Below are positions 1 through 64,000 of a stretch of 64,000 bases of DNA, piece by piece (position 1 is the stretch's first letter; every line of letters begins with the position of its first letter). The stretch comes from Armatimonadota bacterium (lineage in GTDB: Bacteria; Armatimonadota; Hebobacteria; CAIYQO01), in assembly GCA_029553475.1 (NCBI GenBank), contig JAKPKV010000077.1, positions 6,082-70,081 on the forward strand, written 5' to 3'. A program made the translations under genes and the position numbers. Under the pieces are notes generated by a model that was not told the origin of the DNA, made no database searches, and saw only the letters and a program-made list of their open reading frames with translations.

Positions 1-372
1 CCGATCAGCCAGGTGTTCTGTTATCTGCCAGAGCGGGCGGCGTTCACGCATGTCCATGCGGACGTACAGGATCACCTGCTGTTGGTAACGCTGGCGCTGC
101 GCGCCTATCGGCTGGAGCACGGGAGGCACCCCGCCAGCTTATCCGCCCTGGTGCCCGACTACCTGTCCGCGGTACCGCGGGACGCCTTTGCGATGGCGGG
201 CCCGCCGCGCTATAGCCTGACGACGACGGGCTACCTGCTCTACAGCGTGGGGCCGGATGGCCGGGACGATGGCGGCGTGCCGAGCATGGATGGGCAGGAG
301 CCGCCGAAGACGGGCAGGCGGTTGTATGCCGGCAGCAGCGGGGATCTCGTCGCCGGGGTGAACGTGCAGTAG
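1..372 (+). CDS. Hypothetical protein, C-terminal part (starts before the window); type II secretion/pseudopilin-G-like tail
   Basis: Frame is open from base 1. Motif 'LALRAYRLEHGRHPASLSALVPDYL..P.D.F...YSVGPDGRDDGG'. Confidence 0.7.
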   Translation, partial: PISQVFCYLPERAAFTHVHADVQDHLLLVTLALRAYRLEHGRHPASLSALVPDYLSAVPRDAFAMAGPPRYSLTTTGYLLYSVGPDGRDDGGVPSMDGQEPPKTGRRLYAGSSGDLVAGVNVQ

Positions 373-478
373 CGGGCGCGCCGGCGCCTCGTCCTACCGT
401 GTTTGCGCCACTCTTCCCTTCGCTCAAGCTATGGGGGACAAGCCGCTCTGCTGCGTGGCGCAGAAGAGCATCTGGCGC

Positions 479-553
479 GGGGTGATATACGGCCCCACTA
501 AACAGCGCCGTCTGTTGGTAGTGCGCCACGCAACAGCGTGGAGTGGCGCCGCC
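479..553. repeat. 75-bp multi-hairpin dispersed repeat, copy 1 (copy 2 at 54035-54109)
   Basis: 67/75 identical to 54035-54109 by manual alignment. Confidence 0.85.
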
Positions 554-683
554 CCGGCATGGCCTATACGCGTATTTTCGCCCCCCCGGATTCGTAACGC
601 CCCCGTCACCGCGGTGTCATCGCGTCGTCACCTCCCGGCGGTAGGCTGTCGGTATGAGCCTACGGCAAAGGAGGACGGACACG

Positions 684-1883
684 ATGTTGGCCAACCGGAT
701 GCTGGCGCTGGCGTGCATCTTCACCCTGGCGGCGGCGGCGTGGATGTACCTGGGGCGCACGATCGTGGCGCGCACGCAGCAGACGTATACGAACATCAAC
801 TCGCGGGTGGAGGGATTGTGCGGGGCGCCGATCACCCAGCGGTCGCCGGTGGTGACGGATGCGGAGAACGCCCCCCTTGACCTGCGCAGCAGCGTCGTCA
901 CCGCGGACCTGGAGCTGGAATACCGGCGCAAGGGGCTGCTCTGGTTCCCGGTCTACACGGTGGATTTCGACGGCACCTATACGGTGCGGAACAACGCGGC
1001 GAAGGCGCGGCCGCTGACGGTGCGCGTGCCCTTCCCGGCAGAGAAGGGGAGCCTGGACAATTTCGCGTTCACGGTGAACGGCAACGGCGACTGGGAAACG
1101 GGGCCGGATCACGCGCGGATCACCGTGCCGGTGGACGCGGGGCAGACGGCGACCATCGCCGTGCAGTGCAAGACGCGCGGGCTGCGCACCTGGCGCTACG
1201 CCTTCGACGAGAGCGTGCAGCACGTGCGCGACTTCGCGCTCACCGTCACCACGGACACCCCAGCGATTGATTTCCCCGCCGACACGATTGCGCCGACGCG
1301 GCGCGAGGCGCGGTCCTTCACCTGGGAATACCGCAACCGGCTCTCCGGCTTCCAGATCGGCATCGCCATGCCGGAGCGGCTGAATCCGGGCGACGTGGCG
1401 GCGCGCATCGCCTTCTTCGCGCCGCTGGGGCTGCTCTTTTTCGCCATCGTGCTGGGCACCTCGGCGCTCATCCTGCGGGTGAACCTGCACCCGATGCATA
1501 TCCTCTTCCTGGCGGCGGGCTTTTTCGCCTTCCACCTGCTGTTCACCTACCTGGTGGACCACGTCAGCGTCTTCCCGTCGTTCCTCATCGCCTCCGCGGT
1601 CTCGCTGCTGCTGGTGGGGAATTACCTGCGACTGGTGGCCGGCGGGCGTTTCGCGCTGCTGCCCGGCGCCCTCGCGCAGCTCATCTACCTGGTGCTGTTT
1701 TCGTACGCCTTCTTCTTCAAGGGGTATACGGGGCTGACGATCACCATCGGCGCGGTCATCACCCTCGGCGTGCTGATGCAGCTCACCGGGCGCATGGACT
1801 GGGACGCCGCCTTCGCCCGCGGCACCGGCGCGAAGCCGCCGGTCGCCCCGCCGCCAGTGGTGGGCGGCGGCGAGGCGACGTAG
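684..1883 (+). CDS. Inner membrane CreD-like protein
   Basis: AGGAGG RBS before ATG 684. N-terminal TM, soluble domain, then about 6 C-terminal TM helices ('LHPMHILFLAAGFFAFHLLFTYL'). Confidence 0.7.
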   Translation: MLANRMLALACIFTLAAAAWMYLGRTIVARTQQTYTNINSRVEGLCGAPITQRSPVVTDAENAPLDLRSSVVTADLELEYRRKGLLWFPVYTVDFDGTYTVRNNAAKARPLTVRVPFPAEKGSLDNFAFTVNGNGDWETGPDHARITVPVDAGQTATIAVQCKTRGLRTWRYAFDESVQHVRDFALTVTTDTPAIDFPADTIAPTRREARSFTWEYRNRLSGFQIGIAMPERLNPGDVAARIAFFAPLGLLFFAIVLGTSALILRVNLHPMHILFLAAGFFAFHLLFTYLVDHVSVFPSFLIASAVSLLLVGNYLRLVAGGRFALLPGALAQLIYLVLFSYAFFFKGYTGLTITIGAVITLGVLMQLTGRMDWDAAFARGTGAKPPVAPPPVVGGGEAT

Positions 1884-1932
1884 CCCGGATGCGCGCGGCA
1901 GCGGTATTTTCCCGCGATGTGCGCGTGCCGCG

Positions 1933-1959
1933 GCAGGAGATTCGCCGGTCAGGGTGAAT
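1933..1959 (+). promoter_or_regulatory. SigH-like promoter GCAGGA-N17-GAAT upstream of the DPS-like gene
   Basis: One instance of a motif recurring before about 14 genes in the window (see findings). Confidence 0.55.
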
Positions 1960-2026
1960 GAGGGATGTGTGGCGACGCGATCCGTCGCTCCGCCGCGAAA
2001 CACCGCGCAAAGAGAGGAGCACACAC

Positions 2027-2524
2027 ATGGGAACACGTGGACGCGCGATCGTCGGCCTGCCGATCGAGACGCTGCTGACGGAATTGAACAAGGCTTTTGC
2101 CGATGAATGGCTGGCCTACTACCAGTATTGGCTGGGCGCGAAGGTGGCGAAAGGCCCGATGAAGGAAGCGGTCATCGCCGAGCTCACCCAGCACGCGCTG
2201 GACGAGCTGCGCCACGCGGAGATGGTGGCGCAGCGCATCCTCCAGCTCGGCGGCACGCCGGTCACTTCCCCCGCCGAGTGGTTCACCGTCACGCACTGCG
2301 GCTACGACGCGCCCACCGACCCTTACGTGCGCGTCCTCGTCGAGCAGAATATCACCGGCGAGCAGTGCGCCATCTCCGTCTACAAGAGCATCCTCGAGCT
2401 GACCCTGGGCAAGGATGAGGTGACCTACAACATGGCGCTGCAGATCCTCAGCGACGAAGTGGAGCATGAGGAAGACCTGCAGGCGCTGGCGGAAGATCTG
2501 GAGCTGATGCTCAGCCGGGCCTGA
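2027..2524 (+). CDS. DPS-like / bacterioferritin-related ferritin-like protein
   Basis: GAGGAG RBS. 'AFADEWLAYYQYW', 'DELRHA', 'GEQCAI' and 'DEVEHE' di-iron four-helix motifs. Confidence 0.85.
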   Translation: MGTRGRAIVGLPIETLLTELNKAFADEWLAYYQYWLGAKVAKGPMKEAVIAELTQHALDELRHAEMVAQRILQLGGTPVTSPAEWFTVTHCGYDAPTDPYVRVLVEQNITGEQCAISVYKSILELTLGKDEVTYNMALQILSDEVEHEEDLQALAEDLELMLSRA

Positions 2525-2536
2525 CGCGACAGGCCG

Positions 2537-3709
2537 TCACCCGCGCCCATGCTCCCGGTAATAGGCGAACCCTTCGATGAGCGTGCGCAGATTGTCCAAC
2601 GGCACGCCGGGCGCGATGGAGCTGCTGCAGCCGAGCATGAAACCGACCTTCGGCCCATGCGCGACCAGCCAGTCCAGCTCGCGCTTCACGTCGGCGGGGG
2701 TGCCGTGGGGCAGGGTGCGGGTGACGGAGACGCCGCCGATGATGAAGAGCGGGCCGCCGTCGCGCGTCGTCATCCGGCAGATGGCCGCGTAATCCATGCT
2801 ATCTTCGTACTGGAATCCCTGAAAGCCGCCGAGGCCGCACTCCAGCAGGCGCGGCACCATCTGCATCAGGTTGCCGTCGCAGTGCCAGATGAGGCGGATG
2901 CCGGCGTCGAGGAAGGGCTGGATGGCGCGGGCGAAGTGCGGGAACCACCGCGCGTCGAGGGTCCTCACGTCCACCAGCGTGCCGCGCGAGTCCGCCATGT
3001 CGTGGTCCAGCCGCAGCAGGCGCGGCAGCCCGCCCTCGATGATGGCGCGCGCGCCGAGGCGGTTGAACACCTCCGCGGCGTCGGCGTGCAGTGTGAAGCC
3101 GCGCTCGATCACCTCCGGGTAGAGCGCGTAGGCCATGAAGTAATTGGCGTAGCCGTAGTGGCCGTAGAGGAAGCCGGGGAAGGTGAAAAAGCCGCCGTAG
3201 GGCCCTTTCAGCATGTTCCGGCCAAAGAGCCGCTGCACCGCCACCTCGCCGGCGATGAGGTCATGCACGTGCGCGTCGGCGTTCGCCTCCAGCTCGCGCC
3301 GCCACCGCTCCCAGTGCGGAAAGAGCACGCGCTCCATGTGCGCGACGACGGCCTCCGGCGAGTCTATCACCATCCCGTCGCGCACGATTTCCTCCGCGCC
3401 GGTGGTCGCCCCCCGCGCGGCGCCGCCATCGTACCCCTGATCGCGCATGCTCAGTGGATTGTCCGGTATCCACTGGTCAATGAAGCACACCCCGGCGGCG
3501 AGGGAGAACTCGCGATACACCCGCGCCGGCTCCGCGGGATAACTCCCCGGCGGGTTGCCGGACAGCGCTTCCAGGTGCGACCACTCCATGTCATTGAGCA
3601 CCCAGGCCGGGATGCCCCGCGTCGGCCGCATGGCGATGGTGTCCAGCGCCAGTTGCGCGTTCGCCTCCCACTGACCGGCAAAGGCGTGAACATCGCGCGC
3701 GGTCGTCAT
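2537..3709 (-). CDS. Uroporphyrinogen decarboxylase-family (URO-D/MtaA-like) protein
   Basis: 'WHCDGN', 'GGVSVTRTLPHGTPADV' and 'LGCSSSIAPGVPLDNL' C-terminal motifs. Confidence 0.75.
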   Translation of the reverse strand: MTTARDVHAFAGQWEANAQLALDTIAMRPTRGIPAWVLNDMEWSHLEALSGNPPGSYPAEPARVYREFSLAAGVCFIDQWIPDNPLSMRDQGYDGGAARGATTGAEEIVRDGMVIDSPEAVVAHMERVLFPHWERWRRELEANADAHVHDLIAGEVAVQRLFGRNMLKGPYGGFFTFPGFLYGHYGYANYFMAYALYPEVIERGFTLHADAAEVFNRLGARAIIEGGLPRLLRLDHDMADSRGTLVDVRTLDARWFPHFARAIQPFLDAGIRLIWHCDGNLMQMVPRLLECGLGGFQGFQYEDSMDYAAICRMTTRDGGPLFIIGGVSVTRTLPHGTPADVKRELDWLVAHGPKVGFMLGCSSSIAPGVPLDNLRTLIEGFAYYREHGRG

Positions 3710-3733
3710 GCGAATCTCCCGGGCGGCGCAGCC

Positions 3734-4885
<1,152 letters not shown>

Positions 4886-5038
4886 ACGTACCCCCCTCCG
4901 GTCAGCAGACCGTTGTGATAGTGTACTATACCCCAGAATGGATGGTTTACGATAGGGGGGCCGCCGCAAACGCGTCATCGCATTGCCTGGGCGCGCACTC
5001 CTCGGCTATACTGGCGTATACCTCATCAAGACGGCAGC

Positions 5039-5263
5039 CTGGCGGATGACGCGCATCCCACGCTCGCCGGCAACCGCTGCGCACGGAATACCCAGAGCGG
5101 CATCGCCTACTTCGGCAAAAGCGCCGGTACTGCGGAGGGGAACATCTGCTGTAACAATACGATGAACGGCATCTACCTGGCCGGCACCGCCGCCCCCGCG
5201 CTCCGCGACAACACCGTGACCGGCAACACGGGCGGCGACGTGAGGGATGCGCGGACGACGTAG
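5039..5263 (+). pseudogene. Remnant of a parallel beta-helix repeat protein (C-terminal fragment)
   Basis: Manual translation: LADDAHPTLAGNRCARNTQSGIAYFGKSAGTAEGNICCNNTMNGIYLAGTAAPALRDNTVTGNTGGDVRDARTT*. There is no ATG between the in-frame stop at 4919 and position 5162. Confidence 0.6.
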
Positions 5264-5344
5264 CGCGGCGCCATCTCCCCTCGCGGGTGTACCACCCCCC
5301 GGCAACATGGTATAGTACACCCGACACGCGAGGGAGGACACCTG

Positions 5345-5989
5345 ATGGCGATGCAGATTTCCGGCGCCAGTTTGCGGCGGCTGCCGCAGTATGTCTCCGT
5401 GCTGGTGCGCCTGGCGGAGGAGGGGCAGCGGCACGTGACCAGCGCGGAGCTGGCGCGGCGGCTGCGGCTGGACGAGACGCTGGTGCGCAAAGACCTGGCG
5501 ATGACGAAATTCGCCGGCAAGCCGCGGGTGGGGTTCGGCGTGCCGGAGCTGCTGGCGCACCTGCGGGATTTCCTCGGCGCGCAGCACGCGAAGGAGGCCA
5601 TCCTGGTGGGCGCCGGGCGGCTGGGGCAGGCGCTGGTGGCCTACCACGGCTTCGAAAAATACAACCTCAGCATCGTGGCGCTTTTCGACACCAATCCGGA
5701 GAAGATCGGCGGGCAGGTGGAGGGGCGGCAGATTTACCCGCTGTGGCAGGCCGCCGCCTTCGCCCGGCGCCACGGCATCCGCATCGCCATCCTCACCGTG
5801 CCCTCCGACGCCGCCCAGCCCGTGGCCGATTTGCTTGCCGACGCCGGCGTCCTCGCCTTCTGGAATTTCTCCGGCCACCCCCTCAACCTCCCCGATCCCG
5901 TCGTCGTCCTCAACGAAGACCTGGCGGAGTCGCTGGCCGTCCTCTCCCACCGCGTGGGGAAGCTGACGCTGGTGGGGGCGGAGGAATAA
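5345..5989 (+). CDS. rex: Redox-sensing transcriptional repressor Rex
   Basis: 'RRLPQY', 'VTSAELA', 'VRKDL' winged helix, 'VGAGRLGQAL' Rossmann fold and 'AILTVP..AAQ', 'WNF'. Confidence 0.92.
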   Translation: MAMQISGASLRRLPQYVSVLVRLAEEGQRHVTSAELARRLRLDETLVRKDLAMTKFAGKPRVGFGVPELLAHLRDFLGAQHAKEAILVGAGRLGQALVAYHGFEKYNLSIVALFDTNPEKIGGQVEGRQIYPLWQAAAFARRHGIRIAILTVPSDAAQPVADLLADAGVLAFWNFSGHPLNLPDPVVVLNEDLAESLAVLSHRVGKLTLVGAEE

Positions 5990-5990
5990 T

Positions 5991-6084
5991 CGGGGCCGCG
6001 GCGTTGCTCTCCGCACGCATTTCAACCCCGGTTTATCTGATAAACAAAGTGCAGGTCTGTGCGGAGTGCAACTCCGCGGCCCCG
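5991..6084. repeat. REP-like doublet GTGCGGAGTGCAACTCCGCGGCCCCG (inverted pair, 24/26 match)
   Basis: Arms at 5991-6016 and 6059-6084. Single copies at 35132-35160 and 42926-42952. Confidence 0.85.
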
Positions 6085-6122
6085 GTCTGTGCGTCCCGAT
6101 TTCATCGGGACGCGGCCCCGGC

Positions 6123-7667
6123 TCATGCGAGGTCCACGTACACCGCGCGCATCACCTCTTCCAGCGTGGTGATGCCGGCGCGGGCTTTCTGGATGCCGTC
6201 GTCGCGGAGGGTGGTGAAGCCGCAGTTGCGCACGATGTTGCGGATTTCGCTGGCGGGCGCTTTGCGGATGACCGCCTGCTGGATGGCCTCGTTGTTGGTG
6301 ATCACCTCGAAGACGCTGATGCGGCCCACGTAGCCGGTGCCGCGACAGCCGTTGCAGCCGCGGCCGGTGTAGTAGACGGCGCCGTCGTTGGGCAGCTCCA
6401 GCTTCTGGCGCACTTCGTCGGTGATGGTGGCGACTTCCTTGCACTGGTCGCAGACGCGGCGCACCAGGCGCTGGGCGACGATGCCGTTCACCGCGGAGGA
6501 GACGAGGAAGGGTTCCGCGCCCATGTCCACCATGCGCGCGGCGGCGGCGGCGGCGTCGTTGCAGTGCAGCGTGGAGAGCACCAGATGCCCGGTGAGGGCG
6601 GAGTGGATGGCCATCTCCAGCGTCTCCAGGTCGCGAATCTCGCCCACCATGATGACGTCGGGGTCCTGGCGCAGGATGGCGCGCAGCCCGGCGGCGAAGG
6701 TGAGGCCGATCTTCGGGTGGACCTGAATCTGCGTGATGCGGTTGAACTGGTATTCCACCGGGTCTTCCACGGTGATGACGTTTTTGCCCACGCAGTCAAT
6801 CTGCCCGAGGGCGGCATACAGGGTGGTGGTTTTCCCGGAGCCGGTGGGGCCGGTGGCGAGCACCATGCCGAAGGGTTTGATGATGAGCTCTTCCAGCGTC
6901 GCCTTCGTCTGCCCCTCCAGGCCGAGCTGGCCGAGCTCCAGCGCGATGGTGCCCTTGGGCAGCAGGCGCATCACCGCCTTCTCGCCGGAGAGGCTGGGCA
7001 GCACGGAGACGCGCACGTCGAAGGATTTGGCGCCGAAATTCACGTCGAAGCGGCCATCTTGCGGCAGGCGCGTCTCGGCGATGTTCAGGTTGGAGAGGAT
7101 CTTGATGCGCGAGATGACCTGCGGGTGCAGCGTGGGGTCGTAGGTCATGTGGTCATACATCATGCCGTCAATGCGGAAGCGCACGTAGACGGTTTTCGGG
7201 TGCGGCTCGATGTGGATGTCGGTGGCGCGCTCGGAGATGGCGCGCTGCATGATGCTCTCCACGGTGGCGCTGGCGCCGCGCGATTCCACCAGGTGCCCCA
7301 CCGGCGCCTGCTGCGCCGGCGCCTCCTGCGGGGTGGCCTGGCCGCTGCCCAGCGATTGCAGCAGGTCCTGCGGCTGATCCAGCGGCGCGGTGCTGTAGTG
7401 CAGGTCAATGCCGCGCATGATGTCCTGCTCGCTGGCCGCCATCGGGTGGATGCGGCACTGAGTGAGCTGCTGCAGGTGATCCATCAGCATCAGGTTGGCG
7501 GGATCCAGCGTGGCGACGGTGAGCGTGCGCTGCCCGGCGCGCGCTTCAGTAAGTCCGAGCGGGCAGACGCGGTAGCGCTCGGCGAAATTGCGCGGAATGA
7601 GCGCGATGGCCTCTTTCGGAACCGGAATATCCTGGGGGCGCAGCGTGGAAGCGGCATCGTCTCGCAT
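6123..7667 (-). CDS. GspE/PulE/PilB family secretion/pilus assembly ATPase
   Basis: Walker A GPTGSGKTT, 'TVEDPVEY', 'LRQDPDVIMVGEIRD', 'TGHLVLSTLH' and Zn-binding CxxC pairs. Confidence 0.95.
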   Translation of the reverse strand: MRDDAASTLRPQDIPVPKEAIALIPRNFAERYRVCPLGLTEARAGQRTLTVATLDPANLMLMDHLQQLTQCRIHPMAASEQDIMRGIDLHYSTAPLDQPQDLLQSLGSGQATPQEAPAQQAPVGHLVESRGASATVESIMQRAISERATDIHIEPHPKTVYVRFRIDGMMYDHMTYDPTLHPQVISRIKILSNLNIAETRLPQDGRFDVNFGAKSFDVRVSVLPSLSGEKAVMRLLPKGTIALELGQLGLEGQTKATLEELIIKPFGMVLATGPTGSGKTTTLYAALGQIDCVGKNVITVEDPVEYQFNRITQIQVHPKIGLTFAAGLRAILRQDPDVIMVGEIRDLETLEMAIHSALTGHLVLSTLHCNDAAAAAARMVDMGAEPFLVSSAVNGIVAQRLVRRVCDQCKEVATITDEVRQKLELPNDGAVYYTGRGCNGCRGTGYVGRISVFEVITNNEAIQQAVIRKAPASEIRNIVRNCGFTTLRDDGIQKARAGITTLEEVMRAVYVDLA

Positions 7668-7877
7668 GGTTCACTCCTGAATACGCCGTATGGCGTGCTC
7701 TCCTGTTAGAATCGGCGCGGGGAGAAAAAGTTCCCTTTCGCAGTCTACCCCATCGAGGGAGCGTTCTATCGTAGCACGCGGGCGCGGGATTGTGAAGATG
7801 AGCGGGGCACGGTGTGGGAAAACCGCCGCGCACGCGGGAGCGCCGGGGGTATATTGGTGGCGGTGGAGGGGGCGCGT

Positions 7878-8642
7878 ATGCGATATGGTATGCTCATGCT
7901 CGTCGCGGTATGCCTGGCGGGAAGCCTCGCGCAGCCGCCCCCGCCGGCGCAGCCGCAGCGGCCGATCTATACCGCGCTGGTCAGCGACGTGGAGCCGGAG
8001 ATCCTCGCCGGGCGCACCTTTGTGCCGGCCGCGGTTATCTCGCGCGAGTTCGGGGCGACGGTGACGTGGGTGCCGGAGATGCAGCGGGTGCACATCGCCC
8101 GGGCGAATGAGCCAACGCTGCTCTTAACCATCGGCTCGCGCACCGCACTGGTGAGCGGACAGATGGTGACGCTCCCTGCCGCGCCCTACCTCACCCGGGG
8201 ACGCACCATGGTGCCGCTGCGCTTCATCGCCGAGACGTACCGCATCCCGGTCATGTACGACGGCGCGACGCGCACGGTGCAGCTCACCCACGCCAATCGC
8301 CTCTATGTGCTGCCGCTGCAATCGCTGCGCGCGGGCGTGGTCATTGCCGACCCGCGGCCCGGCGAGCTGGTGCGCACCGGCCTGCGCGTGCAGGGGGTGG
8401 CGAACGTCTACGAGGGCGCGCTGATCATCGAAGTGCGCGACAGCGGCGGCCAGGTGCTGGGCCGCACCATCGCCACCGCCGGCATGGGCGGCTTCTATCC
8501 GTTCAGCACCGTGGTCTACTACAACCTCCCCTCGGACGACCCATCCAACGGCCGCATCGTCGTCTTCTCGCAAAACGGCCGCGACGACGGCCGCATCCTC
8601 GCCGAGGACAGCGTGCCGGTGGTGCTGGCGTCAACGATATAG
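7878..8642 (+). CDS. Secreted copper amine oxidase N-terminal (stalk) domain protein with a Gmad2 Ig-like domain
   Basis: Signal peptide, 'GRTMVPLRFIAE' stalk motif and C-terminal 'VQGVANVYEGAL.IEVRD'. Confidence 0.8.
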   Translation: MRYGMLMLVAVCLAGSLAQPPPPAQPQRPIYTALVSDVEPEILAGRTFVPAAVISREFGATVTWVPEMQRVHIARANEPTLLLTIGSRTALVSGQMVTLPAAPYLTRGRTMVPLRFIAETYRIPVMYDGATRTVQLTHANRLYVLPLQSLRAGVVIADPRPGELVRTGLRVQGVANVYEGALIIEVRDSGGQVLGRTIATAGMGGFYPFSTVVYYNLPSDDPSNGRIVVFSQNGRDDGRILAEDSVPVVLASTI

Positions 8643-8736
8643 GTACGAAGCGGGTGCGCTGTTGGCGGGCGAGCCGCCGCCGAGCCGCGCGCGGAGGAAC
8701 CGTCCACGCTCTTCCCCATCCCTTCCGCGCGTCACC

Positions 8737-8776
8737 TCACCTCTTCACCTTGTCACCTCTTCACCCCGTCATCCCC
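8737..8776. repeat. 8-bp tandem repeat (TCACCYYK)x5
   Basis: tcacctct-tcaccttg-tcacctct-tcaccccg-tcatcccc. Confidence 0.75.
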
Positions 8777-8886
8777 CCGACGGGCTTTCACGCGGATTTT
8801 TCCCGCGACGCGCCTGCCGGGCGGCAGGAACCCTCCCCGCCAACCCGAAACTAATCACCCGAAACCTGCGACAAAAGGAGCACACC

Positions 8887-10860
8887 ATGTACGTCGGCGT
8901 GGATTATTACCCCGAGCACTGGCCGCGCGAGCGGTGGGAGACGGATGCGCGGTTGATGCAGGAGGCGGGGTTGAACGTCGTGCGATTGGCGGAGTTCGCC
9001 TGGGTGATGATGGAGCCGGAAGAGGGGCGTTTCACCTTCGACTGGTTGGACGACGCGCTGGCCGTGCTCCACGCGCGCGGCGTGTCCGCCATCCTCTGCA
9101 CGCCCACCGCGGTGATGCCCGCCTGGTGCGCGCGCAAGTACCCGGAGACGCTGGCGATGCAGACGAATGGCCAGCGCATCGTGTGGGGGGTGCGCAAGAA
9201 CAACTGCTTCACCAGCGGCGCCTATCGCCTGCTCTCCGAGCGCATCACCCGCGCCATGGCCGAGCATTTTCAGCACGCGCCGAACGTCATCGGCTGGCAG
9301 ACGGACAACGAATTCGGCCACCCGGTGTGCTACTGCGACACCTGCCGGGCGGAGTTCCAGGACTGGCTGCGCGCGAGATACGGCACCCTCGAAGAGCTGA
9401 ATCGCGCCTGGGGCCTGCATTTCTGGGGCCACTACGTCGGCACCTGGGGCGAGATTCCACTGCCGGTGGCCAATGAGAGCGCCAACCCGAGCGCGCTGCT
9501 CGACTGGCAGCGCTTCTACAGTTGGCTCAACGTGCGCTTCCAGCGCGACCAGGTGCGCATCCTGCGCGAATATTTTCCGGACACGTTCATCACCCATAAC
9601 TTCATGGGCTTCTTCAGCGATTTGAACTACTACGACCTCGCCGAAGACCTGGACCACGTGAGCTGGGACAACTATCCCGTGTGGGGCGCCCCCCGCGTGA
9701 TGTCCGACGCGGCGGCGATGGGCGACCTGATGCGCGGGCTGAAGGGGAAGAACTACTGGATCATGGAGGAGACCGCCGGACCGGGCGGCTGGGGATCCTT
9801 CGGGCGCAACCCGTGGCCGGGGGAAATCCGCCTGGTGGCCTACCAGCAGCTCGCCCACGGCGCTGACGGGCAGATCTGGTTCCGCTGGCGCACCTGCACC
9901 GCCGGCCGCGAGCAATACTGGCACGGCCTGCTGGGGCACGACGGCAAACCGCTGCGCCGCTACCAGGAAGCTGCGCGGACCGCCGGCGAATATCACGCGC
10001 TGGCGCCGCATCTGGAAGGCACCACCGTGCGGGCCGAGGTAGCGTTCATCTACGACTACGAGAGCATCTGGGCGCTGCGCTTCCAGCCGGGTTTCGCGGA
10101 GAACAATTACCACGCCGCGCTGCAGCGCTACTACGACGCCTTCTTCCGCGCCGGCATCAACGTGGACTTCGTGCCGCCGACGGCCGACTTCAGCACATAC
10201 AAGGCGATCATCGCCCCCGACCTGCACATCCTGCCCGACGCGCTGGCCGAGCGCCTGCGCGCCTACGTGGAACACGGCGGCGTGCTGCTGACCGACTGCC
10301 GCACCGGGGTGAAGGACGAGACGAACCTGTGCCACGCGCGCACGCTGCCCGGCCTGCTCGCCGAGGTGCTGGGGATTGCAATCGAGGAGTACGAGTCCAT
10401 CGCCGGCGACGTGGGCTTCACCCTCCACGGCCGCGCGCCGCTGGCGGGCCAGTTCACCGCCGTCCACTATGCCGACTGGATCACCCCGCGCGGCGCGGAG
10501 ACGCTGGCCGCGTTCAAGGAGTGGCACCTGCCGGACGCCCCCGCCGCCACCCGCCACCACTTCGGCACGGGCGTGGGCTACTACGTGGGCACGGTGGTGA
10601 AGGAGCCCGCCTTCTACGACGCGCTCATCGCCGACCTGCGCATCACCGCGCGCGTCGCCCCGGCGGAAATCGCGCTGCCGGACGGCGTGGAGCTCTCCGT
10701 GCGCAAGGGCGATGGCAAGGAAATCCTCTTCCTCCTCAACCACACCCAGCAGGAGCAGACCGTCTCCCTGCCCGCCGGGCTCACCAACCTGCTCACCGGC
10801 CAGCCCGCCAACCGCTCCATCACGCTGGAGCGTTTCGGGGTGGCGGTGCTGCGGAAATAG
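8887..10860 (+). CDS. Beta-galactosidase, GH42
   Basis: AAGGAG RBS. 'GVDYYPEHWP', 'VRLAEFAW', 'WQTDNE', Zn-site CYC..C, 'FRWR....G.EQYWHG' and a trimerisation domain. Confidence 0.92.
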   Translation: MYVGVDYYPEHWPRERWETDARLMQEAGLNVVRLAEFAWVMMEPEEGRFTFDWLDDALAVLHARGVSAILCTPTAVMPAWCARKYPETLAMQTNGQRIVWGVRKNNCFTSGAYRLLSERITRAMAEHFQHAPNVIGWQTDNEFGHPVCYCDTCRAEFQDWLRARYGTLEELNRAWGLHFWGHYVGTWGEIPLPVANESANPSALLDWQRFYSWLNVRFQRDQVRILREYFPDTFITHNFMGFFSDLNYYDLAEDLDHVSWDNYPVWGAPRVMSDAAAMGDLMRGLKGKNYWIMEETAGPGGWGSFGRNPWPGEIRLVAYQQLAHGADGQIWFRWRTCTAGREQYWHGLLGHDGKPLRRYQEAARTAGEYHALAPHLEGTTVRAEVAFIYDYESIWALRFQPGFAENNYHAALQRYYDAFFRAGINVDFVPPTADFSTYKAIIAPDLHILPDALAERLRAYVEHGGVLLTDCRTGVKDETNLCHARTLPGLLAEVLGIAIEEYESIAGDVGFTLHGRAPLAGQFTAVHYADWITPRGAETLAAFKEWHLPDAPAATRHHFGTGVGYYVGTVVKEPAFYDALIADLRITARVAPAEIALPDGVELSVRKGDGKEILFLLNHTQQEQTVSLPAGLTNLLTGQPANRSITLERFGVAVLRK

Positions 10861-10894
10861 CGCGGATGATTGAAGAATGGGCTGGAAGGATATT

Positions 10895-10995
10895 CGTTCG
10901 TAGTCGCGCCGCAGCCGCAGCAAGGCGCGTCCGGATAGGCAATCCGGTGTAGAAATGCGACGCGCCTTGCTGCGGCTGCGGCGCGACTACGAACG
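10895..10995. repeat. REPIN (left): perfect 37-bp inverted arms containing GTAG, with a 27-bp spacer
   Basis: cgttcGTAGtcgcgccgcagccgcagcaaggcgcgtc at 10895-10931 and its reverse complement at 10959-10995. Confidence 0.95.
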
Positions 10996-11041
10996 ATGGA
11001 GTTTCCATACTGATCCGAAGAAGAAACACAGGAGGTGCAGC

Positions 11042-11635
11042 ATGTATAGCTACCGCAAGATGTCACCGGAGGAGAAGGTTGAAGCGCTGAAGTATCGCCA
11101 CCTGATGGGCTTTCCCCTGCATGAGCCGCCCCATATTGAACACGACAATCCCATGTATCTGATTACCGCGGCGACGTATGAGCACCGAAAAATTCTCACG
11201 CCGGAAGCGCGACGAGTCTGGCTTGGGCGAAAACTATTCGAACATCTTACATCCATGCGAGACTGCCGTGTGTATGCCTGGGTGATTCTCCTCAACCATT
11301 ATCATTTGCTCCTGCGCGCTTCATTATCTGCCCTCCGCATAGCACTTGGAAAAGTGCATAACGCGGCATCATCGTCATGGAATCGTGAGGATGATGCCGT
11401 CGGACGCCGGGTTTGGTATCGTTTCGCTGATCGTGCCATTCGGAATGAGCGCCATTTCTGGGCAACGGTCAATTATCTTCATGCAAATCCCGTGCGGCAC
11501 GGACTTGTTGCCGCCTGTGACGCCTGGCGATGCAGCAGCGTCCACCTCTACCTTGAAGAGCATGGTGAAGCCGTCATGTTGGAACTGATGCGCGCCTACC
11601 CGACACTGGATTACGGGAAAGGTTGGGACATCTGA
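11042..11635 (+). mobile_element. REP-associated tyrosine transposase (RAYT, HUH/Y1 family)
   Basis: GGAGG RBS. 'YLITAAT', HUH motif 'LLNHYHLL' and catalytic 'NYLHANPVRHGL...W..SS'. Lower GC than neighbours and flanked by REPINs. Confidence 0.92.
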
Positions 11636-11654
11636 ACCGGAAACGAGAGTCATT

Positions 11655-11754
11655 CGTTCGTAGTCGCGCCGCAGCCGCAGCAAGGCGCGTCGGATTTGCA
11701 CACCGGTTTGCCTATCCGGACGCGCCTTGCTGCGGCTGCGGCGCGACTACGAAC
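11655..11754. repeat. REPIN (right): same arms as the left REPIN, spacer in inverted orientation
   Basis: Arms at 11655-11691 and 11719-11754. The reverse complement of the spacer matches the left spacer at 23/27. Confidence 0.95.
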
Positions 11755-11771
11755 CGATTTTCACGCCAGGC

Positions 11772-13982
11772 TCATCGTATCAGCCGGAACACCCGCGTCT
11801 CCGGCGCGTCCAGCGTGAATTGGATCCTCTCCACGCCCCGCGCCATCAGCTTGCCGCTCACGATGTCCTCTACGTCATACGTGCCGGGGAGATGAATGGT
11901 CTTCTCGCCGCTCTGGATGGAGTGGAGAGCGACAACTGAACTGTCGGCGAGCAGGATGTCGTTGCTCTCGCAGTAGACGTGGGCGCCGGCGGCGCGGGCG
12001 AGGCCGCGCCAGAGGTCGGCGGGCAGCGGCACGGCGGTGGTGAAGACGGAGGTCCAGCCGTCCATCTCCTTCACCGAGAGGCCGCTGTAGGTCTTGCCCA
12101 GCTTCGTCCACGCCAGCCCCAGCGAGACGCCGTCCGTGGGGTAGAGCACCGGGCCGTAGGAGAGCGGGCTGCCGTAGATGACGTCGGCGGCGAGGCCGGC
12201 GGTGATGGGGTGGTCAAAGCGCTGGATATGCACGCGCCGGGTGAAGTTGATGTCCAGCATGTCGAAGGTGAAGCCGGTGAGGCGCGCGGCGTGCGCCGGG
12301 CTGATCGTCTCCCCGTCGCTGATGCCCGACCCCGGCCCCCACAGCACCACGCGGCCGTCGCGGAAGACCTTCTCTCTGAGCACGGCCAGCTTGGCCTCCG
12401 TCACGCGGAACAGCGTGGGGAAATAGCAGACGCGGTGGTCGGGGAACCGGTCGAGCAGCAGGTCTTCCAGCAGGTAGATGCGGTAGGGCACGCCGCAGCG
12501 GCTGATGCCGAGCTTTTCCTCCCACATCACCGCTTCGTTGAAGTAGTTGCCGGCGCCGTTGGTGTCCAGCGCGCCGGCGTCGTCCAGCACCATGGCGATG
12601 CCCGGCACGTCGGCGTGCTCCCATTCCACCGAGCGCTTCAGCGCCGCCACCGAGCGCCCGATGGTCTGCTGAATCTCGGCGTTGGAGAAGAAGTAGCCGC
12701 CGGCGATGTCCATCCAGTAGCCGTTGAAGCCGCGGGTCAGCGCCGCCGCCGTGCTGCGCCAGGAAATGGCGTCGAACTCCTTCGCGTCGCGGGCGGTGCC
12801 GTAGGCGGTGTGCTCGCGGTCGTCGTGATAGGTGCGCAGGTCCAGCTCCGCCATGAAGTATTTGCCGCGCAGCACGGTGGAGTCGGCCGCGCCCTCCGGC
12901 TCGGTGGTGCCGCCGGCGCCGCGCACCTGGTAGTCAATGGGCGTCACCAGTCCGTCGCAGCCCGGCTCGCTGATGAGGTCGGCCACCCCGATGCTGCCGG
13001 AGCCGGCCATCACCTCGGGGAAGGCCAGCGGCCAGGGGAAATTGGCGTCGAAGAAGCCGTAATTCGACCAGCCCATCATCGGCTGCTTGAAGGTGTCGGA
13101 GAGGAAGATGCGCTTGCGGTCGGTCGCCGCGCGCTGCGCCCGGAAGACCTTCTTCGCGCCGGCGCCCAGCAGCGCCTGCTGCAGCAGCATGTAGTCGCGC
13201 AGCGGCGCGTTCTCCCGGCCTGCCTGCCAGTAGCGCAGCGCCGACACTTCCTCGACGGTGCCGCGCAGCTTGTCGTTCGGCACGGCGATCGTCGCCAGCG
13301 ACAGGCTCTCGTCGCCGTACGCGGCGCGCAGGGCGGCGTCGCTGCCGTAGCGGTGCGTGAGAAATTCGCGCCACTTCGCCGTCATCGCCGGGCCGTGGTC
13401 GAAGAGCCACCCGCCGAACAGCGGCGGCCAGGTGCCCTCGCCGTCGAAGCCGAACCAGTAGGCGATGATGCGCCCGCCCCACGGTCGGCTCTCGCAGTAC
13501 TGCACCATCGCCTGCAATCCCGCGGCGAAGACGTCCCAGTAGAGATCGGAGGCCAGCGAGGGGTGGTCAATCCTCTCCCCCGCCTCCGTCACGAAGAGCT
13601 GGTCCTCGTGCAGCCGCCGCCAGGAGGGCGTGTGCGTGGGGCCGTTGCGGATGATGAGGTAGGCGCCCGGATCGCCGTCCAGGATGAACGCCGCCTGCGC
13701 GTCCATATCCACCGCGAACTCCGCCGTCGGCGTCGCCGTCACCGTGTCGCCCTCAAAAAAGGGCGAGTCGCCCCACGCCGCCGCGTTCTTCACCTGCGGG
13801 ATGCCCAGCATGTAGGCGCCCATCCCGTGCGGGAAGAACCACGGCACCGCCTTCCGCAAAATATCGCCCCGCCAGCTCACCGGGCTGTAGGTGGGCAGCG
13901 CCGTCGGCGCCCCGTCAATGAACACCGTGGGCTTCCCGCGGTAGCGGCGGACTTCCGCTTCGGCGACGTAGCTGCTGGCCAT
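11772..13982 (-). CDS. Putative glycoside hydrolase (clan GH-A-like / beta-galactosidase-like)
   Basis: GGAGG RBS before MASSY. 'GFDGEGTW' acid/base-like motif, 'AKWREFLTHRYGSDAALRAAY' as in GH42, and a GATase-like C-terminal domain. Confidence 0.6.
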   Translation of the reverse strand: MASSYVAEAEVRRYRGKPTVFIDGAPTALPTYSPVSWRGDILRKAVPWFFPHGMGAYMLGIPQVKNAAAWGDSPFFEGDTVTATPTAEFAVDMDAQAAFILDGDPGAYLIIRNGPTHTPSWRRLHEDQLFVTEAGERIDHPSLASDLYWDVFAAGLQAMVQYCESRPWGGRIIAYWFGFDGEGTWPPLFGGWLFDHGPAMTAKWREFLTHRYGSDAALRAAYGDESLSLATIAVPNDKLRGTVEEVSALRYWQAGRENAPLRDYMLLQQALLGAGAKKVFRAQRAATDRKRIFLSDTFKQPMMGWSNYGFFDANFPWPLAFPEVMAGSGSIGVADLISEPGCDGLVTPIDYQVRGAGGTTEPEGAADSTVLRGKYFMAELDLRTYHDDREHTAYGTARDAKEFDAISWRSTAAALTRGFNGYWMDIAGGYFFSNAEIQQTIGRSVAALKRSVEWEHADVPGIAMVLDDAGALDTNGAGNYFNEAVMWEEKLGISRCGVPYRIYLLEDLLLDRFPDHRVCYFPTLFRVTEAKLAVLREKVFRDGRVVLWGPGSGISDGETISPAHAARLTGFTFDMLDINFTRRVHIQRFDHPITAGLAADVIYGSPLSYGPVLYPTDGVSLGLAWTKLGKTYSGLSVKEMDGWTSVFTTAVPLPADLWRGLARAAGAHVYCESNDILLADSSVVALHSIQSGEKTIHLPGTYDVEDIVSGKLMARGVERIQFTLDAPETRVFRLIR

Positions 13983-14133
13983 GCTGTTCCTCCGGAAAAG
14001 GTGATGCTGCTCGTATTCGCGGCGCGCGGGCCATCGCCTTCTTCCGCCGCGCACACCGGCGATTCCACTGGACACCGGCCGCGCGCTGGGGTATCCTACT
14101 GACCAGACCGTGAACCGCGAGGAGAACGACCCC

Positions 14134-14901
14134 ATGCATATGCGCCCCAGCCGCGTGCTGCAGATGCTGCGCGCCGGCGAGACCGTCTATACCTTCAAGC
14201 TGAACACGAACGACCCGCGGGTGGCGGAGATGGTCGCCATGAGCGGCTTCCCGTGCCTCTGGCTCGACCGGGAGCACACCACCGGCGACTGGTCGGCGCT
14301 GGAGATGCAGATTTACGCCGCGAAGGCGCATAACGCCGACGTGATCGTGCGCGTCCCGCGCGGGCCGTACAGCGACTACAGCCGCCCGCTGGAGCTGGAC
14401 GCCGCCGGCCTGATGGTGCCGCACATCATGAGCCTGGCCGACGCGCGGGCGGTGGTGCGCATGACGCGCTTCCACCCCCTCGGCCGCCGCGCGGTGGACG
14501 GCGGCAACGCCGACGGCGCCTACTGCGGCGTGGAGTTCACCCAATACCTGCGGGAGGCGAACCGACAGCGCTTCATCTGCATCCAGATTGAAGACCCCGA
14601 GCCGCTGGAGGAGCTGGACGCCATCTGCGCGCTGGAGGGGGTGGATATCATCTTCTTCGGCCCCGGCGATTTTTCCCACGGCATCGGCGACCCCGGCAAT
14701 TTTGCCAGTCCGCGCCTGCTGGAGGCCCGCCGCCGCGTGGCGGAGTGCGCGCTGCAGCACGGCAAGTGGGCGGGCACCACCGGCTCCCCGGAGACCGCCG
14801 AAGAGCTGCGCGCCCTCGGCTACCGCTTCATCAACATCGGCGCCGACGTGCACGCCATCTGGGGCTACTGCCGCGAAAAACTGGCGGGGGTGGGGCGGTA
14901 A
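14134..14901 (+). CDS. HpcH/HpaI aldolase family protein
   Basis: 'WLDREH', 'VRVP', 'LMVPHI', 'QIEDPE' and 'FFGPGDFS'. Confidence 0.9.
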   Translation: MHMRPSRVLQMLRAGETVYTFKLNTNDPRVAEMVAMSGFPCLWLDREHTTGDWSALEMQIYAAKAHNADVIVRVPRGPYSDYSRPLELDAAGLMVPHIMSLADARAVVRMTRFHPLGRRAVDGGNADGAYCGVEFTQYLREANRQRFICIQIEDPEPLEELDAICALEGVDIIFFGPGDFSHGIGDPGNFASPRLLEARRRVAECALQHGKWAGTTGSPETAEELRALGYRFINIGADVHAIWGYCREKLAGVGR

Positions 14902-14936
14902 ATCGTACTCGTCATCGTCATCGTAATCGTCATCGA
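14902..14936. repeat. Hexamer tandem repeat (CGTCAT/CGTAAT)n
   Basis: atcgtactcgtcatcgtcatcgtaatcgtcatcg. Same family at 23749-23896 and 52291-52557. Confidence 0.8.
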
Positions 14937-15005
14937 ATTCTCTCACGCCAAGCCGCCAAGGCGCGAGCAACTGGTGGAAAGAATGGCAACGGGCGTTGGG
15001 TCATG

Positions 15006-15839
15006 CTACCACGCGATAAACTCCGGCTCCACCGGTTGCGGAATCACTCCGGCCTCGTATGCCCGCGCCAGCAGCGCCCGCACGGCGCGGCGGCCGCGGT
15101 CGCCGTAGTCCTGCGTCACCGCGTTCACATACATGCCGACGAAAGTGTCCGCCTTGCCGGGGTCGAGGTCGCGGGCGAATTGCAGCGCGTAGGCGAGGGC
15201 GTCCCGGCGGTGCTCCAGCGCGTAATCAATGGCGCGGCGCAGGTCGCGGGCGACCTGGCGCTTCACCGCCGCCGGCAGGTCGCGGCGGATGCCGTTGCCG
15301 CCCAGCGGCAGCGGCAGGGCCGTCTCCGCCTTCCACCACACCCCCAGGTCCACGTGCTGCGTGAGGCCGTGGTCGGCGTAGGTGAGCTGCCCCTCGTGGA
15401 TGATCACCCCCGCCTCCGCCTCGCCGGCGGCCACGGCGGGGAGGATGTGATCGAACGGCAGCACCGTCGTCTTCACGCCGGGCAGGTAGAGCCGCAGGGC
15501 GAGGGCGGCGGTGGTGAGCGCGCCCGGGATGGCCACGGTGATGTCCGCCAGCTCCTCGCGCGTCAGCGCCCGACGGGCGATGATTTTTGGCCCGTAATCC
15601 TCGCCAAAGCTCGCGCCGCAGGGCAGCAGTTGATAGCGGTCGGCCAGGTAGGCGTAGGCGTGAAAGGAGAACGCCGTCACGTCGAAGCGGCGCTCGAACG
15701 CCCACTCGTTCAGCGTCTGAATATCGCGCAGCGCATGGGTATAGCGCAACGCGCCGGTGGCAATCTTCTCTTGCGCCAGCGCGTAGAACATGAAGGCGTC
15801 ATCGGAATCGGGGCTATGGGCGACGGTGATGGTGCGCAT
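15006..15839 (-). CDS. mqnD: 1,4-dihydroxy-6-naphthoate synthase (futalosine pathway, MqnA/MqnD family)
   Basis: 'AHSPDSDDAFMFYAL', 'DIQTLNE', 'IPGALTTA', 'IIHEGQLTY' and 'LPLPLGG'. Confidence 0.85.
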   Translation of the reverse strand: MRTITVAHSPDSDDAFMFYALAQEKIATGALRYTHALRDIQTLNEWAFERRFDVTAFSFHAYAYLADRYQLLPCGASFGEDYGPKIIARRALTREELADITVAIPGALTTAALALRLYLPGVKTTVLPFDHILPAVAAGEAEAGVIIHEGQLTYADHGLTQHVDLGVWWKAETALPLPLGGNGIRRDLPAAVKRQVARDLRRAIDYALEHRRDALAYALQFARDLDPGKADTFVGMYVNAVTQDYGDRGRRAVRALLARAYEAGVIPQPVEPEFIAW

Positions 15840-15928
15840 ACGCGTCCTCAATGATCGGGTGTGATAGGGTCTGCTTTCCGCGCGAGGGGGAGATTCCCCT
15901 GCCGCGGCAGTGATCCGGCGCGGCAATT

Positions 15929-16065
15929 CGGGCGGGCGAGCGTCCCCGCGAGCCGACGCCGGGAGGAAATGATGGTGCGTCGTGTTCGGAAGAGAGGTTT
16001 TCTCGCGAATACGACGGATAAGCCTTCCCCCCCGGCGTCGGCTCGCGGGGACGCTCGCCCGCCCG
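15929..16065. repeat. REPIN/MITE-like foldback with perfect 35-bp arms (GGGCGGGCGAGCGTCCCCGCGAGCCGAC family)
   Basis: Arms at 15929-15963 and 16031-16065. Homologous copies at 45658-45790 (inverted, spacer also homologous) and 29497-29605. Confidence 0.9.
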
Positions 16066-16122
16066 GCGCATCGTCGCGGCTGTGCTGCGGACAGGTCTGG
16101 TCGCTGCGGAGTCCATGCGCTG

Positions 16123-16229
16123 TGCCACATGACGCCCGCGTTGTCCGGTATCCGGTCCGTCGGCCCGCTCCGGGGAGTCCACGCAGGTGGACTTCGTGGC
16201 TCCAGCCCCGGATTTCAATCCGGGGGACG
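16123..16229. repeat. 107-bp two-hairpin dispersed repeat, copy 1
   Basis: About 95/107 identical to the reverse complement of 47275-47381. Confidence 0.88.
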
Positions 16230-16265
16230 CTGACCGGGAACGCGGGGACGCTCGCCCGCCCGGGG

Positions 16266-17051
16266 TTACGCCACTGTGCTCAGAAACTCGCGGATGGCGG
16301 CGTTCGCCCGATGGGGCTGCTCCAGCGGGGCGAGATGGCCGGCGTCCGGGATGAGCTGGAAGGCGGCGCCGGGGATGGCGGCGGCGAGGGCGCGCATGCC
16401 GTCGGGGGGCGAGACGGCATCTTGCTCGCCGCAGAGCACCAGCGTGGGCAGGCCGATGTGTGGCAGCAGCGCGGTGCGGTCGGGGCGCAGCGCCATGCCC
16501 AGCGTGAGCTGCGCCAGCCCCTCGGCGGGCTGTTCCAGCGCCTGCCGCTGCATCTCTTCGACCAGCGTGGGGCACGTTTCGCGGGTCGTGGCCGCGAAGA
16601 GATCGTTCACGCGGTCATGCAGGATCGCCGGCCCGTGTGCGCGCAGGCCCGCCACCGTCTGGCGGCGGCGCTCCGCCTGTTCGGGGGTGTCGGCCTCGGC
16701 GCGGGTGTCGGCGAGGACGAGCGCCGTCACCCGTCTCCGGTGATTGGCCACAAGCGAGAAGGCCACGTAGCAGCCGACGGAGACGCCCATCACCACCGCT
16801 GCCGCGATGCCCAGGTGGTCGAGCAGCGCCGCCATGTCGTCCGCCAGCAGGTCCATGGTATACGGCCCGTCGGTCACCGCGGAGCGCCCGGTGCCGCGGT
16901 AATCGGGGATCACGAGGCGCGCCGCGTCATCCAGCCGGTGCTGCGCGCGAAAAAACCGCCCGTCAAACGGAAACGGCGCCAGGCAGAGCAGCGGCACGCC
17001 GCGGCCCAGGTCTTCGTAAAACAACGCGGTCTGTTGATGGGGAAAGAACAT
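16266..17051 (-). CDS. Alpha/beta fold hydrolase
   Basis: 'PDYRGTGRS', nucleophile elbow 'GVSVG', 'GEQD' and 'AGHLAPLEQP'. Confidence 0.9.
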   Translation of the reverse strand: MFFPHQQTALFYEDLGRGVPLLCLAPFPFDGRFFRAQHRLDDAARLVIPDYRGTGRSAVTDGPYTMDLLADDMAALLDHLGIAAAVVMGVSVGCYVAFSLVANHRRRVTALVLADTRAEADTPEQAERRRQTVAGLRAHGPAILHDRVNDLFAATTRETCPTLVEEMQRQALEQPAEGLAQLTLGMALRPDRTALLPHIGLPTLVLCGEQDAVSPPDGMRALAAAIPGAAFQLIPDAGHLAPLEQPHRANAAIREFLSTVA

Positions 17052-17063
17052 CGTTGATCTCCT

Positions 17064-18101
17064 TTATGACGGGAACGCTTCCCGCAGCCAGCGCAGCCAG
17101 TTCTCGCCCATGATGCCGGCGACGGCGGCGGGCGGATACCCGGCGGCGGCCAGCAGATCGGCGACGCGGGGGAGGTCGGCGGCGCTGTCCAGCTCGCGCG
17201 GGATCACCTCGCGGCCCACGCCGCCGTCCAGGTCGCTGCCCAGCGCCAGGTGGCGCGGGCCGACGAGCCCGCTGATGTGCGCCACGTGCGGCAGCAGGTC
17301 GGCGAGGGAGACGGCCTCCTTCGCGTCGCCGTCGCGCCAGTCCGCGCGGATGAAGCGATTGTACAGGACCAGCCCGATGATCCCCTCCCGCGCGGCGAGG
17401 GCGCGGATCATCGCGTCGCTGAGCTGGCGGTCGGTGGGCACCAGCGCGCGGCAGTTGGCGTGGGAGGCCGCCACCCGCCCCGGGAAGATGTCCAGCGCCT
17501 CCCGGCAGGCCTCCTCCGCCAGGTGGCTGATGTCCAGCGCCACCCCCAGCCGCGCCATCTCGGCCAGCAGCGCGCGGCCCGGGTCGGTGAGCGGGCCGGG
17601 GGCGCCGGTGCCGCCGGCGTAGCGGGTGGCGCCCCACGCCAGCCCCACCATGCGCACGCCCCATGCGACGTAGTGCGCCAGATCGTCCGGCGCCCGCAGC
17701 GGGTCGGCCCCCTCCATCAGCAGTATGAGGCCGGGGGCGGGCAGCGCACCGGCAATCACGCCCTCCAGCTCCGCGCGGGAGCGGATGACCGTCACCGCGC
17801 CGCGCGCGGCCAGCTCATGGTAATACGCCACCTGCGCGCACCCCTGCGCGTAGGCCTCCTCCGGCGTGCGATAGCCGGCGAGGCGGGTGGGTGACTCGCC
17901 ATACGGCGTGGCGTACACGGTCGCGCAGACCACCCGCACCCCCGCCGCGCGCAGCGCCGGCAGGCTCACGGTGGCGGTGCCTTCGCCGTGCGCGGGCGTC
18001 ACCCCCTCCGCCGCGCGGATCTCCGCCAGCGGCGCGGTGAGGTCGCGCCCCAGCGTCAGCGCGTTCCACGCCAGGTCTACATGGCCGTCAATGAGCAGCA
18101 T
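17064..18101 (-). CDS. Membrane dipeptidase (peptidase M19); alternative start at 18161
   Basis: 'IDGHVDL', 'LMEGAD', 'LDISHL', 'ASHANCRAL..RQLSD' and 'GSDLDGG'. Confidence 0.88.
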   Translation of the reverse strand: MLLIDGHVDLAWNALTLGRDLTAPLAEIRAAEGVTPAHGEGTATVSLPALRAAGVRVVCATVYATPYGESPTRLAGYRTPEEAYAQGCAQVAYYHELAARGAVTVIRSRAELEGVIAGALPAPGLILLMEGADPLRAPDDLAHYVAWGVRMVGLAWGATRYAGGTGAPGPLTDPGRALLAEMARLGVALDISHLAEEACREALDIFPGRVAASHANCRALVPTDRQLSDAMIRALAAREGIIGLVLYNRFIRADWRDGDAKEAVSLADLLPHVAHISGLVGPRHLALGSDLDGGVGREVIPRELDSAADLPRVADLLAAAGYPPAAVAGIMGENWLRWLREAFPS

Positions 18102-18173
18102 AGACGCGTACTTCGCCCGCGAGCCGGCCATCCCTGTCGCATCCGGCGACAAGGCGGCCATGCCCGCGGCACT

Positions 18174-19484
18174 TCACACCCGCCCCTCGCGCTTCACCGC
18201 CAGGTAGCGGTTCACCACGGCGACGGCGAGGTCGCTGGGGGCGGCGTCCACGGTGAGGATGCCGCGGCGGTGGAGGGTGGCGAGGGCGAGCTGGCGGTCC
18301 TCCATCACCGAGACGGCCACCGCCTGCTGGTAGAGGCCGGTCTGGTTGGCGGGCATGCCGGTGACGATGCCGCGCAGCTCGTAGTCGCTCAGCGCCACGC
18401 AGAGCACCAGGTGCTGCGGGTGGAGCAGCGCCAGGCTGTCCATGAGCCGCTTGGAGGAGTCGGGGTCAATGAGATCGGTGAAGATGATGATGAGCGAGCG
18501 CTTGCGCACGTGGTGCGCCAGGTGGGTGAAGGCACCGCGGTAATCCGGCTCCACCTGCCGCGGCTGCAGCGGGTAGAGCTGGTCCAGCACCAGCGGCAGT
18601 TGGCCGGCGCCCTTGCCCGGCGGCATGAACGCGGCGATGGTATCGGCAAACGCCATCACCCCCACGCGGTCCTGAGACTGTCCCGCCACGTAGGTGAGCA
18701 GCACGGCGGCGTTGATGGCGTGGTCCAGCTTCGTCATGTAGTCCAGGTGGCTGGCCATCGCGCGCCCCAGGTCCAGCACGATCATGATCTGCTGGCTGCG
18801 CTCGATGTCGTATTCGCGCGTGACCAGGTTGCCGCGGCGGGCGCTGGCCTTCCAGTCCACCCGGCGCAGCTCGTCGTCCGGCAGATAGTCGCGCAGCGAC
18901 TCGAACTCCATCCCCTGCCCGCGCAGGCGCATGGCGCGCAGGCCCATCTGCCGGGTGCGCTGCTGGCGGGTGAGGAGGTGCTGCTGCTTCGTCTGCTGGA
19001 TGTTCGGGTAGACGCGCATGGTATCGCCGTGCGCGTAGACGTATTGCCCCACCCACAGCCCCAGCGGCGTCTTCACGCGCACGGTGAGCGGCCCGAAGGG
19101 GTAGGCGCCGCGCTGCAGCGGGGTGAGGTGATACGAGGCGGTGAGCTGGCCGAACGGCGGCACCGTGCCCGCGGCCTGCGCGCGGTCGGCCTCCGCCTGG
19201 TCGGGGGTGGCGTCGCGCAGCGCCAGCCGGAAGGGGAAGGCGGTGGGGTTCTCCACCACCAGCGTCACCAGGTTCGGCGCGCCCAGCGAGAGGATCTCCT
19301 CGTGCTCGCGCCGCGCGGTGAGCGCTTCGGCCTGCCGCAGCAGGAACAGGTCCGTCACCAGCAGCAGCGCCAGCAGGCCGTCTACTCCGATGCCGAGCCA
19401 GAGCAGCACCGGCCACACCGGCGCCGCCAGCAGGCACAGCCCGCCGACCGCCATCCAGACCAACGCCAGCACGCTCGGACGCAT
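18174..19484 (-). CDS. DUF58 domain protein (vWA-like, MoxR-associated)
   Basis: 'GMEFESLRDYLPDDELRRVDWKASAR' and 'IIFTDL'. Confidence 0.88.
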   Translation of the reverse strand: MRPSVLALVWMAVGGLCLLAAPVWPVLLWLGIGVDGLLALLLVTDLFLLRQAEALTARREHEEILSLGAPNLVTLVVENPTAFPFRLALRDATPDQAEADRAQAAGTVPPFGQLTASYHLTPLQRGAYPFGPLTVRVKTPLGLWVGQYVYAHGDTMRVYPNIQQTKQQHLLTRQQRTRQMGLRAMRLRGQGMEFESLRDYLPDDELRRVDWKASARRGNLVTREYDIERSQQIMIVLDLGRAMASHLDYMTKLDHAINAAVLLTYVAGQSQDRVGVMAFADTIAAFMPPGKGAGQLPLVLDQLYPLQPRQVEPDYRGAFTHLAHHVRKRSLIIIFTDLIDPDSSKRLMDSLALLHPQHLVLCVALSDYELRGIVTGMPANQTGLYQQAVAVSVMEDRQLALATLHRRGILTVDAAPSDLAVAVVNRYLAVKREGRV

Positions 19485-19557
19485 CGGGTCTCCTCCCCGT
19501 ACCAGATTTCTTAGTCATTCCGCGCCGATGGCGAAGTTCCTTGTTGCGCGCGCGTGC

Positions 19558-19764
19558 GGGTGTCCGCAAAGCTTGTGCGCTTCCTTTTCGACCGGCGCTC
19601 ACCTCTCCCCCCGCCCCCCTCCCCTATATGGGGAGGGGGAGTGCGTGGCCATGCGACGACGGGCTGTCGTTTCGATCCGGTTCCCCCTCCCCGTCCGTGC
19701 AGGGGGAAAGGTGAGCGCCGCAGGGGGAAGCATCAGTGCGGTCTCACAGTTTTTGCATGCACCC
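19558..19764. repeat. Long imperfect foldback element with conserved outer shell, copy 1 (copy 2 at 60667-60814)
   Basis: Shared 'agcttgtgcgcttcctt(t)tcgaccggcgctc' and 'gagcgccgc..ggggaagcatcagtgcggtctcaca'; the interior hairpin varies. Confidence 0.88.
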
Positions 19765-20036
19765 GCGCGTGCGGGTGTCCGCACACTATGTGAGCTATTG
19801 TGCCCGTCCGATCGCCTTCTGGACAATGCGGGCGACGTCGCGGGGTGACAGGTCCGGCGGACGCGGGACGGCAACGTGCCGAGAGCCTGGCGCGAGAACC
19901 GGGGCGTGCGCCGGCGGCACCCGCGTCATCCACCGTCGGCTGTCCGAACCTTGATGGGAGAGATTTACATGATGATTGGCGGGGTGTCGAAGTATGGGGC
20001 GTTCGTGTCGAACACGGGCTGAAGGCTTCCACCCCG

Positions 20037-20060
20037 CGCGCCGCGGAGGGCGCGGGCTAC
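20037..20060 (-). repeat. Single GTAG REP (GTAGCCCGCGCCCTCCGCGGCGCG)
   Basis: One mismatch to the REP arms at 53894-53919 and 53983-54008. Its TAG is the stop codon of the CDS at 20057-20593. Confidence 0.8.
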
Positions 20061-20593
20061 CACGGCTTCGTATTCCGGGGGGAGAACAACGCTTTCACCC
20101 CCGGCCGGCGCAGCAGCACGATGGAGATGGCCATCAGGATGAGGTAGAGGAGCAGGGGGATGCCGAAAAATACTCCATACATCAGGCCAGTCATATCCCA
20201 GAAGAAGTCTGTATCGCCGCCGGCAACGGCACTGTTCCACTCAAGCAGCAGGCAGCAGGCTAGGGCGATGCATGGCAGCGCGGGCAACAGATGGATGCCA
20301 ACAAATGCCCACCGGGTATGCTGATGCAACCCCGCGGCTCCCGCGCCATTGAGCAGCACAACGAGGAAAAAACACCAGATAGCGATTGCGATATAAATTA
20401 ATCCTGGCCAACGGTTAATAATGCCATATGCGTGTACCGACATGGTCCCATACACGAGCCCATACAGTATCACGATACACACCTGCACTCCCACCACCAC
20501 GCGCAACGTGCGCCCGGCGCGTGTTTCCTCGCTGACCAGTCCTGGCACCACCGGCGTCGGCGGGACCAGTGATGTGCTGCCGTCCTCGTTCAT
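20057..20593 (-). CDS. Hypothetical membrane protein (about 4 TM), lower GC
   Basis: GGAGA RBS, four hydrophobic segments and AT-richer codons than the neighbours. Confidence 0.7.
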   Translation of the reverse strand: MNEDGSTSLVPPTPVVPGLVSEETRAGRTLRVVVGVQVCIVILYGLVYGTMSVHAYGIINRWPGLIYIAIAIWCFFLVVLLNGAGAAGLHQHTRWAFVGIHLLPALPCIALACCLLLEWNSAVAGGDTDFFWDMTGLMYGVFFGIPLLLYLILMAISIVLLRRPGVKALFSPRNTKPW

Positions 20594-20601
20594 CGCATCT
20601 C

Positions 20602-20624
20602 CGCAGACTTCTGAAACAGTTTCT
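20602..20624 (-). repeat. 23-bp motif AGAAACTGTTTCAGAAGTCTGCG (identical at 30504-30526 and 47602-47624)
   Basis: Three exact copies, each containing the palindrome GAAAC-T-GTTTC. Confidence 0.85.
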
Positions 20625-20734
20625 CAGCCAGTTTCATTCGGTGTAGACGGACACCTGTCCTGCCAGTGCGCGCTCCCGGAAGGAAATTCCCCCGTTCACG
20701 CGGAATACTTTCGGCCATTCCGGAGGATGATGGC

Positions 20735-21460
20735 ATGGGTCTTTTCACGCGGCTCTTCGGCGGCGGACGGCATCGTCAGGCGGTGGCGGAGTGCCTGGCG
20801 GCGTTTCCCTTTGCGGTGGAGGCGGCGCCGGGCGCGGCGGCGCTCGCGCGCATGGCGGAGCTGCGCAGCCCCGATTTCATCCCCATCCTGCTGGGCGACG
20901 CAGAGGATCTGCTCGCTCACCACGCGCTGCTCGCCAAGGATCCCTACACCATGCGCGACCTCCTCGGCCGCGTACAGTCCATCGGCATGCCGGAATGGTG
21001 GCTCACCGCGCGCGCGCACGCGCTGGAAGACCGCTTCGCGGAGGTGCTGGGCGCGTGGCCGGAGGAGCCGGCGCCGCTGGATACCGTGCAGGCCCTCTAC
21101 GACGCCGACACCGGCGAGCCGCGCGCGGAAGTCTTCATCGCCCGCCTGCCGCTCGCGCGGAGCGCCGACGCTCCCGCGCTGCTGCGCTTCGGCGGGTGGA
21201 ACGGCAGCCCCTTCCCGGAGGAGCACGTCGCCATCGCCCGCGCCTGGCGGGAAGAATTCGGCGCCGAGATCATCGCCGTCACCGCCAGGACGCTGGAATT
21301 CACCGTCGCCCGCCCCCCCGCCACCCGCGACGCCGCCGACGCGCTCGCCCTCACCCACTTCGCTTACTGCCCGGACATCGTCAACACAGGCGTCGGCACC
21401 CTCAGCAATCTCGCCGCCCGGTTGCTGAACGCGCCGAATTGGTGCTTCCGGTGGGAGTGA
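20735..21460 (+). CDS. DUF4253 domain protein
   Basis: 'GGWNGSP', 'W.EEFGAE', 'LEFTVARPP', 'AYCPDIV' and terminal 'W.F.W'. Confidence 0.82.
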   Translation: MGLFTRLFGGGRHRQAVAECLAAFPFAVEAAPGAAALARMAELRSPDFIPILLGDAEDLLAHHALLAKDPYTMRDLLGRVQSIGMPEWWLTARAHALEDRFAEVLGAWPEEPAPLDTVQALYDADTGEPRAEVFIARLPLARSADAPALLRFGGWNGSPFPEEHVAIARAWREEFGAEIIAVTARTLEFTVARPPATRDAADALALTHFAYCPDIVNTGVGTLSNLAARLLNAPNWCFRWE

Positions 21461-21477
21461 CCGGGGGATGAGGGCGG

Positions 21478-22013
21478 CCCTCACCCCCCGGCCCCCTCTC
21501 CCAGCGGGAGAGGGGGAGTAACGGAGAGGAGGAGCGAATGGATGCTGAGCATTATCGCGGTGGGATGTATTGTGCGGGATTGCTGGCGCGTATGCGGGAG
21601 TTGCGGGCGGCGCAGACACCGGCGGAAGCGTTTTTTTGGGACATGGTGCGCGACCGGCGGTTTTTTGGATTGAAATTTCGGCGCCAGCACCAAATGGGGC
21701 TGTATATCGTAGATTTCTACTGCCATGAGCGAAAGCTCGTGGCCGAGTTGGACGGCGCCGGCCATGATGAACCATCACAGCACACGTATGACATAAATCG
21801 CGACGATTATCTGCATTCCTTTGGCTGCACATTTTCCGCATCCCGAACGACTTCCTCCTTGCCAGCCCCGACCGGGTCTTCCGCGATCTCGCCGCCGTCC
21901 TCCATCTTCCCGATTATCCCTGGGAGCGGGAACGGAGGTGAAGCATCAACATCGGTTCCCGTCTTCCCGCCACTCCCCCTCTCCCGCTGGGAGAGGGGGC
22001 CGGGGGGTGAGGG
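21478..22013. mobile_element. DUF559 nuclease cassette bounded by perfect 42-bp inverted hairpin repeats
   Basis: ccctcaccccccggccccctctcccagcgggagagggggagt at 21478-21519 and its exact reverse complement at 21972-22013. Confidence 0.75.
21538..21941 (+). pseudogene. DUF559 (Vsr-like PD-(D/E)XK) endonuclease with a 1-nt frameshift near 21830
   Basis: 'RELRAAQTPAE..FW...RDRRF.GLKFRRQH.MG.YIVDFYC....LVAELDG..H......D..RD.YL..FG' continues in the -1 frame as 'IFRIPNDFLLASPDRVFRDL..' to TGA at 21939-21941. Confidence 0.85.
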
Positions 22014-22074
22014 TCGCGTTCGGAAAAGGTGATCCGCCACCCACACAGAATATCCGCACGTGAGGTATGCTCCC

Positions 22075-23709
22075 ATGCCGATACGTCTGCTGTGCCTCAT
22101 GCTGCTGTTCGGCGCGCTGCTCCCCGGCCTCGCCGAGGAGCTCCGGTATTATTACACCGGCACCGTCAACGGCGCCCTCGCCGTGCAGATGGAGTTGTCG
22201 TTCGACGGCGACCGGGTAGAGGGGCATTATTTCTACGAGACGGTGGGCGCGGACCTCCGCCTGGACGGCAACCGCACGGGGACGGCGCTGGCGATGGAGG
22301 AGCTGGTAGACGGGAAGGTGACCGGCGGCTTCACCGGCAGGCTCTCCGCCGACCTGCGCGCGATCACCGGCTCTTGGGTCAATCCCGACGGCACGCGCAA
22401 GCTGCCGTTCACCGCGACGGCGGTGGCGCAGTATAAACCCGTTCTCGTGAAGAGGCCGGGGTACGAGCTGACCGGCCGCTACCCCGTCTTCCTCGGCGAG
22501 GGGGCGGCGCTGCAGGCGCTGACCAAGCAGCTCGGCTGGCGGGTGGCGGGGGCGCAGGCGGCTTTCCTGAAGGAGACGGTGCGCGCGCCGGACGTGGAGT
22601 ACGTCGCCGATTTCACGCAGGAATACAGCATCGGCATCGCCTATTATCACCCCGAACTCATCAGCCTGCTCGTCCATGAATACGTGGACGCCGGCGGCGC
22701 CCACCCGAATCTGCGCTACGCCTCCGCGAATTATGCAATCGCCGGCGAGCAGCCGCGGCTGCTCGGCCTGCGCGACCTGCTGCGCGGCGATAACCCGCAG
22801 GCGACGCTCTTCCCGCCGGTGAAGGCCGACCTGGACCGCCAGGCGACGGCGCGCGGCACGGCGGTGTGGGAGCTCTTCACCGCCGATGACCTGTCCGTGT
22901 ACACCCTGCGGCCGGCCGGCTTCACCTTCTACTTCGCGCCCTACGTGGCCGGGCCGTATGCCGCCGGCCCGTACCAGGTGGCGCTGCCCTACCACGCGGT
23001 GATGACCGCCATCAACTGGGGCGGCCCGCTGCCCCTCTTCCTGCGGCTGGACAGCCCGGGCGCGAAGCCCGGCGTGGACCCGGTGACCGGCCTGGGGGCG
23101 GCGGAGGCGGCGAAGCTGGGCATGGACGCCTTCGCCGAACGCTACCTCCAGGCGGTGGGCTTCACCGGCGAGAACGCCACCGCCTGGATGGTACGCCAGG
23201 CGCTGGACACCTACACCGCGCTCAAGCACGCCTGGAATGATCGCGAGGCGAAGGCGCTGCCGGCGGCGAGGCACACCCAATATACCCGCGTCCGCGCGGT
23301 GATGGCGCGCCTGTTGGCACACCGCTACGCCCTCGAATGGCTCACCTGCGGCGGCACCATCCTCTACGACTTCGCCGCCGATGACGCCGCCGGGCAGGCC
23401 GATACCCTCGGCGCGCTCATTGACGCGCTGCGCCCGCCGGACGCCAAAGACCCCGCCGCCCGCGCGCTGGCGCGTGCCGACCTGGCCGCCGCGCAGGCCG
23501 CCGTCGCCGCCCGCCCGCGGACGGTAGCGGCGGAGGAGTGCCTGGGCGATCCGCAAGACTACGCCGTCCACCTCAGCGCCCTCACCCGCGCCGTCGCCGA
23601 TGCCCACGCCCTCGCCCAAGAACTCCCCGACCGCGCCGCCGCCCTCCTCGCCGCCGTCACGCTGGAGATGGCGAAGCCGGTGGCTATTGGGCCGGATGAG
23701 GAGGAATGA
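22075..23709 (+). CDS. Secreted protein with a DUF4163/DUF3298 (PdaC/RsiV-like) region
   Basis: Signal peptide, 'Y.DAGGAHPN' and 'FYFAPYVAGPYAAG...V.LPY'. Confidence 0.75.
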   Translation: MPIRLLCLMLLFGALLPGLAEELRYYYTGTVNGALAVQMELSFDGDRVEGHYFYETVGADLRLDGNRTGTALAMEELVDGKVTGGFTGRLSADLRAITGSWVNPDGTRKLPFTATAVAQYKPVLVKRPGYELTGRYPVFLGEGAALQALTKQLGWRVAGAQAAFLKETVRAPDVEYVADFTQEYSIGIAYYHPELISLLVHEYVDAGGAHPNLRYASANYAIAGEQPRLLGLRDLLRGDNPQATLFPPVKADLDRQATARGTAVWELFTADDLSVYTLRPAGFTFYFAPYVAGPYAAGPYQVALPYHAVMTAINWGGPLPLFLRLDSPGAKPGVDPVTGLGAAEAAKLGMDAFAERYLQAVGFTGENATAWMVRQALDTYTALKHAWNDREAKALPAARHTQYTRVRAVMARLLAHRYALEWLTCGGTILYDFAADDAAGQADTLGALIDALRPPDAKDPAARALARADLAAAQAAVAARPRTVAAEECLGDPQDYAVHLSALTRAVADAHALAQELPDRAAALLAAVTLEMAKPVAIGPDEEE

Positions 23710-23748
23710 ACGCCGCGCGGTAACACGTTTCCCCGCGGTTGCGTATAA

Positions 23749-23896
23749 ATCGTCATCATCGTCATCATCGTCGTCATCGTCGTCGAAGGATTGGACGTCA
23801 CAGGTTGCAGGTTGCACTCGTCGGTATCGCGTTCTGTTGTCCGAAGTAGGGGGGATGGGTGGATGAATACGATGACGATGACGATTACGATGACGA
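23749..23896. repeat. Inverted pair of hexamer tandem repeats (CGTCAT)n ... (ATGACG)n
   Basis: Tracts at 23749-23785 and 23870-23896; internal caggttg duplication near 23800. Confidence 0.8.
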
Positions 23897-23944
23897 GGAA
23901 ACGGGTACGCCCCGCACAAGACTGCTCGTCCAGGGAGGAAGCTG

Positions 23945-25027
23945 ATGCTCGCACGCCGGATCGTCTCGCTCTACATCCTCGCCGCGCTCCTCGTCATCGG
24001 GGCGGCGGTCTATCTCTTCTGGCCGCGCCCGCCGCTGCCCATTGACCTGCCGGACTACGTGAGCCCCATTCCGGGGATTTCGGCGGAGAATTATCCCACG
24101 GTGAACGGCTCCACCTCCACCTTTCCGCTCGGCGAACTGCTGCTGGCGAAGGCGCTGCGGCTGCCGGCGGAATCGCGCCGCGTGGCGTATAGGCACGATC
24201 CCGAACGCTCGCTGATGGTCACCTTCCCGCGCCACCTGGATATCGAGAAGGTGCGGGTGTATACGGAGACACAGTGGCGCGTATACCACCAGGGCACGCA
24301 TACGGCATACGAGCGCCTCATCACCGATCCGCGGCGCGAGCGCGACCCCCGCGAAGGGATGGCTGCCCGATCACCCATGCAGCCGAATACCGGCCTCATC
24401 CTCGTCGCCCGCGAGCCGTCCGACGACGAGCTGGCGCTGGCGAAGGAGCACGGGGTGGAGCTGGACGTGCGCCCCATCGCGCTGGACGCGTTCGTCTTCG
24501 TGGTGAACGCGAAAAACCCGGTGGAATCGCTGACGCTGGACGACATCCGCCGGATTTATACCGATAACATCGTGGAGTGGCGGCAGGTGGGCGGCAAAGC
24601 GGGGAAGATCCGCCCCTTCACGCGCAATGCGAACTCCGGCAGCCAGGAGCTGATGGAGAAGCTGGTGATGAAAGGCGTGAAGATGCCGGCGCATGCGGAT
24701 CGCATGGCGCTGACGATGATTGACATCCTCGACCGCGTGGCGGAGGAGCCGAACGCCATCGGCTACTCGGTCTTTTACTACGAGGCGATTATAGCCCCCA
24801 ACGCGAAGAACCGCCTGCTGGCCATTGACGATATTCAGCCCACCGCCGAATCCATCGCCGACGGCAGCTACCCGCTGGTGGAGCCCGTCTACGCCGTCAT
24901 CCGCGCCGACGCGAAAGAGGGCAGCCCGGAGCGCCGCCTGCGCGACTGGCTGCTCAGCCCCAACGGCCAGCAGCTCATCCGTCAGAGCGGATACATCCCG
25001 ATCATCGCCGCGCGGTCGGGCGCGTGA
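23945..25027 (+). CDS. PstS-family (phosphate-binding-like) substrate-binding protein
   Basis: 'NGSTST.PL', 'PIALDAFVFVVN..NPV..LT..DIRRIY', 'RNANSGSQ' and 'AIGYS'. Confidence 0.82.
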   Translation: MLARRIVSLYILAALLVIGAAVYLFWPRPPLPIDLPDYVSPIPGISAENYPTVNGSTSTFPLGELLLAKALRLPAESRRVAYRHDPERSLMVTFPRHLDIEKVRVYTETQWRVYHQGTHTAYERLITDPRRERDPREGMAARSPMQPNTGLILVAREPSDDELALAKEHGVELDVRPIALDAFVFVVNAKNPVESLTLDDIRRIYTDNIVEWRQVGGKAGKIRPFTRNANSGSQELMEKLVMKGVKMPAHADRMALTMIDILDRVAEEPNAIGYSVFYYEAIIAPNAKNRLLAIDDIQPTAESIADGSYPLVEPVYAVIRADAKEGSPERRLRDWLLSPNGQQLIRQSGYIPIIAARSGA

Positions 25028-25199
25028 GCGCCACTCGTGCGCGTACCTCGTCCTCGATGCGTTCTGCTGGCGGGCGCGACGCCCTCGCGCCCGCCAGTGC
25101 TCTCCGCGCGTTCGCCGTGCCATATTCCGCTCCTCGCCCGGCAGGGGATTTTTCCGCCGGCGCGGAAATCTTTCCGCGCATCACATTCCGGGAGTTCTC

Positions 25200-27431
25200 A
25201 TGAGCCACTCGTACGATTGGCACTTTCCGTTGCCGCGCACCCATACCGGCATGCTGCTGGGCAATGGCGTCTTCGGCGCGATGATCTGGGGCGAGGGCGG
25301 CGTGCTGCGCGTGACGCTGGGGCGCGCCGACCTGTGGGACCACCGCGGCGGCATCCGCTGGCACGCGGCGATGTCCTACGCCAATATCCGCGCCGCGCTG
25401 GAAGCGGGAGACGAAAGGCGGCTGTGGGAGCTGTTTTCCGCCCCCGCGAACGCGGAGGGCGAACCGAAATATCCCAGCATCCTGCCCATTGGCCGCTTTG
25501 AGCTGGATTTCGGCCCCGACGCCGTGTTGACGAAAGGCACGCTGCACCTCGACGATGGCGTGGCCGAGGTGAAACTGACGGTGCATGGCCGCTCGCACAC
25601 CGTGCGGCTGGCGATGGACATGGATGCCCCCGTGCTCGGCATCGCGTGTCCGAAAGAGTTGGCGATGCCCGTCCCGCGCGGCGTCCCCGCCTGGGAATAC
25701 GTGGGTGAGTATCTCGCGAGCATTGCCTTCTCCGCGCCGCACGTCATCAACGAGGACGATTGCCGCGGCTGGGTGCAGGCGCGCCCCGCTGACCCGCCGC
25801 TGTGCGTGGCCGCGCAGGCGCGCGGCCGGGAGCTCTACCTGGCGGCGGTCATCGGGGAGGAGGCGGCGCCCGCCGCGCGCGCGGAGATCGCCGCTGCCGC
25901 CGCGGACGGCTTCCACGGCCTGCGCACGCGCGCCCGCGCCTGGTGGAACGCCTACTGGACGACGGTGCCGGCGGTGGAGATCCCCAACGCGCGCCTGCAA
26001 TTCCTCTATGACTACGGCATGTATAAGTTCGCCGGCCTCACCAATCCCGCCGGCGTGCCCGCCACCCTGCAGGGGCCGTGGATCGAAGAGTATCAGATGC
26101 CCCCGTGGAGCAGCGACTACCACTTCAACATCAACGTGCAGATGTGCTACTGGCCGGCGTATCACGGCAACCGGCTGGAGAACCTGAAGCCGCTGTTTGC
26201 GATGATCGAGAGCTGGACGGAGACGCTGCGCCACAATGCCCGCGTCTTCCTCGGCCTGGAGGACGGCCGCATGCTCCCCCACGCGGTGGACGACCGCTGC
26301 ACCTGCATCGGCGGCTTCTGGGGCGGCTCGCTGGACCACGGCTGCACCGCCTGGGTGGCGCAGATGATGTATCGCTACTACCGCTACACCATGGACGACG
26401 CGTTCCTGCGCGACACCGCCTATCCCTTCATGGTCGGCGCCATGCGCGTCTACGCGGGCATGCTGGAGCGCGACGGCGAGGCGTACAGCCTGCCGGTGAG
26501 CGTCTCGCCGGAGTACTTGACGAAGGATACGCGCTCCGCCTGGGGGCGCAACGCCAGCTTCCAGCTCGCCTGCGTGCACCGCTTGCTCGAAGATCTGGGG
26601 GACGCCGCCGCGGTCCTCGGCCTCGCGCCCGACCCGCAATGGGCGGAGATCCAGCGGCGCCTGCCGACGGCCTGCCTCATCGCCGGCGACGGCGGCGAGC
26701 AGCTCGCCATCTGGGAGGGCGTGGAGTTGGAGGAGAGCCACCGCCACCATTCGCACCTGGCCGGCATTACCCCCTTCGACGTGCTCGACGCCGACGACCC
26801 CGCCTGGCGCGACATCATCCAGCGCAGCATCGCCCGCTGGCTTTACCGCGGCCCCGGCCTCTGGTCCGGCTGGTGCGTGCCCTGGGCTTCGATGCTGCAC
26901 ACGCACCTGGACAAGGGGGAGGCGGCCGAGCTCTACCTGGAAATCTGGGAGCGCGTCTTCACCAACGAAGGCTTCGGCACGCTGCACGACGCCCACGTGC
27001 CCGGCTTCTCGCTCTTTTATCCCGGCAGCTATTTCGGCTTCACCAACCGCCCGAAGGAAGTGATGCAGATCGAGGCCGGCATGGCCGCCACCGCCGCCAT
27101 CCAGGAGATGCTGCTGCACACCCGCCGGGGGGTGAACTACCTCTTCGCCGGCGCCCCCGCGCGCTGGCGCGCGGCGTCCTTCCGCGGCATGCGCACCGAC
27201 GGCGCCTTCCTGGTGAGCGCCGAGCGCAAGGCGGGCACGGTGACCCGCGTGACGGTGGACAGCCCCGCCGGCGGCCCCTTCCGCCTCGCCAACCCCTGGG
27301 GCGATGGGCCGGTGACGGTGAAAAGCGCGGAAAAAACGGAAACGTATACCGGCGCCGTGCTGGAGATTCCCACCGAAGTTGGGATGAAGTATGAGATGAT
27401 GAAAGTGTCGGTGAACGCATCGCGTCGCTGA
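25200..27431 (+). CDS. GH95-like alpha-L-fucosidase ((alpha/alpha)6 barrel)
   Basis: 'GMLLGNG..GAMIWG', 'LQGPW', 'WSSDYHFNINVQMCYWP', 'SVSPE' and 'SHRHHSHL'. Confidence 0.8.
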   Translation: MSHSYDWHFPLPRTHTGMLLGNGVFGAMIWGEGGVLRVTLGRADLWDHRGGIRWHAAMSYANIRAALEAGDERRLWELFSAPANAEGEPKYPSILPIGRFELDFGPDAVLTKGTLHLDDGVAEVKLTVHGRSHTVRLAMDMDAPVLGIACPKELAMPVPRGVPAWEYVGEYLASIAFSAPHVINEDDCRGWVQARPADPPLCVAAQARGRELYLAAVIGEEAAPAARAEIAAAAADGFHGLRTRARAWWNAYWTTVPAVEIPNARLQFLYDYGMYKFAGLTNPAGVPATLQGPWIEEYQMPPWSSDYHFNINVQMCYWPAYHGNRLENLKPLFAMIESWTETLRHNARVFLGLEDGRMLPHAVDDRCTCIGGFWGGSLDHGCTAWVAQMMYRYYRYTMDDAFLRDTAYPFMVGAMRVYAGMLERDGEAYSLPVSVSPEYLTKDTRSAWGRNASFQLACVHRLLEDLGDAAAVLGLAPDPQWAEIQRRLPTACLIAGDGGEQLAIWEGVELEESHRHHSHLAGITPFDVLDADDPAWRDIIQRSIARWLYRGPGLWSGWCVPWASMLHTHLDKGEAAELYLEIWERVFTNEGFGTLHDAHVPGFSLFYPGSYFGFTNRPKEVMQIEAGMAATAAIQEMLLHTRRGVNYLFAGAPARWRAASFRGMRTDGAFLVSAERKAGTVTRVTVDSPAGGPFRLANPWGDGPVTVKSAEKTETYTGAVLEIPTEVGMKYEMMKVSVNASRR

Positions 27432-27438
27432 TCCGCCA

Positions 27439-27467
27439 TTGACGCCTGCAACGGCACGAATCATAAT
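27439..27467 (+). promoter_or_regulatory. Sigma70-type promoter TTGACG-N17-CATAAT
   Basis: Near-consensus hexamers with a 17-bp spacer, directly upstream of the 27483 ORF. Confidence 0.6.
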
Positions 27468-27482
27468 AGCCATGGTACGACG

Positions 27483-27674
27483 ATGAAACGCATCATTAAA
27501 AAAGAGTTGGATCAGGAGTTGCGCGCACGCGGCCTGCCGGAATTTGCGCGGGAATTGGCCGCGCGCTATGGCTACGACCCGATGCAGCGCAAGCTCGCTC
27601 GGAACCCTGATGAACAGGCGCTGATCGATGAAATCAGAGGACAAATCCGCCATTCTGGCCCGGCATCGGCGTGA
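27483..27674 (+). CDS. Small hypothetical protein (63 aa), partner of the downstream nucleotidyltransferase-like gene
   Basis: Follows a sigma70-like promoter, is charged and helical, and overlaps the next ORF by 47 bp. Confidence 0.55.
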   Translation: MKRIIKKELDQELRARGLPEFARELAARYGYDPMQRKLARNPDEQALIDEIRGQIRHSGPASA

Positions 27675-28257
27675 GTTAGAGCAGCACGGATATGGTGCAG
27701 ACCTGCGAGAGAACCTTACGTTTATCGCCGGAGTCATCTCCACAACTTGTCGGGAACTCGGCAGCGTGGTTCCCGTCATCGTCGGCGGGTTTGCTGTCGA
27801 AATCTATACCATGGGGCAGTATCTCACCCATGACCTTGATATGATCACCACAGCCAATATTGATCTCGAGGAGATAATGACCGGGCTTGGGTTCACGCAG
27901 CGACTGGGCAATCGGTACTGGACTCATTCAGCACTTGGTGATGTCGTCGAATTCCCACCTCCGCCCCTGGAAGGCAGCCAGGAGCGAGTCACCATTATGG
28001 AGCTTGAAAACGGTGCCGAAGTGCTGCTCATTGGGGTTGAGGATCTGCTGCTTAACCGGTTGGAAGAATTTGTGTTCTGGGCGCATTCCAGCCGTACGGC
28101 GTCATCTGCACTGCAGTTACTCCTGTTGCTCAAAGCGCATGGCGACCGGCTAGATTGGCCATATCTTGAGCGGGAAGCAGAGAAACGCGAAGTCGCTGAA
28201 GGCTTGCAACGCATACGCGCCATTTATGCGGAAGAAACCACGACGCATGATGCATAA
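27628..28257 (+). CDS. Nucleotidyltransferase-fold protein (DUF6036-like), low GC
   Basis: 'VIVGGFAVEIYT.G.YLTHDLDM' (GG..A...T.D.D), 'IGVEDLLLNRL' and 'LDWPYL'. Confidence 0.72.
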   Translation: MKSEDKSAILARHRRELEQHGYGADLRENLTFIAGVISTTCRELGSVVPVIVGGFAVEIYTMGQYLTHDLDMITTANIDLEEIMTGLGFTQRLGNRYWTHSALGDVVEFPPPPLEGSQERVTIMELENGAEVLLIGVEDLLLNRLEEFVFWAHSSRTASSALQLLLLLKAHGDRLDWPYLEREAEKREVAEGLQRIRAIYAEETTTHDA

Positions 28258-28283
28258 CCAGCTACGAACGTGAAAGGTTTGTC

Positions 28284-29495
28284 ATGACTACCGCCTACCC
28301 CACCGCTGACCGCATGGCCTGGTTCCGCCAGGCGCGCTTTGGCCTGTTCATCCACTGGGGGCTCTACTCGCTGCTGGAAAAGGGCGAGTGGATCTTCCAC
28401 ATGGAAGGCATCCCCGACGCCGAGTACCAGGCGCTGGCCGACCGCTTTGACCCGCAATCGTTCGACCCGCGCGCCTGGGCGCGGCTGGCGAAGCGCGCGG
28501 GCATGGGCTACGTGGTCTTCACCACCAAGCACCACGACGGTTTTTGCCTGTGGGACACCGCCACCACCGATTTTTGCTCGACGAAGCATGGCGCGAAGCG
28601 CGATTACGTGCGCGAGGTGACGGAGGCTTTCCGCGCCGAGGGGCTGAAAGTGGGCCTCTACTACTCGCTGGGCGACTGGCACGTGCCCTGCTACAAAGCG
28701 GTGGCCGCGGGGGACGGCAGCCAGGTGCCCGCGCTGCGCGACTACCTGCACACCCACGTCCGCGAACTGCTCTCCAACTACGGCCAGATTGACCTGCTCT
28801 GGTACGACGGCGCGTGGTTCGACGACAACTACCTCACCGCCGAGACGCTGGGCGCGGCGGAGTTGAACGCCATGGCCCGCGCGCTGCAGCCGCGCATCGT
28901 CATCAATCCCCGCGCCGGCACCGCGGAAGATTTCGACACCTGTGAGAACGAGTGCAAGCCCGCCCCATACGGCACCGATTGGGAGATGTGCATCTGCATC
29001 AACGATATCTGGGGCTATTGCAAGCACGACTACAACTACAAGACGTACAACCAGCTCATCTTCCAACTGGTGAACTGTGCGGTGCAGGGCGGCAACTACC
29101 TGCTGAACGTCGGCCCCACCGGCGACGGCGTCATCCCCGGCGCGCAGGCCGAACGCCTGGAAGCCGTCGGCCGCTGGATGGCCGTGCACGGCGAGTCCGT
29201 GCGCGGCACCGAGCGCTTACAACGCCCCTTCTTCGCCTTCGGCCGCGTCACCCGCAAGGCGAGCCGCGTCTACCTACACGTCTTCTACTGGCCCGGCTCC
29301 ACGATGGCCGTCGCCAACCTCGGCCCCGACGTCTGGTGGGGCGAGACCCCCGGCGCCCTCCCGGTCACCGCCCGCATCCTCACCACCGGCCAACCCGTCC
29401 CCTGCCACTGGGAAGGCGACCGCCTCATCATCGAAGGGTTACCGGAGAACCCGCCCGATCAGGCGGATACGGTGGTTGTGGTCGAACAAGGGTGA
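28284..29495 (+). CDS. Alpha-L-fucosidase, GH29
   Basis: 'WFRQARFGLFIHWG', 'TTKHHDGF', 'GLYYS..DW', 'LWYDG' and 'LLNVGP'. Confidence 0.93.
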   Translation: MTTAYPTADRMAWFRQARFGLFIHWGLYSLLEKGEWIFHMEGIPDAEYQALADRFDPQSFDPRAWARLAKRAGMGYVVFTTKHHDGFCLWDTATTDFCSTKHGAKRDYVREVTEAFRAEGLKVGLYYSLGDWHVPCYKAVAAGDGSQVPALRDYLHTHVRELLSNYGQIDLLWYDGAWFDDNYLTAETLGAAELNAMARALQPRIVINPRAGTAEDFDTCENECKPAPYGTDWEMCICINDIWGYCKHDYNYKTYNQLIFQLVNCAVQGGNYLLNVGPTGDGVIPGAQAERLEAVGRWMAVHGESVRGTERLQRPFFAFGRVTRKASRVYLHVFYWPGSTMAVANLGPDVWWGETPGALPVTARILTTGQPVPCHWEGDRLIIEGLPENPPDQADTVVVVEQG

Positions 29496-29496
29496 T

Positions 29497-29605
29497 GGGC
29501 GGGCGAGCGTCCTCGCGAGCCGACTCCGGATGGAGATGATGGTTTGTCGTGCACGACTTATATCACGTCCACCCGGCATCGGCTCGCGGAGACGCTCGCC
29601 CGTCC
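29497..29605. repeat. Foldback repeat of the GGGCGGGCGAGCGTCC family (diverged copy)
   Basis: Arms match those of 15929-16065; the spacer is shorter. Confidence 0.8.
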
Positions 29606-29625
29606 AATTTACCCTCTCCACCGCG

Positions 29626-30471
29626 TCACCGCAGCGCCTCCGCCGGCGGCGGATAGCCCACCAGCGCCGTCTGCCAGGGGGTGGTGATGGGGTAGGCCAG
29701 CATCTGTGGCGTGGCAGGTTGTACAAAGAGATGCGCCCGCACCGCCGCCGGGGTGAGCATGTAGCTTTCCGGGGCGAAGGCTTTCCAGGAAGCGGGAGCC
29801 TCGTAGGTGAATGCCTGGGTGATGGTCACCTCTCCACCCGGTTTCACCGTCCAGATGGGCGGTTTGCCCGGCACCGCCACGGGGTTGATGACCAGCCAGG
29901 GGTCCAGCAGCGTCGAGTAATAATAACCGAGCAGCTGTGGCTGGTGGATAGTGCACTCGGACGCAGTGGCATTCTTCACCGTGACACTCACTTCAAACTG
30001 TCGCCCGAAGAAGATCGGCTTCACCGGTTTCGTGAAGGCGGCGGTCACCGCCGGCGCCGCCAGCATCGCGGCAAAACGCTCCGCGTCGCCGATGGGCTTC
30101 ATCCCCTGAAAGCCGCCGGTGAGGGTATAGCCGTCGCGCGTCCGGGTGAGGAAGAAGAGCTGCTGCTGCCCCGGCTGCAGGGTGAAGCCGCCGTGGTCCA
30201 TGATGATCATCCCGCCGCGCGTCTCCGGCGGCGCCGCGTGGCGCACCGTCACCGTCTCCAGCGCCGGCCCGCGCAGCACCCGCTGCACGGTGATGGTCGC
30301 CTGTCCGGCGTTCCAGTCCGGTACGTTCGGCAGCCGTATGTCCTCTTTCACCGTGCCCACGATGACAACATCAGAGGTGGCGACCAATTCCTGGTCCGAC
30401 ACCGCCGCCATCATCGCCGCCGCCGGCGCCAGCGCGCACGCCGCGCAGAGCCAACACAGGATGCGAAGCAT
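29626..30471 (-). CDS. Hypothetical secreted protein
   Basis: GGAGG RBS, signal peptide and 'ELVATSDVVIVGTV'. Confidence 0.7.
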   Translation of the reverse strand: MLRILCWLCAACALAPAAAMMAAVSDQELVATSDVVIVGTVKEDIRLPNVPDWNAGQATITVQRVLRGPALETVTVRHAAPPETRGGMIIMDHGGFTLQPGQQQLFFLTRTRDGYTLTGGFQGMKPIGDAERFAAMLAAPAVTAAFTKPVKPIFFGRQFEVSVTVKNATASECTIHQPQLLGYYYSTLLDPWLVINPVAVPGKPPIWTVKPGGEVTITQAFTYEAPASWKAFAPESYMLTPAAVRAHLFVQPATPQMLAYPITTPWQTALVGYPPPAEALR

Positions 30472-30503
30472 ACAAAACCTCCCCTGCAGTCACGTTGCCT
30501 GTT

Positions 30504-30668
30504 AGAAACTGTTTCAGAAGTCTGCGTTGTCGGCTCGCGGCGGGCTGCTCGTGGCTGGCAAGGCGGAGGGCCGCGAGTGTACTGGGGAGTACATGCCAGG
30601 CCAGCCAACGCGGCCAGGCGCGAGCAGCACCCGTGAGACGGCGGCGCAGACGGTGAAAACAATTTCTT
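30504..30668. repeat. MITE-like foldback bounded by imperfect AGAAA(C/T)TGTTT..GTCTGCG inverted repeats
   Basis: Left end at 30504-30526; the reverse complement of 30637-30668 resembles 47601-47632. Confidence 0.6.
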
Positions 30669-30766
30669 AGACAGTCTCTCACCCGCCAATGTTCCCGCCC
30701 CTCCGCCGAAAGGGGGGACGCTTCCCCCGGCGAATATCCCCCTCATCCCACCTCACGGAGGCACCC

Positions 30767-32728
30767 ATGGCGCAGATCAGGACAGACGGGCACCGCATTA
30801 GCTGGCGGCGAGGGCAGGAGATCGTCTGGATCGAGCCCTGGGGGGCGGACAGCGCCCGCGTGCGCGCCGCGCCGGCGCCGGGCGTGCGCGAGCTGCCGGG
30901 GGCGCTGCTGCCGCCGGAGCAGGCGGGGAAGGCGGAAATCGCCGTCGGAAACCACGGCGCCGAGCTGCGCAACGGCAAGCTGGTGGTGACCATCAGCGAT
31001 ACCGGCTGGATACGCTTCCTGCGCGCGGACGGCGCCGTGCTGCTGGAGGAGCTGCCGCACCTGCTGGTGCGCGACTTCAAATCCCTCGACGGCGGCGCCT
31101 ACCGCATCCAGCAGCGCTTCCGCGCCTACCCTGGCGAGCGCCTCTACGGCATGGGGCAGCATCAGCACGGCCTGCTGGACCAAAAGGGCGCGGTGCTGGA
31201 GCTGCGCCAGCAGAATACCGAGGTGAATATCCCCTTCGTGGTCTCCAATCGCCGCTACGGCTTCCTCTGGAACAACCCGGCGGTGGGCGTCGCCGAGTTC
31301 GCCACCAATTTCACCCGCTGGACGTGCGACGCCGCGCAACAGATTGACTACTGGCTCACCGCCGGCGACGACTACGCCGAGCTGCTGCGCCACTACGCCG
31401 ACGCCACCGGCCACGCGCCGATGATGCCGGAGTGGGCCAGCGGCTTCTGGCAGTGCAAGCTGCGCTACCGGACGCAGGAGGAGCTGTTGAGCGTGGCGCG
31501 GGAGTATACGCGCCGCGGCCTGCCCATCTCCGTCATCGTGGTGGACTATTTTCACTGGACGATGATGGGCGAGTGGCGGTTCGATCCCGCGTGCTGGCCC
31601 GACCCCGCCGGCATGGTGCGCGAGCTGAAGGCGATGGGCATCGAGCTGATGGTCTCCATCTGGCCCACGGTGAATCCGAACAGCGACAACTACGGGCGCA
31701 TGCAGGACGCCGGCCTGCTGGCGCTCACCGAGCGCGGGCTGCCCGCCGTCATGTCCTTCGAGGACACCCGGCCCGCGGGGCGCATGCTCCTCTCCTACTA
31801 TGATCCCACCAACCCAGAAGCGCGCGAATTTCTCTGGCAGCAGGTGAAGGAACACTACTACGATCTCGGCATCCACATCTTCTGGCTCGACGCCTGCGAG
31901 CCGGAGATCATGCCCATGGACCACGACCACATGCGCTACCACCTGGGCAACGGCGCCGCCGTCGGCAACCTCTACCCGATGCTGCACGAGCGGGCCTTCT
32001 ACGACGGCATGACCGCCGCCGGCGAGCAGCGCGTGCTCAACCTCTGCCGCTCCGCCTGGGCGGGCAGCCAGCGCTACGGCGCCGCGGTGTGGTCGGGCGA
32101 CATCCCCTCCACCTTCGAGGCGCTGCGGGCGCAGGTGCGCGCGGGCCTCAACATCGCCATGAGCGGCATCCCCTGGTGGACTACCGACATCGGCGGCTTC
32201 CACGGCGGCGACGTGGCGAGCGCCGACTTCCGCGAGCTCATCGTGCGCTGGTTCCAGTACGGCGTCTTCTGCCCGCTGTTTCGCCTGCACGGCGTGCGCC
32301 AACCCGGCACGGCGAAATCCGGCGGCCCGAATGAGGTGTGGTCCTTCGGCGAGGACGCCTACGCGATCATCACCGGCCTCATGCGCCTCCGCGAGCGCCT
32401 GCGCCCCTACATCATGGCGCAGATGCAACTGGCGCACACGCACGGCACCCCGCCCATGCGCCCGCTCTTTTTCGACTTCCCCGACGACGAAGCCGCCTAC
32501 GCCGCCGACGACCAGTTCCTCTTCGGCCCCGACCTCCTCATCGCCCCCGTCCTCGAACAGGGCGCGACCCGCCGCGAAGTCTACCTCCCCGACGGCGACC
32601 GCTGGCGCGACGCCTGGACCGACGCCATCCACGTCGGCGGCCAATGGCTCACCGTCGAAGCCCCCCTCCACTGCATCCCCGTCTTCGTGCGCGGCGACGC
32701 TGAGCTGCCCCTGCGAGAGGAGATGTGA
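30767..32728 (+). CDS. GH31 glycoside hydrolase (alpha-xylosidase-like)
   Basis: GGAGG RBS. 'GFWQCKLRY', 'IVVDYFHW', nucleophile 'WLDACEPE', 'WSGD', 'WTTDIGGF' and 'RLHG'. Confidence 0.92.
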   Translation: MAQIRTDGHRISWRRGQEIVWIEPWGADSARVRAAPAPGVRELPGALLPPEQAGKAEIAVGNHGAELRNGKLVVTISDTGWIRFLRADGAVLLEELPHLLVRDFKSLDGGAYRIQQRFRAYPGERLYGMGQHQHGLLDQKGAVLELRQQNTEVNIPFVVSNRRYGFLWNNPAVGVAEFATNFTRWTCDAAQQIDYWLTAGDDYAELLRHYADATGHAPMMPEWASGFWQCKLRYRTQEELLSVAREYTRRGLPISVIVVDYFHWTMMGEWRFDPACWPDPAGMVRELKAMGIELMVSIWPTVNPNSDNYGRMQDAGLLALTERGLPAVMSFEDTRPAGRMLLSYYDPTNPEAREFLWQQVKEHYYDLGIHIFWLDACEPEIMPMDHDHMRYHLGNGAAVGNLYPMLHERAFYDGMTAAGEQRVLNLCRSAWAGSQRYGAAVWSGDIPSTFEALRAQVRAGLNIAMSGIPWWTTDIGGFHGGDVASADFRELIVRWFQYGVFCPLFRLHGVRQPGTAKSGGPNEVWSFGEDAYAIITGLMRLRERLRPYIMAQMQLAHTHGTPPMRPLFFDFPDDEAAYAADDQFLFGPDLLIAPVLEQGATRREVYLPDGDRWRDAWTDAIHVGGQWLTVEAPLHCIPVFVRGDAELPLREEM

Positions 32729-32804
32729 TGCACTCTCCCTCCATCGGCGAGCTCCGCGGTTCCGTTCCCCTGTTTCGCCGGAGTCCCGCGACCCGTGTTC
32801 TCCC

Positions 32805-35066
32805 TCACCGCACCAGCATCCAGCACAGGCTCGCTCCCGCCGGCGGCGGGGTCTCGAACTGGACGGTGAAACCGTCCTGCGCGCGGTCGGTGATGGCACG
32901 GTTAGTGAGCCAGGTGAATTCCAGGAAGACGGCGTAGGCGGCGTCGGCCTCGGCTTTGGGGAAGGTGACGGTGAATGCCTTCGCGCCTTCGGGCACCGGC
33001 ACGTTCACCCCGCGCAGGTTGCGCGCCTTCGTCTCGGTGCCGGAGAGGCCGCCGACGTTGAACAGCCCGCCGGGCAGCGACATGCCGCCGCCCTCGAAGC
33101 GGAAGGCGCCGTCCTTCGGCGAGACGGTGAGCGAGGCGGTCTTCGTCTGCCCGTCGTAGTACCATTTGATGGGCTGCGGGCGATTGTTCGGCTGATAGAA
33201 GGCGATGGCGGCGTCGGCGGTGTCCCCGGCGAAGACGATGCCCTCGTTGCAGGCGGAGTTGATGGCGATGATCGTGTTCCACGGCGGGCTGCCGTCGGCG
33301 CGCTTCGCGCTCGCCTCGATGGAGTTGCCGCCGCCCGCCACCGTCATCACCGCGTGGCGCATCGTCGCGCCGTGGTTGGCGATATCGAAGACCGGCGCCG
33401 GGAAGGCGCCGGGCACCTGCTCGAAAAGCCACGCGCGGAAGGGGATGGGCTTGAACGGGTCGGGGCCGACCGCCTGCTCGATGGGGTCGTTGGCCGCGAA
33501 ATCCAGCGGCGTGCCGCTGTGCGGGCCGGGGGCCACCTTCACGATGCGCTCCAGCGCGCCGCCCACGTAGCGTCCGCCCCAGGGGCCGTCGTCCTTCACC
33601 CCCCGTGCCACGTCGTAGACGTTCGCGCCGGGGGCGATGATGTAGGTGAGCGGCGTCACCCGGCCGTCTTCGCTGTAGTGCTCCGGGCGGTAGAGGGTCG
33701 GCGCGCCGGCGGGTTTCGCCCCCCACCAGTGGCGGGTGATGGTGATCGTCTTCGTGCCGTCCGGATTGGCGGTGAAGCCGTGGATGTGGTACCAGCGGCG
33801 CACCCGGTTGCCGCCGGGCACGTATTCGTTCGGCTCGTCCACCGCGAAGTAGCGGCCCACCACGTCCGGCGTCACCGGCGCGTCCGCTGAAAAAAGGATG
33901 AGGCCGCCCATGCGCAGCTCGGCGCGCCCGCCGGTGCTCGCGTCGGCGATGACTTGCGTCGGATAGCTCTTCCCCGCGAAAACGGGGTTCTTCACGTAGG
34001 GGCCGATGTCGTACCAGTCGCCGGGGCGTACGATGACGACGCTGCCGGCGGTGATCCATTTGGCCGGGTTCATGTTGATCATCGGCCGGCCGGTGCCCAG
34101 GGTGTGGGCGTTGGCCGCGCCGGTGTATTGCAGCTCGGCGGTGGCCGCGGTGAACGCCTCCACCCTGCCGCGGAAGTGATTGGAGAGGCTGTAGGGGAAG
34201 GCGGCGTAGAGCACGCCGTTCTCGTCGCCGGCGGTGGAGTGCACGTCGCCCATGTAGTTGAAGCCGGCGTAATACAGGTAGTTGTCGCCCTGCGAGTAGT
34301 TGTGCCGGTTCAGCATCACGTCGAAGGTCTGGTTCTCGGTGTGCGAGTACGTGTCCATGCGGAGGACGTTGGCGTGGGTCTTGTTGGAGAGCAGCGCGCC
34401 TTTGCGCACGTCGGCGTCAATATCGGCGATGACGTAGGGCTGCCGGCGCTCGGTATCATACCCCAGCGACTTGATGTAGAGCCGGTTCAGGTTGCCGCCC
34501 AGGGTGTTGACGAAGAGGCCGGGGAAGAGCCCGCGCAGGGTATGCACGTAGATGCGCTGGTCCTTGCCCGCCTGCACGCCGTCCACCACCCAGTCGTGAT
34601 AGCTGGCGGTGCCGCGGACCACGCTGTTGTCGAGCTGCAGCATGGGGTGGTAGTCCCAGTGCCCGGCGCTCTGTCCCTCCGGCATCTTCAGCGTGCGCGC
34701 GAAGGTCATGCCGCTCATCGGCGGCAGCAGCACCCGCATGGAACCGGTGCGGCCGTCGAGGATGGTGATGCCCGGCCCGTAGCCCCACTGCGTCGCCGGC
34801 GCCGGCGGCGCGGGCGTGCGCCAGGACTCCTGCGCGGTGTTCTCCGGCTGCCACGCCGGCGGCGCCGCCTTCGGGATCACCAGCACCCCGCCGCCCCGCG
34901 CGATGAGCCACGCCGACGCCGTGTCCAGCGTCGCCTGCGCCTCCGCCACCGTCGCCACCGGCCCGAATTGCTCCAGCGAGTAAACCCCCGCCACCGGCGT
35001 CGGCCCCTCCTGCGCGAACACCGCGCCGAGCAGCAGCACACCTATCAGCACCACAATCGCCCGCAT
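32805..35066 (-). CDS. Large secreted hypothetical protein, paralog of 35170-37413
   Basis: AAGGAG RBS, signal peptide and long blocks identical to the neighbour (THANVLRMDTYSHTENQTFDVM). Confidence 0.8.
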   Translation of the reverse strand: MRAIVVLIGVLLLGAVFAQEGPTPVAGVYSLEQFGPVATVAEAQATLDTASAWLIARGGGVLVIPKAAPPAWQPENTAQESWRTPAPPAPATQWGYGPGITILDGRTGSMRVLLPPMSGMTFARTLKMPEGQSAGHWDYHPMLQLDNSVVRGTASYHDWVVDGVQAGKDQRIYVHTLRGLFPGLFVNTLGGNLNRLYIKSLGYDTERRQPYVIADIDADVRKGALLSNKTHANVLRMDTYSHTENQTFDVMLNRHNYSQGDNYLYYAGFNYMGDVHSTAGDENGVLYAAFPYSLSNHFRGRVEAFTAATAELQYTGAANAHTLGTGRPMINMNPAKWITAGSVVIVRPGDWYDIGPYVKNPVFAGKSYPTQVIADASTGGRAELRMGGLILFSADAPVTPDVVGRYFAVDEPNEYVPGGNRVRRWYHIHGFTANPDGTKTITITRHWWGAKPAGAPTLYRPEHYSEDGRVTPLTYIIAPGANVYDVARGVKDDGPWGGRYVGGALERIVKVAPGPHSGTPLDFAANDPIEQAVGPDPFKPIPFRAWLFEQVPGAFPAPVFDIANHGATMRHAVMTVAGGGNSIEASAKRADGSPPWNTIIAINSACNEGIVFAGDTADAAIAFYQPNNRPQPIKWYYDGQTKTASLTVSPKDGAFRFEGGGMSLPGGLFNVGGLSGTETKARNLRGVNVPVPEGAKAFTVTFPKAEADAAYAVFLEFTWLTNRAITDRAQDGFTVQFETPPPAGASLCWMLVR

Positions 35067-35131
35067 CTCTGGCTCCTTTCCATCCCTCTTGATCACAGCA
35101 CGCTGGCGAGGTTAACCCGTCCGGGCCACCA

Positions 35132-35160
35132 CCGGGGCCGCGGAGTTGCACTCCGCACGA
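35132..35160 (-). repeat. Single REP-like copy (GTGCGGAGTGCAACTCCGCGGCCCCGG)
   Basis: Matches 6059-6085; lies between the two paralogs. Confidence 0.85.
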
Positions 35161-35169
35161 GTGCTGTTC

Positions 35170-37413
35170 CTACCGCATCAGCACCCAATCCACCGCCGCC
35201 CCCGCCGGCGCGGGCCGATCGAACCGCACGGTGAAGCCCGCCGCCGCCCGCTCGGTCACCGCGTGGGCGGTCATCCACGACGGCGACACGGTGACGGCGT
35301 AGGCCCCGTCCTTTTCCGCCGTCGGGAAGGTCACCGTGAACGCCTCCGCCCCCGCGGGCACGGGAACCTGCACCCCGCGGAAGTTGGCGGCCTTGCCGGC
35401 GCCGCCGGCCGCGGAGAACCCGGCGGCCCTGTTGCCGGCCAGGCCGCGCACCGCGGTCAGCTCGCCGCCCGCCAGGTCCACGCCGCCGGCGTCGCCGGTA
35501 TAGCCGCGCGGCCGCCACCACAGCTGCAGATCGCCGCTGTTCGAGACGCCGAGGATGCCCTGCGGGCTGTTCCAGTCGCTCCCGCTCCACTTCATCTGCT
35601 GCGGCTGGCCGGGCTGGCGGAAGGCGATGGCCGCGTCGGCGGTATCGCCGGCGAAGGCAATGCCTTCGGTGCAGGCGCTCTGGACCTCGATGATTTTGTT
35701 CCACGGGCGCGGCAGCGGTTTGGCGGGGTCGCGATACTCGGCATACCGGCCGGAGCCGCCGTCCACCGACAGCACCGCGTGGCGCTGGGTTTCGCCGTGG
35801 TTGGCCACGTCAAGTACCGGCGCGGGGAAGGCGCCCGGCACGTTTTCGAAGAGCCACGAGCGGAAGGGGATGGGTTTGAAGGGATCCGGGCCCATCGCCT
35901 GCTCGATGGGGTCGCCGGGCGCGAAGTCGAACGCCGTGCCCAGGTGCGGGCCGGGGGAGAGTTTTATAATGCGCTCCAGCGCGCCGCCCGCGTAGCGCCC
36001 GCCCGATGGGCCGTCATCCTTCACCCCGCGTGCGACATCGTAAACGTTCGCGCCCGGGGCGATGATATACTTCAACGGCTTCGCGTCCTTCTGCGCCATG
36101 CCGGTGGTATAGTGCGCGGGATTATACAGCCGGGTGATGCTGACGTTGTTCTTCGCCCCCCACCAGTTGCGCTGGATGCTCAGCCACTTCAGCCCATCTT
36201 TTTCGCCAAAACCGGCGATGTAGTACCAGCGGCGCACGGCCGCCGACCCCGGCACGTACTCGTCCGGCTCGTCCACCGCGAAGTAGCGGCCCACCACCTC
36301 CTCCGTCCACGGCGCGTCGTACGAGCGCACGCGGTCGGCGTAGCCGATGAGCGCGCCGCCGGGATGGATGATATGCGCGCGGCCGGCGGTGATCCATTTG
36401 GCCGGATTCATATTGATGATGGGGCGCCCGGAGGCCAGCGTGTGCGCGTTCGTCGCCTCCCGGTACGTCAGCTCGGCGGTCGGCGGCGTGAACGTCTCCA
36501 CCGTGCCGCGGAAGATGTTCGTCATGCTGACGGGGAAGGCGGCGTAGAGCACGCCGTTCTCGTCGCCGGCGGCGGCGTGCTCGTCGCCCATGTAGCGGAA
36601 ACCGGCGTAATACAGGTAGTTGTCGCCCTGCGAGTAATTGTGCCGGTTCACCATCACGTCGAAGGTCTGGTTCTCGGTGTGCGAGTAGGTATCCATGCGG
36701 AGGACGTTGGCGTGGGTCGTGCTGGAGAGCGGCGTCCCGGCGGCGATGTCGTCGTCCACGTCCGCCACCACGTAGGGCAGTTGGCGTTCGGCATCATAGC
36801 CCAGCGACCGGATATACAGGCAGCTCATCTTGCCGCCCGGCGCGTTCACGAGCATGCCGGGGAACAGGCCGCGGATGGTGGGGACGTAGATGCGCCGCGC
36901 CTTGCCCGCCTGCACTCCTTCGACGACCCTGTCCTGATAGCCGGCGGCGCCGCGGATGAGATGATTATTGAGCTGCAGCATGGGCAGGTAGCCCCAGTGC
37001 CCGGCGCTCTGCCCCGCGGCCATGCGCAGGGTGCGCTCGATGGTCAGCGGGGTCATCTGCGGCACGGATACGGTCACCGCGCCGCCGCGGCGATCCACGA
37101 TGGTGATGCCGGGAGTGTAGCCCCACTGCCGGGCCGGGGCGGGGGGATCGGGTTTGCGCCAGGCGCCCTGGGTGATATTCTCCGGCTTCCAGCCGGCGGG
37201 GGCGTCGGCGGGGATGAGCAGGATGCCCCCGCCGCCGGCGATGAGCGCGGCGGCGGCGTTCTCCAGCGCGGCGTCCGCCTGCGCCGGGGTGGCGATGGGG
37301 CCGTACTCCGCCAGCGAGACGATGGCCGGCGCGGGCGCCGGCGCCTGGGCGCGCGCCCATATCCCGAGGCAGACCAGCAGCAGACAGCGGACGAATAACG
37401 CAGACCTTCGCAT
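35170..37413 (-). CDS. Large secreted hypothetical protein, paralog of 32805-35066
   Basis: GGAGG RBS, signal peptide and sequence collinear with the neighbour. Confidence 0.8.
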   Translation of the reverse strand: MRRSALFVRCLLLVCLGIWARAQAPAPAPAIVSLAEYGPIATPAQADAALENAAAALIAGGGGILLIPADAPAGWKPENITQGAWRKPDPPAPARQWGYTPGITIVDRRGGAVTVSVPQMTPLTIERTLRMAAGQSAGHWGYLPMLQLNNHLIRGAAGYQDRVVEGVQAGKARRIYVPTIRGLFPGMLVNAPGGKMSCLYIRSLGYDAERQLPYVVADVDDDIAAGTPLSSTTHANVLRMDTYSHTENQTFDVMVNRHNYSQGDNYLYYAGFRYMGDEHAAAGDENGVLYAAFPVSMTNIFRGTVETFTPPTAELTYREATNAHTLASGRPIINMNPAKWITAGRAHIIHPGGALIGYADRVRSYDAPWTEEVVGRYFAVDEPDEYVPGSAAVRRWYYIAGFGEKDGLKWLSIQRNWWGAKNNVSITRLYNPAHYTTGMAQKDAKPLKYIIAPGANVYDVARGVKDDGPSGGRYAGGALERIIKLSPGPHLGTAFDFAPGDPIEQAMGPDPFKPIPFRSWLFENVPGAFPAPVLDVANHGETQRHAVLSVDGGSGRYAEYRDPAKPLPRPWNKIIEVQSACTEGIAFAGDTADAAIAFRQPGQPQQMKWSGSDWNSPQGILGVSNSGDLQLWWRPRGYTGDAGGVDLAGGELTAVRGLAGNRAAGFSAAGGAGKAANFRGVQVPVPAGAEAFTVTFPTAEKDGAYAVTVSPSWMTAHAVTERAAAGFTVRFDRPAPAGAAVDWVLMR

Positions 37414-37475
37414 GGGGAGCCTCCCGCGCGGTCACCATGCGGCACCGGGCTATTCATGCGCATGTAACCAAGGGC

Positions 37476-37504
37476 ATTATACCGGGAGCCGGGTGATTTG
37501 CCAA
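37476..37504 (-). promoter_or_regulatory. Sigma70-type promoter TTGGCA-N17-TATAAT
   Basis: Perfect -10 with a 17-bp spacer, about 60 bp upstream of 37413. Confidence 0.6.
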
Positions 37505-37607
37505 GCAGACGCCGTATGGCATGCGGGAGAACTACGCCGGCCCACCATGGGCATGGTGGGCCGGTGGCACGACGGCTGCCGTGCGAGCGCCTGTCTCGGT
37601 GACGGAT

Positions 37608-37883
37608 TCACAAGCCTTTCGCCGCGATAGTCAGCGGCGCCGTCGGCGCCGGGCTCCCGCCGTGCCGGGCCGTGCGTTTTGCGCGACGAGGTGAGCGCGG
37701 GCCACACGCGCGCTCGCGCTCACGCAATGCGCGCCGTTCCGCAACAAGGTTGGCTTCACGGCGCCGAAGCGAAAGCAGGCCGATTTCACAGACGACATCC
37801 TGCGTCTCAACGCGCTCGATGGCCGCCTTCACTTTACGCAGGCGCTGCAATTCCGCATTGATCTGTTTGACGGATCGTGTCAT
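37608..37883 (-). CDS. Small coiled-coil hypothetical protein coupled to the DUF6932-like gene
   Basis: ATGA overlap with the stop of 37880-38416. 'MTRSVKQINAELQRLRKVKAAIER...SLRRREANL'. Confidence 0.55.
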   Translation of the reverse strand: MTRSVKQINAELQRLRKVKAAIERVETQDVVCEIGLLSLRRREANLVAERRALRERERACGPRSPRRAKRTARHGGSPAPTAPLTIAAKGL

Positions 37884-38416
37884 ACCGAACACCTTCCAAG
37901 CTCATATTCCCCCAACAGCACGACAGCATACCCTTTTCGGTGTCTTGCAGGATTACCCTCGTCGTATGGCATCTCCTTCACCCGCACGAACTCATTCACA
38001 ATGTAATCTTTCAGCGATATGAAGGCATCATAATTCACATGTGTCATCGGACAGCACAGTATGAGAAAGGGATGCGCCATATACCTTGCTTTTGCCGTAT
38101 CAACTTGCTCTAACTCGTTTCGGACAAACGCCTGGGCCTCGGAACTACTGGTGTTAAACAGGTCGTGCTCAATGAAAACGGCAACATCTACATCGTCCGG
38201 CTCCGGCTTTCCAGTGGTGAAGGAACCATTCACATACCAATACCCGACCAAACCTCGGGAGAGCAGATCCCCCCGCAGCCGCACCAGTCCGGCGAATAGT
38301 TGCGGCCGTCGAACGGAATATGGAAACGCTCGGACGAAATCCTCCTCCAGTGCTGCCATAGTATACGGGTGCGGACCTGCTGACAGCAAGCCGTACTCGT
38401 TGAAAATGTCCGCCAT
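37880..38416 (-). CDS. DUF6932-like nucleotidyltransferase-fold protein, low GC
   Basis: 'FNEYGLL.AG.H', 'S.RR..LF', 'WYVNGSFTTGKPEPDDVDV' (GS...D.D) and terminal 'KG'. Confidence 0.75.
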   Translation of the reverse strand: MADIFNEYGLLSAGPHPYTMAALEEDFVRAFPYSVRRPQLFAGLVRLRGDLLSRGLVGYWYVNGSFTTGKPEPDDVDVAVFIEHDLFNTSSSEAQAFVRNELEQVDTAKARYMAHPFLILCCPMTHVNYDAFISLKDYIVNEFVRVKEMPYDEGNPARHRKGYAVVLLGEYELGRCSV

Positions 38417-38664
38417 CTCTCGCATACAGCCAATCCTAACCGTAGGTCCATGACGAGACCTTTTGCCTTCGCCCCGCGCGGAAAAATTCACGCCTGGAGG
38501 AACGCACCCAGGTAGAGTAACCCACAATTCGACCGCAAGCAGACGATCTCCTGCTGGCCGCCAGAGATGATATACTACCTATATCGCCGTTGTGAGCAGG
38601 AGACGGCCCCTGCTTCGTCAAATACTCTCCCCGAACGGACGATTCTACTCCAGAGGAGCTGGCG

Positions 38665-39159
38665 ATGCACACTTCGGATAAGTGGCTGATCGGCATCGTC
38701 ATCGGCGCCGCGCTGCTGGTGTGCGCGGCGGTGGCGGTGACGGTGCTGCGCCCGAAACCGGCCTACCGCGCCGACGACACCCCTGCCGGCGTCACGCACA
38801 ACTACCTGCTCGCGCTCAAGCAGCGGGACTACGCCCGGGCCTATGGCTATCTGTCGCCGACGCTGTCCGGTTATCCGCCGACGCTGGGGGCGTTCACGCG
38901 GGACATTGAGGACCAGGCGTATCACTTCGACTTCGACAACGTCTCCCTGGAGACGGGCGACACGCGCGCGCTCAGTGATCGGACCATCGTGACGGTGAAG
39001 CGGACCACCTTTTCCTCGGATGGGCTCTTCGGCAGCAACGCCTATACCTCCACCTTCGACGTGGCCCTGCGGCGCGAGGGCGCGGCGTGGAAGATCATCC
39101 ACGCTGACGCATACTGGTCGTGGGAGTGGGAGCGGAAGCCGCGCGACGCGGCGCGGTGA
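38665..39159 (+). CDS. Hypothetical membrane-anchored protein
   Basis: GAGGAG RBS, N-terminal TM and 'DTPAGVTHNYLLAL..RDY.RAYGYLS'. Confidence 0.75.
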   Translation: MHTSDKWLIGIVIGAALLVCAAVAVTVLRPKPAYRADDTPAGVTHNYLLALKQRDYARAYGYLSPTLSGYPPTLGAFTRDIEDQAYHFDFDNVSLETGDTRALSDRTIVTVKRTTFSSDGLFGSNAYTSTFDVALRREGAAWKIIHADAYWSWEWERKPRDAAR

Positions 39160-39171
39160 AAGGACGACACG

Positions 39172-41145
39172 ATGTCAACGGCAGGCCGCTGGTATGCCTA
39201 CCTCATCAGCCTCATCAGCCTGCAAGCCGTCGTCTGGGCGCTGATCGCGCTGGGGCGGTTGCTGCTCGCGGCGGGCGCCGTCGGGGATACCGGCGATGCG
39301 CTGGCACGGAACGTGGCGATTGTCGTCATCGCCCTGCCCATCTACCTGGGCCATTGGCGCTGGGTGCGCCGGCAGATGGATGAGCGCGCCACCCTCGTCG
39401 GGCGCCTGTATCTCTACGTCGTCTCGGGCGCGCTGCTCGTCCCCATGCTCGCCAACGCCTACGATCTGCTGGCCGGCCTGCTGGCGTTGCCCTTCCCCGA
39501 CGCGCCGCATTGGCGCGGAGCGGCCGGGGACACGGGGGTCTTCCAGACGTCGCTCCTGCACGCGCTGGTGGCCCTCCTCGTGCTCGGCAGCGTCTGGACG
39601 TATCACTGCCTGCTGCTGGCGGGCGACGCGCGGGCGGTGCCTGATGCCGACGCCGCCGCGGTCATCCGCCGCCTGTACCTGCTGCTCTTTTGCGCCATCG
39701 GCCTGACGATGGCGATTTTTGCGCTGATTGGCCTGCTGACGTGGCTGCTGGCGCAATTCCCGCTGACCACGCCGGCGATCCGCGCCCCGGCGGGCTGGAC
39801 CGACAACCTCGCGCTGCTGCTGGTCGGCGGCGCGCTGTTCCGGCTCTGCTGGGGGCAGGCGCAGCGGCTTTTTACCTCCGGGCAGGAAGGCGAAGAGCAG
39901 TCGCTGACGCGCAAGCTCTACCTGTATGCCGTCCTCTTCATCAGCGCGCTCGCCACCGTCACCGGCCTCACCATCTTCCTCGCCGAGGTGCTGCGGCGCG
40001 GCTTCGGCCTGCCGCCCGATACCGACCTGCGCCGGCCGTTCGCCGCCATCCTCGTGCTGGCGGCCGTGTGGGGCTTCCACGCGGTGGTGCTGCGCGAAGA
40101 CGCCCGGCAGGCGGATGAAGCGCCCCGGCAGGCGCAGATCCGCCGGCTCTACTGGTATCTGATGGCGGCCATCGGCCTGTCGGCGTTCCTCATCGGCCTG
40201 GCCGGGGTCATCGGGCACCTTATCACCCTGCTTGCCGACGGCGGCTTCGGCGACGCGCTGTTTGCGCAGCTCGCCTGGAGCATCGCCGCCCTGCTGGTCG
40301 GCCTCCCGGTCTGGATCGTGCCCTGGCGGGCGGCGCAGCGCGCGGCTGACGCGGAGACCGCCGCCGGCGAAGGGGAACGCGCGTCGCTGGTGCGGCGCGT
40401 CTACCTGTATTTCTTCCTCTTCGTGGCCGCCGTCACCGTGCTCGCCAGCCTGGTGACCGTGGTGTATCGCCTCCTCACGCTGGGCCTCGGCGGCGGCGAG
40501 ACGCATCTGGTCAGCACGCTGGCGTCGGCGGTGGCCAATACGCTCATCGGGATCGGCGTGTGGGTCTACCACCTGGCCAGCGTGCGCGCCGATGCGCGGA
40601 CCAGCGCCCGGGAGAACGCGGCGCGCGGGATCACCGTCCGCATCGTGATCCTCGACGCCGGCGACGGGCACTTCGGGCGCGCGGCGCTGGAGCGGCTGCG
40701 GCGCGAGCTGCCGGACGCCGCGCTGCTGCCGGTCGGCCTCACCCCGGCGGCGGCCGGGATGCTGGGGGCGGGACCGGAGGCGCTGCCGGACGCGCTGGCG
40801 GGCGCCACCCTCATCATCGCCCCCTGGTATGTCGTCTCCCCGGACGCCGCGGCGGGCGCGGTGACGCCGGACATTGCCCGCGCGGTCGCGGCCAGCCCGG
40901 CGCAGAAACTGCTGGTGCCGCTGCCGGCGCCGGCCTACGCCTGGGTCGGTCTGGCACGCTGGGATCTCGAACTGATCCTGCGCCAGCTCGCGCAGGCCGC
41001 CCGCGCCGTCCGCGATGGCCGCCCGATCAGCTACACGTATCCCATGAGCGGCTGCGCCGTCATCGGCATCATCATCGCCATCCTGCTGCTCCTGCTGCTG
41101 CTCGCCATCCCGGTGGTGGCGTATTTCCTCTTCACGGCACGCTAG
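39172..41145 (+). CDS. Multi-pass membrane protein (DUF5671-like repeats)
   Basis: Repeated 'RRLYLY' units followed by TM pairs ending in 'W.YH'. Confidence 0.75.
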   Translation: MSTAGRWYAYLISLISLQAVVWALIALGRLLLAAGAVGDTGDALARNVAIVVIALPIYLGHWRWVRRQMDERATLVGRLYLYVVSGALLVPMLANAYDLLAGLLALPFPDAPHWRGAAGDTGVFQTSLLHALVALLVLGSVWTYHCLLLAGDARAVPDADAAAVIRRLYLLLFCAIGLTMAIFALIGLLTWLLAQFPLTTPAIRAPAGWTDNLALLLVGGALFRLCWGQAQRLFTSGQEGEEQSLTRKLYLYAVLFISALATVTGLTIFLAEVLRRGFGLPPDTDLRRPFAAILVLAAVWGFHAVVLREDARQADEAPRQAQIRRLYWYLMAAIGLSAFLIGLAGVIGHLITLLADGGFGDALFAQLAWSIAALLVGLPVWIVPWRAAQRAADAETAAGEGERASLVRRVYLYFFLFVAAVTVLASLVTVVYRLLTLGLGGGETHLVSTLASAVANTLIGIGVWVYHLASVRADARTSARENAARGITVRIVILDAGDGHFGRAALERLRRELPDAALLPVGLTPAAAGMLGAGPEALPDALAGATLIIAPWYVVSPDAAAGAVTPDIARAVAASPAQKLLVPLPAPAYAWVGLARWDLELILRQLAQAARAVRDGRPISYTYPMSGCAVIGIIIAILLLLLLLAIPVVAYFLFTAR

Positions 41146-41304
41146 CGATCAGCTCCCCCATGCGGCCGTCCACCATGACGCGGCGCGCCAGGGGAGAATT
41201 CCTGCCGTTTCCCATCGAAATTGTCGCCGAATCTGACGCCGAAAGTATGGCTTGCGCCGGCGCGAAAACGCGGTATAATATCACTGAAGAACAGGGGGGC
41301 CGAA

Positions 41305-41472
41305 ATGGATGGATTTGGCGCGGTCATGCAGATCATCCTGTTGGGAGCGGTATGGGGACATCTCGTACTGGCGCTGCTGGTGTTCGGCTTCATGGCGAGC
41401 GCGCTCGCCACCCAGGCCGTGATCGGACTGATCACGCTCCTGCGGAAACATCCGCGCTCGGCCCGCGCATGA
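41305..41472 (+). CDS. Small hydrophobic protein (55 aa)
   Basis: Preceded by TTGCGC-N16-TATAAT (41252-41279) and a G-rich RBS. Confidence 0.45.
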   Translation: MDGFGAVMQIILLGAVWGHLVLALLVFGFMASALATQAVIGLITLLRKHPRSARA

Positions 41473-42014
41473 CATTCCCCCGCCGCCAGGATGGCCAGCC
41501 CCGATGGCGTCGCAAAAGAATGCGGCCATCGGGACGCCGAGCCAGGCCGGAAGCCCCCAGCAGGCCCGCGCCGAGACTTTTTGTACAGTTTCTCAAAAGA
41601 TCCATGAGACGATTTCGGTGCATTGTTTGCGATATATTCCGTGTTTTTCCATCTATTTACGTATGAGATAAGAAAACGAAATTGCTCCCCGACAGGCCCC
41701 CTGACCTTCCGCGCCGCGACCCCCGCGCCCCCTGCCCCGCGCGCCTCCTCGTCGGCCGTACACTTCCGGTCGAAAATCACCCTTGTCCACAATAGGAAGC
41801 CACCCCTCCGCGTTCCACACTCGTCCCCTCTCCCGGCCAGGATGGCGGCGGGAGGAGGGGTGAGACCCCGGCAGCGTCGGAGCAGACGGCAACGCCCCTG
41901 CCCCTGCTCGCTGAACGGGAAATGCGGCGTATTGCAGACAGATGTGGTCGAAAATACCCGGCGCCGGCGCGGCATTGGCACAACGCGCGGCCGGGCTACC
42001 GCCCGGTCTGGCCA

Positions 42015-42806
42015 TCATCGCGCCAGCACCCGCGGCTTTGGCGACTTGCGCACGGGCTTGAAGAAGCGGATGTCGGCGGGGTTCACGCCGCTGTCGGCGA
42101 CGACGCGCGCGAAGTAGGCGTGTCCGGCAAGCTCGGCGCGGGCGTGCGCATCGAGCCCGGTGGCGACGCGGCAGCCCATGCGGACGGCATGCGCGAGCAT
42201 GCGCGCGTCGTCGCCGCAGGGCAGGTGGGCGTTCACTTCGATGGCCACGTCGGCGTCGTGGGCCAGCTTCAGCGTCTCGACGATGATCTCCTCTGGCACC
42301 GGACCGGCCTTCGCCAGTTCGCGGAAGGGATGGCCGAGGATGTCAATGGGGTAGGCGAGCAGCGTCGCGAGCTGCATGATGTGGGCGTCCGGCCATGTCT
42401 CGCGCGCGCCGGGCAGGTAGTGGATGGAGCCGATGACGACATCCAGATACGGCCAGAGCTGCGGCTCCATGCTCAACGTGCCGTCCCAGGCCACCTCCAC
42501 TTCCAGACCGCGGTAGAGGCGCTTGCCGTCGCAGGCGGCGGCGGTGCGCTCCAGGAACCGCTCGGTTTTCTCCTCGCGGAAGGCGCGATACGCCCACAGC
42601 CGCTCCGGCTCCTCATACCACTGGTGCGGCCACGGTCTTTCCTCGGCGGGGATCGCCAGCGCGAACGCGTGCTCGGTGAGCGCGAAGGCCTGCCAGGGGC
42701 CGTGGCGCAGCGCCTTGCGGTAGACGTCGGGGGTCAACTCCGGCTCGGCACAATACGAAAAACGCGCCCCATCACCGGTATGGTTGTGCCAACTGCTCCA
42801 GAGCAT
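42015..42806 (-). CDS. PHP domain (histidinol-phosphatase-like) protein
   Basis: 'WHNHT', 'LTEH', 'GLEVE', 'IGSIH', 'ILGHP', 'IEVN' and 'GLDAH'. Confidence 0.85.
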   Translation of the reverse strand: MLWSSWHNHTGDGARFSYCAEPELTPDVYRKALRHGPWQAFALTEHAFALAIPAEERPWPHQWYEEPERLWAYRAFREEKTERFLERTAAACDGKRLYRGLEVEVAWDGTLSMEPQLWPYLDVVIGSIHYLPGARETWPDAHIMQLATLLAYPIDILGHPFRELAKAGPVPEEIIVETLKLAHDADVAIEVNAHLPCGDDARMLAHAVRMGCRVATGLDAHARAELAGHAYFARVVADSGVNPADIRFFKPVRKSPKPRVLAR

Positions 42807-42925
42807 ACGCGACAGCCTACCATATTTCCGGGCTGATTGTGAAGCACGGGACGCCGGTCAGCCCGGGGCGGCAGGCTCCGGGCGCGTACCGCGTCGGCAT
42901 CGGCCGCGCCCACGCGGACGTGAGT

Positions 42926-42952
42926 TCGTGCGGAGTGCAACTCCGCGGCCCC
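42926..42952 (+). repeat. Single REP-like copy (TCGTGCGGAGTGCAACTCCGCGGCCCC)
   Basis: Matches 35132-35160 and 6059-6084. Confidence 0.85.
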
Positions 42953-42975
42953 AAGATGAAGGGGGGCCTCCGCCG

Positions 42976-43923
42976 TCACGCGGACAAATCCAGCACCCGC
43001 GGCTCCCACCCAAGCCGCTCCAGCATGCGCTGATAATCCTCCGGCGTCATGGCCTCCGGGCGCGTGCCGGCGAGGGCGATGATGACGCCTTCCATCACGT
43101 TCGTGCCGAAGCTGCGGCCCGCGAATTCCGGCGTGGTGCTGACCAGCCGCGCCGCGCCGCGCGCGCGCAGCAGCGCCAGGTCGCCGTCGGTGGTGGTATT
43201 GGTGATGATGACCTTGCCGTCCAGCCGCGCGGGCATGTAGCGGCGGATGAAGTGAAAATCGCCGGCGATGATGTCGGCCGCGGTGAAGTAGCGGCCATAT
43301 TTGGCCACCGTTTCATCCTGCTTCGTCCCGGTGGGGTAGATCATCGAGAAGGGCAGCCGGCAGATGAGGGGCAGCAACAGGCGCGCCAGCGTGCGGAGGC
43401 CGCGCAGCGTGGTGATGGGGAGGGGGATGCCGAGGGCGAAGATGAGATCGCCGAACAGCGTTCGCGCGCCGAGCGCGGGCAGCGTCTCCGCCAGGCCGAA
43501 ACGGTCCACCCCGCTCACCAGCAGTACGCGCTTGCCGGCGAAATCCACCACCCCGCGCTCCTGCAGCCACTCCACCGTGCGGCGCTCCAGCGTGTGTTTC
43601 AAGCCGCTGCCGTCCACCACCGGGGTGATGCGCGCCGCCCGCGCCAGCTTGAGGGCATCGCGGATGATGTATTTACGCCCGTCGGCGACCAGATAGAGAT
43701 CAATGCCCCCCAGCCCGATGGCGTCCACCTGCCCGTCCAACGCGCGGATGAGGCGGATCGCCTTCGCGAAGTCGTCGTCCGTGCCGCGCCGCTCGATGGT
43801 CACCTCGCGGCCCAGAAACGTCGCGGTGACGACCTTATCGCGCGATGAGGCGCCGAGACTGATGGAGACGACGCGCAGCGGGCGGGTAGCGGTCATGGCA
43901 GTATACCTGTTCCCGTCAGTCAT
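42976..43923 (-). CDS. Conserved hypothetical protein (family often labelled quinate 5-dehydrogenase)
   Basis: 'VVSISLGASSRD', 'DAIGLGGIDLYL', 'TPVVDGSGLK.TLER' and 'GRSFGTNVME'. Confidence 0.75.
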   Translation of the reverse strand: MTDGNRYTAMTATRPLRVVSISLGASSRDKVVTATFLGREVTIERRGTDDDFAKAIRLIRALDGQVDAIGLGGIDLYLVADGRKYIIRDALKLARAARITPVVDGSGLKHTLERRTVEWLQERGVVDFAGKRVLLVSGVDRFGLAETLPALGARTLFGDLIFALGIPLPITTLRGLRTLARLLLPLICRLPFSMIYPTGTKQDETVAKYGRYFTAADIIAGDFHFIRRYMPARLDGKVIITNTTTDGDLALLRARGAARLVSTTPEFAGRSFGTNVMEGVIIALAGTRPEAMTPEDYQRMLERLGWEPRVLDLSA

Positions 43924-44485
43924 TCGCCTTCATCGCCCACAATCCCTCCAGCGCGCTCTCTTCGGCGGGGCCGAGGAAGAATACGTAGCCGGCATCGTAG
44001 ATGCGGTCGAATTCCTCCGAGTTCCGGCGCAGCAGGCTGGCCATCTTGTGCTCGCCGAAGGCCTGAAACGTGGCGACAAACAGCGCCGCCGCCGCCTGCG
44101 CGAACTCCAGGTGCAGTGCGCGATATTCCGGCGGCGCCGACTCCAAATGCTCGATGGCCTGCTCGCTCAGCCCCAGCCGCTCCTCCATCTCCGCGAAGCG
44201 GCTCTGGTACTGCGCCTGCAGCAGCGCCGCCGCGCGGTCGTTGGCGATGGTCTCCACCGCCCAGGCGATGAGGAAGAAGGTGGCTTCGTTCGGCAGCAGG
44301 CCCGCCCGGCGAATTTCCTGGTACAGCGCCACCCGTTCCTCCGCCGGCGTGTCCGGCGTCAGCCGATGCGCCGGCTCCTCCCAGCTCGTGCCGATGAGCT
44401 GATCGCGCAGCGCATCGTCCAGGTCGGCGGCGAAGTCGTATGCGTTATCGAGATCGTACTCGTCATCGTGAAATTCGTAAGTCAT
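43916..44485 (-). CDS. Hypothetical acidic protein
   Basis: GAGGGG RBS, typical codon usage and an overlap with the next gene. Confidence 0.7.
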   Translation of the reverse strand: MTYEFHDDEYDLDNAYDFAADLDDALRDQLIGTSWEEPAHRLTPDTPAEERVALYQEIRRAGLLPNEATFFLIAWAVETIANDRAAALLQAQYQSRFAEMEERLGLSEQAIEHLESAPPEYRALHLEFAQAAAALFVATFQAFGEHKMASLLRRNSEEFDRIYDAGYVFFLGPAEESALEGLWAMKAND

Positions 44486-44536
44486 CGTTCGTCCCCTCTT
44501 CAGTATGGGCCGGCGAACGTCCTCGCCCGCCCGCGT

Positions 44537-45556
44537 TCAGTCGCCCGGCGCCGCCAGCATCCCCGCCGCCAGCGCCTCATCCCGCTCCACCCGGCGCAGC
44601 AGCGCGACGACGTCCTCCCAGCGGGTGAGGCGCATCACCTCTTCGCGAAAATGCGCGGCGCCGTAAAAGCCTTTCATGTACCAGGAGATATGCTTGCGCA
44701 TCTCCCGCACGCCCACGCGAGGCCCTTTGTCCGCGATGAGCAGCTCGCCGTGCTCGATGGCCATCGCCACGCGTGCGCGCATCGTCGGGCCGGGCAGCAT
44801 CTCGCCCGTGCGCAGGTACTGGTCCACCTCGCCGAAGAGCCACGGGTTGCCCTGCGCGGCGCGGCCGATCATCACCGCGTCGCAGCCCGTCTCCTCAAAC
44901 ATGCGGCGGGCGTCGGCGCCGGTGCGCACGTCGCCGTTGCCGATCACCGGGATGGACACCGCCGCCTTCACCCGACGGATGACCGCCCAGTCCGCGTGCC
45001 CGGCGTTGTGATGCCCTTTCCCCGGCCGCGGGTGCACGGCGATGCCCGCCAGCCCCTCGTCCTCGGCCACGCGCGCCACGTCCAGCGCGGTCGGACCGTC
45101 CGGCGACCAGCAGGCGCGCACCTTCACCGTGACGGGCAGGTGGGTGGCGCTCTTCACGGCGCGGAAGGTCGCGCGCACCAGCGCCAGGTCGCGCATCATC
45201 GCCGCCCCCGCGCCCAGCTTCGTCACCTTCGGCACTCCGCAGCCCATGTTGATGTCAATGATGTCCGGCCCCAGCGGGGTGATCAGCTCCGCCGCCTTCG
45301 CCAGGTGCTCGGGGTACTGCCCGAAAATCTGCACCGTCACCGGGTGCTCGCCGGAGTCCACCAGCACCATCGTCCGGGTGCGGGCGTTGTGATACACCAG
45401 CGCGTTGGAGGAGACGAACTCGGAGACCACCATCCCCGCCCCGTGCCGGCGGCAGAGGATGCGGAAGGCGCGATGCGTCACCCCCGCCATCGGCGCCAGC
45501 ACCAGCGCGGGCGAGAAACGGATATCGGCAATCGTGCACGTCGTCGGAATCGTCAT
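44537..45556 (-). CDS. dusB: tRNA-dihydrouridine synthase B
   Basis: 'LAPMAGVT', 'VQIFG', 'IDINMGC', 'PVTVKVR', 'PVIGNGDV' and 'VMIGRAAQGNPW'. Confidence 0.92.
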   Translation of the reverse strand: MTIPTTCTIADIRFSPALVLAPMAGVTHRAFRILCRRHGAGMVVSEFVSSNALVYHNARTRTMVLVDSGEHPVTVQIFGQYPEHLAKAAELITPLGPDIIDINMGCGVPKVTKLGAGAAMMRDLALVRATFRAVKSATHLPVTVKVRACWSPDGPTALDVARVAEDEGLAGIAVHPRPGKGHHNAGHADWAVIRRVKAAVSIPVIGNGDVRTGADARRMFEETGCDAVMIGRAAQGNPWLFGEVDQYLRTGEMLPGPTMRARVAMAIEHGELLIADKGPRVGVREMRKHISWYMKGFYGAAHFREEVMRLTRWEDVVALLRRVERDEALAAGMLAAPGD

Positions 45557-45657
45557 CGCAGCGGAGTATTATAGCACAACGTGTTTTCAAGTTGCAGTGT
45601 CTCAGGCAAGGCGGAGTGAAGACGGGCGGGTGATCCCGATGCCATCGGGACGACTCC

Positions 45658-45790
45658 GGGCGGGCGAGCGTCCCCGCGAGCCGACTCCGGGGGGAAGTCG
45701 TATCCGTCGTGCTCGCGAGACAGCCTATCTTACCGAACACGACTTCCATCACTTCCCCCGGCGTCGGCTCGCGGGGACGCTCGCCCGCCC
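45658..45790. repeat. Foldback repeat of the GGGCGGGCGAGCGTCC family (inverted homolog of 15929-16065)
   Basis: Arms and spacer are both homologous. Confidence 0.9.
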
Positions 45791-45797
45791 AGGCGCC

Positions 45798-46220
45798 TCA
45801 CAGCCGCTTGGAAAAGGTCAACCGCTTCTTATCGTGATCCCGCGTCGCGGAGATGCGCAGGCGGGTGGCGGCGCCGCTGTGCGGGTTGTACTCCGTGGTC
45901 CGGTCGGCGGCGCTGCGGAAATCGGCGAGGGGGATGGTGTATTTTTCATAGCCGGTGACCGCCGGCTGGGTGTAGACGTAGACGGCGCCGCCGCGGGTGC
46001 GCAGCTCCAGGCGCAGGTCGGACAGGGTGGTGTCCGCGCCGTAGCCGAATTCCAGGGTATCGTCCACGATGTGCGCCTGCCAGACCCGGTTCAGCATTTC
46101 CATGCGGCTGAACACGAGGATGCCGACGAGGGCACAGACCATGACGGCGGCGGAGATGATCGCCTGGCGGCGCTTCGCCGGGGTCAGCGGCTCGCGTTCG
46201 GGAAAATCAGGGTCCACCAC
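45798..46220 (-). CDS. Hypothetical membrane-anchored protein
   Basis: One TM segment; overlaps the upstream gene. Confidence 0.65.
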   Translation of the reverse strand: MVDPDFPEREPLTPAKRRQAIISAAVMVCALVGILVFSRMEMLNRVWQAHIVDDTLEFGYGADTTLSDLRLELRTRGGAVYVYTQPAVTGYEKYTIPLADFRSAADRTTEYNPHSGAATRLRISATRDHDKKRLTFSKRL

Positions 46221-47082
46221 GGGGCGCTCCTTCCTGGACGGGGGCGGGCTCGCCGGGCCGCGCGACCTTCATCCCCACGAAGCGCGGGGGGAGGCCGCGC
46301 ACGTAGCGCTCTAGCGGCGCCGTCACCACGCGTCCCTCCGCGCTGCCGGCGTGCTGAAGTTGGAGGACGCCGTTTTTCACCCGCAGCAGGCCGACGTGGC
46401 CGGCGATGATGCCGGGGGTGCTGATGACGAAGATCGCGATGTCCCCTTCCTTCATGCGTTGCACCGCCGCGCCTACGGCGTCACGCGGGATGTAGGGCGT
46501 CGCCGCCTGCTCGTCCGGCAGGTCGGTGTTGACGCCTTTGCCGGCGAAGAACGCCTTGCGCGCGATCGTCTTCTCCATCGTCTTCACCGCCTCGCCGCCC
46601 ACCTCGGCGGTGACGTCGCGCACGCACCAGGCATTCGCCGGCAGCCAGTCGGAGACGAAGAAGTGGTTCCGCGCGCGGAAATCCACCGCGCCGTCTTTGT
46701 AGCGGATGCGGCGCAGCGTCTCCGCGAACCCCGCCTGGTCTTTCGCCAGCGCCAGCGCGAGCGTCTGCTCCACATAGGTGACGCAGTCCACGCGGCCGAA
46801 ATCGCAGAGCGGGTCGCCATCCGGCACCGCCCCCGGCCCTTCGCCCAGCGGGTCGGCGGCGTAGACGGCATCCACCGCCGCCAGGTCCGCCCAGATGGCG
46901 ATCCGCTGGCCCAACGGCGCCGCCCCCACGGTGGTGAACAGCCCCTCCCACTGCTTCGCGGTGAACGCGGCGGGGTTCGTCCGCGGCCCGCCCCCGGCGG
47001 CGATGGCGCCGCCCGCGAGCAGACACGGCAACAGTATGACGAGATAGCGATGGAGGGTCTGCATGGTTTCTGCCTTTAGCAT
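46207..47082 (-). CDS. N-acetylmuramoyl-L-alanine amidase-like protein (DUF1460, NlpC/P60 fold); alternative start at 47064
   Basis: Signal peptide, 'DPLGEG', 'VDCVTYVE', 'RY..G.V....RNHF..DW' and 'HVG...H'. Confidence 0.82.
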   Translation of the reverse strand: MLKAETMQTLHRYLVILLPCLLAGGAIAAGGGPRTNPAAFTAKQWEGLFTTVGAAPLGQRIAIWADLAAVDAVYAADPLGEGPGAVPDGDPLCDFGRVDCVTYVEQTLALALAKDQAGFAETLRRIRYKDGAVDFRARNHFFVSDWLPANAWCVRDVTAEVGGEAVKTMEKTIARKAFFAGKGVNTDLPDEQAATPYIPRDAVGAAVQRMKEGDIAIFVISTPGIIAGHVGLLRVKNGVLQLQHAGSAEGRVVTAPLERYVRGLPPRFVGMKVARPGEPAPVQEGAPRGGP

Positions 47083-47274
47083 ACTCTATCCGGGATGAAG
47101 AGGGAATATGCCTTCAGCGTCCCGCGCGGGTGACGGAAAACCGGACAACTCCGTTCGTGGCCTCGTAGGAGAAGGTGCCGGCATATTTTTCGGCCACGCG
47201 CAGGAGCGGCGGGGGCGAAATCACGTACCAGCGATAGGGTGTTCGCTTTGGTGGGCTGTTCATCGGTCGGCTTC

Positions 47275-47381
47275 CGTCCCCCGGATGCACATCCGGGGCT
47301 AGAGCCACGGCGTCCACCTCCGTGGACTGGCCGGAGCGGGCCGACGGACCGGATACCGAGCAACGCGGGAGTCATGTGGCA
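47275..47381. repeat. 107-bp two-hairpin dispersed repeat, copy 2 (inverted)
   Basis: Reverse complement of 16123-16229 at about 89% identity. Confidence 0.88.
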
Positions 47382-47659
47382 AAGAGTATGCATCGGGATC
47401 ACCGCATGACCCTCCGGACGAGAGTACGATACACAACTCCTCTGCGCGCTCCGCGACCTCCGCGGTGAACAACAAAAGGCGCACCGCGTCATTCCTTCGG
47501 CGACAGACCCAGTATACCACAGTCAGCTAGAGGCTCAACGCGGCCTGACGACGAATGCATCGCCGCTCCTGGCAGGAACCCTCCCGCCGCGCGTGCAATT
47601 AAGAAACTGTTTCAGAAGTCTGCGCCGCCGTCGGGCGGGGGCGGGGAAAGGTCGGACGC

Positions 47660-48700
47660 ATGACGGAGCAGCCATCGTATACCTATCGCGACGCGGGCGT
47701 GGATATTGACGCCGGGGAAGAGGCCGTGCGCTTGATGAAGGCGCACGTGCGCGCCACCTTCACGCCGTCGGTGCTGGCGGAGCTGGGCACCTTCGGGGCG
47801 ATGTTCGCGCCGGATTTGACCGGGTACAGCGCGCCGGTGCTGGTGAGCAGCGCGGACGGCGTGGGCACCAAGCTGAAGGTCGCCTTCCTCGCCGACCGCC
47901 ACACCACCGTCGGGCAGGACCTGGTGAACCACTGCGTGAACGACATCCTGGCGCAGGGGGCGCGGGCGCTGTTCTTCATGGATTACTACGCCACCGGCCG
48001 GCTGGACCCGCCGGTCGCCGCGCAGGTGGTGCAGGGGCTGGCCATCGCCTGCCGGGAAAACGGCTGCGCGCTCATCGGCGGAGAGACGGCGGAGATGCCG
48101 GACATGTATACCCCCGGCGAATATGATCTGGCCGGCTTCATCGTCGGGCTGGTGGACCGCGACCGCGTGGTCACCGGCGCGGAGATCGCCCCCGGCGATG
48201 CCGTCATCGGCCTCGCCTCCAACGGCCTGCACACCAACGGCTACTCGCTGGCGCGGACGCTGGTCTTCACCGTGGCGGGGCTGACGGTGGCCGACATGCT
48301 CCCCTGGGGCGTCAGCGTCGCGGACGAGCTGCTGCGCGTCCACCGCGCCTACGCCCCCGCCGTGCATCCGCTGCTGGCGGACGGCCTGATACGAGGGATG
48401 GCGCACATCACCGGCGGCGGCCTGCCCGGCAACCTGGTGCGCAGCCTGCCCGCCGGCCGGCGCGCCGTGCTCGACGCCGCGAGTTGGAGCGGCCAGCCGA
48501 TCTTCGACTTCCTGATCCGGACCGGCAACGTCCCCCGCGCCGACGCCTACCGCGCCTTCAACATGGGGGTGGGCTTCACCCTGGTCGTCCGCGCCGCTGA
48601 CGCGGAGACCGTGCTGACCCGCCTGCGCGCGAGCGGCGAAACCGCCTGGCGCATCGGGGAGGTCGTCGCCGGCGCACGCGGCGTGGAAATCCGGGCGTGA
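47660..48700 (+). CDS. purM: Phosphoribosylformylglycinamidine cyclo-ligase
   Basis: 'Y..AGVDI', 'DGVGTK', 'GGETAEMP', 'GLHTNGYSL', 'HITGGG' and 'FNMGVG'. Confidence 0.97.
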   Translation: MTEQPSYTYRDAGVDIDAGEEAVRLMKAHVRATFTPSVLAELGTFGAMFAPDLTGYSAPVLVSSADGVGTKLKVAFLADRHTTVGQDLVNHCVNDILAQGARALFFMDYYATGRLDPPVAAQVVQGLAIACRENGCALIGGETAEMPDMYTPGEYDLAGFIVGLVDRDRVVTGAEIAPGDAVIGLASNGLHTNGYSLARTLVFTVAGLTVADMLPWGVSVADELLRVHRAYAPAVHPLLADGLIRGMAHITGGGLPGNLVRSLPAGRRAVLDAASWSGQPIFDFLIRTGNVPRADAYRAFNMGVGFTLVVRAADAETVLTRLRASGETAWRIGEVVAGARGVEIRA

Positions 48701-48878
48701 AGGGTTCATCTCGGGGGCACGCCCTCCCGTCCGTCGTGCGGCACGCATGGGGGGCAGTCTCCCCCGTTTCGCAAACGCGACCGGGTGGAAACGCGGGCGG
48801 GATGGACCCAACCGGAGCAGTCGTCGTTTCACGGGCCGCCGATCACGGTAGAATTTCTGGCGAACGGAGAGTCGTCGT

Positions 48879-50936
48879 ATGTCATCACCGATACCATCCA
48901 CGCGGCCGCTGCGGGCGGCGTGTTGCGTCCTCATCGCCCTCGGCCTGCTGGCGGCCGCCTACGCGCTGGCGCTGCGCGTGAAGGCGGAAGCCTCCGCGCG
49001 CGCGGTGGAGATCGTGGTGGATTACCACGAAGCCGTCGCCCTCGCCGGCGCCGAAGGCGTGCCGCTGACGCGCGTGCTGAAGGAGGTGAAAGCGGCCGGC
49101 GCCACCGCGGTGGCCGTGCAGGAAGACACGCTGAACACGCTGGAAGCGCAGGGGGAGATCACCTTCGGCGCCCGCCCGACCGTGCACTACGCGAGCGCCT
49201 GGGCGCCGCAGGATCAGGTCTTCTCCATCGAGACGCCGGGGAATATGGACACCCTCACCTTCGTCTACGACGGCCTGAAGCGCGGCTACCCCGAGGCGAA
49301 TCTCCATGACCAGCGCCCCTTCCGCATTCTCGTGCGCGGCGACCGCGGCGAGGTGGCGGATATTGGCCTCGGTCTCTCCGCCGGGAAAGTACGGTTCATC
49401 AGGCAGAACGGCCTGCGCGTGGTGGCGCGGCTGCGCGGCAGCCCGGCGCTCAACGCAACGAGCCTGGCGGCGTCAGTGGAGCAGGTGGCGCGCATCCTCG
49501 GCCAGCGCGGCGAATCCTGGGAGATGCCGGTCGAGACCGCGGTCGCCCAGCCGGAGACGCAGCGCGGCATCGTCATCTTCGACGGCGACACCATCCCCGG
49601 CTACCGCGCGCTCATCCCCGATCTCGCCGTGCAGCTCTCCCAGCTCGGCCTCGTCTATGGCGCGGTGGAGTTCGCCAAACAGAAAGGCGACGTCGCGCTG
49701 GGCACGGCGCTGGGCGGCCAGCTCGTGCGCGTGCACAGCATCTCCCGCGAGGAGCTCGCCACCATGATGCCCGCCGAAGCGGTGGGGCGTTTCGGGCTGG
49801 CGGTGAAGGACCGCAACATCCGCGTGCTCTACGTCCGCATCCCGCCGGTGGTGGGGACAACCAGCCGCATCGCGGGCGCCGCGACGTATCTCGCCGCCAT
49901 CAAGGGGGAGATACAGAAGGGCGGTTTCACCGTCTCCGAGACGAAACAGGCGCATCCCTTCACCCGCCTGCACCTGCCGCCGGTCGCGCTGGCGATGCTG
50001 TTTGCCGGCGCGGGCGCGGCGTTCTTCCTCTGGATCATCAGCGTGCTGCCGGCGGACTGGCCGCGGCCGTGGGGGACGGTGGGCCTGATCGCGCTGGTCA
50101 TCGGCGTCGTGACCGCCTTCGCGCTGGCCTTCGTCAATCCCGATCTGGGGCGCATGGGCTTCGGCATCGCGGCGGCGGTCGCCTTCCCGCTGCTCGCGCT
50201 CACCGGGGCGTATCGCGAGATGCAGCGGCTCACGGGGGCCGGCGACCGGCGCCGCTGGCGCGCCGTGCGCGCGCTGCTCGTCACCACCGCCATCACCGTG
50301 CTCGGCGGGCTGCTCATCGCCGCCATGCTGGCGGAGGGTCGCTACCTGGTGAAGATCACCCAGTTTGTCGGGGTGAAGCTGGCGCTGGCAGCGCCGCTGC
50401 TGCTGTTCGGCCTGCTGCTGGCCGCAGACGGCCTCGCCCGCGCCGGGGAGAGTTTTGCCGCGTGGCGGGCGCGCGTCACCGCGAATCTACAGGGCTTTTT
50501 CCATCAGCCGCTCTACCTCTGGGGCATCATCGTCGCCGGCGCCGCGCTGGTGGTGGTGGCGCTCATGCTGGCGCGCTCTGGCAATGACGGCGGCGTGGGG
50601 GTCAGCGAGCTGGAGCTGCGCGTCCGCGCGCTGCTCGATCAGACGCTCGTCGCCCGCCCGCGCACCAAAGAGTTCCTGCTCGGCCATCCCCTCTTCCTGC
50701 TCGGCATGGCCGCGGCCATGCGCAACCTGCGCCCGCTGGCGATGATCCTCCTCCTCGGCGGCGCCATCGGCCAGGTGGACGTGCTCAATACCTTCTGCCA
50801 CGCCCACACCCCCGTGCTGCTCTCCCTGCTGCGCGTCGTCAACGGCCTCGGGCTCGGCGTCATCCTCGGCCTCATCGCCATCCTCCTCCTCTTCCCCCGC
50901 CAACCCGCGGCGGTGAAGACAACGGTGGAAGCGTAG
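48879..50936 (+). CDS. DUF5693-family membrane protein
   Basis: 'VRVHSI', 'AV.DRNIR.LY', 'F.GVK', 'RPRTKEFLLGHP' and 'NTFCHAHTP'. Confidence 0.8.
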   Translation: MSSPIPSTRPLRAACCVLIALGLLAAAYALALRVKAEASARAVEIVVDYHEAVALAGAEGVPLTRVLKEVKAAGATAVAVQEDTLNTLEAQGEITFGARPTVHYASAWAPQDQVFSIETPGNMDTLTFVYDGLKRGYPEANLHDQRPFRILVRGDRGEVADIGLGLSAGKVRFIRQNGLRVVARLRGSPALNATSLAASVEQVARILGQRGESWEMPVETAVAQPETQRGIVIFDGDTIPGYRALIPDLAVQLSQLGLVYGAVEFAKQKGDVALGTALGGQLVRVHSISREELATMMPAEAVGRFGLAVKDRNIRVLYVRIPPVVGTTSRIAGAATYLAAIKGEIQKGGFTVSETKQAHPFTRLHLPPVALAMLFAGAGAAFFLWIISVLPADWPRPWGTVGLIALVIGVVTAFALAFVNPDLGRMGFGIAAAVAFPLLALTGAYREMQRLTGAGDRRRWRAVRALLVTTAITVLGGLLIAAMLAEGRYLVKITQFVGVKLALAAPLLLFGLLLAADGLARAGESFAAWRARVTANLQGFFHQPLYLWGIIVAGAALVVVALMLARSGNDGGVGVSELELRVRALLDQTLVARPRTKEFLLGHPLFLLGMAAAMRNLRPLAMILLLGGAIGQVDVLNTFCHAHTPVLLSLLRVVNGLGLGVILGLIAILLLFPRQPAAVKTTVEA

Positions 50937-50979
50937 GGAAGAGAGAACCGCAGATTACGCAGATTTGCGCAGATAGATT

Positions 50980-51013
50980 GGAAAAGGGAAGGCGATAGCG
51001 CCTTCCCTTTTCC
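50980..51013. terminator. Probable intrinsic terminator hairpin between convergent genes
   Basis: Perfect 15-bp stem ggaaaagggaaggcg-atag-cgccttcccttttcc. Confidence 0.65.
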
Positions 51014-51097
51014 CTATTCCTTTTCCGCCCATTCTCTAGCCCAGGGCAACGCCCGGGGAGCCGTCCCCCATCCGCGCACTCCGCGGTTCCCCCCGTG

Positions 51098-52270
51098 TCA
51101 CCCCATCTCCTCCAGAAAGCGCATCCCCATCAGCAGGCCGCGCGGCAGGTGAAAACAGCCCTTCCATTTGCCGCCTTTGAGCGGCAGCAGCACCTCGCCG
51201 CGGCGGTTCAGATAGCCGTACCACTCGCCGTATTCGGGATCGGGAAAATGCAGCCAGGTGTAGGCGTGCACCTGGTCGTACCACGCCTTCAGGCTCTCGC
51301 GGCCCGTCAGCTTATAGCCGAGGATGAGCCCCACCAGCGTCTCCACGTGCACCCACCAGAGTTTCTGGTCCCACTCAAGCTGCTGCGGCGGCTTTCCGAA
51401 GGCGTCCAGGAAGTAGAAGATGCCGCCATACTGCTCGTCCCAGCCGAAATCGAGCTGGTCTTCCAGGGCGTCGGCGGCGCGTTCCACCATCGCCCGGTCG
51501 CCCAGTTGATCGGCGGCGTGCATCACGAACCACATCGCCTCGATACCGTGGCCGGGGTTGATGAGGCGGCCGTCGAAGGTATCGGGGTGGCTGCCGTCCG
51601 GGGCGACGTTTTCGAAGATGCGCTCCATCTCACGGTCCACGAAGACGTCCATCACCTCGCGCAGCTGCTCGCGGATCGTCGCCGCCACCGGGTAGTCAGG
51701 GATCGAGCCGCCCAGCTCGATGGCCAGGTTCACCGTGATCATCGGCAGCACCATCGAGCGCATCGGCCGCGTGCCCGGCACGATCTTGTTGTACGGCCCC
51801 TTCGGATTCTCCCAGCGGGCGAGGATGCGCTCGAAGGTGCGCACGGCGATCTCCGTCGCCCACGCCTCGCCGCTCGCTCGGCCGAATTCCGCGAACGCCA
51901 TCGCCGCGAAACAGTCGGCAAAGATGCTGTAGGGCTGCACCAGCGGCGCGCCGGCGCGGTTAAGGGAAAAATACCAGTCGCCCGCCGCGTCCCGCCCGTG
52001 CGCGGCGAGGAAGCGCGCCCCCAGCGCCGCCATCTCCAGCCACGCGGGCCGCGCCTCCAGCGCGTTGAAAAACTTGGCGAACATCCACACCTGCCGCGCC
52101 TGCAGCCAGACGAACTTGTCCGTGTCGAAGACGCTCCCGTCGCGGTTCAGGCAGGTGAAATATCCGCCGTATTCCCGATCCGGCGAGTGCCGCTCCCAGA
52201 ACGGAATCACGTCCTCCAGCAGCGCCCCGGCATACTGGTCGCGCAGTTTTTTCGGATTATCGAGCAGCAT
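51098..52270 (-). CDS. AGE-family epimerase (N-acylglucosamine 2-epimerase)
   Basis: GGAGGT RBS. 'DKFVWLQARQVW', 'NPGHGIEAMWF', 'KLWWVH.E' and 'KGGKWKGCFH.PR'. Confidence 0.92.
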   Translation of the reverse strand: MLLDNPKKLRDQYAGALLEDVIPFWERHSPDREYGGYFTCLNRDGSVFDTDKFVWLQARQVWMFAKFFNALEARPAWLEMAALGARFLAAHGRDAAGDWYFSLNRAGAPLVQPYSIFADCFAAMAFAEFGRASGEAWATEIAVRTFERILARWENPKGPYNKIVPGTRPMRSMVLPMITVNLAIELGGSIPDYPVAATIREQLREVMDVFVDREMERIFENVAPDGSHPDTFDGRLINPGHGIEAMWFVMHAADQLGDRAMVERAADALEDQLDFGWDEQYGGIFYFLDAFGKPPQQLEWDQKLWWVHVETLVGLILGYKLTGRESLKAWYDQVHAYTWLHFPDPEYGEWYGYLNRRGEVLLPLKGGKWKGCFHLPRGLLMGMRFLEEMG

Positions 52271-52290
52271 GGAATGTACCTCCCACATCA

Positions 52291-52557
52291 ATCGTCATCG
52301 TAATCGCTAAATCGCTTCTCTTGGCTGGCGAGACGCCGTCGGGCCGAGAACCATGCGCAAAAGTTCGTCTTTGGACGGTTACGGAGCCTACGCGCGGACT
52401 CCCACATACCTCTCGCGCGTAACCTCTGCCCCTGTCAAACTAACCTTTGTGTCTTCCCTTCTTCCCAACTTCGTGTTGAAACCGCACGGAGCCGGCCCCG
52501 ATTGCGATGACGACGACGATGACGATGACGAGTACGACGACGATTACGATGACGATT
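52291..52557. repeat. Inverted pair of hexamer tandem repeats
   Basis: atcgtcatcgtaatcg at 52291-52306 and the inverse tract at 52505-52557. Confidence 0.8.
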
Positions 52558-53659
52558 TGGTCAGCGCCTGATACACCCCCACCAGAAACGCCCGGTTATC
52601 CGCCTGCACGTAGTCCAGCTCCCCGCCCATGCGGTGGAAGGTTTTGCAGAAGCGCAGGTAGTAGGCGGGGTGATCCATCGGCGGCTCGCCGGCGCGCCAG
52701 TCCCAGTCGCCGCCGGCCTGGATATCGTTGACCACCAGCAGGTAGTCGGTCAGCGGCGGGCCGATCTGCCGCGCCAGGTTGTTCGCCATGGAGAGCGATT
52801 TTTCAAAGATCATCGGCGCCATGATGGCCGAGCCGACGGTGAGATGCACGCCCCCGGTGAGGCGGCTCACGCTGTCAGCGTAGCTGAGGAAATCGCGCAC
52901 CGCCGCGCGGCCGATGACGCCGCCGCTGTTCAGCGGGTGGGTGTAGATGATGTCGTAGCCGATGCCCGGATGCACGGTGAGCGGCACCCCCACCCGCGCC
53001 GCCGCCGCCTGCACGCTGAAGCGCTGGTGCGGGTGCGGCACGCGATAGTGGCCGGGCTCGACGCCGCCGGTGGTGATGAGCGCCAGCGCATCGGCCAGCG
53101 CGCCCAGCGTCTCGTCGGGGGCCTCCGTCGCCGCCAGCGCCGCCAGCTGCGCGCGCAGCGCGGCGGGCGGCGGGATCTCCAGGTGCTCCTCGGCGATGAG
53201 CGCCCCCACCGACGCGCCGTACCCCAGGCCGTCCAGCCCGCCGGCGGCGAGGGCCAGGTTGATCCAGCGCCCCGTCTCCTCCCAGGTGCCGAATTGCCCC
53301 CGCGCCACGTTCGCCCGCACGTCCTCGCTGCTGCGCCCCAGATAGGCGAACTCCCAGTCGTGGATGGAGCCGGCGCCATTGGTGGCCAGATGCGTCACCC
53401 AGCCCTCCTCGAGGAGCGCGATGAGCACCGGTCCCAGCCCGTTCTTGATGAGGTGCGCGCCGTAGGTGAGCATCACCGGCCGGTCCTGCGCCCGCGCCGC
53501 GCGAATGCGTTCTACCAATCGCGCCACCTGCCCCGCCTGATGCGGCGGCAGCGCCGGCGCCGGCCCGTCGGGCCGCACGGCGATCTCCGCGATGGCGAGC
53601 TTGCTCACGCGCTCGCGCAGCGGATGCATCTGCAGTTGTCGGCGATTCAGGCGCGGCAT
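52544..53659 (-). CDS. Conserved hypothetical protein (deoxyhypusine-synthase-like fold, tentative)
   Basis: GGAGGT RBS. 'GAHLIKNGL', 'HLATNGAGSIHDWE', 'TVHPGIGYDI' and 'GSAIMAP..FEK'. Confidence 0.7.
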   Translation of the reverse strand: MPRLNRRQLQMHPLRERVSKLAIAEIAVRPDGPAPALPPHQAGQVARLVERIRAARAQDRPVMLTYGAHLIKNGLGPVLIALLEEGWVTHLATNGAGSIHDWEFAYLGRSSEDVRANVARGQFGTWEETGRWINLALAAGGLDGLGYGASVGALIAEEHLEIPPPAALRAQLAALAATEAPDETLGALADALALITTGGVEPGHYRVPHPHQRFSVQAAAARVGVPLTVHPGIGYDIIYTHPLNSGGVIGRAAVRDFLSYADSVSRLTGGVHLTVGSAIMAPMIFEKSLSMANNLARQIGPPLTDYLLVVNDIQAGGDWDWRAGEPPMDHPAYYLRFCKTFHRMGGELDYVQADNRAFLVGVYQALTKSSS

Positions 53660-53711
53660 CGCACAACACCTCCGGCAGGAAAATTCGACCTGCCGCCGCG
53701 CCCTCCTCTTT

Positions 53712-54337
53712 CCGGTCCCGCTGGGACTGACTCCGCATGGCCGAATACGCACTCGGCAGCATCGCCGCCGCCCCGTGTCGGGCGCCGCCCAGCCCTACCA
53801 TGCGGAGTCTGTCCCTTCCGCGCTGAAGGAAACATATGCCTGGCAAAAAGAACAAACGTATGCTCTACTGCCGCCTGGACCGTGACGTGCTTTGTAGTCC
53901 GCGCCCTCCGCGGCGCGTGGTGACGCATTGCTCCACCGTGCCCGATGCTAGTGTTGTCGGACACGGTGTCGCCTTTTGGTCACACGCGCCGCGGAGGGCG
54001 CGGACTACCGAGGGCGCGGCGCCGCCCACTCCATGGGGTGATACACGGCCCCACCGAACAGCGCCGTCTGTTGGTCGTGCGCCACGCAACGAAGTGGAGT
54101 AGCGCCGCCGACAATCGCATCACGGCCCCGTGTGCGGCACAGACGGTTCGCTGTTCATGCTGGGACGGCGCCTCCGCTCGGACGGCAGGGAGGCTACCGA
54201 GTGCGTATTCGACCATGCGGGACCGGGGCGAAAGGGACAGACTCCGCATGGCAGGGCTGGACGGCGCCCGACACGGGGCGGCGGCGATGCTGCCGAGTGC
54301 GTATTCGGCCATGCGGAGTCAGTCCCAGCGGGACCGG
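53712..54337. repeat. Composite repeat mosaic with 106-bp outer inverted repeats (104/106)
   Basis: Arms at 53712-53817 and 54232-54337. Contains a GTAG REP doublet (53894-54008) and the 75-bp repeat (54035-54109). Confidence 0.92.
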
Positions 54338-54355
54338 CGAAATCCACAGAACCCG

Positions 54356-55261
54356 TCAGCGCTCCGTCGGCGCTGCCGCCCCCCGGCTGTTCTGGATGAA
54401 AATGTGATCAATGCGCTCCATGAGGGTATCCACCGTATCGGCGGGGGAGACGATGGTGGTGCCGAAGGTGACGGTGGGGGAGAGGATGCCGCCGTCCACT
54501 TCGAGGAAGGCGCTCTCCACCATGCGCTGCAGCTTATCGGCGACGACGTTCAGCCCGGCGGTGCTCTGATTCACCAGGATGACGAGGAACTCGTCTTTGC
54601 TCCAGCGGCAGACGGCGTCGCTGGAGCGTACGGCGTGCTGCAGCGTCTGCGCCACCATGTGCAGCACGCGGTCGCCGATGTCGCGCCCGTAGCGGGTATT
54701 GATGCCTTTCAGGTTGTCAATGTCCACGGTGAGCACGCTGAAGAGCACGCCGTAGCGCGTCCACTCGCCCATGCGGCTCTCCAGCAGGCGGCGGGCGTCG
54801 CGGCGGTTGCCCACCTCGGTGAGCGGATCGAGCAGCGCCAGCTCGTCCAGCCGCCGCAGCAGGAGCTGCGAGGCGTGCCAGGCGCTGTCATCGCTAAGGA
54901 TCTCCACCGCGCCGCAGATCGCGCCGGCGTCGTCGCGCATCGGCGTCACCCGCGCGTAGACGGGGATGCGGTGGCCGTCTTTGTGATGCAGGAAGACGTG
55001 GGAGTCGCGGACCTCCCCGTCGTGCAGCGTCTGCTGCAGCGGGCCGCTGTCGGCGCAGAGCGGGCGGCCGTGCTCGTCCACGTGCATCAGCACCGGGCTG
55101 GTGCAGCGCTGCCCGAGCATCTCCGCGGCGGCGTAGCCGGTCAGCGCCTCCGCGCTGGCGTTCCAGTAGCTGATGGAGAGGTCCGGCGCCACCGCGTAGA
55201 CCGCGTCGTACAGGTGGTCAAGGATCGCCCGCGCCGATTTCCCGCTGATCCCGTGCATCAT
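54356..55261 (-). CDS. PAS + GGDEF-like domain protein with degenerate active site (SKDEF)
   Basis: PAS 'YWNASAEALTGY..AEMLG', then 'DPLT.VGNRR', 'DIDNLK.IN..YG...GD' and 'RWSKDEF'. Confidence 0.88.
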   Translation of the reverse strand: MMHGISGKSARAILDHLYDAVYAVAPDLSISYWNASAEALTGYAAAEMLGQRCTSPVLMHVDEHGRPLCADSGPLQQTLHDGEVRDSHVFLHHKDGHRIPVYARVTPMRDDAGAICGAVEILSDDSAWHASQLLLRRLDELALLDPLTEVGNRRDARRLLESRMGEWTRYGVLFSVLTVDIDNLKGINTRYGRDIGDRVLHMVAQTLQHAVRSSDAVCRWSKDEFLVILVNQSTAGLNVVADKLQRMVESAFLEVDGGILSPTVTFGTTIVSPADTVDTLMERIDHIFIQNSRGAAAPTER

Positions 55262-55370
55262 CGTCTCCTCTGCCGTCACACGTGCGGAAGACCGCCTCTT
55301 CCGTTATTCCACATCGTCGGCCCCCGACCCCGGCCATCCCCGTCGTGGAGAAGCGGGGCCGACAGGCTCA

Positions 55371-56453
55371 TCATTCCCGCCCCAGCGCCGCCGCGACCTC
55401 GGCGAGCTGGTCCATCACCGGCAGCGTGTTCGGGCATTGGGGCTCGCAGGCGCCGCAGCGGGCGCAGGCGGCGGCGCGCTTGGCGGGGTCCATGCCGGCA
55501 TATTGCCCGGCGGCCCAGTCCAGCAGGCCGTAGACCTTCGCGTAGTTGTACAGGCGAAAATTGCCGGGGATATCCACGCCGCTGGGGCAGTCCATGCAGT
55601 AGCCGCAGGCGGTGCAGAACTGCTGGCCGAGGGCGGCGAACTCGTCAAGGATGGCGTCCATCCGCGCGTGGTCGGCGCCCTGGAAGGCGTTCACCGTGTC
55701 CACGTTCTCCGCCAGCATCTCCAGCGTGTTCATCCCGCTGCAGGCGCAGCTCACGTGGGGATTCGCCAGCACGAACTGCAGCGCGGCGGCGGCGGTGGTG
55801 TGCGCCCCGCCGGGCATGAGCGCCTGCAGTTGCGGCGCCGGGGCGGAGAGCATGCCGCCGGCCACCGGGCACATGGCGATGACCCCCACGCCCAACGCGC
55901 CGGCGCGGGCGATGGCCGGCGCGTAAGCGCGGTTGAGCATATTGTAGGGAATCGTCAAACTGTCGAAGAGGCCGGTCTCGATGAGCGCGATGTCATGCTC
56001 CGGCGTGTCGTGCCCGGTGAAGCCGATGTGGCCGATCAGCCCCTCGGCGCGCGCCTGATCCAGCGCCTCCAGCGCCCCGCCTTTCTTCGTCAGCATCTCC
56101 AGCCGGTCCAGGCTGAACCAGCCCACCTGAAAGAACTCCAGGTAGTCCACGCCGAGGATCTCCAGCTGCCGCTCGATCTCTTCGCGGTAGCTGCCGACGG
56201 TGGTCTCCGCGCTGATGCCCGCCTTGCCGGAGACGATCAGCCCGCGGCTGCGCCCTTTCAGCCCCCCGGCGGTGAGGTGCTGGCACCTGCCGTTGATATA
56301 CCCGCGCGTGGTCTCAAAATAGTTCACCCCGGCGGCGATGGCGGCATCCACCACCCGCGCCGCCAGCTCCGGGTCGTGCTCCGGCAGGCGCATGCACCCC
56401 ATCGCCAGCGCCGAGACCTGCAACCCGGTCTTTCCCAATGGCCGATACTGCAT
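55371..56453 (-). CDS. Aldo/keto reductase with a C-terminal 4Fe-4S dicluster
   Basis: 'YRPLGKTGL.VSAL.MGCMRLP', 'IGHIGFTGH', 'CTACGYC..CP' and 'C..CG.CE..CP'. Confidence 0.9.
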   Translation of the reverse strand: MQYRPLGKTGLQVSALAMGCMRLPEHDPELAARVVDAAIAAGVNYFETTRGYINGRCQHLTAGGLKGRSRGLIVSGKAGISAETTVGSYREEIERQLEILGVDYLEFFQVGWFSLDRLEMLTKKGGALEALDQARAEGLIGHIGFTGHDTPEHDIALIETGLFDSLTIPYNMLNRAYAPAIARAGALGVGVIAMCPVAGGMLSAPAPQLQALMPGGAHTTAAAALQFVLANPHVSCACSGMNTLEMLAENVDTVNAFQGADHARMDAILDEFAALGQQFCTACGYCMDCPSGVDIPGNFRLYNYAKVYGLLDWAAGQYAGMDPAKRAAACARCGACEPQCPNTLPVMDQLAEVAAALGRE

Positions 56454-56629
56454 GAACACCCCTCGTTTCAGCTCGTTTCAGCTAAACGTCCCATGTTATT
56501 CGATACGGGAGGACGCGTATCCTTGTCGGCGTGGGGCCGTCTACCCAAGCCTCCCTCCCGCTCCCCTCTCCCGGAGGTCGAGGGGCGTGCGCGGCTATGC
56601 GGGAACCGCGGCGCGCCGGCGTCTCGCCC

Positions 56630-59600
56630 TCAAAAGAGCGGAGGCAGGATGGCTTGCTTCTCCCACAGCGGATCACGGCCCGCCGGCGTCGTCCGCCTCG
56701 CGCCGGCATACGACACGCCCGCGGTCAGCGGCAGCCCCTGCTCGTCCGCCAGGCGGAAGTAGAGGCGCCAGGATTCGTGGCCGTGCGCGACTTTCAGCAG
56801 CACCGGGTTCTCGCCCGTTTTCAGGGTGACGAAGGCGCGGTCCTGGTCCTTGTAGGCCAGGCGGTAGCCGTTATTGTACACCACGCGCTCGCCGTTCACC
56901 CATACCGCCAGCCGCTCGTCGCCGCCGGTCATCACCTGCACGGTGCGGTCGCGGTCGGAGACGATGGTCGCCGCCAGGTAGGCGATGACGCCGCGATTGG
57001 GATCGAACGGCGCCAGCAGGTCCACCGGCTGGTCGGAGAGCGCCGGCTCCTCCACGTTGAGCAGCGGGCGCCACTGCACCGGCGCCGGGCCGTTTTCGCC
57101 CGCGTTGAGTCCGGTGTAGGTCGCCTGCAGGTTCAGCCCCTGCTCCGGGCCGAACTCCTTGAGCTGAAAATTCTGCCCGGCGTAGTCCAGGTTGTCGAAG
57201 GGGCCGACGATGTACCAGTCATGGAAGAAGGTCTGATGCGGACGGGCCACATCGGACAACTGCCCGCTCGCAGCGGGGATGCCCCATGGGAAAAACGGCC
57301 ACCCTCCACGCTGCCGCAGCGCCTTCAGGTGCACCGTCGGCCCGAGCGGCACGACCCACGCCGGTCCGTCTGCCAGGGTGACGGTCGCCAGTTTTTGCAG
57401 CGGCGCGCCGTTGAAGACGACCGCCGGCTGCCGCGCGAAGCCGGTGAGCAGCAGCGCCGTCGCCAGGGTCGGGTAGCCCCGCTGCTCCGGTTTCAGCTGG
57501 TAGTCAATCCACGCCGTGCCGTCCGCCGGGTTGATGCGCATGCGGGTCATCCCCAGCCGGCCGTCCGCGCGCACCTCCTGCCCGCCGGGCAGAAGGAAAC
57601 GGAAATATATCGGGTCGGGCATCGGGTTGTAGGCGGTGTAGGTGCCGCTTTGCGTCTCCGCCAGCAGGTAGGTGCGGTAGCCGGGCTCGGAGAGCAGCGT
57701 CGCCCCGCCTTTCTTCAGCACCCCCGTGCTCCCCTGGATGCTCCACGGCGTGTCGCGCTGGATGCCTGCGGGCAGGTAGTCATTCGCGCCATTCACCCGG
57801 ATATACCGGGGCCAGGACTGCCCGGAGTAGAAGGTCTTGTCCATCTCCCAGGCGTGGAAGCCCATCTCCAGCGTGTCCTCGCCGCTGCGATAGGTGATGG
57901 CATGATAATGGCCGGCATCCGCCGGGGACGCGTCATCCACCCACGCGATGGTCAGCTTCGCCGCTGTGATATGGTCGCGGAACTGTTCAAAGGTGCCGTA
58001 TTCGCTCTCGTCGCCCATCTCGATGACGTAGCCGGCGCTGGCCTTGCGCTCGGCCGTGTAGAGGTCGTCGAGATTCACCCCTTTGCCGCCGCGATAGAGG
58101 AATGTATTCACGTAGAGCACCGGCCACTCGTAGGCCACTTCCACCTCCTCGTCGCGCGCCAGCGGGTTCAGCGCGATGGGGGTGAGGGCGAGGTAGGTCA
58201 CCCCGTCCTTGATGAGGATCGTCTCGCCGGCTTTGGCGAAGACGGAGTGTTTCCCGGTGGTCTTCAGGAAGCGCTCCCACTCGTATTGCGGATCGGGGTT
58301 GGCTGGCGAGGCGGCGCCGGATAATTGGTCCACCTTGCGGTCGCCGATCCACACTTCGCGCCGGGAGACATCGCCGAAGGTCATGATCGCCAGGCTGGCG
58401 TGCAGCGCGTGGTAGGACGTCGGGTTGTACTGCGGATCCTGCGCGCGCCAGCCGCCGGCGTAGTCGGGGTTGGGCGGGGTGGACATGGAGCGGCGCGGCG
58501 GCAGCGCGGTCAGGGCGATGGCTTTCCCGTGCTGCTGCACGGCGCCGATATTCACCATGGACTGCAGAAAGACGCCGTTGATGCCAAAACTCATCTGCAG
58601 GGTGGAGAGCTCTTCCATGTGCGTGACGGTCCTGTCGGCGCGCCGCCACTGCGCGGTGAGCGGGGTGACGGTGGCATAGCCGCGGATTTCGGCGCGCGTG
58701 CCCAGCGACCAGTGTGTGCCGAGGCTGTTGACGTTCCAGCCGGCGTGGCCTTCGTCCGGCGCGAAATGCCAGACGCGGGCGCGGGCCGTCCACGGGTAGG
58801 TTTTATCATCCACGATATGCGTCCACTCCGCTGGCCCCCACGGCGCCAGCGCGGCGTAGCGGCCCGGCATCCCTTCGGCGCCGAAGGCGGGCACGTTGTG
58901 CAGCTTCGCGCCAGCGGGCAGGTCCGTGTGGATGAGCGCGCCCTGGCGGGAGAGGGTATGCACGGCGTGATACGGGCCATCCTGGAAGAGCAGTTGATAC
59001 TTCAATTCGCCGCGGCCCATCGGGTACGTCATGCGGCGCAGGCCGGGGTGGTAGACGGAGATGAGCTGCTCCATCTCGCGCTCGCTGGCGATCTCTCCCA
59101 TCAGCTTGTCGCAGGGGTCCGCGGCGTATTTGCCGATCATCTGCAGCCCGGCCACCGACAGCGCCTGGTAATAGGTGTCGCCCGCTTCCTGGTTGGCGCC
59201 GTTGTAGAAGCCGTAACAGCGCAGCAGCAGGTTTTCCAGCCCGTAGCGGGCATCGGCCAGCGGATAGGGCGCGTTCAGGTACTGCGCGCCCAGGTAGGCA
59301 CCGGCGATGGCGTTGGTATTGAAGTTCTGCGTGCCCAGCGTCCGGCTATAGGAGCGGAAGTAGCCGCGCTGGCGCGGGTTTTCGGTATCGGCCGTCTCCG
59401 GGTGCAGCCAGGCGGCCCAGTAGCGGGTGAGGTGGTCGCGCAGCCCGGGGTTGAACAGTTCGGGATAGGCGGCGGGCGCCAGCGCCCAGTCGCTGGTCAG
59501 GTGGCCGTCCCAGTGGTGCGGGGCGACGGTGAGCAGGCTCTGCGCGTACCGTTCGTACTGCGCGGGATCGCCGGAGAGGAGCGGGCCCGGGTTTATGCGG

Positions 59601-60583
59601 CCCAGGTGCCAGCCGGCCAGCGCGCGCAGCTCGCGCAGCCGCTGCCACTGCCAGTCCGGTATGCCGGCGGGCCGGGCGGTGTAGGTCGCGATGGCCGCCT
59701 GCCAGTTCGCCGGCGGCGCGTAGGCGGACTGCCCCCGCGGTTGCCGCCGCAGCGCGGCGACGGTCGCGGCGAAATCCAGCGGCTTGGGCAGCGCGCCGGC
59801 CTTGCGGGCGCCGGTGGGGTCGCGGCGCAGGGTGACCACCAGCGCCGGCTCGTTCACCCAGATTTTCATGTAGCCGGTTTCCACCCGCCAGGAGTAGACG
59901 TCGAACCAGCCGCCCTCCTGGCCGTTGTATTTCAGATCGAAGAGCTCCGCCTTGTGTACCTGCAGGCCGCGTTCCTCCAGCCCGCGCAGGCGCGCGCCGA
60001 CGGTGGCGCCGTAGGCGCGGTCGTTCAGCAGCGGGGTGAGATCGAAGGCGGCGGTTTTGCGCTCGGCGTGCAGTGGAAGCGGGCCAAACGTGGTCGCCAG
60101 CCGGTCCTGCCCGTCGCCGATGCCTCCGCCGCGGCTCCAGTAGCCGTGGCCGTTGATGTAGGCGGCGGCGGTGGGGCCGAGCGCCGGGTCGTCCACGCTC
60201 CACGGCCGCAGCACGGGCCGCGCCAGCGCCGACCACTTGCCGGGGTCCTGCTCGTAGGCGGATTCGGCCCCCCAGCCGTGCCGGCCGCGTTCGGGCCGCG
60301 GGCCCTCCTGCTTCGCCCACTCCAGCACCAGCTCGACCTTCTCGACGGTATAGCCCTTGGTGATCTGCGCGTAGACCTGTTCGGCCAGACCGGGGAAGCG
60401 CACCAACATCGGCCGGATCGCGTCGAAGTCGCGCGCATGCGGATAGACCTTCGACCAGTTCGCCGGATCGAGCACCGCCGTCTGCGCCGCCGTCGAGGTG
60501 ACGGTCACGCGCGCGGCGGGCGCCTGCGCCGGCAGCAGCCCGGCGCAGAGCAGCAGGAGCAGCGACGGCAGCCATCGAGCCAT
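56630..60583 (-). CDS. Very large secreted hypothetical protein (about 1317 aa) with a C-terminal beta-sandwich (PA14-like, tentative)
   Basis: GGAGG RBS, signal peptide and C-terminal 'WYIVGPFDN...AYL.....S.......GGDE...VWVNG...L..G.N..LLKV'. Confidence 0.75.
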   Translation of the reverse strand: MARWLPSLLLLLCAGLLPAQAPAARVTVTSTAAQTAVLDPANWSKVYPHARDFDAIRPMLVRFPGLAEQVYAQITKGYTVEKVELVLEWAKQEGPRPERGRHGWGAESAYEQDPGKWSALARPVLRPWSVDDPALGPTAAAYINGHGYWSRGGGIGDGQDRLATTFGPLPLHAERKTAAFDLTPLLNDRAYGATVGARLRGLEERGLQVHKAELFDLKYNGQEGGWFDVYSWRVETGYMKIWVNEPALVVTLRRDPTGARKAGALPKPLDFAATVAALRRQPRGQSAYAPPANWQAAIATYTARPAGIPDWQWQRLRELRALAGWHLGRINPGPLLSGDPAQYERYAQSLLTVAPHHWDGHLTSDWALAPAAYPELFNPGLRDHLTRYWAAWLHPETADTENPRQRGYFRSYSRTLGTQNFNTNAIAGAYLGAQYLNAPYPLADARYGLENLLLRCYGFYNGANQEAGDTYYQALSVAGLQMIGKYAADPCDKLMGEIASEREMEQLISVYHPGLRRMTYPMGRGELKYQLLFQDGPYHAVHTLSRQGALIHTDLPAGAKLHNVPAFGAEGMPGRYAALAPWGPAEWTHIVDDKTYPWTARARVWHFAPDEGHAGWNVNSLGTHWSLGTRAEIRGYATVTPLTAQWRRADRTVTHMEELSTLQMSFGINGVFLQSMVNIGAVQQHGKAIALTALPPRRSMSTPPNPDYAGGWRAQDPQYNPTSYHALHASLAIMTFGDVSRREVWIGDRKVDQLSGAASPANPDPQYEWERFLKTTGKHSVFAKAGETILIKDGVTYLALTPIALNPLARDEEVEVAYEWPVLYVNTFLYRGGKGVNLDDLYTAERKASAGYVIEMGDESEYGTFEQFRDHITAAKLTIAWVDDASPADAGHYHAITYRSGEDTLEMGFHAWEMDKTFYSGQSWPRYIRVNGANDYLPAGIQRDTPWSIQGSTGVLKKGGATLLSEPGYRTYLLAETQSGTYTAYNPMPDPIYFRFLLPGGQEVRADGRLGMTRMRINPADGTAWIDYQLKPEQRGYPTLATALLLTGFARQPAVVFNGAPLQKLATVTLADGPAWVVPLGPTVHLKALRQRGGWPFFPWGIPAASGQLSDVARPHQTFFHDWYIVGPFDNLDYAGQNFQLKEFGPEQGLNLQATYTGLNAGENGPAPVQWRPLLNVEEPALSDQPVDLLAPFDPNRGVIAYLAATIVSDRDRTVQVMTGGDERLAVWVNGERVVYNNGYRLAYKDQDRAFVTLKTGENPVLLKVAHGHESWRLYFRLADEQGLPLTAGVSYAGARRTTPAGRDPLWEKQAILPPLF

Positions 60584-60666
60584 GGGAGACCTCCGGGATG
60601 TGAAACGGTGCCGGAGAAGACACTTCGGCGCCACGGGCCGTTGCACCTGCCGGCGCATCCGCGCGC

Positions 60667-60814
60667 GGGTGCCCGCACAGCTTGTGCGCTTCCTTTCGAC
60701 CGGCGCTCCCCGCTCCCCCCGGCCCCCTCTCCGCTCAGGGGAGGGGGCCGGGGGGAGCGGGGAGCGCCGCGAGGGGAAGCATCAGTGCGGTCTCACAAGT
60801 TTTTGCGTGCACCC
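60667..60814. repeat. Long imperfect foldback element, copy 2
   Basis: Outer shell shared with 19558-19764. The inner hairpin has 18 bp identical to the DUF559 terminal repeat. Confidence 0.88.
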
Positions 60815-60940
60815 ATCCGTGCGCGAGTATGACGAGCGCGCCGCGTCTCCTTGCCCTTCCCCCCCGACATCGCATACAATGAACGGCGGTCCCGCGGCAG
60901 CCGCGGGCTGTTGAACGCTTCCGAACAAAGGGTGACGGCT

Positions 60941-62614
60941 GTGACGCACGCACTGCGCAAGTCTGCTTACGCCGGTCCGCGCGGGCCGGTGGTGCTGGTG
61001 GTGATGGACGGCATCGGCGTGGGCCAATATGAGGACGGTGACGCCGTCCGCTCGGCGCTCACTCCGACGTTGGATTGGCTGAAAACCCATGCCCTCTCCA
61101 GCCAGCTGCGGGCGCACGGCACCGCCGTGGGCCTGCCCAGCGACGAGGACATGGGCAACAGCGAGGTGGGCCACAACGCCATCGGCTGCGGCCGCGTCTT
61201 CGCCCAGGGCGCCAAGCTGGTGAACGCGGCGATCGCGAGCGGCGCCTTGTTCCGCGGCGAGGTGTGGCAGTCGCTGGTGCAGCCCTGCGCCGCCAATGGC
61301 GCCACGCTCCACTTCATCGGCCTTTTCTCCGACGGCAACGTCCACAGCCATCTCGATCATCTGACGGCGATGCTGCGCCAGGCGAAGGCGGAAGGCGTGA
61401 CGACCGCGCGCGTGCATATCCTGCTCGACGGCCGCGACGTGCCCCCGCGCTCCGCGCTGGATTACGTGGACCCCTTTGAAACCGCGCTCGCCGAGCTGAA
61501 CGCGGGCGGGGTGGATTACCGCATCGCTTCCGGCGGCGGGCGCATGTGCATCACCATGGACCGCTACAACGCCGACTGGACGATGGTCCAGCGCGGCTGG
61601 GATACGCACGTGCACGGGCAGGGCCGCCAGTTCGCCTCCGCGCGCGAGGCGATTGAAACCTACCGTCGCGAACGACCGGAGGTGGTGGACCAGGATATGC
61701 CGGCCTTCGTCATCGCGGAGAACGGCACACCGGTCGGGCCGATTACGGACGGCGACAGCGTCATCTTCTTCAACTTCCGCGGCGACCGCGCCATCGAGAT
61801 CACCCGCGCCTTTGAGGACGACGGCTTGACGGAGATTGACCGCGGCGCCCGCCCGGACGTGCGGTACGCCGGGATGATGCAATATGACGGCGACCTGCAA
61901 CTGCCCGCCCGCTTCCTCGTCAACCCGCCGGCGATTGACCGCACCATGGGCGAGCTCCTGGCGGCGGCGGGCGTGCGGCAGATGGCCATCAGCGAGACGC
62001 AGAAGTATGGCCACGTCACCTACTTCTTCAACGGCAACCGCTCAGGAAAATTCGATGACGCGCTGGAAGACTACGTGGAGATTCCCTCCGACGTCCTCCC
62101 CTTCGCGCAGCGCCCGTGGATGAAAGGCGCGGAGATCACCGACCGGGTGATCGAGGCGATCACCTCGGGCGCGTACCGCTTCATCCGCCTGAATTATCCC
62201 AACGGCGACATGGTGGGGCACACCGGCAGCTACCCGGCGACGCAAATCGGCGTGGAGACGGTAGACCTGTGCCTGGGCCGCCTGCTGCCCGCCATCATCG
62301 AAGCCGGCGGCATCCTGGTCGTCTCCGCCGACCACGGCAACGCCGATGACATGTACGAGCATGACAAGCGGGGCGCGGTGGTGACGGACGCGCAGACCGG
62401 CCAGCGCAAGGCCAAATTCGCCCACTCGCTGAATCCGGTGCCCGTCTACATCTACGATCCCGACGGCGCCGCGCGGCTCTCGCTCGCGCCGGAAGCCGGC
62501 CTGGGCATCAGCAGCCTCGCCGCCACCTGCCTCCGCCTGCTCGGTTTCGTGCCGCCGGAGGATTACGATCCCAGCGTGGTGGTCGTCGGCGCCGCCGAAG
62601 CCAGCGCGGTCTAG
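60941..62614 (+). CDS. gpmI: 2,3-bisphosphoglycerate-independent phosphoglycerate mutase (GTG start approximate)
   Basis: 'MGNSEVGH', 'SDGNVHSH', 'DGRDV', 'FNFRGDR', 'ETQKYGHVTYFFNG', 'N.DMVGHTG' and 'ADHGN'. Confidence 0.96.
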   Translation: MTHALRKSAYAGPRGPVVLVVMDGIGVGQYEDGDAVRSALTPTLDWLKTHALSSQLRAHGTAVGLPSDEDMGNSEVGHNAIGCGRVFAQGAKLVNAAIASGALFRGEVWQSLVQPCAANGATLHFIGLFSDGNVHSHLDHLTAMLRQAKAEGVTTARVHILLDGRDVPPRSALDYVDPFETALAELNAGGVDYRIASGGGRMCITMDRYNADWTMVQRGWDTHVHGQGRQFASAREAIETYRRERPEVVDQDMPAFVIAENGTPVGPITDGDSVIFFNFRGDRAIEITRAFEDDGLTEIDRGARPDVRYAGMMQYDGDLQLPARFLVNPPAIDRTMGELLAAAGVRQMAISETQKYGHVTYFFNGNRSGKFDDALEDYVEIPSDVLPFAQRPWMKGAEITDRVIEAITSGAYRFIRLNYPNGDMVGHTGSYPATQIGVETVDLCLGRLLPAIIEAGGILVVSADHGNADDMYEHDKRGAVVTDAQTGQRKAKFAHSLNPVPVYIYDPDGAARLSLAPEAGLGISSLAATCLRLLGFVPPEDYDPSVVVVGAAEASAV

Positions 62615-62631
62615 CCGCCCGCGCCCCCGCA

Positions 62632-62725
62632 GGGACTGACTCCGCATGGCCAGGTCTGCGCGCGTTCCCGAAAGAATCGCACACGCCCCGTCAGCAGCCC
62701 CGCGTCGCCATGCGGGGTCAGTCCC
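62632..62725. repeat. GGGACTGACTCCGCATGG hairpin element (same family as the arms of 53712-54337)
   Basis: gggactgactccgcatgg ... ccatgcggggtcagtccc. Confidence 0.85.
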
Positions 62726-62874
62726 AGTGGGAGCATCATCTGACGATGCCGGAGAAGATGCTATCGGGACTCGCGGCCATCCGCCTCGCCAGCCACGCGC
62801 GCTGGACCGCGCGGCCAATCCGCGTTACAATGTCAGCATCCTGTTGACTCCGCGCCTGGTCAGCGCCGGGGGAC

Positions 62875-63603
62875 ATGGCAGCGGGGGAGGCTGTCGTGCG
62901 GGGAGAGAGTGGGCCTGTGAGCTGGTCCGGCATTCCTGCCACTGATCTCGTCATCGTCACGGAACGCGAACGTCAGGAACCGATCGCCTCATTCCTGAGC
63001 CACCTGCGCCGCCTGGATTACGCGGTGCACGTCATTCCGCGCGTCGCGTACCAGTTCGTCCGGCGCATTCCCACCCCGCAGATCCTCCTCGTGGACGCCG
63101 CCGCGCGCGACTTCCAAAACGGCGGTCCGGCGGACGGGCACCCCACCTGGGAGCAGGTGCCGATGATCCTGCTCGCCACCGCCGAGCAGATGCCCGGCGT
63201 GCGTTTCGGTCCCGGCCTGCATGATTTCATCATCCTGCCCGCCAACCCAGCCGAGGTGGAGGCGCGCATCCGCTTCACCCTCTGGAAAACCCGGGGCGAC
63301 CGCGCGCCCAGCGACCAGGTGCAGGTGGACAGCCTGCGCATGAATTTTTCCACCTACGAGGTGGTGGTGGAGAACCGCCGCCTCGAGCTCACCTACAAGG
63401 AGTTCGAGCTGCTCAAATTCCTCGTCACCCATCGCCGGCGCGTGTACACCCGCTCGGAGCTGCTCGAACAGGTCTGGGAGAGCGACTACTACGGTGGCAC
63501 CCGCACCGTGGATGTCCACATCCGCCGCCTCCGCGCCAAGCTCGGCACCAAAGTCGGCGGCATGATTAAAACCGTGCGCAACGTGGGCTACCGCTTCGGG
63601 TAG
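62875..63603 (+). CDS. OmpR-family regulator with an atypical receiver domain (GlnR-like)
   Basis: 'D.IILPANPAEVEARIR', 'LTYKEFELLKFL' and 'GGTRTVDVHIRRLRAKLG...I.TVRNVGYRF'. Upstream TGGACC-N17-TACAAT at 62803-62831. Confidence 0.85.
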   Translation: MAAGEAVVRGESGPVSWSGIPATDLVIVTERERQEPIASFLSHLRRLDYAVHVIPRVAYQFVRRIPTPQILLVDAAARDFQNGGPADGHPTWEQVPMILLATAEQMPGVRFGPGLHDFIILPANPAEVEARIRFTLWKTRGDRAPSDQVQVDSLRMNFSTYEVVVENRRLELTYKEFELLKFLVTHRRRVYTRSELLEQVWESDYYGGTRTVDVHIRRLRAKLGTKVGGMIKTVRNVGYRFG

Positions 63604-63722
63604 CGCGGCCCGCGCCCGCCCCGCCGCGGGCGCCCGCGGCGGGCATTTTTCCCCGATGCCTTGACGCCGGGCGCGCGATGCTCAATAATGGCGCGGTTCA
63701 TGGCATCATGGGGAGGGCCGGC

Positions 63723-64000
63723 ATGCGGATCGTGGATGTGGGCGGGGCGTGGCAGGTGGCGCGGGCGGGGGAGACGGCGACGCTGCCGGCGCGGGTGCCG
63801 GGGTGCGTGCACCTGGACCTGCTGGCGGCGGGGCAGATCGAGGACCCCTACTACCGGGATGACGAGGACCGCCTGCAATGGATCGGCCGGGCAGACTGGG
63901 TCTACTCCCGCGTCGTCACCGTGGACGACGCGCTGCTCGCGCATGACCGCGTGCTGCTGCGCTGCGACGGGCTGGACACGCTGGCGACCCTCACCCTCAA
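63723..64000 (+). CDS. GH2 beta-mannosidase-like glycosidase, N-terminal part (runs off the window)
   Basis: Manual translation 'MRIVDVGGAWQV...PARVPGCVHLDLLAAGQIEDPYYRDDE..LQWIG..DW.Y...L.CDGLDTLA'. GGAGG RBS and TTGACG-N17-AATAAT upstream. Confidence 0.88.
   Translation, partial: MRIVDVGGAWQVARAGETATLPARVPGCVHLDLLAAGQIEDPYYRDDEDRLQWIGRADWVYSRVVTVDDALLAHDRVLLRCDGLDTLATLTL

Follow-up and report, generated by a model that had tools for sequence, protein, structure and literature searches.

A DUF559 nuclease gene bracketed by inverted BoxC/PIT/TM units in an Armatimonadota genome, and DUF559 as a candidate partner of the repeat

In the window, the 64,000-nt stretch of DNA from an Armatimonadota bacterium that was analysed here, a DUF559 gene of 404 bp (21538..21941, + strand) with a 1-nt frameshift is enclosed by an exact 42-bp inverted repeat, an arrangement that the original prediction had described and that alignment and Pfam bear out. 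The exact core at 21478-21519 is the reverse complement of 21972-22013 over 42 nt, and the letters shared at the cassette joint in contigs from sequencing runs also number 42. Beyond this core the inverted repeat extends to 51-nt arms (21474-21524 and 21967-22017) with 94% complementarity. Each arm is a single unit in which a 3-nt spacer separates a C-rich box from an 11-bp hairpin, and in either arm the hairpin reads CCCCCTCTCCC-AGC-GGGAGAGGGGG. As DNA the 11-bp arm hairpin folds at -14.6 to -15 kcal/mol, and the 25-mer is found at two window sites only, the cassette arms, with 0.00 expected from 100 shuffles.

The left unit (21474..21517, + strand) scored 48.6 bits (E 3.5e-9) and the right unit (21971..22017, - strand), its inverted copy, scored 48.9 bits (E 3e-9) with covariance model R1. 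In the left unit the C-box CCCTCACCCC(CC) at 21478-21489 faces away from the gene and is followed, after the 3-nt spacer, by the 11-bp hairpin at 21492-21516 (-14.6 kcal/mol). The right unit presents its hairpin at 21975-21999, then the spacer and a G-box, GGGGGGTGAGGG, that also faces away from the gene. The loose ends of other genomic copies coincide with the ends of the left unit, at 21474 and 21515-21517, and homology to the congeneric genome G001, whose contig begins 106 nt before that point, resumes just beyond the right unit at about 22018-22021. Abutting the left unit is a lone G-box-like stretch, CCGGGGGATGAGG (21461..21473, no strand assigned), which lies directly 3' of the stop codon of a DUF4253 gene and has no hairpin partner; judged by its letters, it may be the leftover of an earlier unit.

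None of the other ORFs in the cassette matched a family. No target-site duplication is visible at its ends and the profile search found no transposase family within it, as the original prediction had noted, which sets the cassette apart from a transposon with its MITEs; nor does the sequence reveal a cut site. Neither G001 nor G002 provided an empty orthologous site for the window cassette; between the same two genes, G002 carries a different insert, 640 bp long, that includes another small ORF.

The assignment to DUF559 is strong over the part of the protein that can be read in one frame. ORF 21538-22032 matched PF04480 with 89.4 bits against a cut-off of 20.6 (E 1.8e-25), over profile positions 5-84 of 109 only, and NCBIfam NF007294 with 58.4 bits. 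The N-terminal 97 codons lie in frame 0 and the C-terminal 36 codons (IFRIPNDF...) in the next frame, ending at the TGA at 21939-21941, and comparison with an intact relative in genome G005 places the loss of one base near 21824-21832. That relative is the nearest to the window cassette, and the two have hairpins and gene in common in different neighbourhoods. At the frameshift site, contigs from three activated-sludge runs, among which the source sample may itself be included, carry identical letters with no indel. The window gene has no intact reading frame and, being frameshifted, is therefore now a relic; any DUF559 activity of the host would have to be that of the intact paralog on contig C2, to which the window protein is 51% identical.

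Up to the frameshift, the window copy retains the residues that do not vary among 44 relatives (VDFYCH, E-x-DG, H, D and R). These include the D of VDF, E-x-D and H, which are invariant in 44 sequences, the window fragment among them, and which by analogy with Vsr are predicted to be catalytic. A structure model of the intact paralog (pLDDT 85) matched 3HRL with a TM score of 0.87, the I-Bth0305I catalytic domain (3R3P) with a TM score of 0.74 and Vsr (1CW0) with a probability of 0.97, so that the Vsr-type fold is assigned on the paralog rather than on the window copy. The DUF559 proteins considered here are bare nuclease domains of about 105-127 aa, and free-standing genes encode 127 aa and about 133 aa.

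Could the inverted repeats simply serve the expression of the gene between them, as an invertible switch, an insulator or a structure at the mRNA end? One contig from run X2 connects 21519 with 21971 on opposite strands, which gives the interior the reverse orientation with respect to the left flank, and DUF559 is enriched (odds ratio 14.3) among predicted programmed-inversion targets in the portion of PMC9881135 consulted. The flipped contig may, however, be an assembly artefact, because the exact 42-nt inverted repeat exceeds the assembler's word, and the contigs of X1 and X3 end at that place. There is no invertase nearby, and neither a + strand sigma-70-like promoter for the DUF559 gene nor a T-run terminator was found. 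PIT elements have no promoter or terminator activity according to work cited in the accessible part of PMC4666352. An Rfam scan of 21200-22300 returned only microRNA look-alikes, all far under gathering scores, with no RNA family that fits, and RNA run X4 covered the neighbouring genes only, at low depth. A role confined to DUF559 expression would also leave about 200 gene-less copies unexplained, and we regard it as highly improbable.

The palindrome family, which had been put forward as undescribed, is the BoxC/PIT/TM_ECO intrastrand-triplex repeat, and has already been reported. Holder et al. give the TM consensus as CCCTCNCCC-N3-6-GGGNGAGGG-N3-GGGNGAGGG (PMC4666352, in the section available), and both window units conform to all three blocks, their G strand reading CCCCCTCTCCC-GCT-GGGAGAGGGGG-CCG-GGGGGTGAGGG. 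In the third block the purine arm is mirrored, which would permit G.G-C, A.A-T and T.A-T triplets, and all 11 of 11 positions are triplet-compatible in both window units, each with a 3-nt spacer. Among 132 units of the family, 83 have at most one incompatible triplet, compared with 22% (maximum 30.5%) when boxes are permuted, and 81 have a 3-nt spacer. The units studied here and the published repeats have the same order of parts: a pyrimidine block is joined through a short loop to a purine block, and this through a 3-nt loop (CCG or TTA) to its purine mirror block. Both are multi-copy, intergenic and present in many phyla. They differ in that the published repeats are treated as orphans with no associated gene, whereas units here bracket a nuclease gene and also occur as convergent doublets and symmetric palindromes.

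Several properties of the repeat are described in the parts of PMC4666352 at our disposal. BoxC/PIT/TM repeats have been recognised in E. coli since the 1990s, through the papers of Bachellier and Hoyne cited there, and TM repeats occur in hundreds of genomes of many phyla. Triplex formation was reported in vitro for TM_ECO and was not supported in vivo, and Holder et al. (2015) state that they found no remnants of a transposase or integrase. The words 'ycjD' and 'endonuclease' are absent from PMC4666352.

Alignment of the family required care with register. When 108 units were aligned with MAFFT alone, their stems fell out of register and RNAalifold recovered only 5 pairs; loop-anchored gapless alignments were used instead, of which A2 had 6 shifted rows. 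Alignment A3 retains 59 of 74 loop-3 units, the 6 shifted rows having been removed together with 9 units whose boxes were odd or whose spacers were long. Since units were selected as hairpins, the paired fraction on A3 is circular, and weight is placed only on double changes and on the mirror test. Unpaired cells on A3 cluster at one pair (7/59). A conserved T:G mismatch in the stem was considered as a Vsr-type substrate and dropped, G-U pairs being rare on A3.

Units without a gene also lie in the window. A gene-less convergent doublet at 19599..19722 (+ strand) combines a unit at 19599-19643 (R1 39.8 bits, E 3e-7) with a degenerate, inverted partner of 11 bits that ends in GGTGAGCGCC, inside a larger repeat of about 200 bp in common with 60600-60860. 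At 60707..60763 (no strand assigned) is a symmetric single unit with C-box, hairpin and G-box, which scored 22.7 and 20.2 bits on the two strands and contains a 32-bp perfect palindrome (fold -50.7 kcal/mol, z -9.8); on alignment A8 it is a short form of the 19.6-kb doublet, from which it differs by a 59-bp stretch. A weak degenerate unit lies at 56546..56590 (+ strand; R1 25.2 bits, E 6e-4). These three account for three of the four gene-less hairpins initially proposed, while the fourth, at 41808-41864, was not significant (R1 13.3 bits, E 0.29).

In the host genome a pattern search located about 212 distinct unit loci, and R1 matched 135 of 150 candidates scored. Since R1 was trained on units adjoining DUF559 genes, diverged gene-less copies may be under-counted. 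Gene-less doublets are convergent in 41 cases and divergent in none. Subtypes B (89 loci) and C (28 loci) are the commonest and flank neither resident DUF559 gene, and subtype A, that of the window gene, has 13 loci. The window cassette is the only matched-type convergent pair 150-3000 bp apart in this genome. Units adjoining large paralog families, namely oxidoreductases and prepilin-like genes, recur in the genome.

The pairing of DUF559 genes with units extends well beyond the window. Both of the DUF559 genes in the host genome adjoin units. A unit lies within 300 bp at 20 of 23 DUF559 loci among 40 relatives and at 64 of 80 loci in other phyla; within 200 bp, one is present at 77 of 103 loci from several phyla, on both sides at 39 of them, and inverted repeats that bracket the gene exceed shuffles at 58 of 100 loci. 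As expected at the outset, such flanks are strongly enriched at DUF559 homologs. Near the gene, unit density is 5.5 per kb at 0-100 bp and about 0.14-0.15 per kb at 450-600 bp, compared with 0.046 genome-wide. Layouts vary and include >G<, <G> and ><G>< (G being the gene), the commonest single one being >G< at 9 of 61 loci. The pairing reaches from Chloroflexota to E. coli, and across phyla the motif is itself conserved; in E. coli K-12, which has 23 TM_ECO units, one lies 160 bp downstream of ycjD.

Across genomes, the presence of the repeat correlates with that of the gene, as anticipated, and does so imperfectly. In 101 Acinetobacter genomes, units occur in 50 of 59 DUF559-positive and in 15 of 42 DUF559-negative genomes, these being raw counts that ignore kinship, with many of the genomes compared being incomplete MAGs. 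Additionally, 37 of 150 units listed in Acinetobacter lie within 200 bp of a DUF559 match, where 0.04 are expected. Units accompany no detectable DUF559 in G010 (75 hits, 77% complete) and G006 (17 hits, 96% complete), and G040 has 111 unit hits with a weak DUF559-like match only. Conversely, at the thresholds used, no unit was found in 4 of 12 relatives with strong DUF559 matches or in 9 of 59 DUF559-positive Acinetobacter genomes. Overall, these comparisons show that gene and units travel together across phyla.

This pattern could arise passively, if TM units gather at recombination-prone or recently acquired spots where DUF559 is a small, dispensable bystander. TM loci are more rearranged than control sites according to Holder et al. 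(PMC4666352, available sections), units recur beside the paralog families mentioned above, and one orthologous locus has three different states in three congeners. Bystanders would not, however, be expected to show what is seen here: both of only two host DUF559 copies adjoin units, unit density falls off within about 300 bp of the gene, paired flanking units are usually of the same subtype in inverted order, and the pairing spans phyla. Passive co-location is in our judgement quite unlikely.

A second alternative follows from the fold of the protein. DUF559 could be an ordinary mismatch-repair enzyme of the Vsr type that fixes T:G mismatches arising from cytosine methylation, a role that has been suggested for Caulobacter VsrA, with the repeats as unrelated neighbours. 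The Vsr match of the paralog model is consistent with this, as is the functional tie of Caulobacter VsrA, which has a DUF559 domain, to the unlinked m5C methyltransferase ScmA (PMC12907096, as far as the text consulted extends). Vsr, I-Bth0305I, 3HRL and VsrA have the fold and the conserved acidic and histidine residues in common with the proteins studied here. In contrast to Vsr, I-Bth0305I and VsrA, the DUF559 genes described here come with no intron or intein, no extra DNA-binding domain and no linked methyltransferase, and among Vsr-fold nucleases the flanking repeat is their distinguishing trait. Repair alone would leave unexplained the approximately 30- to 1000-fold enrichment of one particular repeat at the two ends of the gene in several phyla, as well as the inverted, cassette-like boundaries and the in-frame cassettes within other genes. 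We therefore consider this explanation very unlikely.

Comparison of orthologous sites indicates that the elements move. At one such site G002 has a 148-bp doublet that G001 lacks, with AGCGC at both junctions, which is also part of its terminal repeat. An MmeI-family gene contains a cassette, a singlet and a doublet as three inserts, all in frame, and is otherwise colinear with the solved MmeI. Filled and empty sites, one of the checks proposed at the outset, were seen in relatives for gene-less units and for one gene-bearing cassette. The results show that gain and loss affect single units, doublets and entire cassettes as discrete blocks, and that units also multiply where the gene is missing, in the form of singlets, symmetric palindromes and convergent doublets.

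These observations also bear on the possibility that DUF559 is a selfish gene of the homing type, which would cut in or beside existing TM units or doublets and be copied in by repair. Units would then be landing sites, multiplied by replication slippage or host recombination. The catalytic domain of I-Bth0305I is the second-closest solved fold, the commonest layout puts the gene at the position of a doublet's spacer, units are abundant in genomes without DUF559, and one cassette sits in frame within the MmeI-family gene, all of which accord with homing. At many loci, however, whole doublets stand to the left and to the right of the gene (><G><) rather than the gene inside a doublet, the proteins lack the DNA-binding domain of I-Bth0305I, and no pair of doublet alleles with and without the gene was found. 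Of what marks an EDxHD homing endonuclease, the fold is present, whereas the intron or intein and the extra DNA-binding region are not. On balance we find homing unlikely.

A partnership between enzyme and repeat would resemble known systems, one of which is present in the window. About 10 kb upstream of the cassette, ORF 10955-11635 matched NCBIfam REP_Tyr_transpos with 81.8 bits (cut-off 80), having been missed by a Pfam Y1_Tnp search of the genome, and this RAYT gene lies between two GTAG-type REPIN doublets of a repeat family different from the TM units. The RAYT-REPIN locus claimed for this position is therefore real, and the cassette does mirror its layout. In both systems one or a few small enzyme genes lie within inverted hairpin repeats, and singlets and convergent doublets that lack the gene are numerous at other sites. 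They differ in the enzyme, the cassette encoding a PD-(D/E)XK nuclease of the Vsr fold rather than an HUH Y1 transposase, and in the repeat: TM units start with GCGRCCCTCACC and carry a third, mirror block, whereas the GTAG head is confined to the RAYT's own repeats. Furthermore, none of the 10 Y1-transposase matches in the host genome is listed as adjoining a TM unit or lying within 1 kb of one.

The second parallel, which the original prediction had also drawn and which holds, is with ssnA. As described in the accessible portion of PMC11893778, NTS-ssnA-NTS is likewise a small single-domain nuclease gene with oriented hairpin repeats (NTS/SRM) at its flanks, further copies of which are dispersed through the genome. 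In that source, ssnA homologs have a repeat on at least one side in 31% of cases and on both sides in 14%, compared with 75% and 38% for DUF559. Ssn nucleases cleave ssDNA next to the hairpin repeats found at the flanks of their own genes, with a demonstrated effect on transformation (PMC11893778, same portion), whereas the role of DUF559 is predicted from sequence. The nucleases also differ, GIY-YIG in Ssn and DUF559 only, by Pfam and NCBIfam, in the cassette, as do the repeats.

From these analogies we infer that DUF559 may be a structure-specific partner nuclease of TM units, comparable to RAYT for REP or SsnA for NTS. The module, which is widespread and has three parts, consists of a small DUF559 gene bracketed by inverted BoxC/PIT/TM units, each with its C-box, 3-nt spacer and GC hairpin. 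DUF559 would recognise the folded unit, as hairpin or triplex, on single-stranded or extruded DNA, with the oriented box as a handle, and would then nick next to the unit. Such nicks could initiate new copies of units and cassettes in the manner of REP-RAYT, or alternatively lead to the trimming of incoming or recombining single strands, as in NTS-SsnA. We see about an even chance that the 544-bp stretch at 21474-22017 is a decayed module of this kind, nuclease plus inverted TM units, with DUF559 as the partner enzyme of the units. It is a more tentative and rather doubtful proposal that DUF559 proteins of the YIVDFYCH subfamily, including YcjD, are the first enzymes dedicated to a natural intrastrand-triplex/hairpin repeat and form, with BoxC/PIT units, a third class of replicator made of a small nuclease and a folded repeat, beside REP-RAYT and NTS-Ssn.

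In the openly accessible papers searched, no link between DUF559 and BoxC/PIT/TM was found. Because the pairing extends from Chloroflexota to E. coli, our results point to DUF559 as a candidate partner enzyme for the BoxC repeat. The pairing would also explain why DUF559 genes, which are often at the ends of MAG contigs, are found there and why they are flagged as inversion targets.

We know of no function, origin or partner protein for BoxC/PIT/TM repeats, and to our knowledge no substrate has been assigned to DUF559, a nuclease family that is very widespread and for which a structure has been solved. If repeat and enzyme are partners, E. coli K-12 and its YcjD offer a way into both questions, and the few repeat-plus-enzyme systems known to shape bacterial genomes would gain a PD-(D/E)XK member. 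A structure-specific DNA-cutting tool might follow, as with the Ssn family. If the proposed replicator class is real, it spreads across phyla and can settle even in frame in essential or defence genes.

We conclude that the link between DUF559 genes and the repeat flanking the cassette gene is strong, and that this repeat is the known BoxC/PIT/TM unit. The arms of the cassette (window 21474-22017) are inverted repeats of 51 nt at 21474-21524 and 21967-22017, with 94% complementarity and an exact 42-nt core. Each carries one 11-bp hairpin, CCCCCTCTCCC-AGC-GGGAGAGGGGG, that folds at about -15 kcal/mol (as DNA); the hairpin 25-mer occurs at only two sites in the window, the two arms (0.00 expected in shuffles). 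Each arm is one oriented unit consisting of a C-box (CCCTCACCCC), a 3-nt spacer and the hairpin, which on the opposite strand reads hairpin, CCG, then GGGGGGTGAGGG. Neither a target duplication nor a transposase was found at the cassette by sequence reading and family search, and the initial observation of a gene between inverted hairpin repeats lacking both is real. A sequence search likewise found no plus-strand sigma-70 match and no T-run terminator there. The cassette is flanked by a DUF4253 gene and a DUF3298/PdaC-like gene.

Directly after the stop codon of the DUF4253 gene, a lone G-box-like stretch (21461-21473) abuts the left unit, forms a short box-box palindrome with it and may be the footprint of an earlier unit. 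The purine strand of the unit (GGGAGAGGGGG-CC-GGGGGGTGAGGG; 21975-22013) has four G-runs with short loops and therefore also fits a G-quadruplex pattern; the structure predicted from this sequence would compete with the hairpin or triplex. One contig from sequencing run X2 joins 21519 to 21971 on opposite strands (left flank to right inner end), so the cassette interior is inverted there, which reflects either genuine inversion between the 42-nt arms or a misassembly at the exact inverted repeat.

The single gene between the arms begins at 21538 (ATG). Its match to Pfam DUF559 (E 1.8e-25) covers only profile positions 5-84 of 109, and the remainder of the domain lies in another frame, to a TGA at 21939-21941. 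One base is missing near 21824-21832 relative to an intact relative in another genome, G005. Given the split over two frames and the one-base gap, the cassette gene is therefore a pseudogene unless rescued by frameshifting. Contigs of three activated-sludge runs, which may include the source sample, have the same letters and no indel in this region. The fragment retains the residues invariant in 44 relatives (E31, W35, F48, Q51, YIVDFYCH at 57-64, E71, D73, G74, H77, D84 and R87). The host genome (5.27 Mb, 67% G+C, 194 contigs) has two DUF559 genes, the window copy and an intact paralog on contig C2 (127 aa, 51% identical to the window copy) with a gene-less hairpin pair about 60 nt downstream. 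By protein similarity, the nearest DUF559 loci are in Anaerolineae and other Chloroflexota MAGs. The sole solved relative found by sequence is 3HRL, labelled 'endonuclease-like protein' (E 1.7e-18), and the structure model of the paralog (pLDDT 85) was matched to 3HRL (TM 0.87), the homing endonuclease I-Bth0305I (0.74) and Vsr (prob 0.97).

The original prediction presented a candidate undescribed system, but its palindrome family proved to be a described one. In the accessible text of Holder et al. (2015; PMC4666352), the TM_ECO consensus is CCCTCNCCC-N3-6-GGGNGAGGG-N3-GGGNGAGGG, with second loops of the TTA and CCG types, and TM_ECO is the BoxC or PIT repeat, present in 23 copies in E. coli MG1655. 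That text reports no mobility function near TM motifs and names neither ycjD nor an endonuclease. We tested the mirror rule that defines this repeat, which requires a third block compatible with G.G-C, A.A-T or T.A-T triplets on the hairpin. In each of the two window units, 11/11 triplets were compatible. Among 132 units from 103 loci, 53 were perfect and 83 had at most one clash, the latter compared with 22% (maximum 30.5%, 200 permutations) when boxes were permuted between loci. The spacer was 3 nt in 81/132 units. Furthermore, a gapless alignment of 59 units had 54 stem cells changed on both sides versus 8.7 in shuffles; the paired fraction of this alignment is circular because the units were selected as hairpins.

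The association of units with DUF559 was measured at 23 loci from 40 same-phylum relatives and 80 from named genomes, including Chloroflexota, Cyanobacteria, Bacteroidota, Acinetobacter, Binatota, Verrucomicrobiota, Myxococcota and others. A box-plus-hairpin unit lay within 300 bp of the gene at 84/103 loci (20/23 in relatives, 64/80 in named genomes) and within 200 bp at 77/103, on both sides in 39, so that the expected repeat flanks are indeed enriched. The best upstream/downstream inverted flank match exceeded shuffled controls at 58/100 loci, three of the 103 having flanks too short for this test. Unit density per kb fell from 5.5 (0-100 bp) to 2.85 (100-200) and 0.83 (200-300), then to 0.14 at 450-600 bp and about 0.2 beyond; the average over the host genome was 0.046.

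Of 101 Acinetobacter genomes that form an independent set, 59 have DUF559 at E <= 1e-10. The covariance model of the unit, R1, found units (E <= 1e-5) in 50/59 DUF559-positive genomes versus 15/42 others (odds ratio 10; Fisher's p 6e-7, a value that ignores kinship). Among the matches listed, 37/150 units were within 200 bp of a DUF559 match, compared with about 0.04 expected. For 41 Chloroflexota genomes, units at E <= 1e-4 were present in 8/12 with a strong DUF559 match (E < 1e-15) versus 7/29 others, or in 11/18 versus 4/23 when any match at E <= 0.001 was counted; three genus g2 genomes score zero units partly because the g2 stem type is absent from the R1 seed, and the DUF559 genes of these three genomes have flanking units by eye and weak R1 matches. 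In E. coli K-12, a TM_ECO unit lies 160 bp downstream of ycjD, which is annotated DUF559, and is the only significant R1 match (33 bits) in the 14 kb examined. The predicted correlation between units and gene presence held across genomes, though imperfectly; unit-rich genomes with no detectable DUF559 include G010 (75 matches) and G006 (17).

At the E. coli locus (NC_000913; L119 7200-7440), a degenerate unit overlaps the ycjD stop codon, and a near-duplicate of the last ~45 bp of ycjD lies between it and the TM_ECO unit; the 3' end of the gene was apparently duplicated in an earlier rearrangement. A truncated DUF559 pseudogene (profile 28-108/109) with internal TGA and TAA stops recurs in six Acinetobacter genomes (G059, G070, G104, G109, G122 and G133). 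A unit begins 3 nt from the start of the profile match, as if it had replaced the first 27 codons.

Empty orthologous sites were sought, and in relatives they exist for gene-less units and for a gene-bearing cassette. Downstream of one orthologous DUF559 gene, a 148-bp doublet of two convergent units, with AGCGC at both junctions, is present in G002 and absent in G001. At this locus (L004, L005), three congeneric genomes each differ: G002 has a unit upstream of DUF559 and the doublet downstream, G001 has DUF559 with just a lone G-box upstream, and the host genome, G000 (C156:55938-56132), has a half unit only, with no DUF559 in the 232 bp before the contig end. The closest relative of the window cassette, in G005, has the hairpins and the gene in common with it but neither flank, and homology to G001 restarts directly after the right-hand G-box of the cassette. 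Additionally, a Pseudanabaenaceae MAG has an MmeI-family type IIL restriction-modification gene of 1159 open codons (L121, G042:C19:114400-119800, ORF 933-4412), which is colinear with solved MmeI (5HR4) apart from three in-frame inserts. One is a 615-bp DUF559 cassette that carries four units and lies within the methyltransferase domain, immediately before the NPPF motif; the other two are a single unit and a gene-less doublet of 114 bp. These differences are natural filled and empty sites and show turnover, not its agent. A second DUF559 match in this MAG (G042:C16) lies within a 606-aa open frame.

Gene-less copies are numerous in the host genome, with at least 135 R1 matches (150 of about 2855 candidates scored) and 245 pattern detections at 212 distinct loci, by stem type B 89, C 28, A (that of the window) 13, D 4 and other 78. 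There were 41 convergent pairs of 80-130 bp and no divergent ones, and the window cassette is the only same-subtype convergent pair enclosing 150-3000 bp. Of the gene-less relatives proposed for the window, a doublet (19599-19722), a symmetric box-hairpin-box palindrome (60707-60763) and a weak unit (56546-56590) were recovered; the match near 41825 was not significant. Positions 19480-19800 and 60600-60860 of the window are copies of one larger, ~200-bp repeat that has outer inverted ends of its own. A TM doublet sits in one copy and a single symmetric palindrome (32-bp stem, -50.7 kcal/mol) in the other, so another repeat family has TM units nested inside it. The copies differ by a 59-bp stretch that converts the doublet into the symmetric single unit.

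The cassette shares its layout with RAYT and its REP/REPIN elements and with the Ssn family. The RAYT locus noted in the window was confirmed at 10955-11635 (NCBIfam REP_Tyr_transpos 81.8 bits; Pfam Y1_Tnp only 13.3 bits), between its own two REPIN doublets (10894-11754), which have a GTAG head and perfect arms of 36-38 nt; the gene had escaped the Pfam search of the whole genome. None of the ten Y1-transposase matches of the host genome lay within 1 kb of a unit, among units listed. According to the accessible text of PMC11893778, SsnA binds the hairpin repeats that border its gene and cleaves the adjacent ssDNA; the repeat flanks 31% of SsnA homologs on one side or more and 14% on both.

Several observations stand against an enzymatic link between DUF559 and the units. 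The window gene copy is broken, and the commonest subtypes in the host genome, B and C, flank neither resident DUF559 gene. Besides G010 and G006, G040 has 111 unit matches and a weak DUF559 match only, and 15 of the 42 DUF559-negative Acinetobacter genomes have units. Layouts vary (>G< 9, <G 6, ><G 5, <G>< 4, G being the gene and the arrows oriented units, at 61 loci within the best 150 R1 matches), and the accessible text of Holder et al. (PMC4666352) reports that formation of a stable triplex in vivo was not supported. Many surveyed genomes are incomplete MAGs, where repeat-flanked genes tend toward contig ends.

The repeat and the DUF559 family are each already known. Our literature search, with subscription journals and supplements outside it, found no publication on their pairing, and the link is apparently unpublished. 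The accessible text of PMC9881135 places DUF559 among families enriched in predicted inversions, which fits flanking inverted repeats. The data show the proximity and orientation of gene and units, their conservation across phyla and their turnover in blocks. We propose that DUF559 would recognise the folded unit, taking its direction from the box, and would nick beside it; candidate outcomes for TM units are RAYT-like copying, homing of the gene into units, or Ssn-like trimming of recombining DNA. This enzymatic link is a well-founded hypothesis that is open to testing in E. coli.
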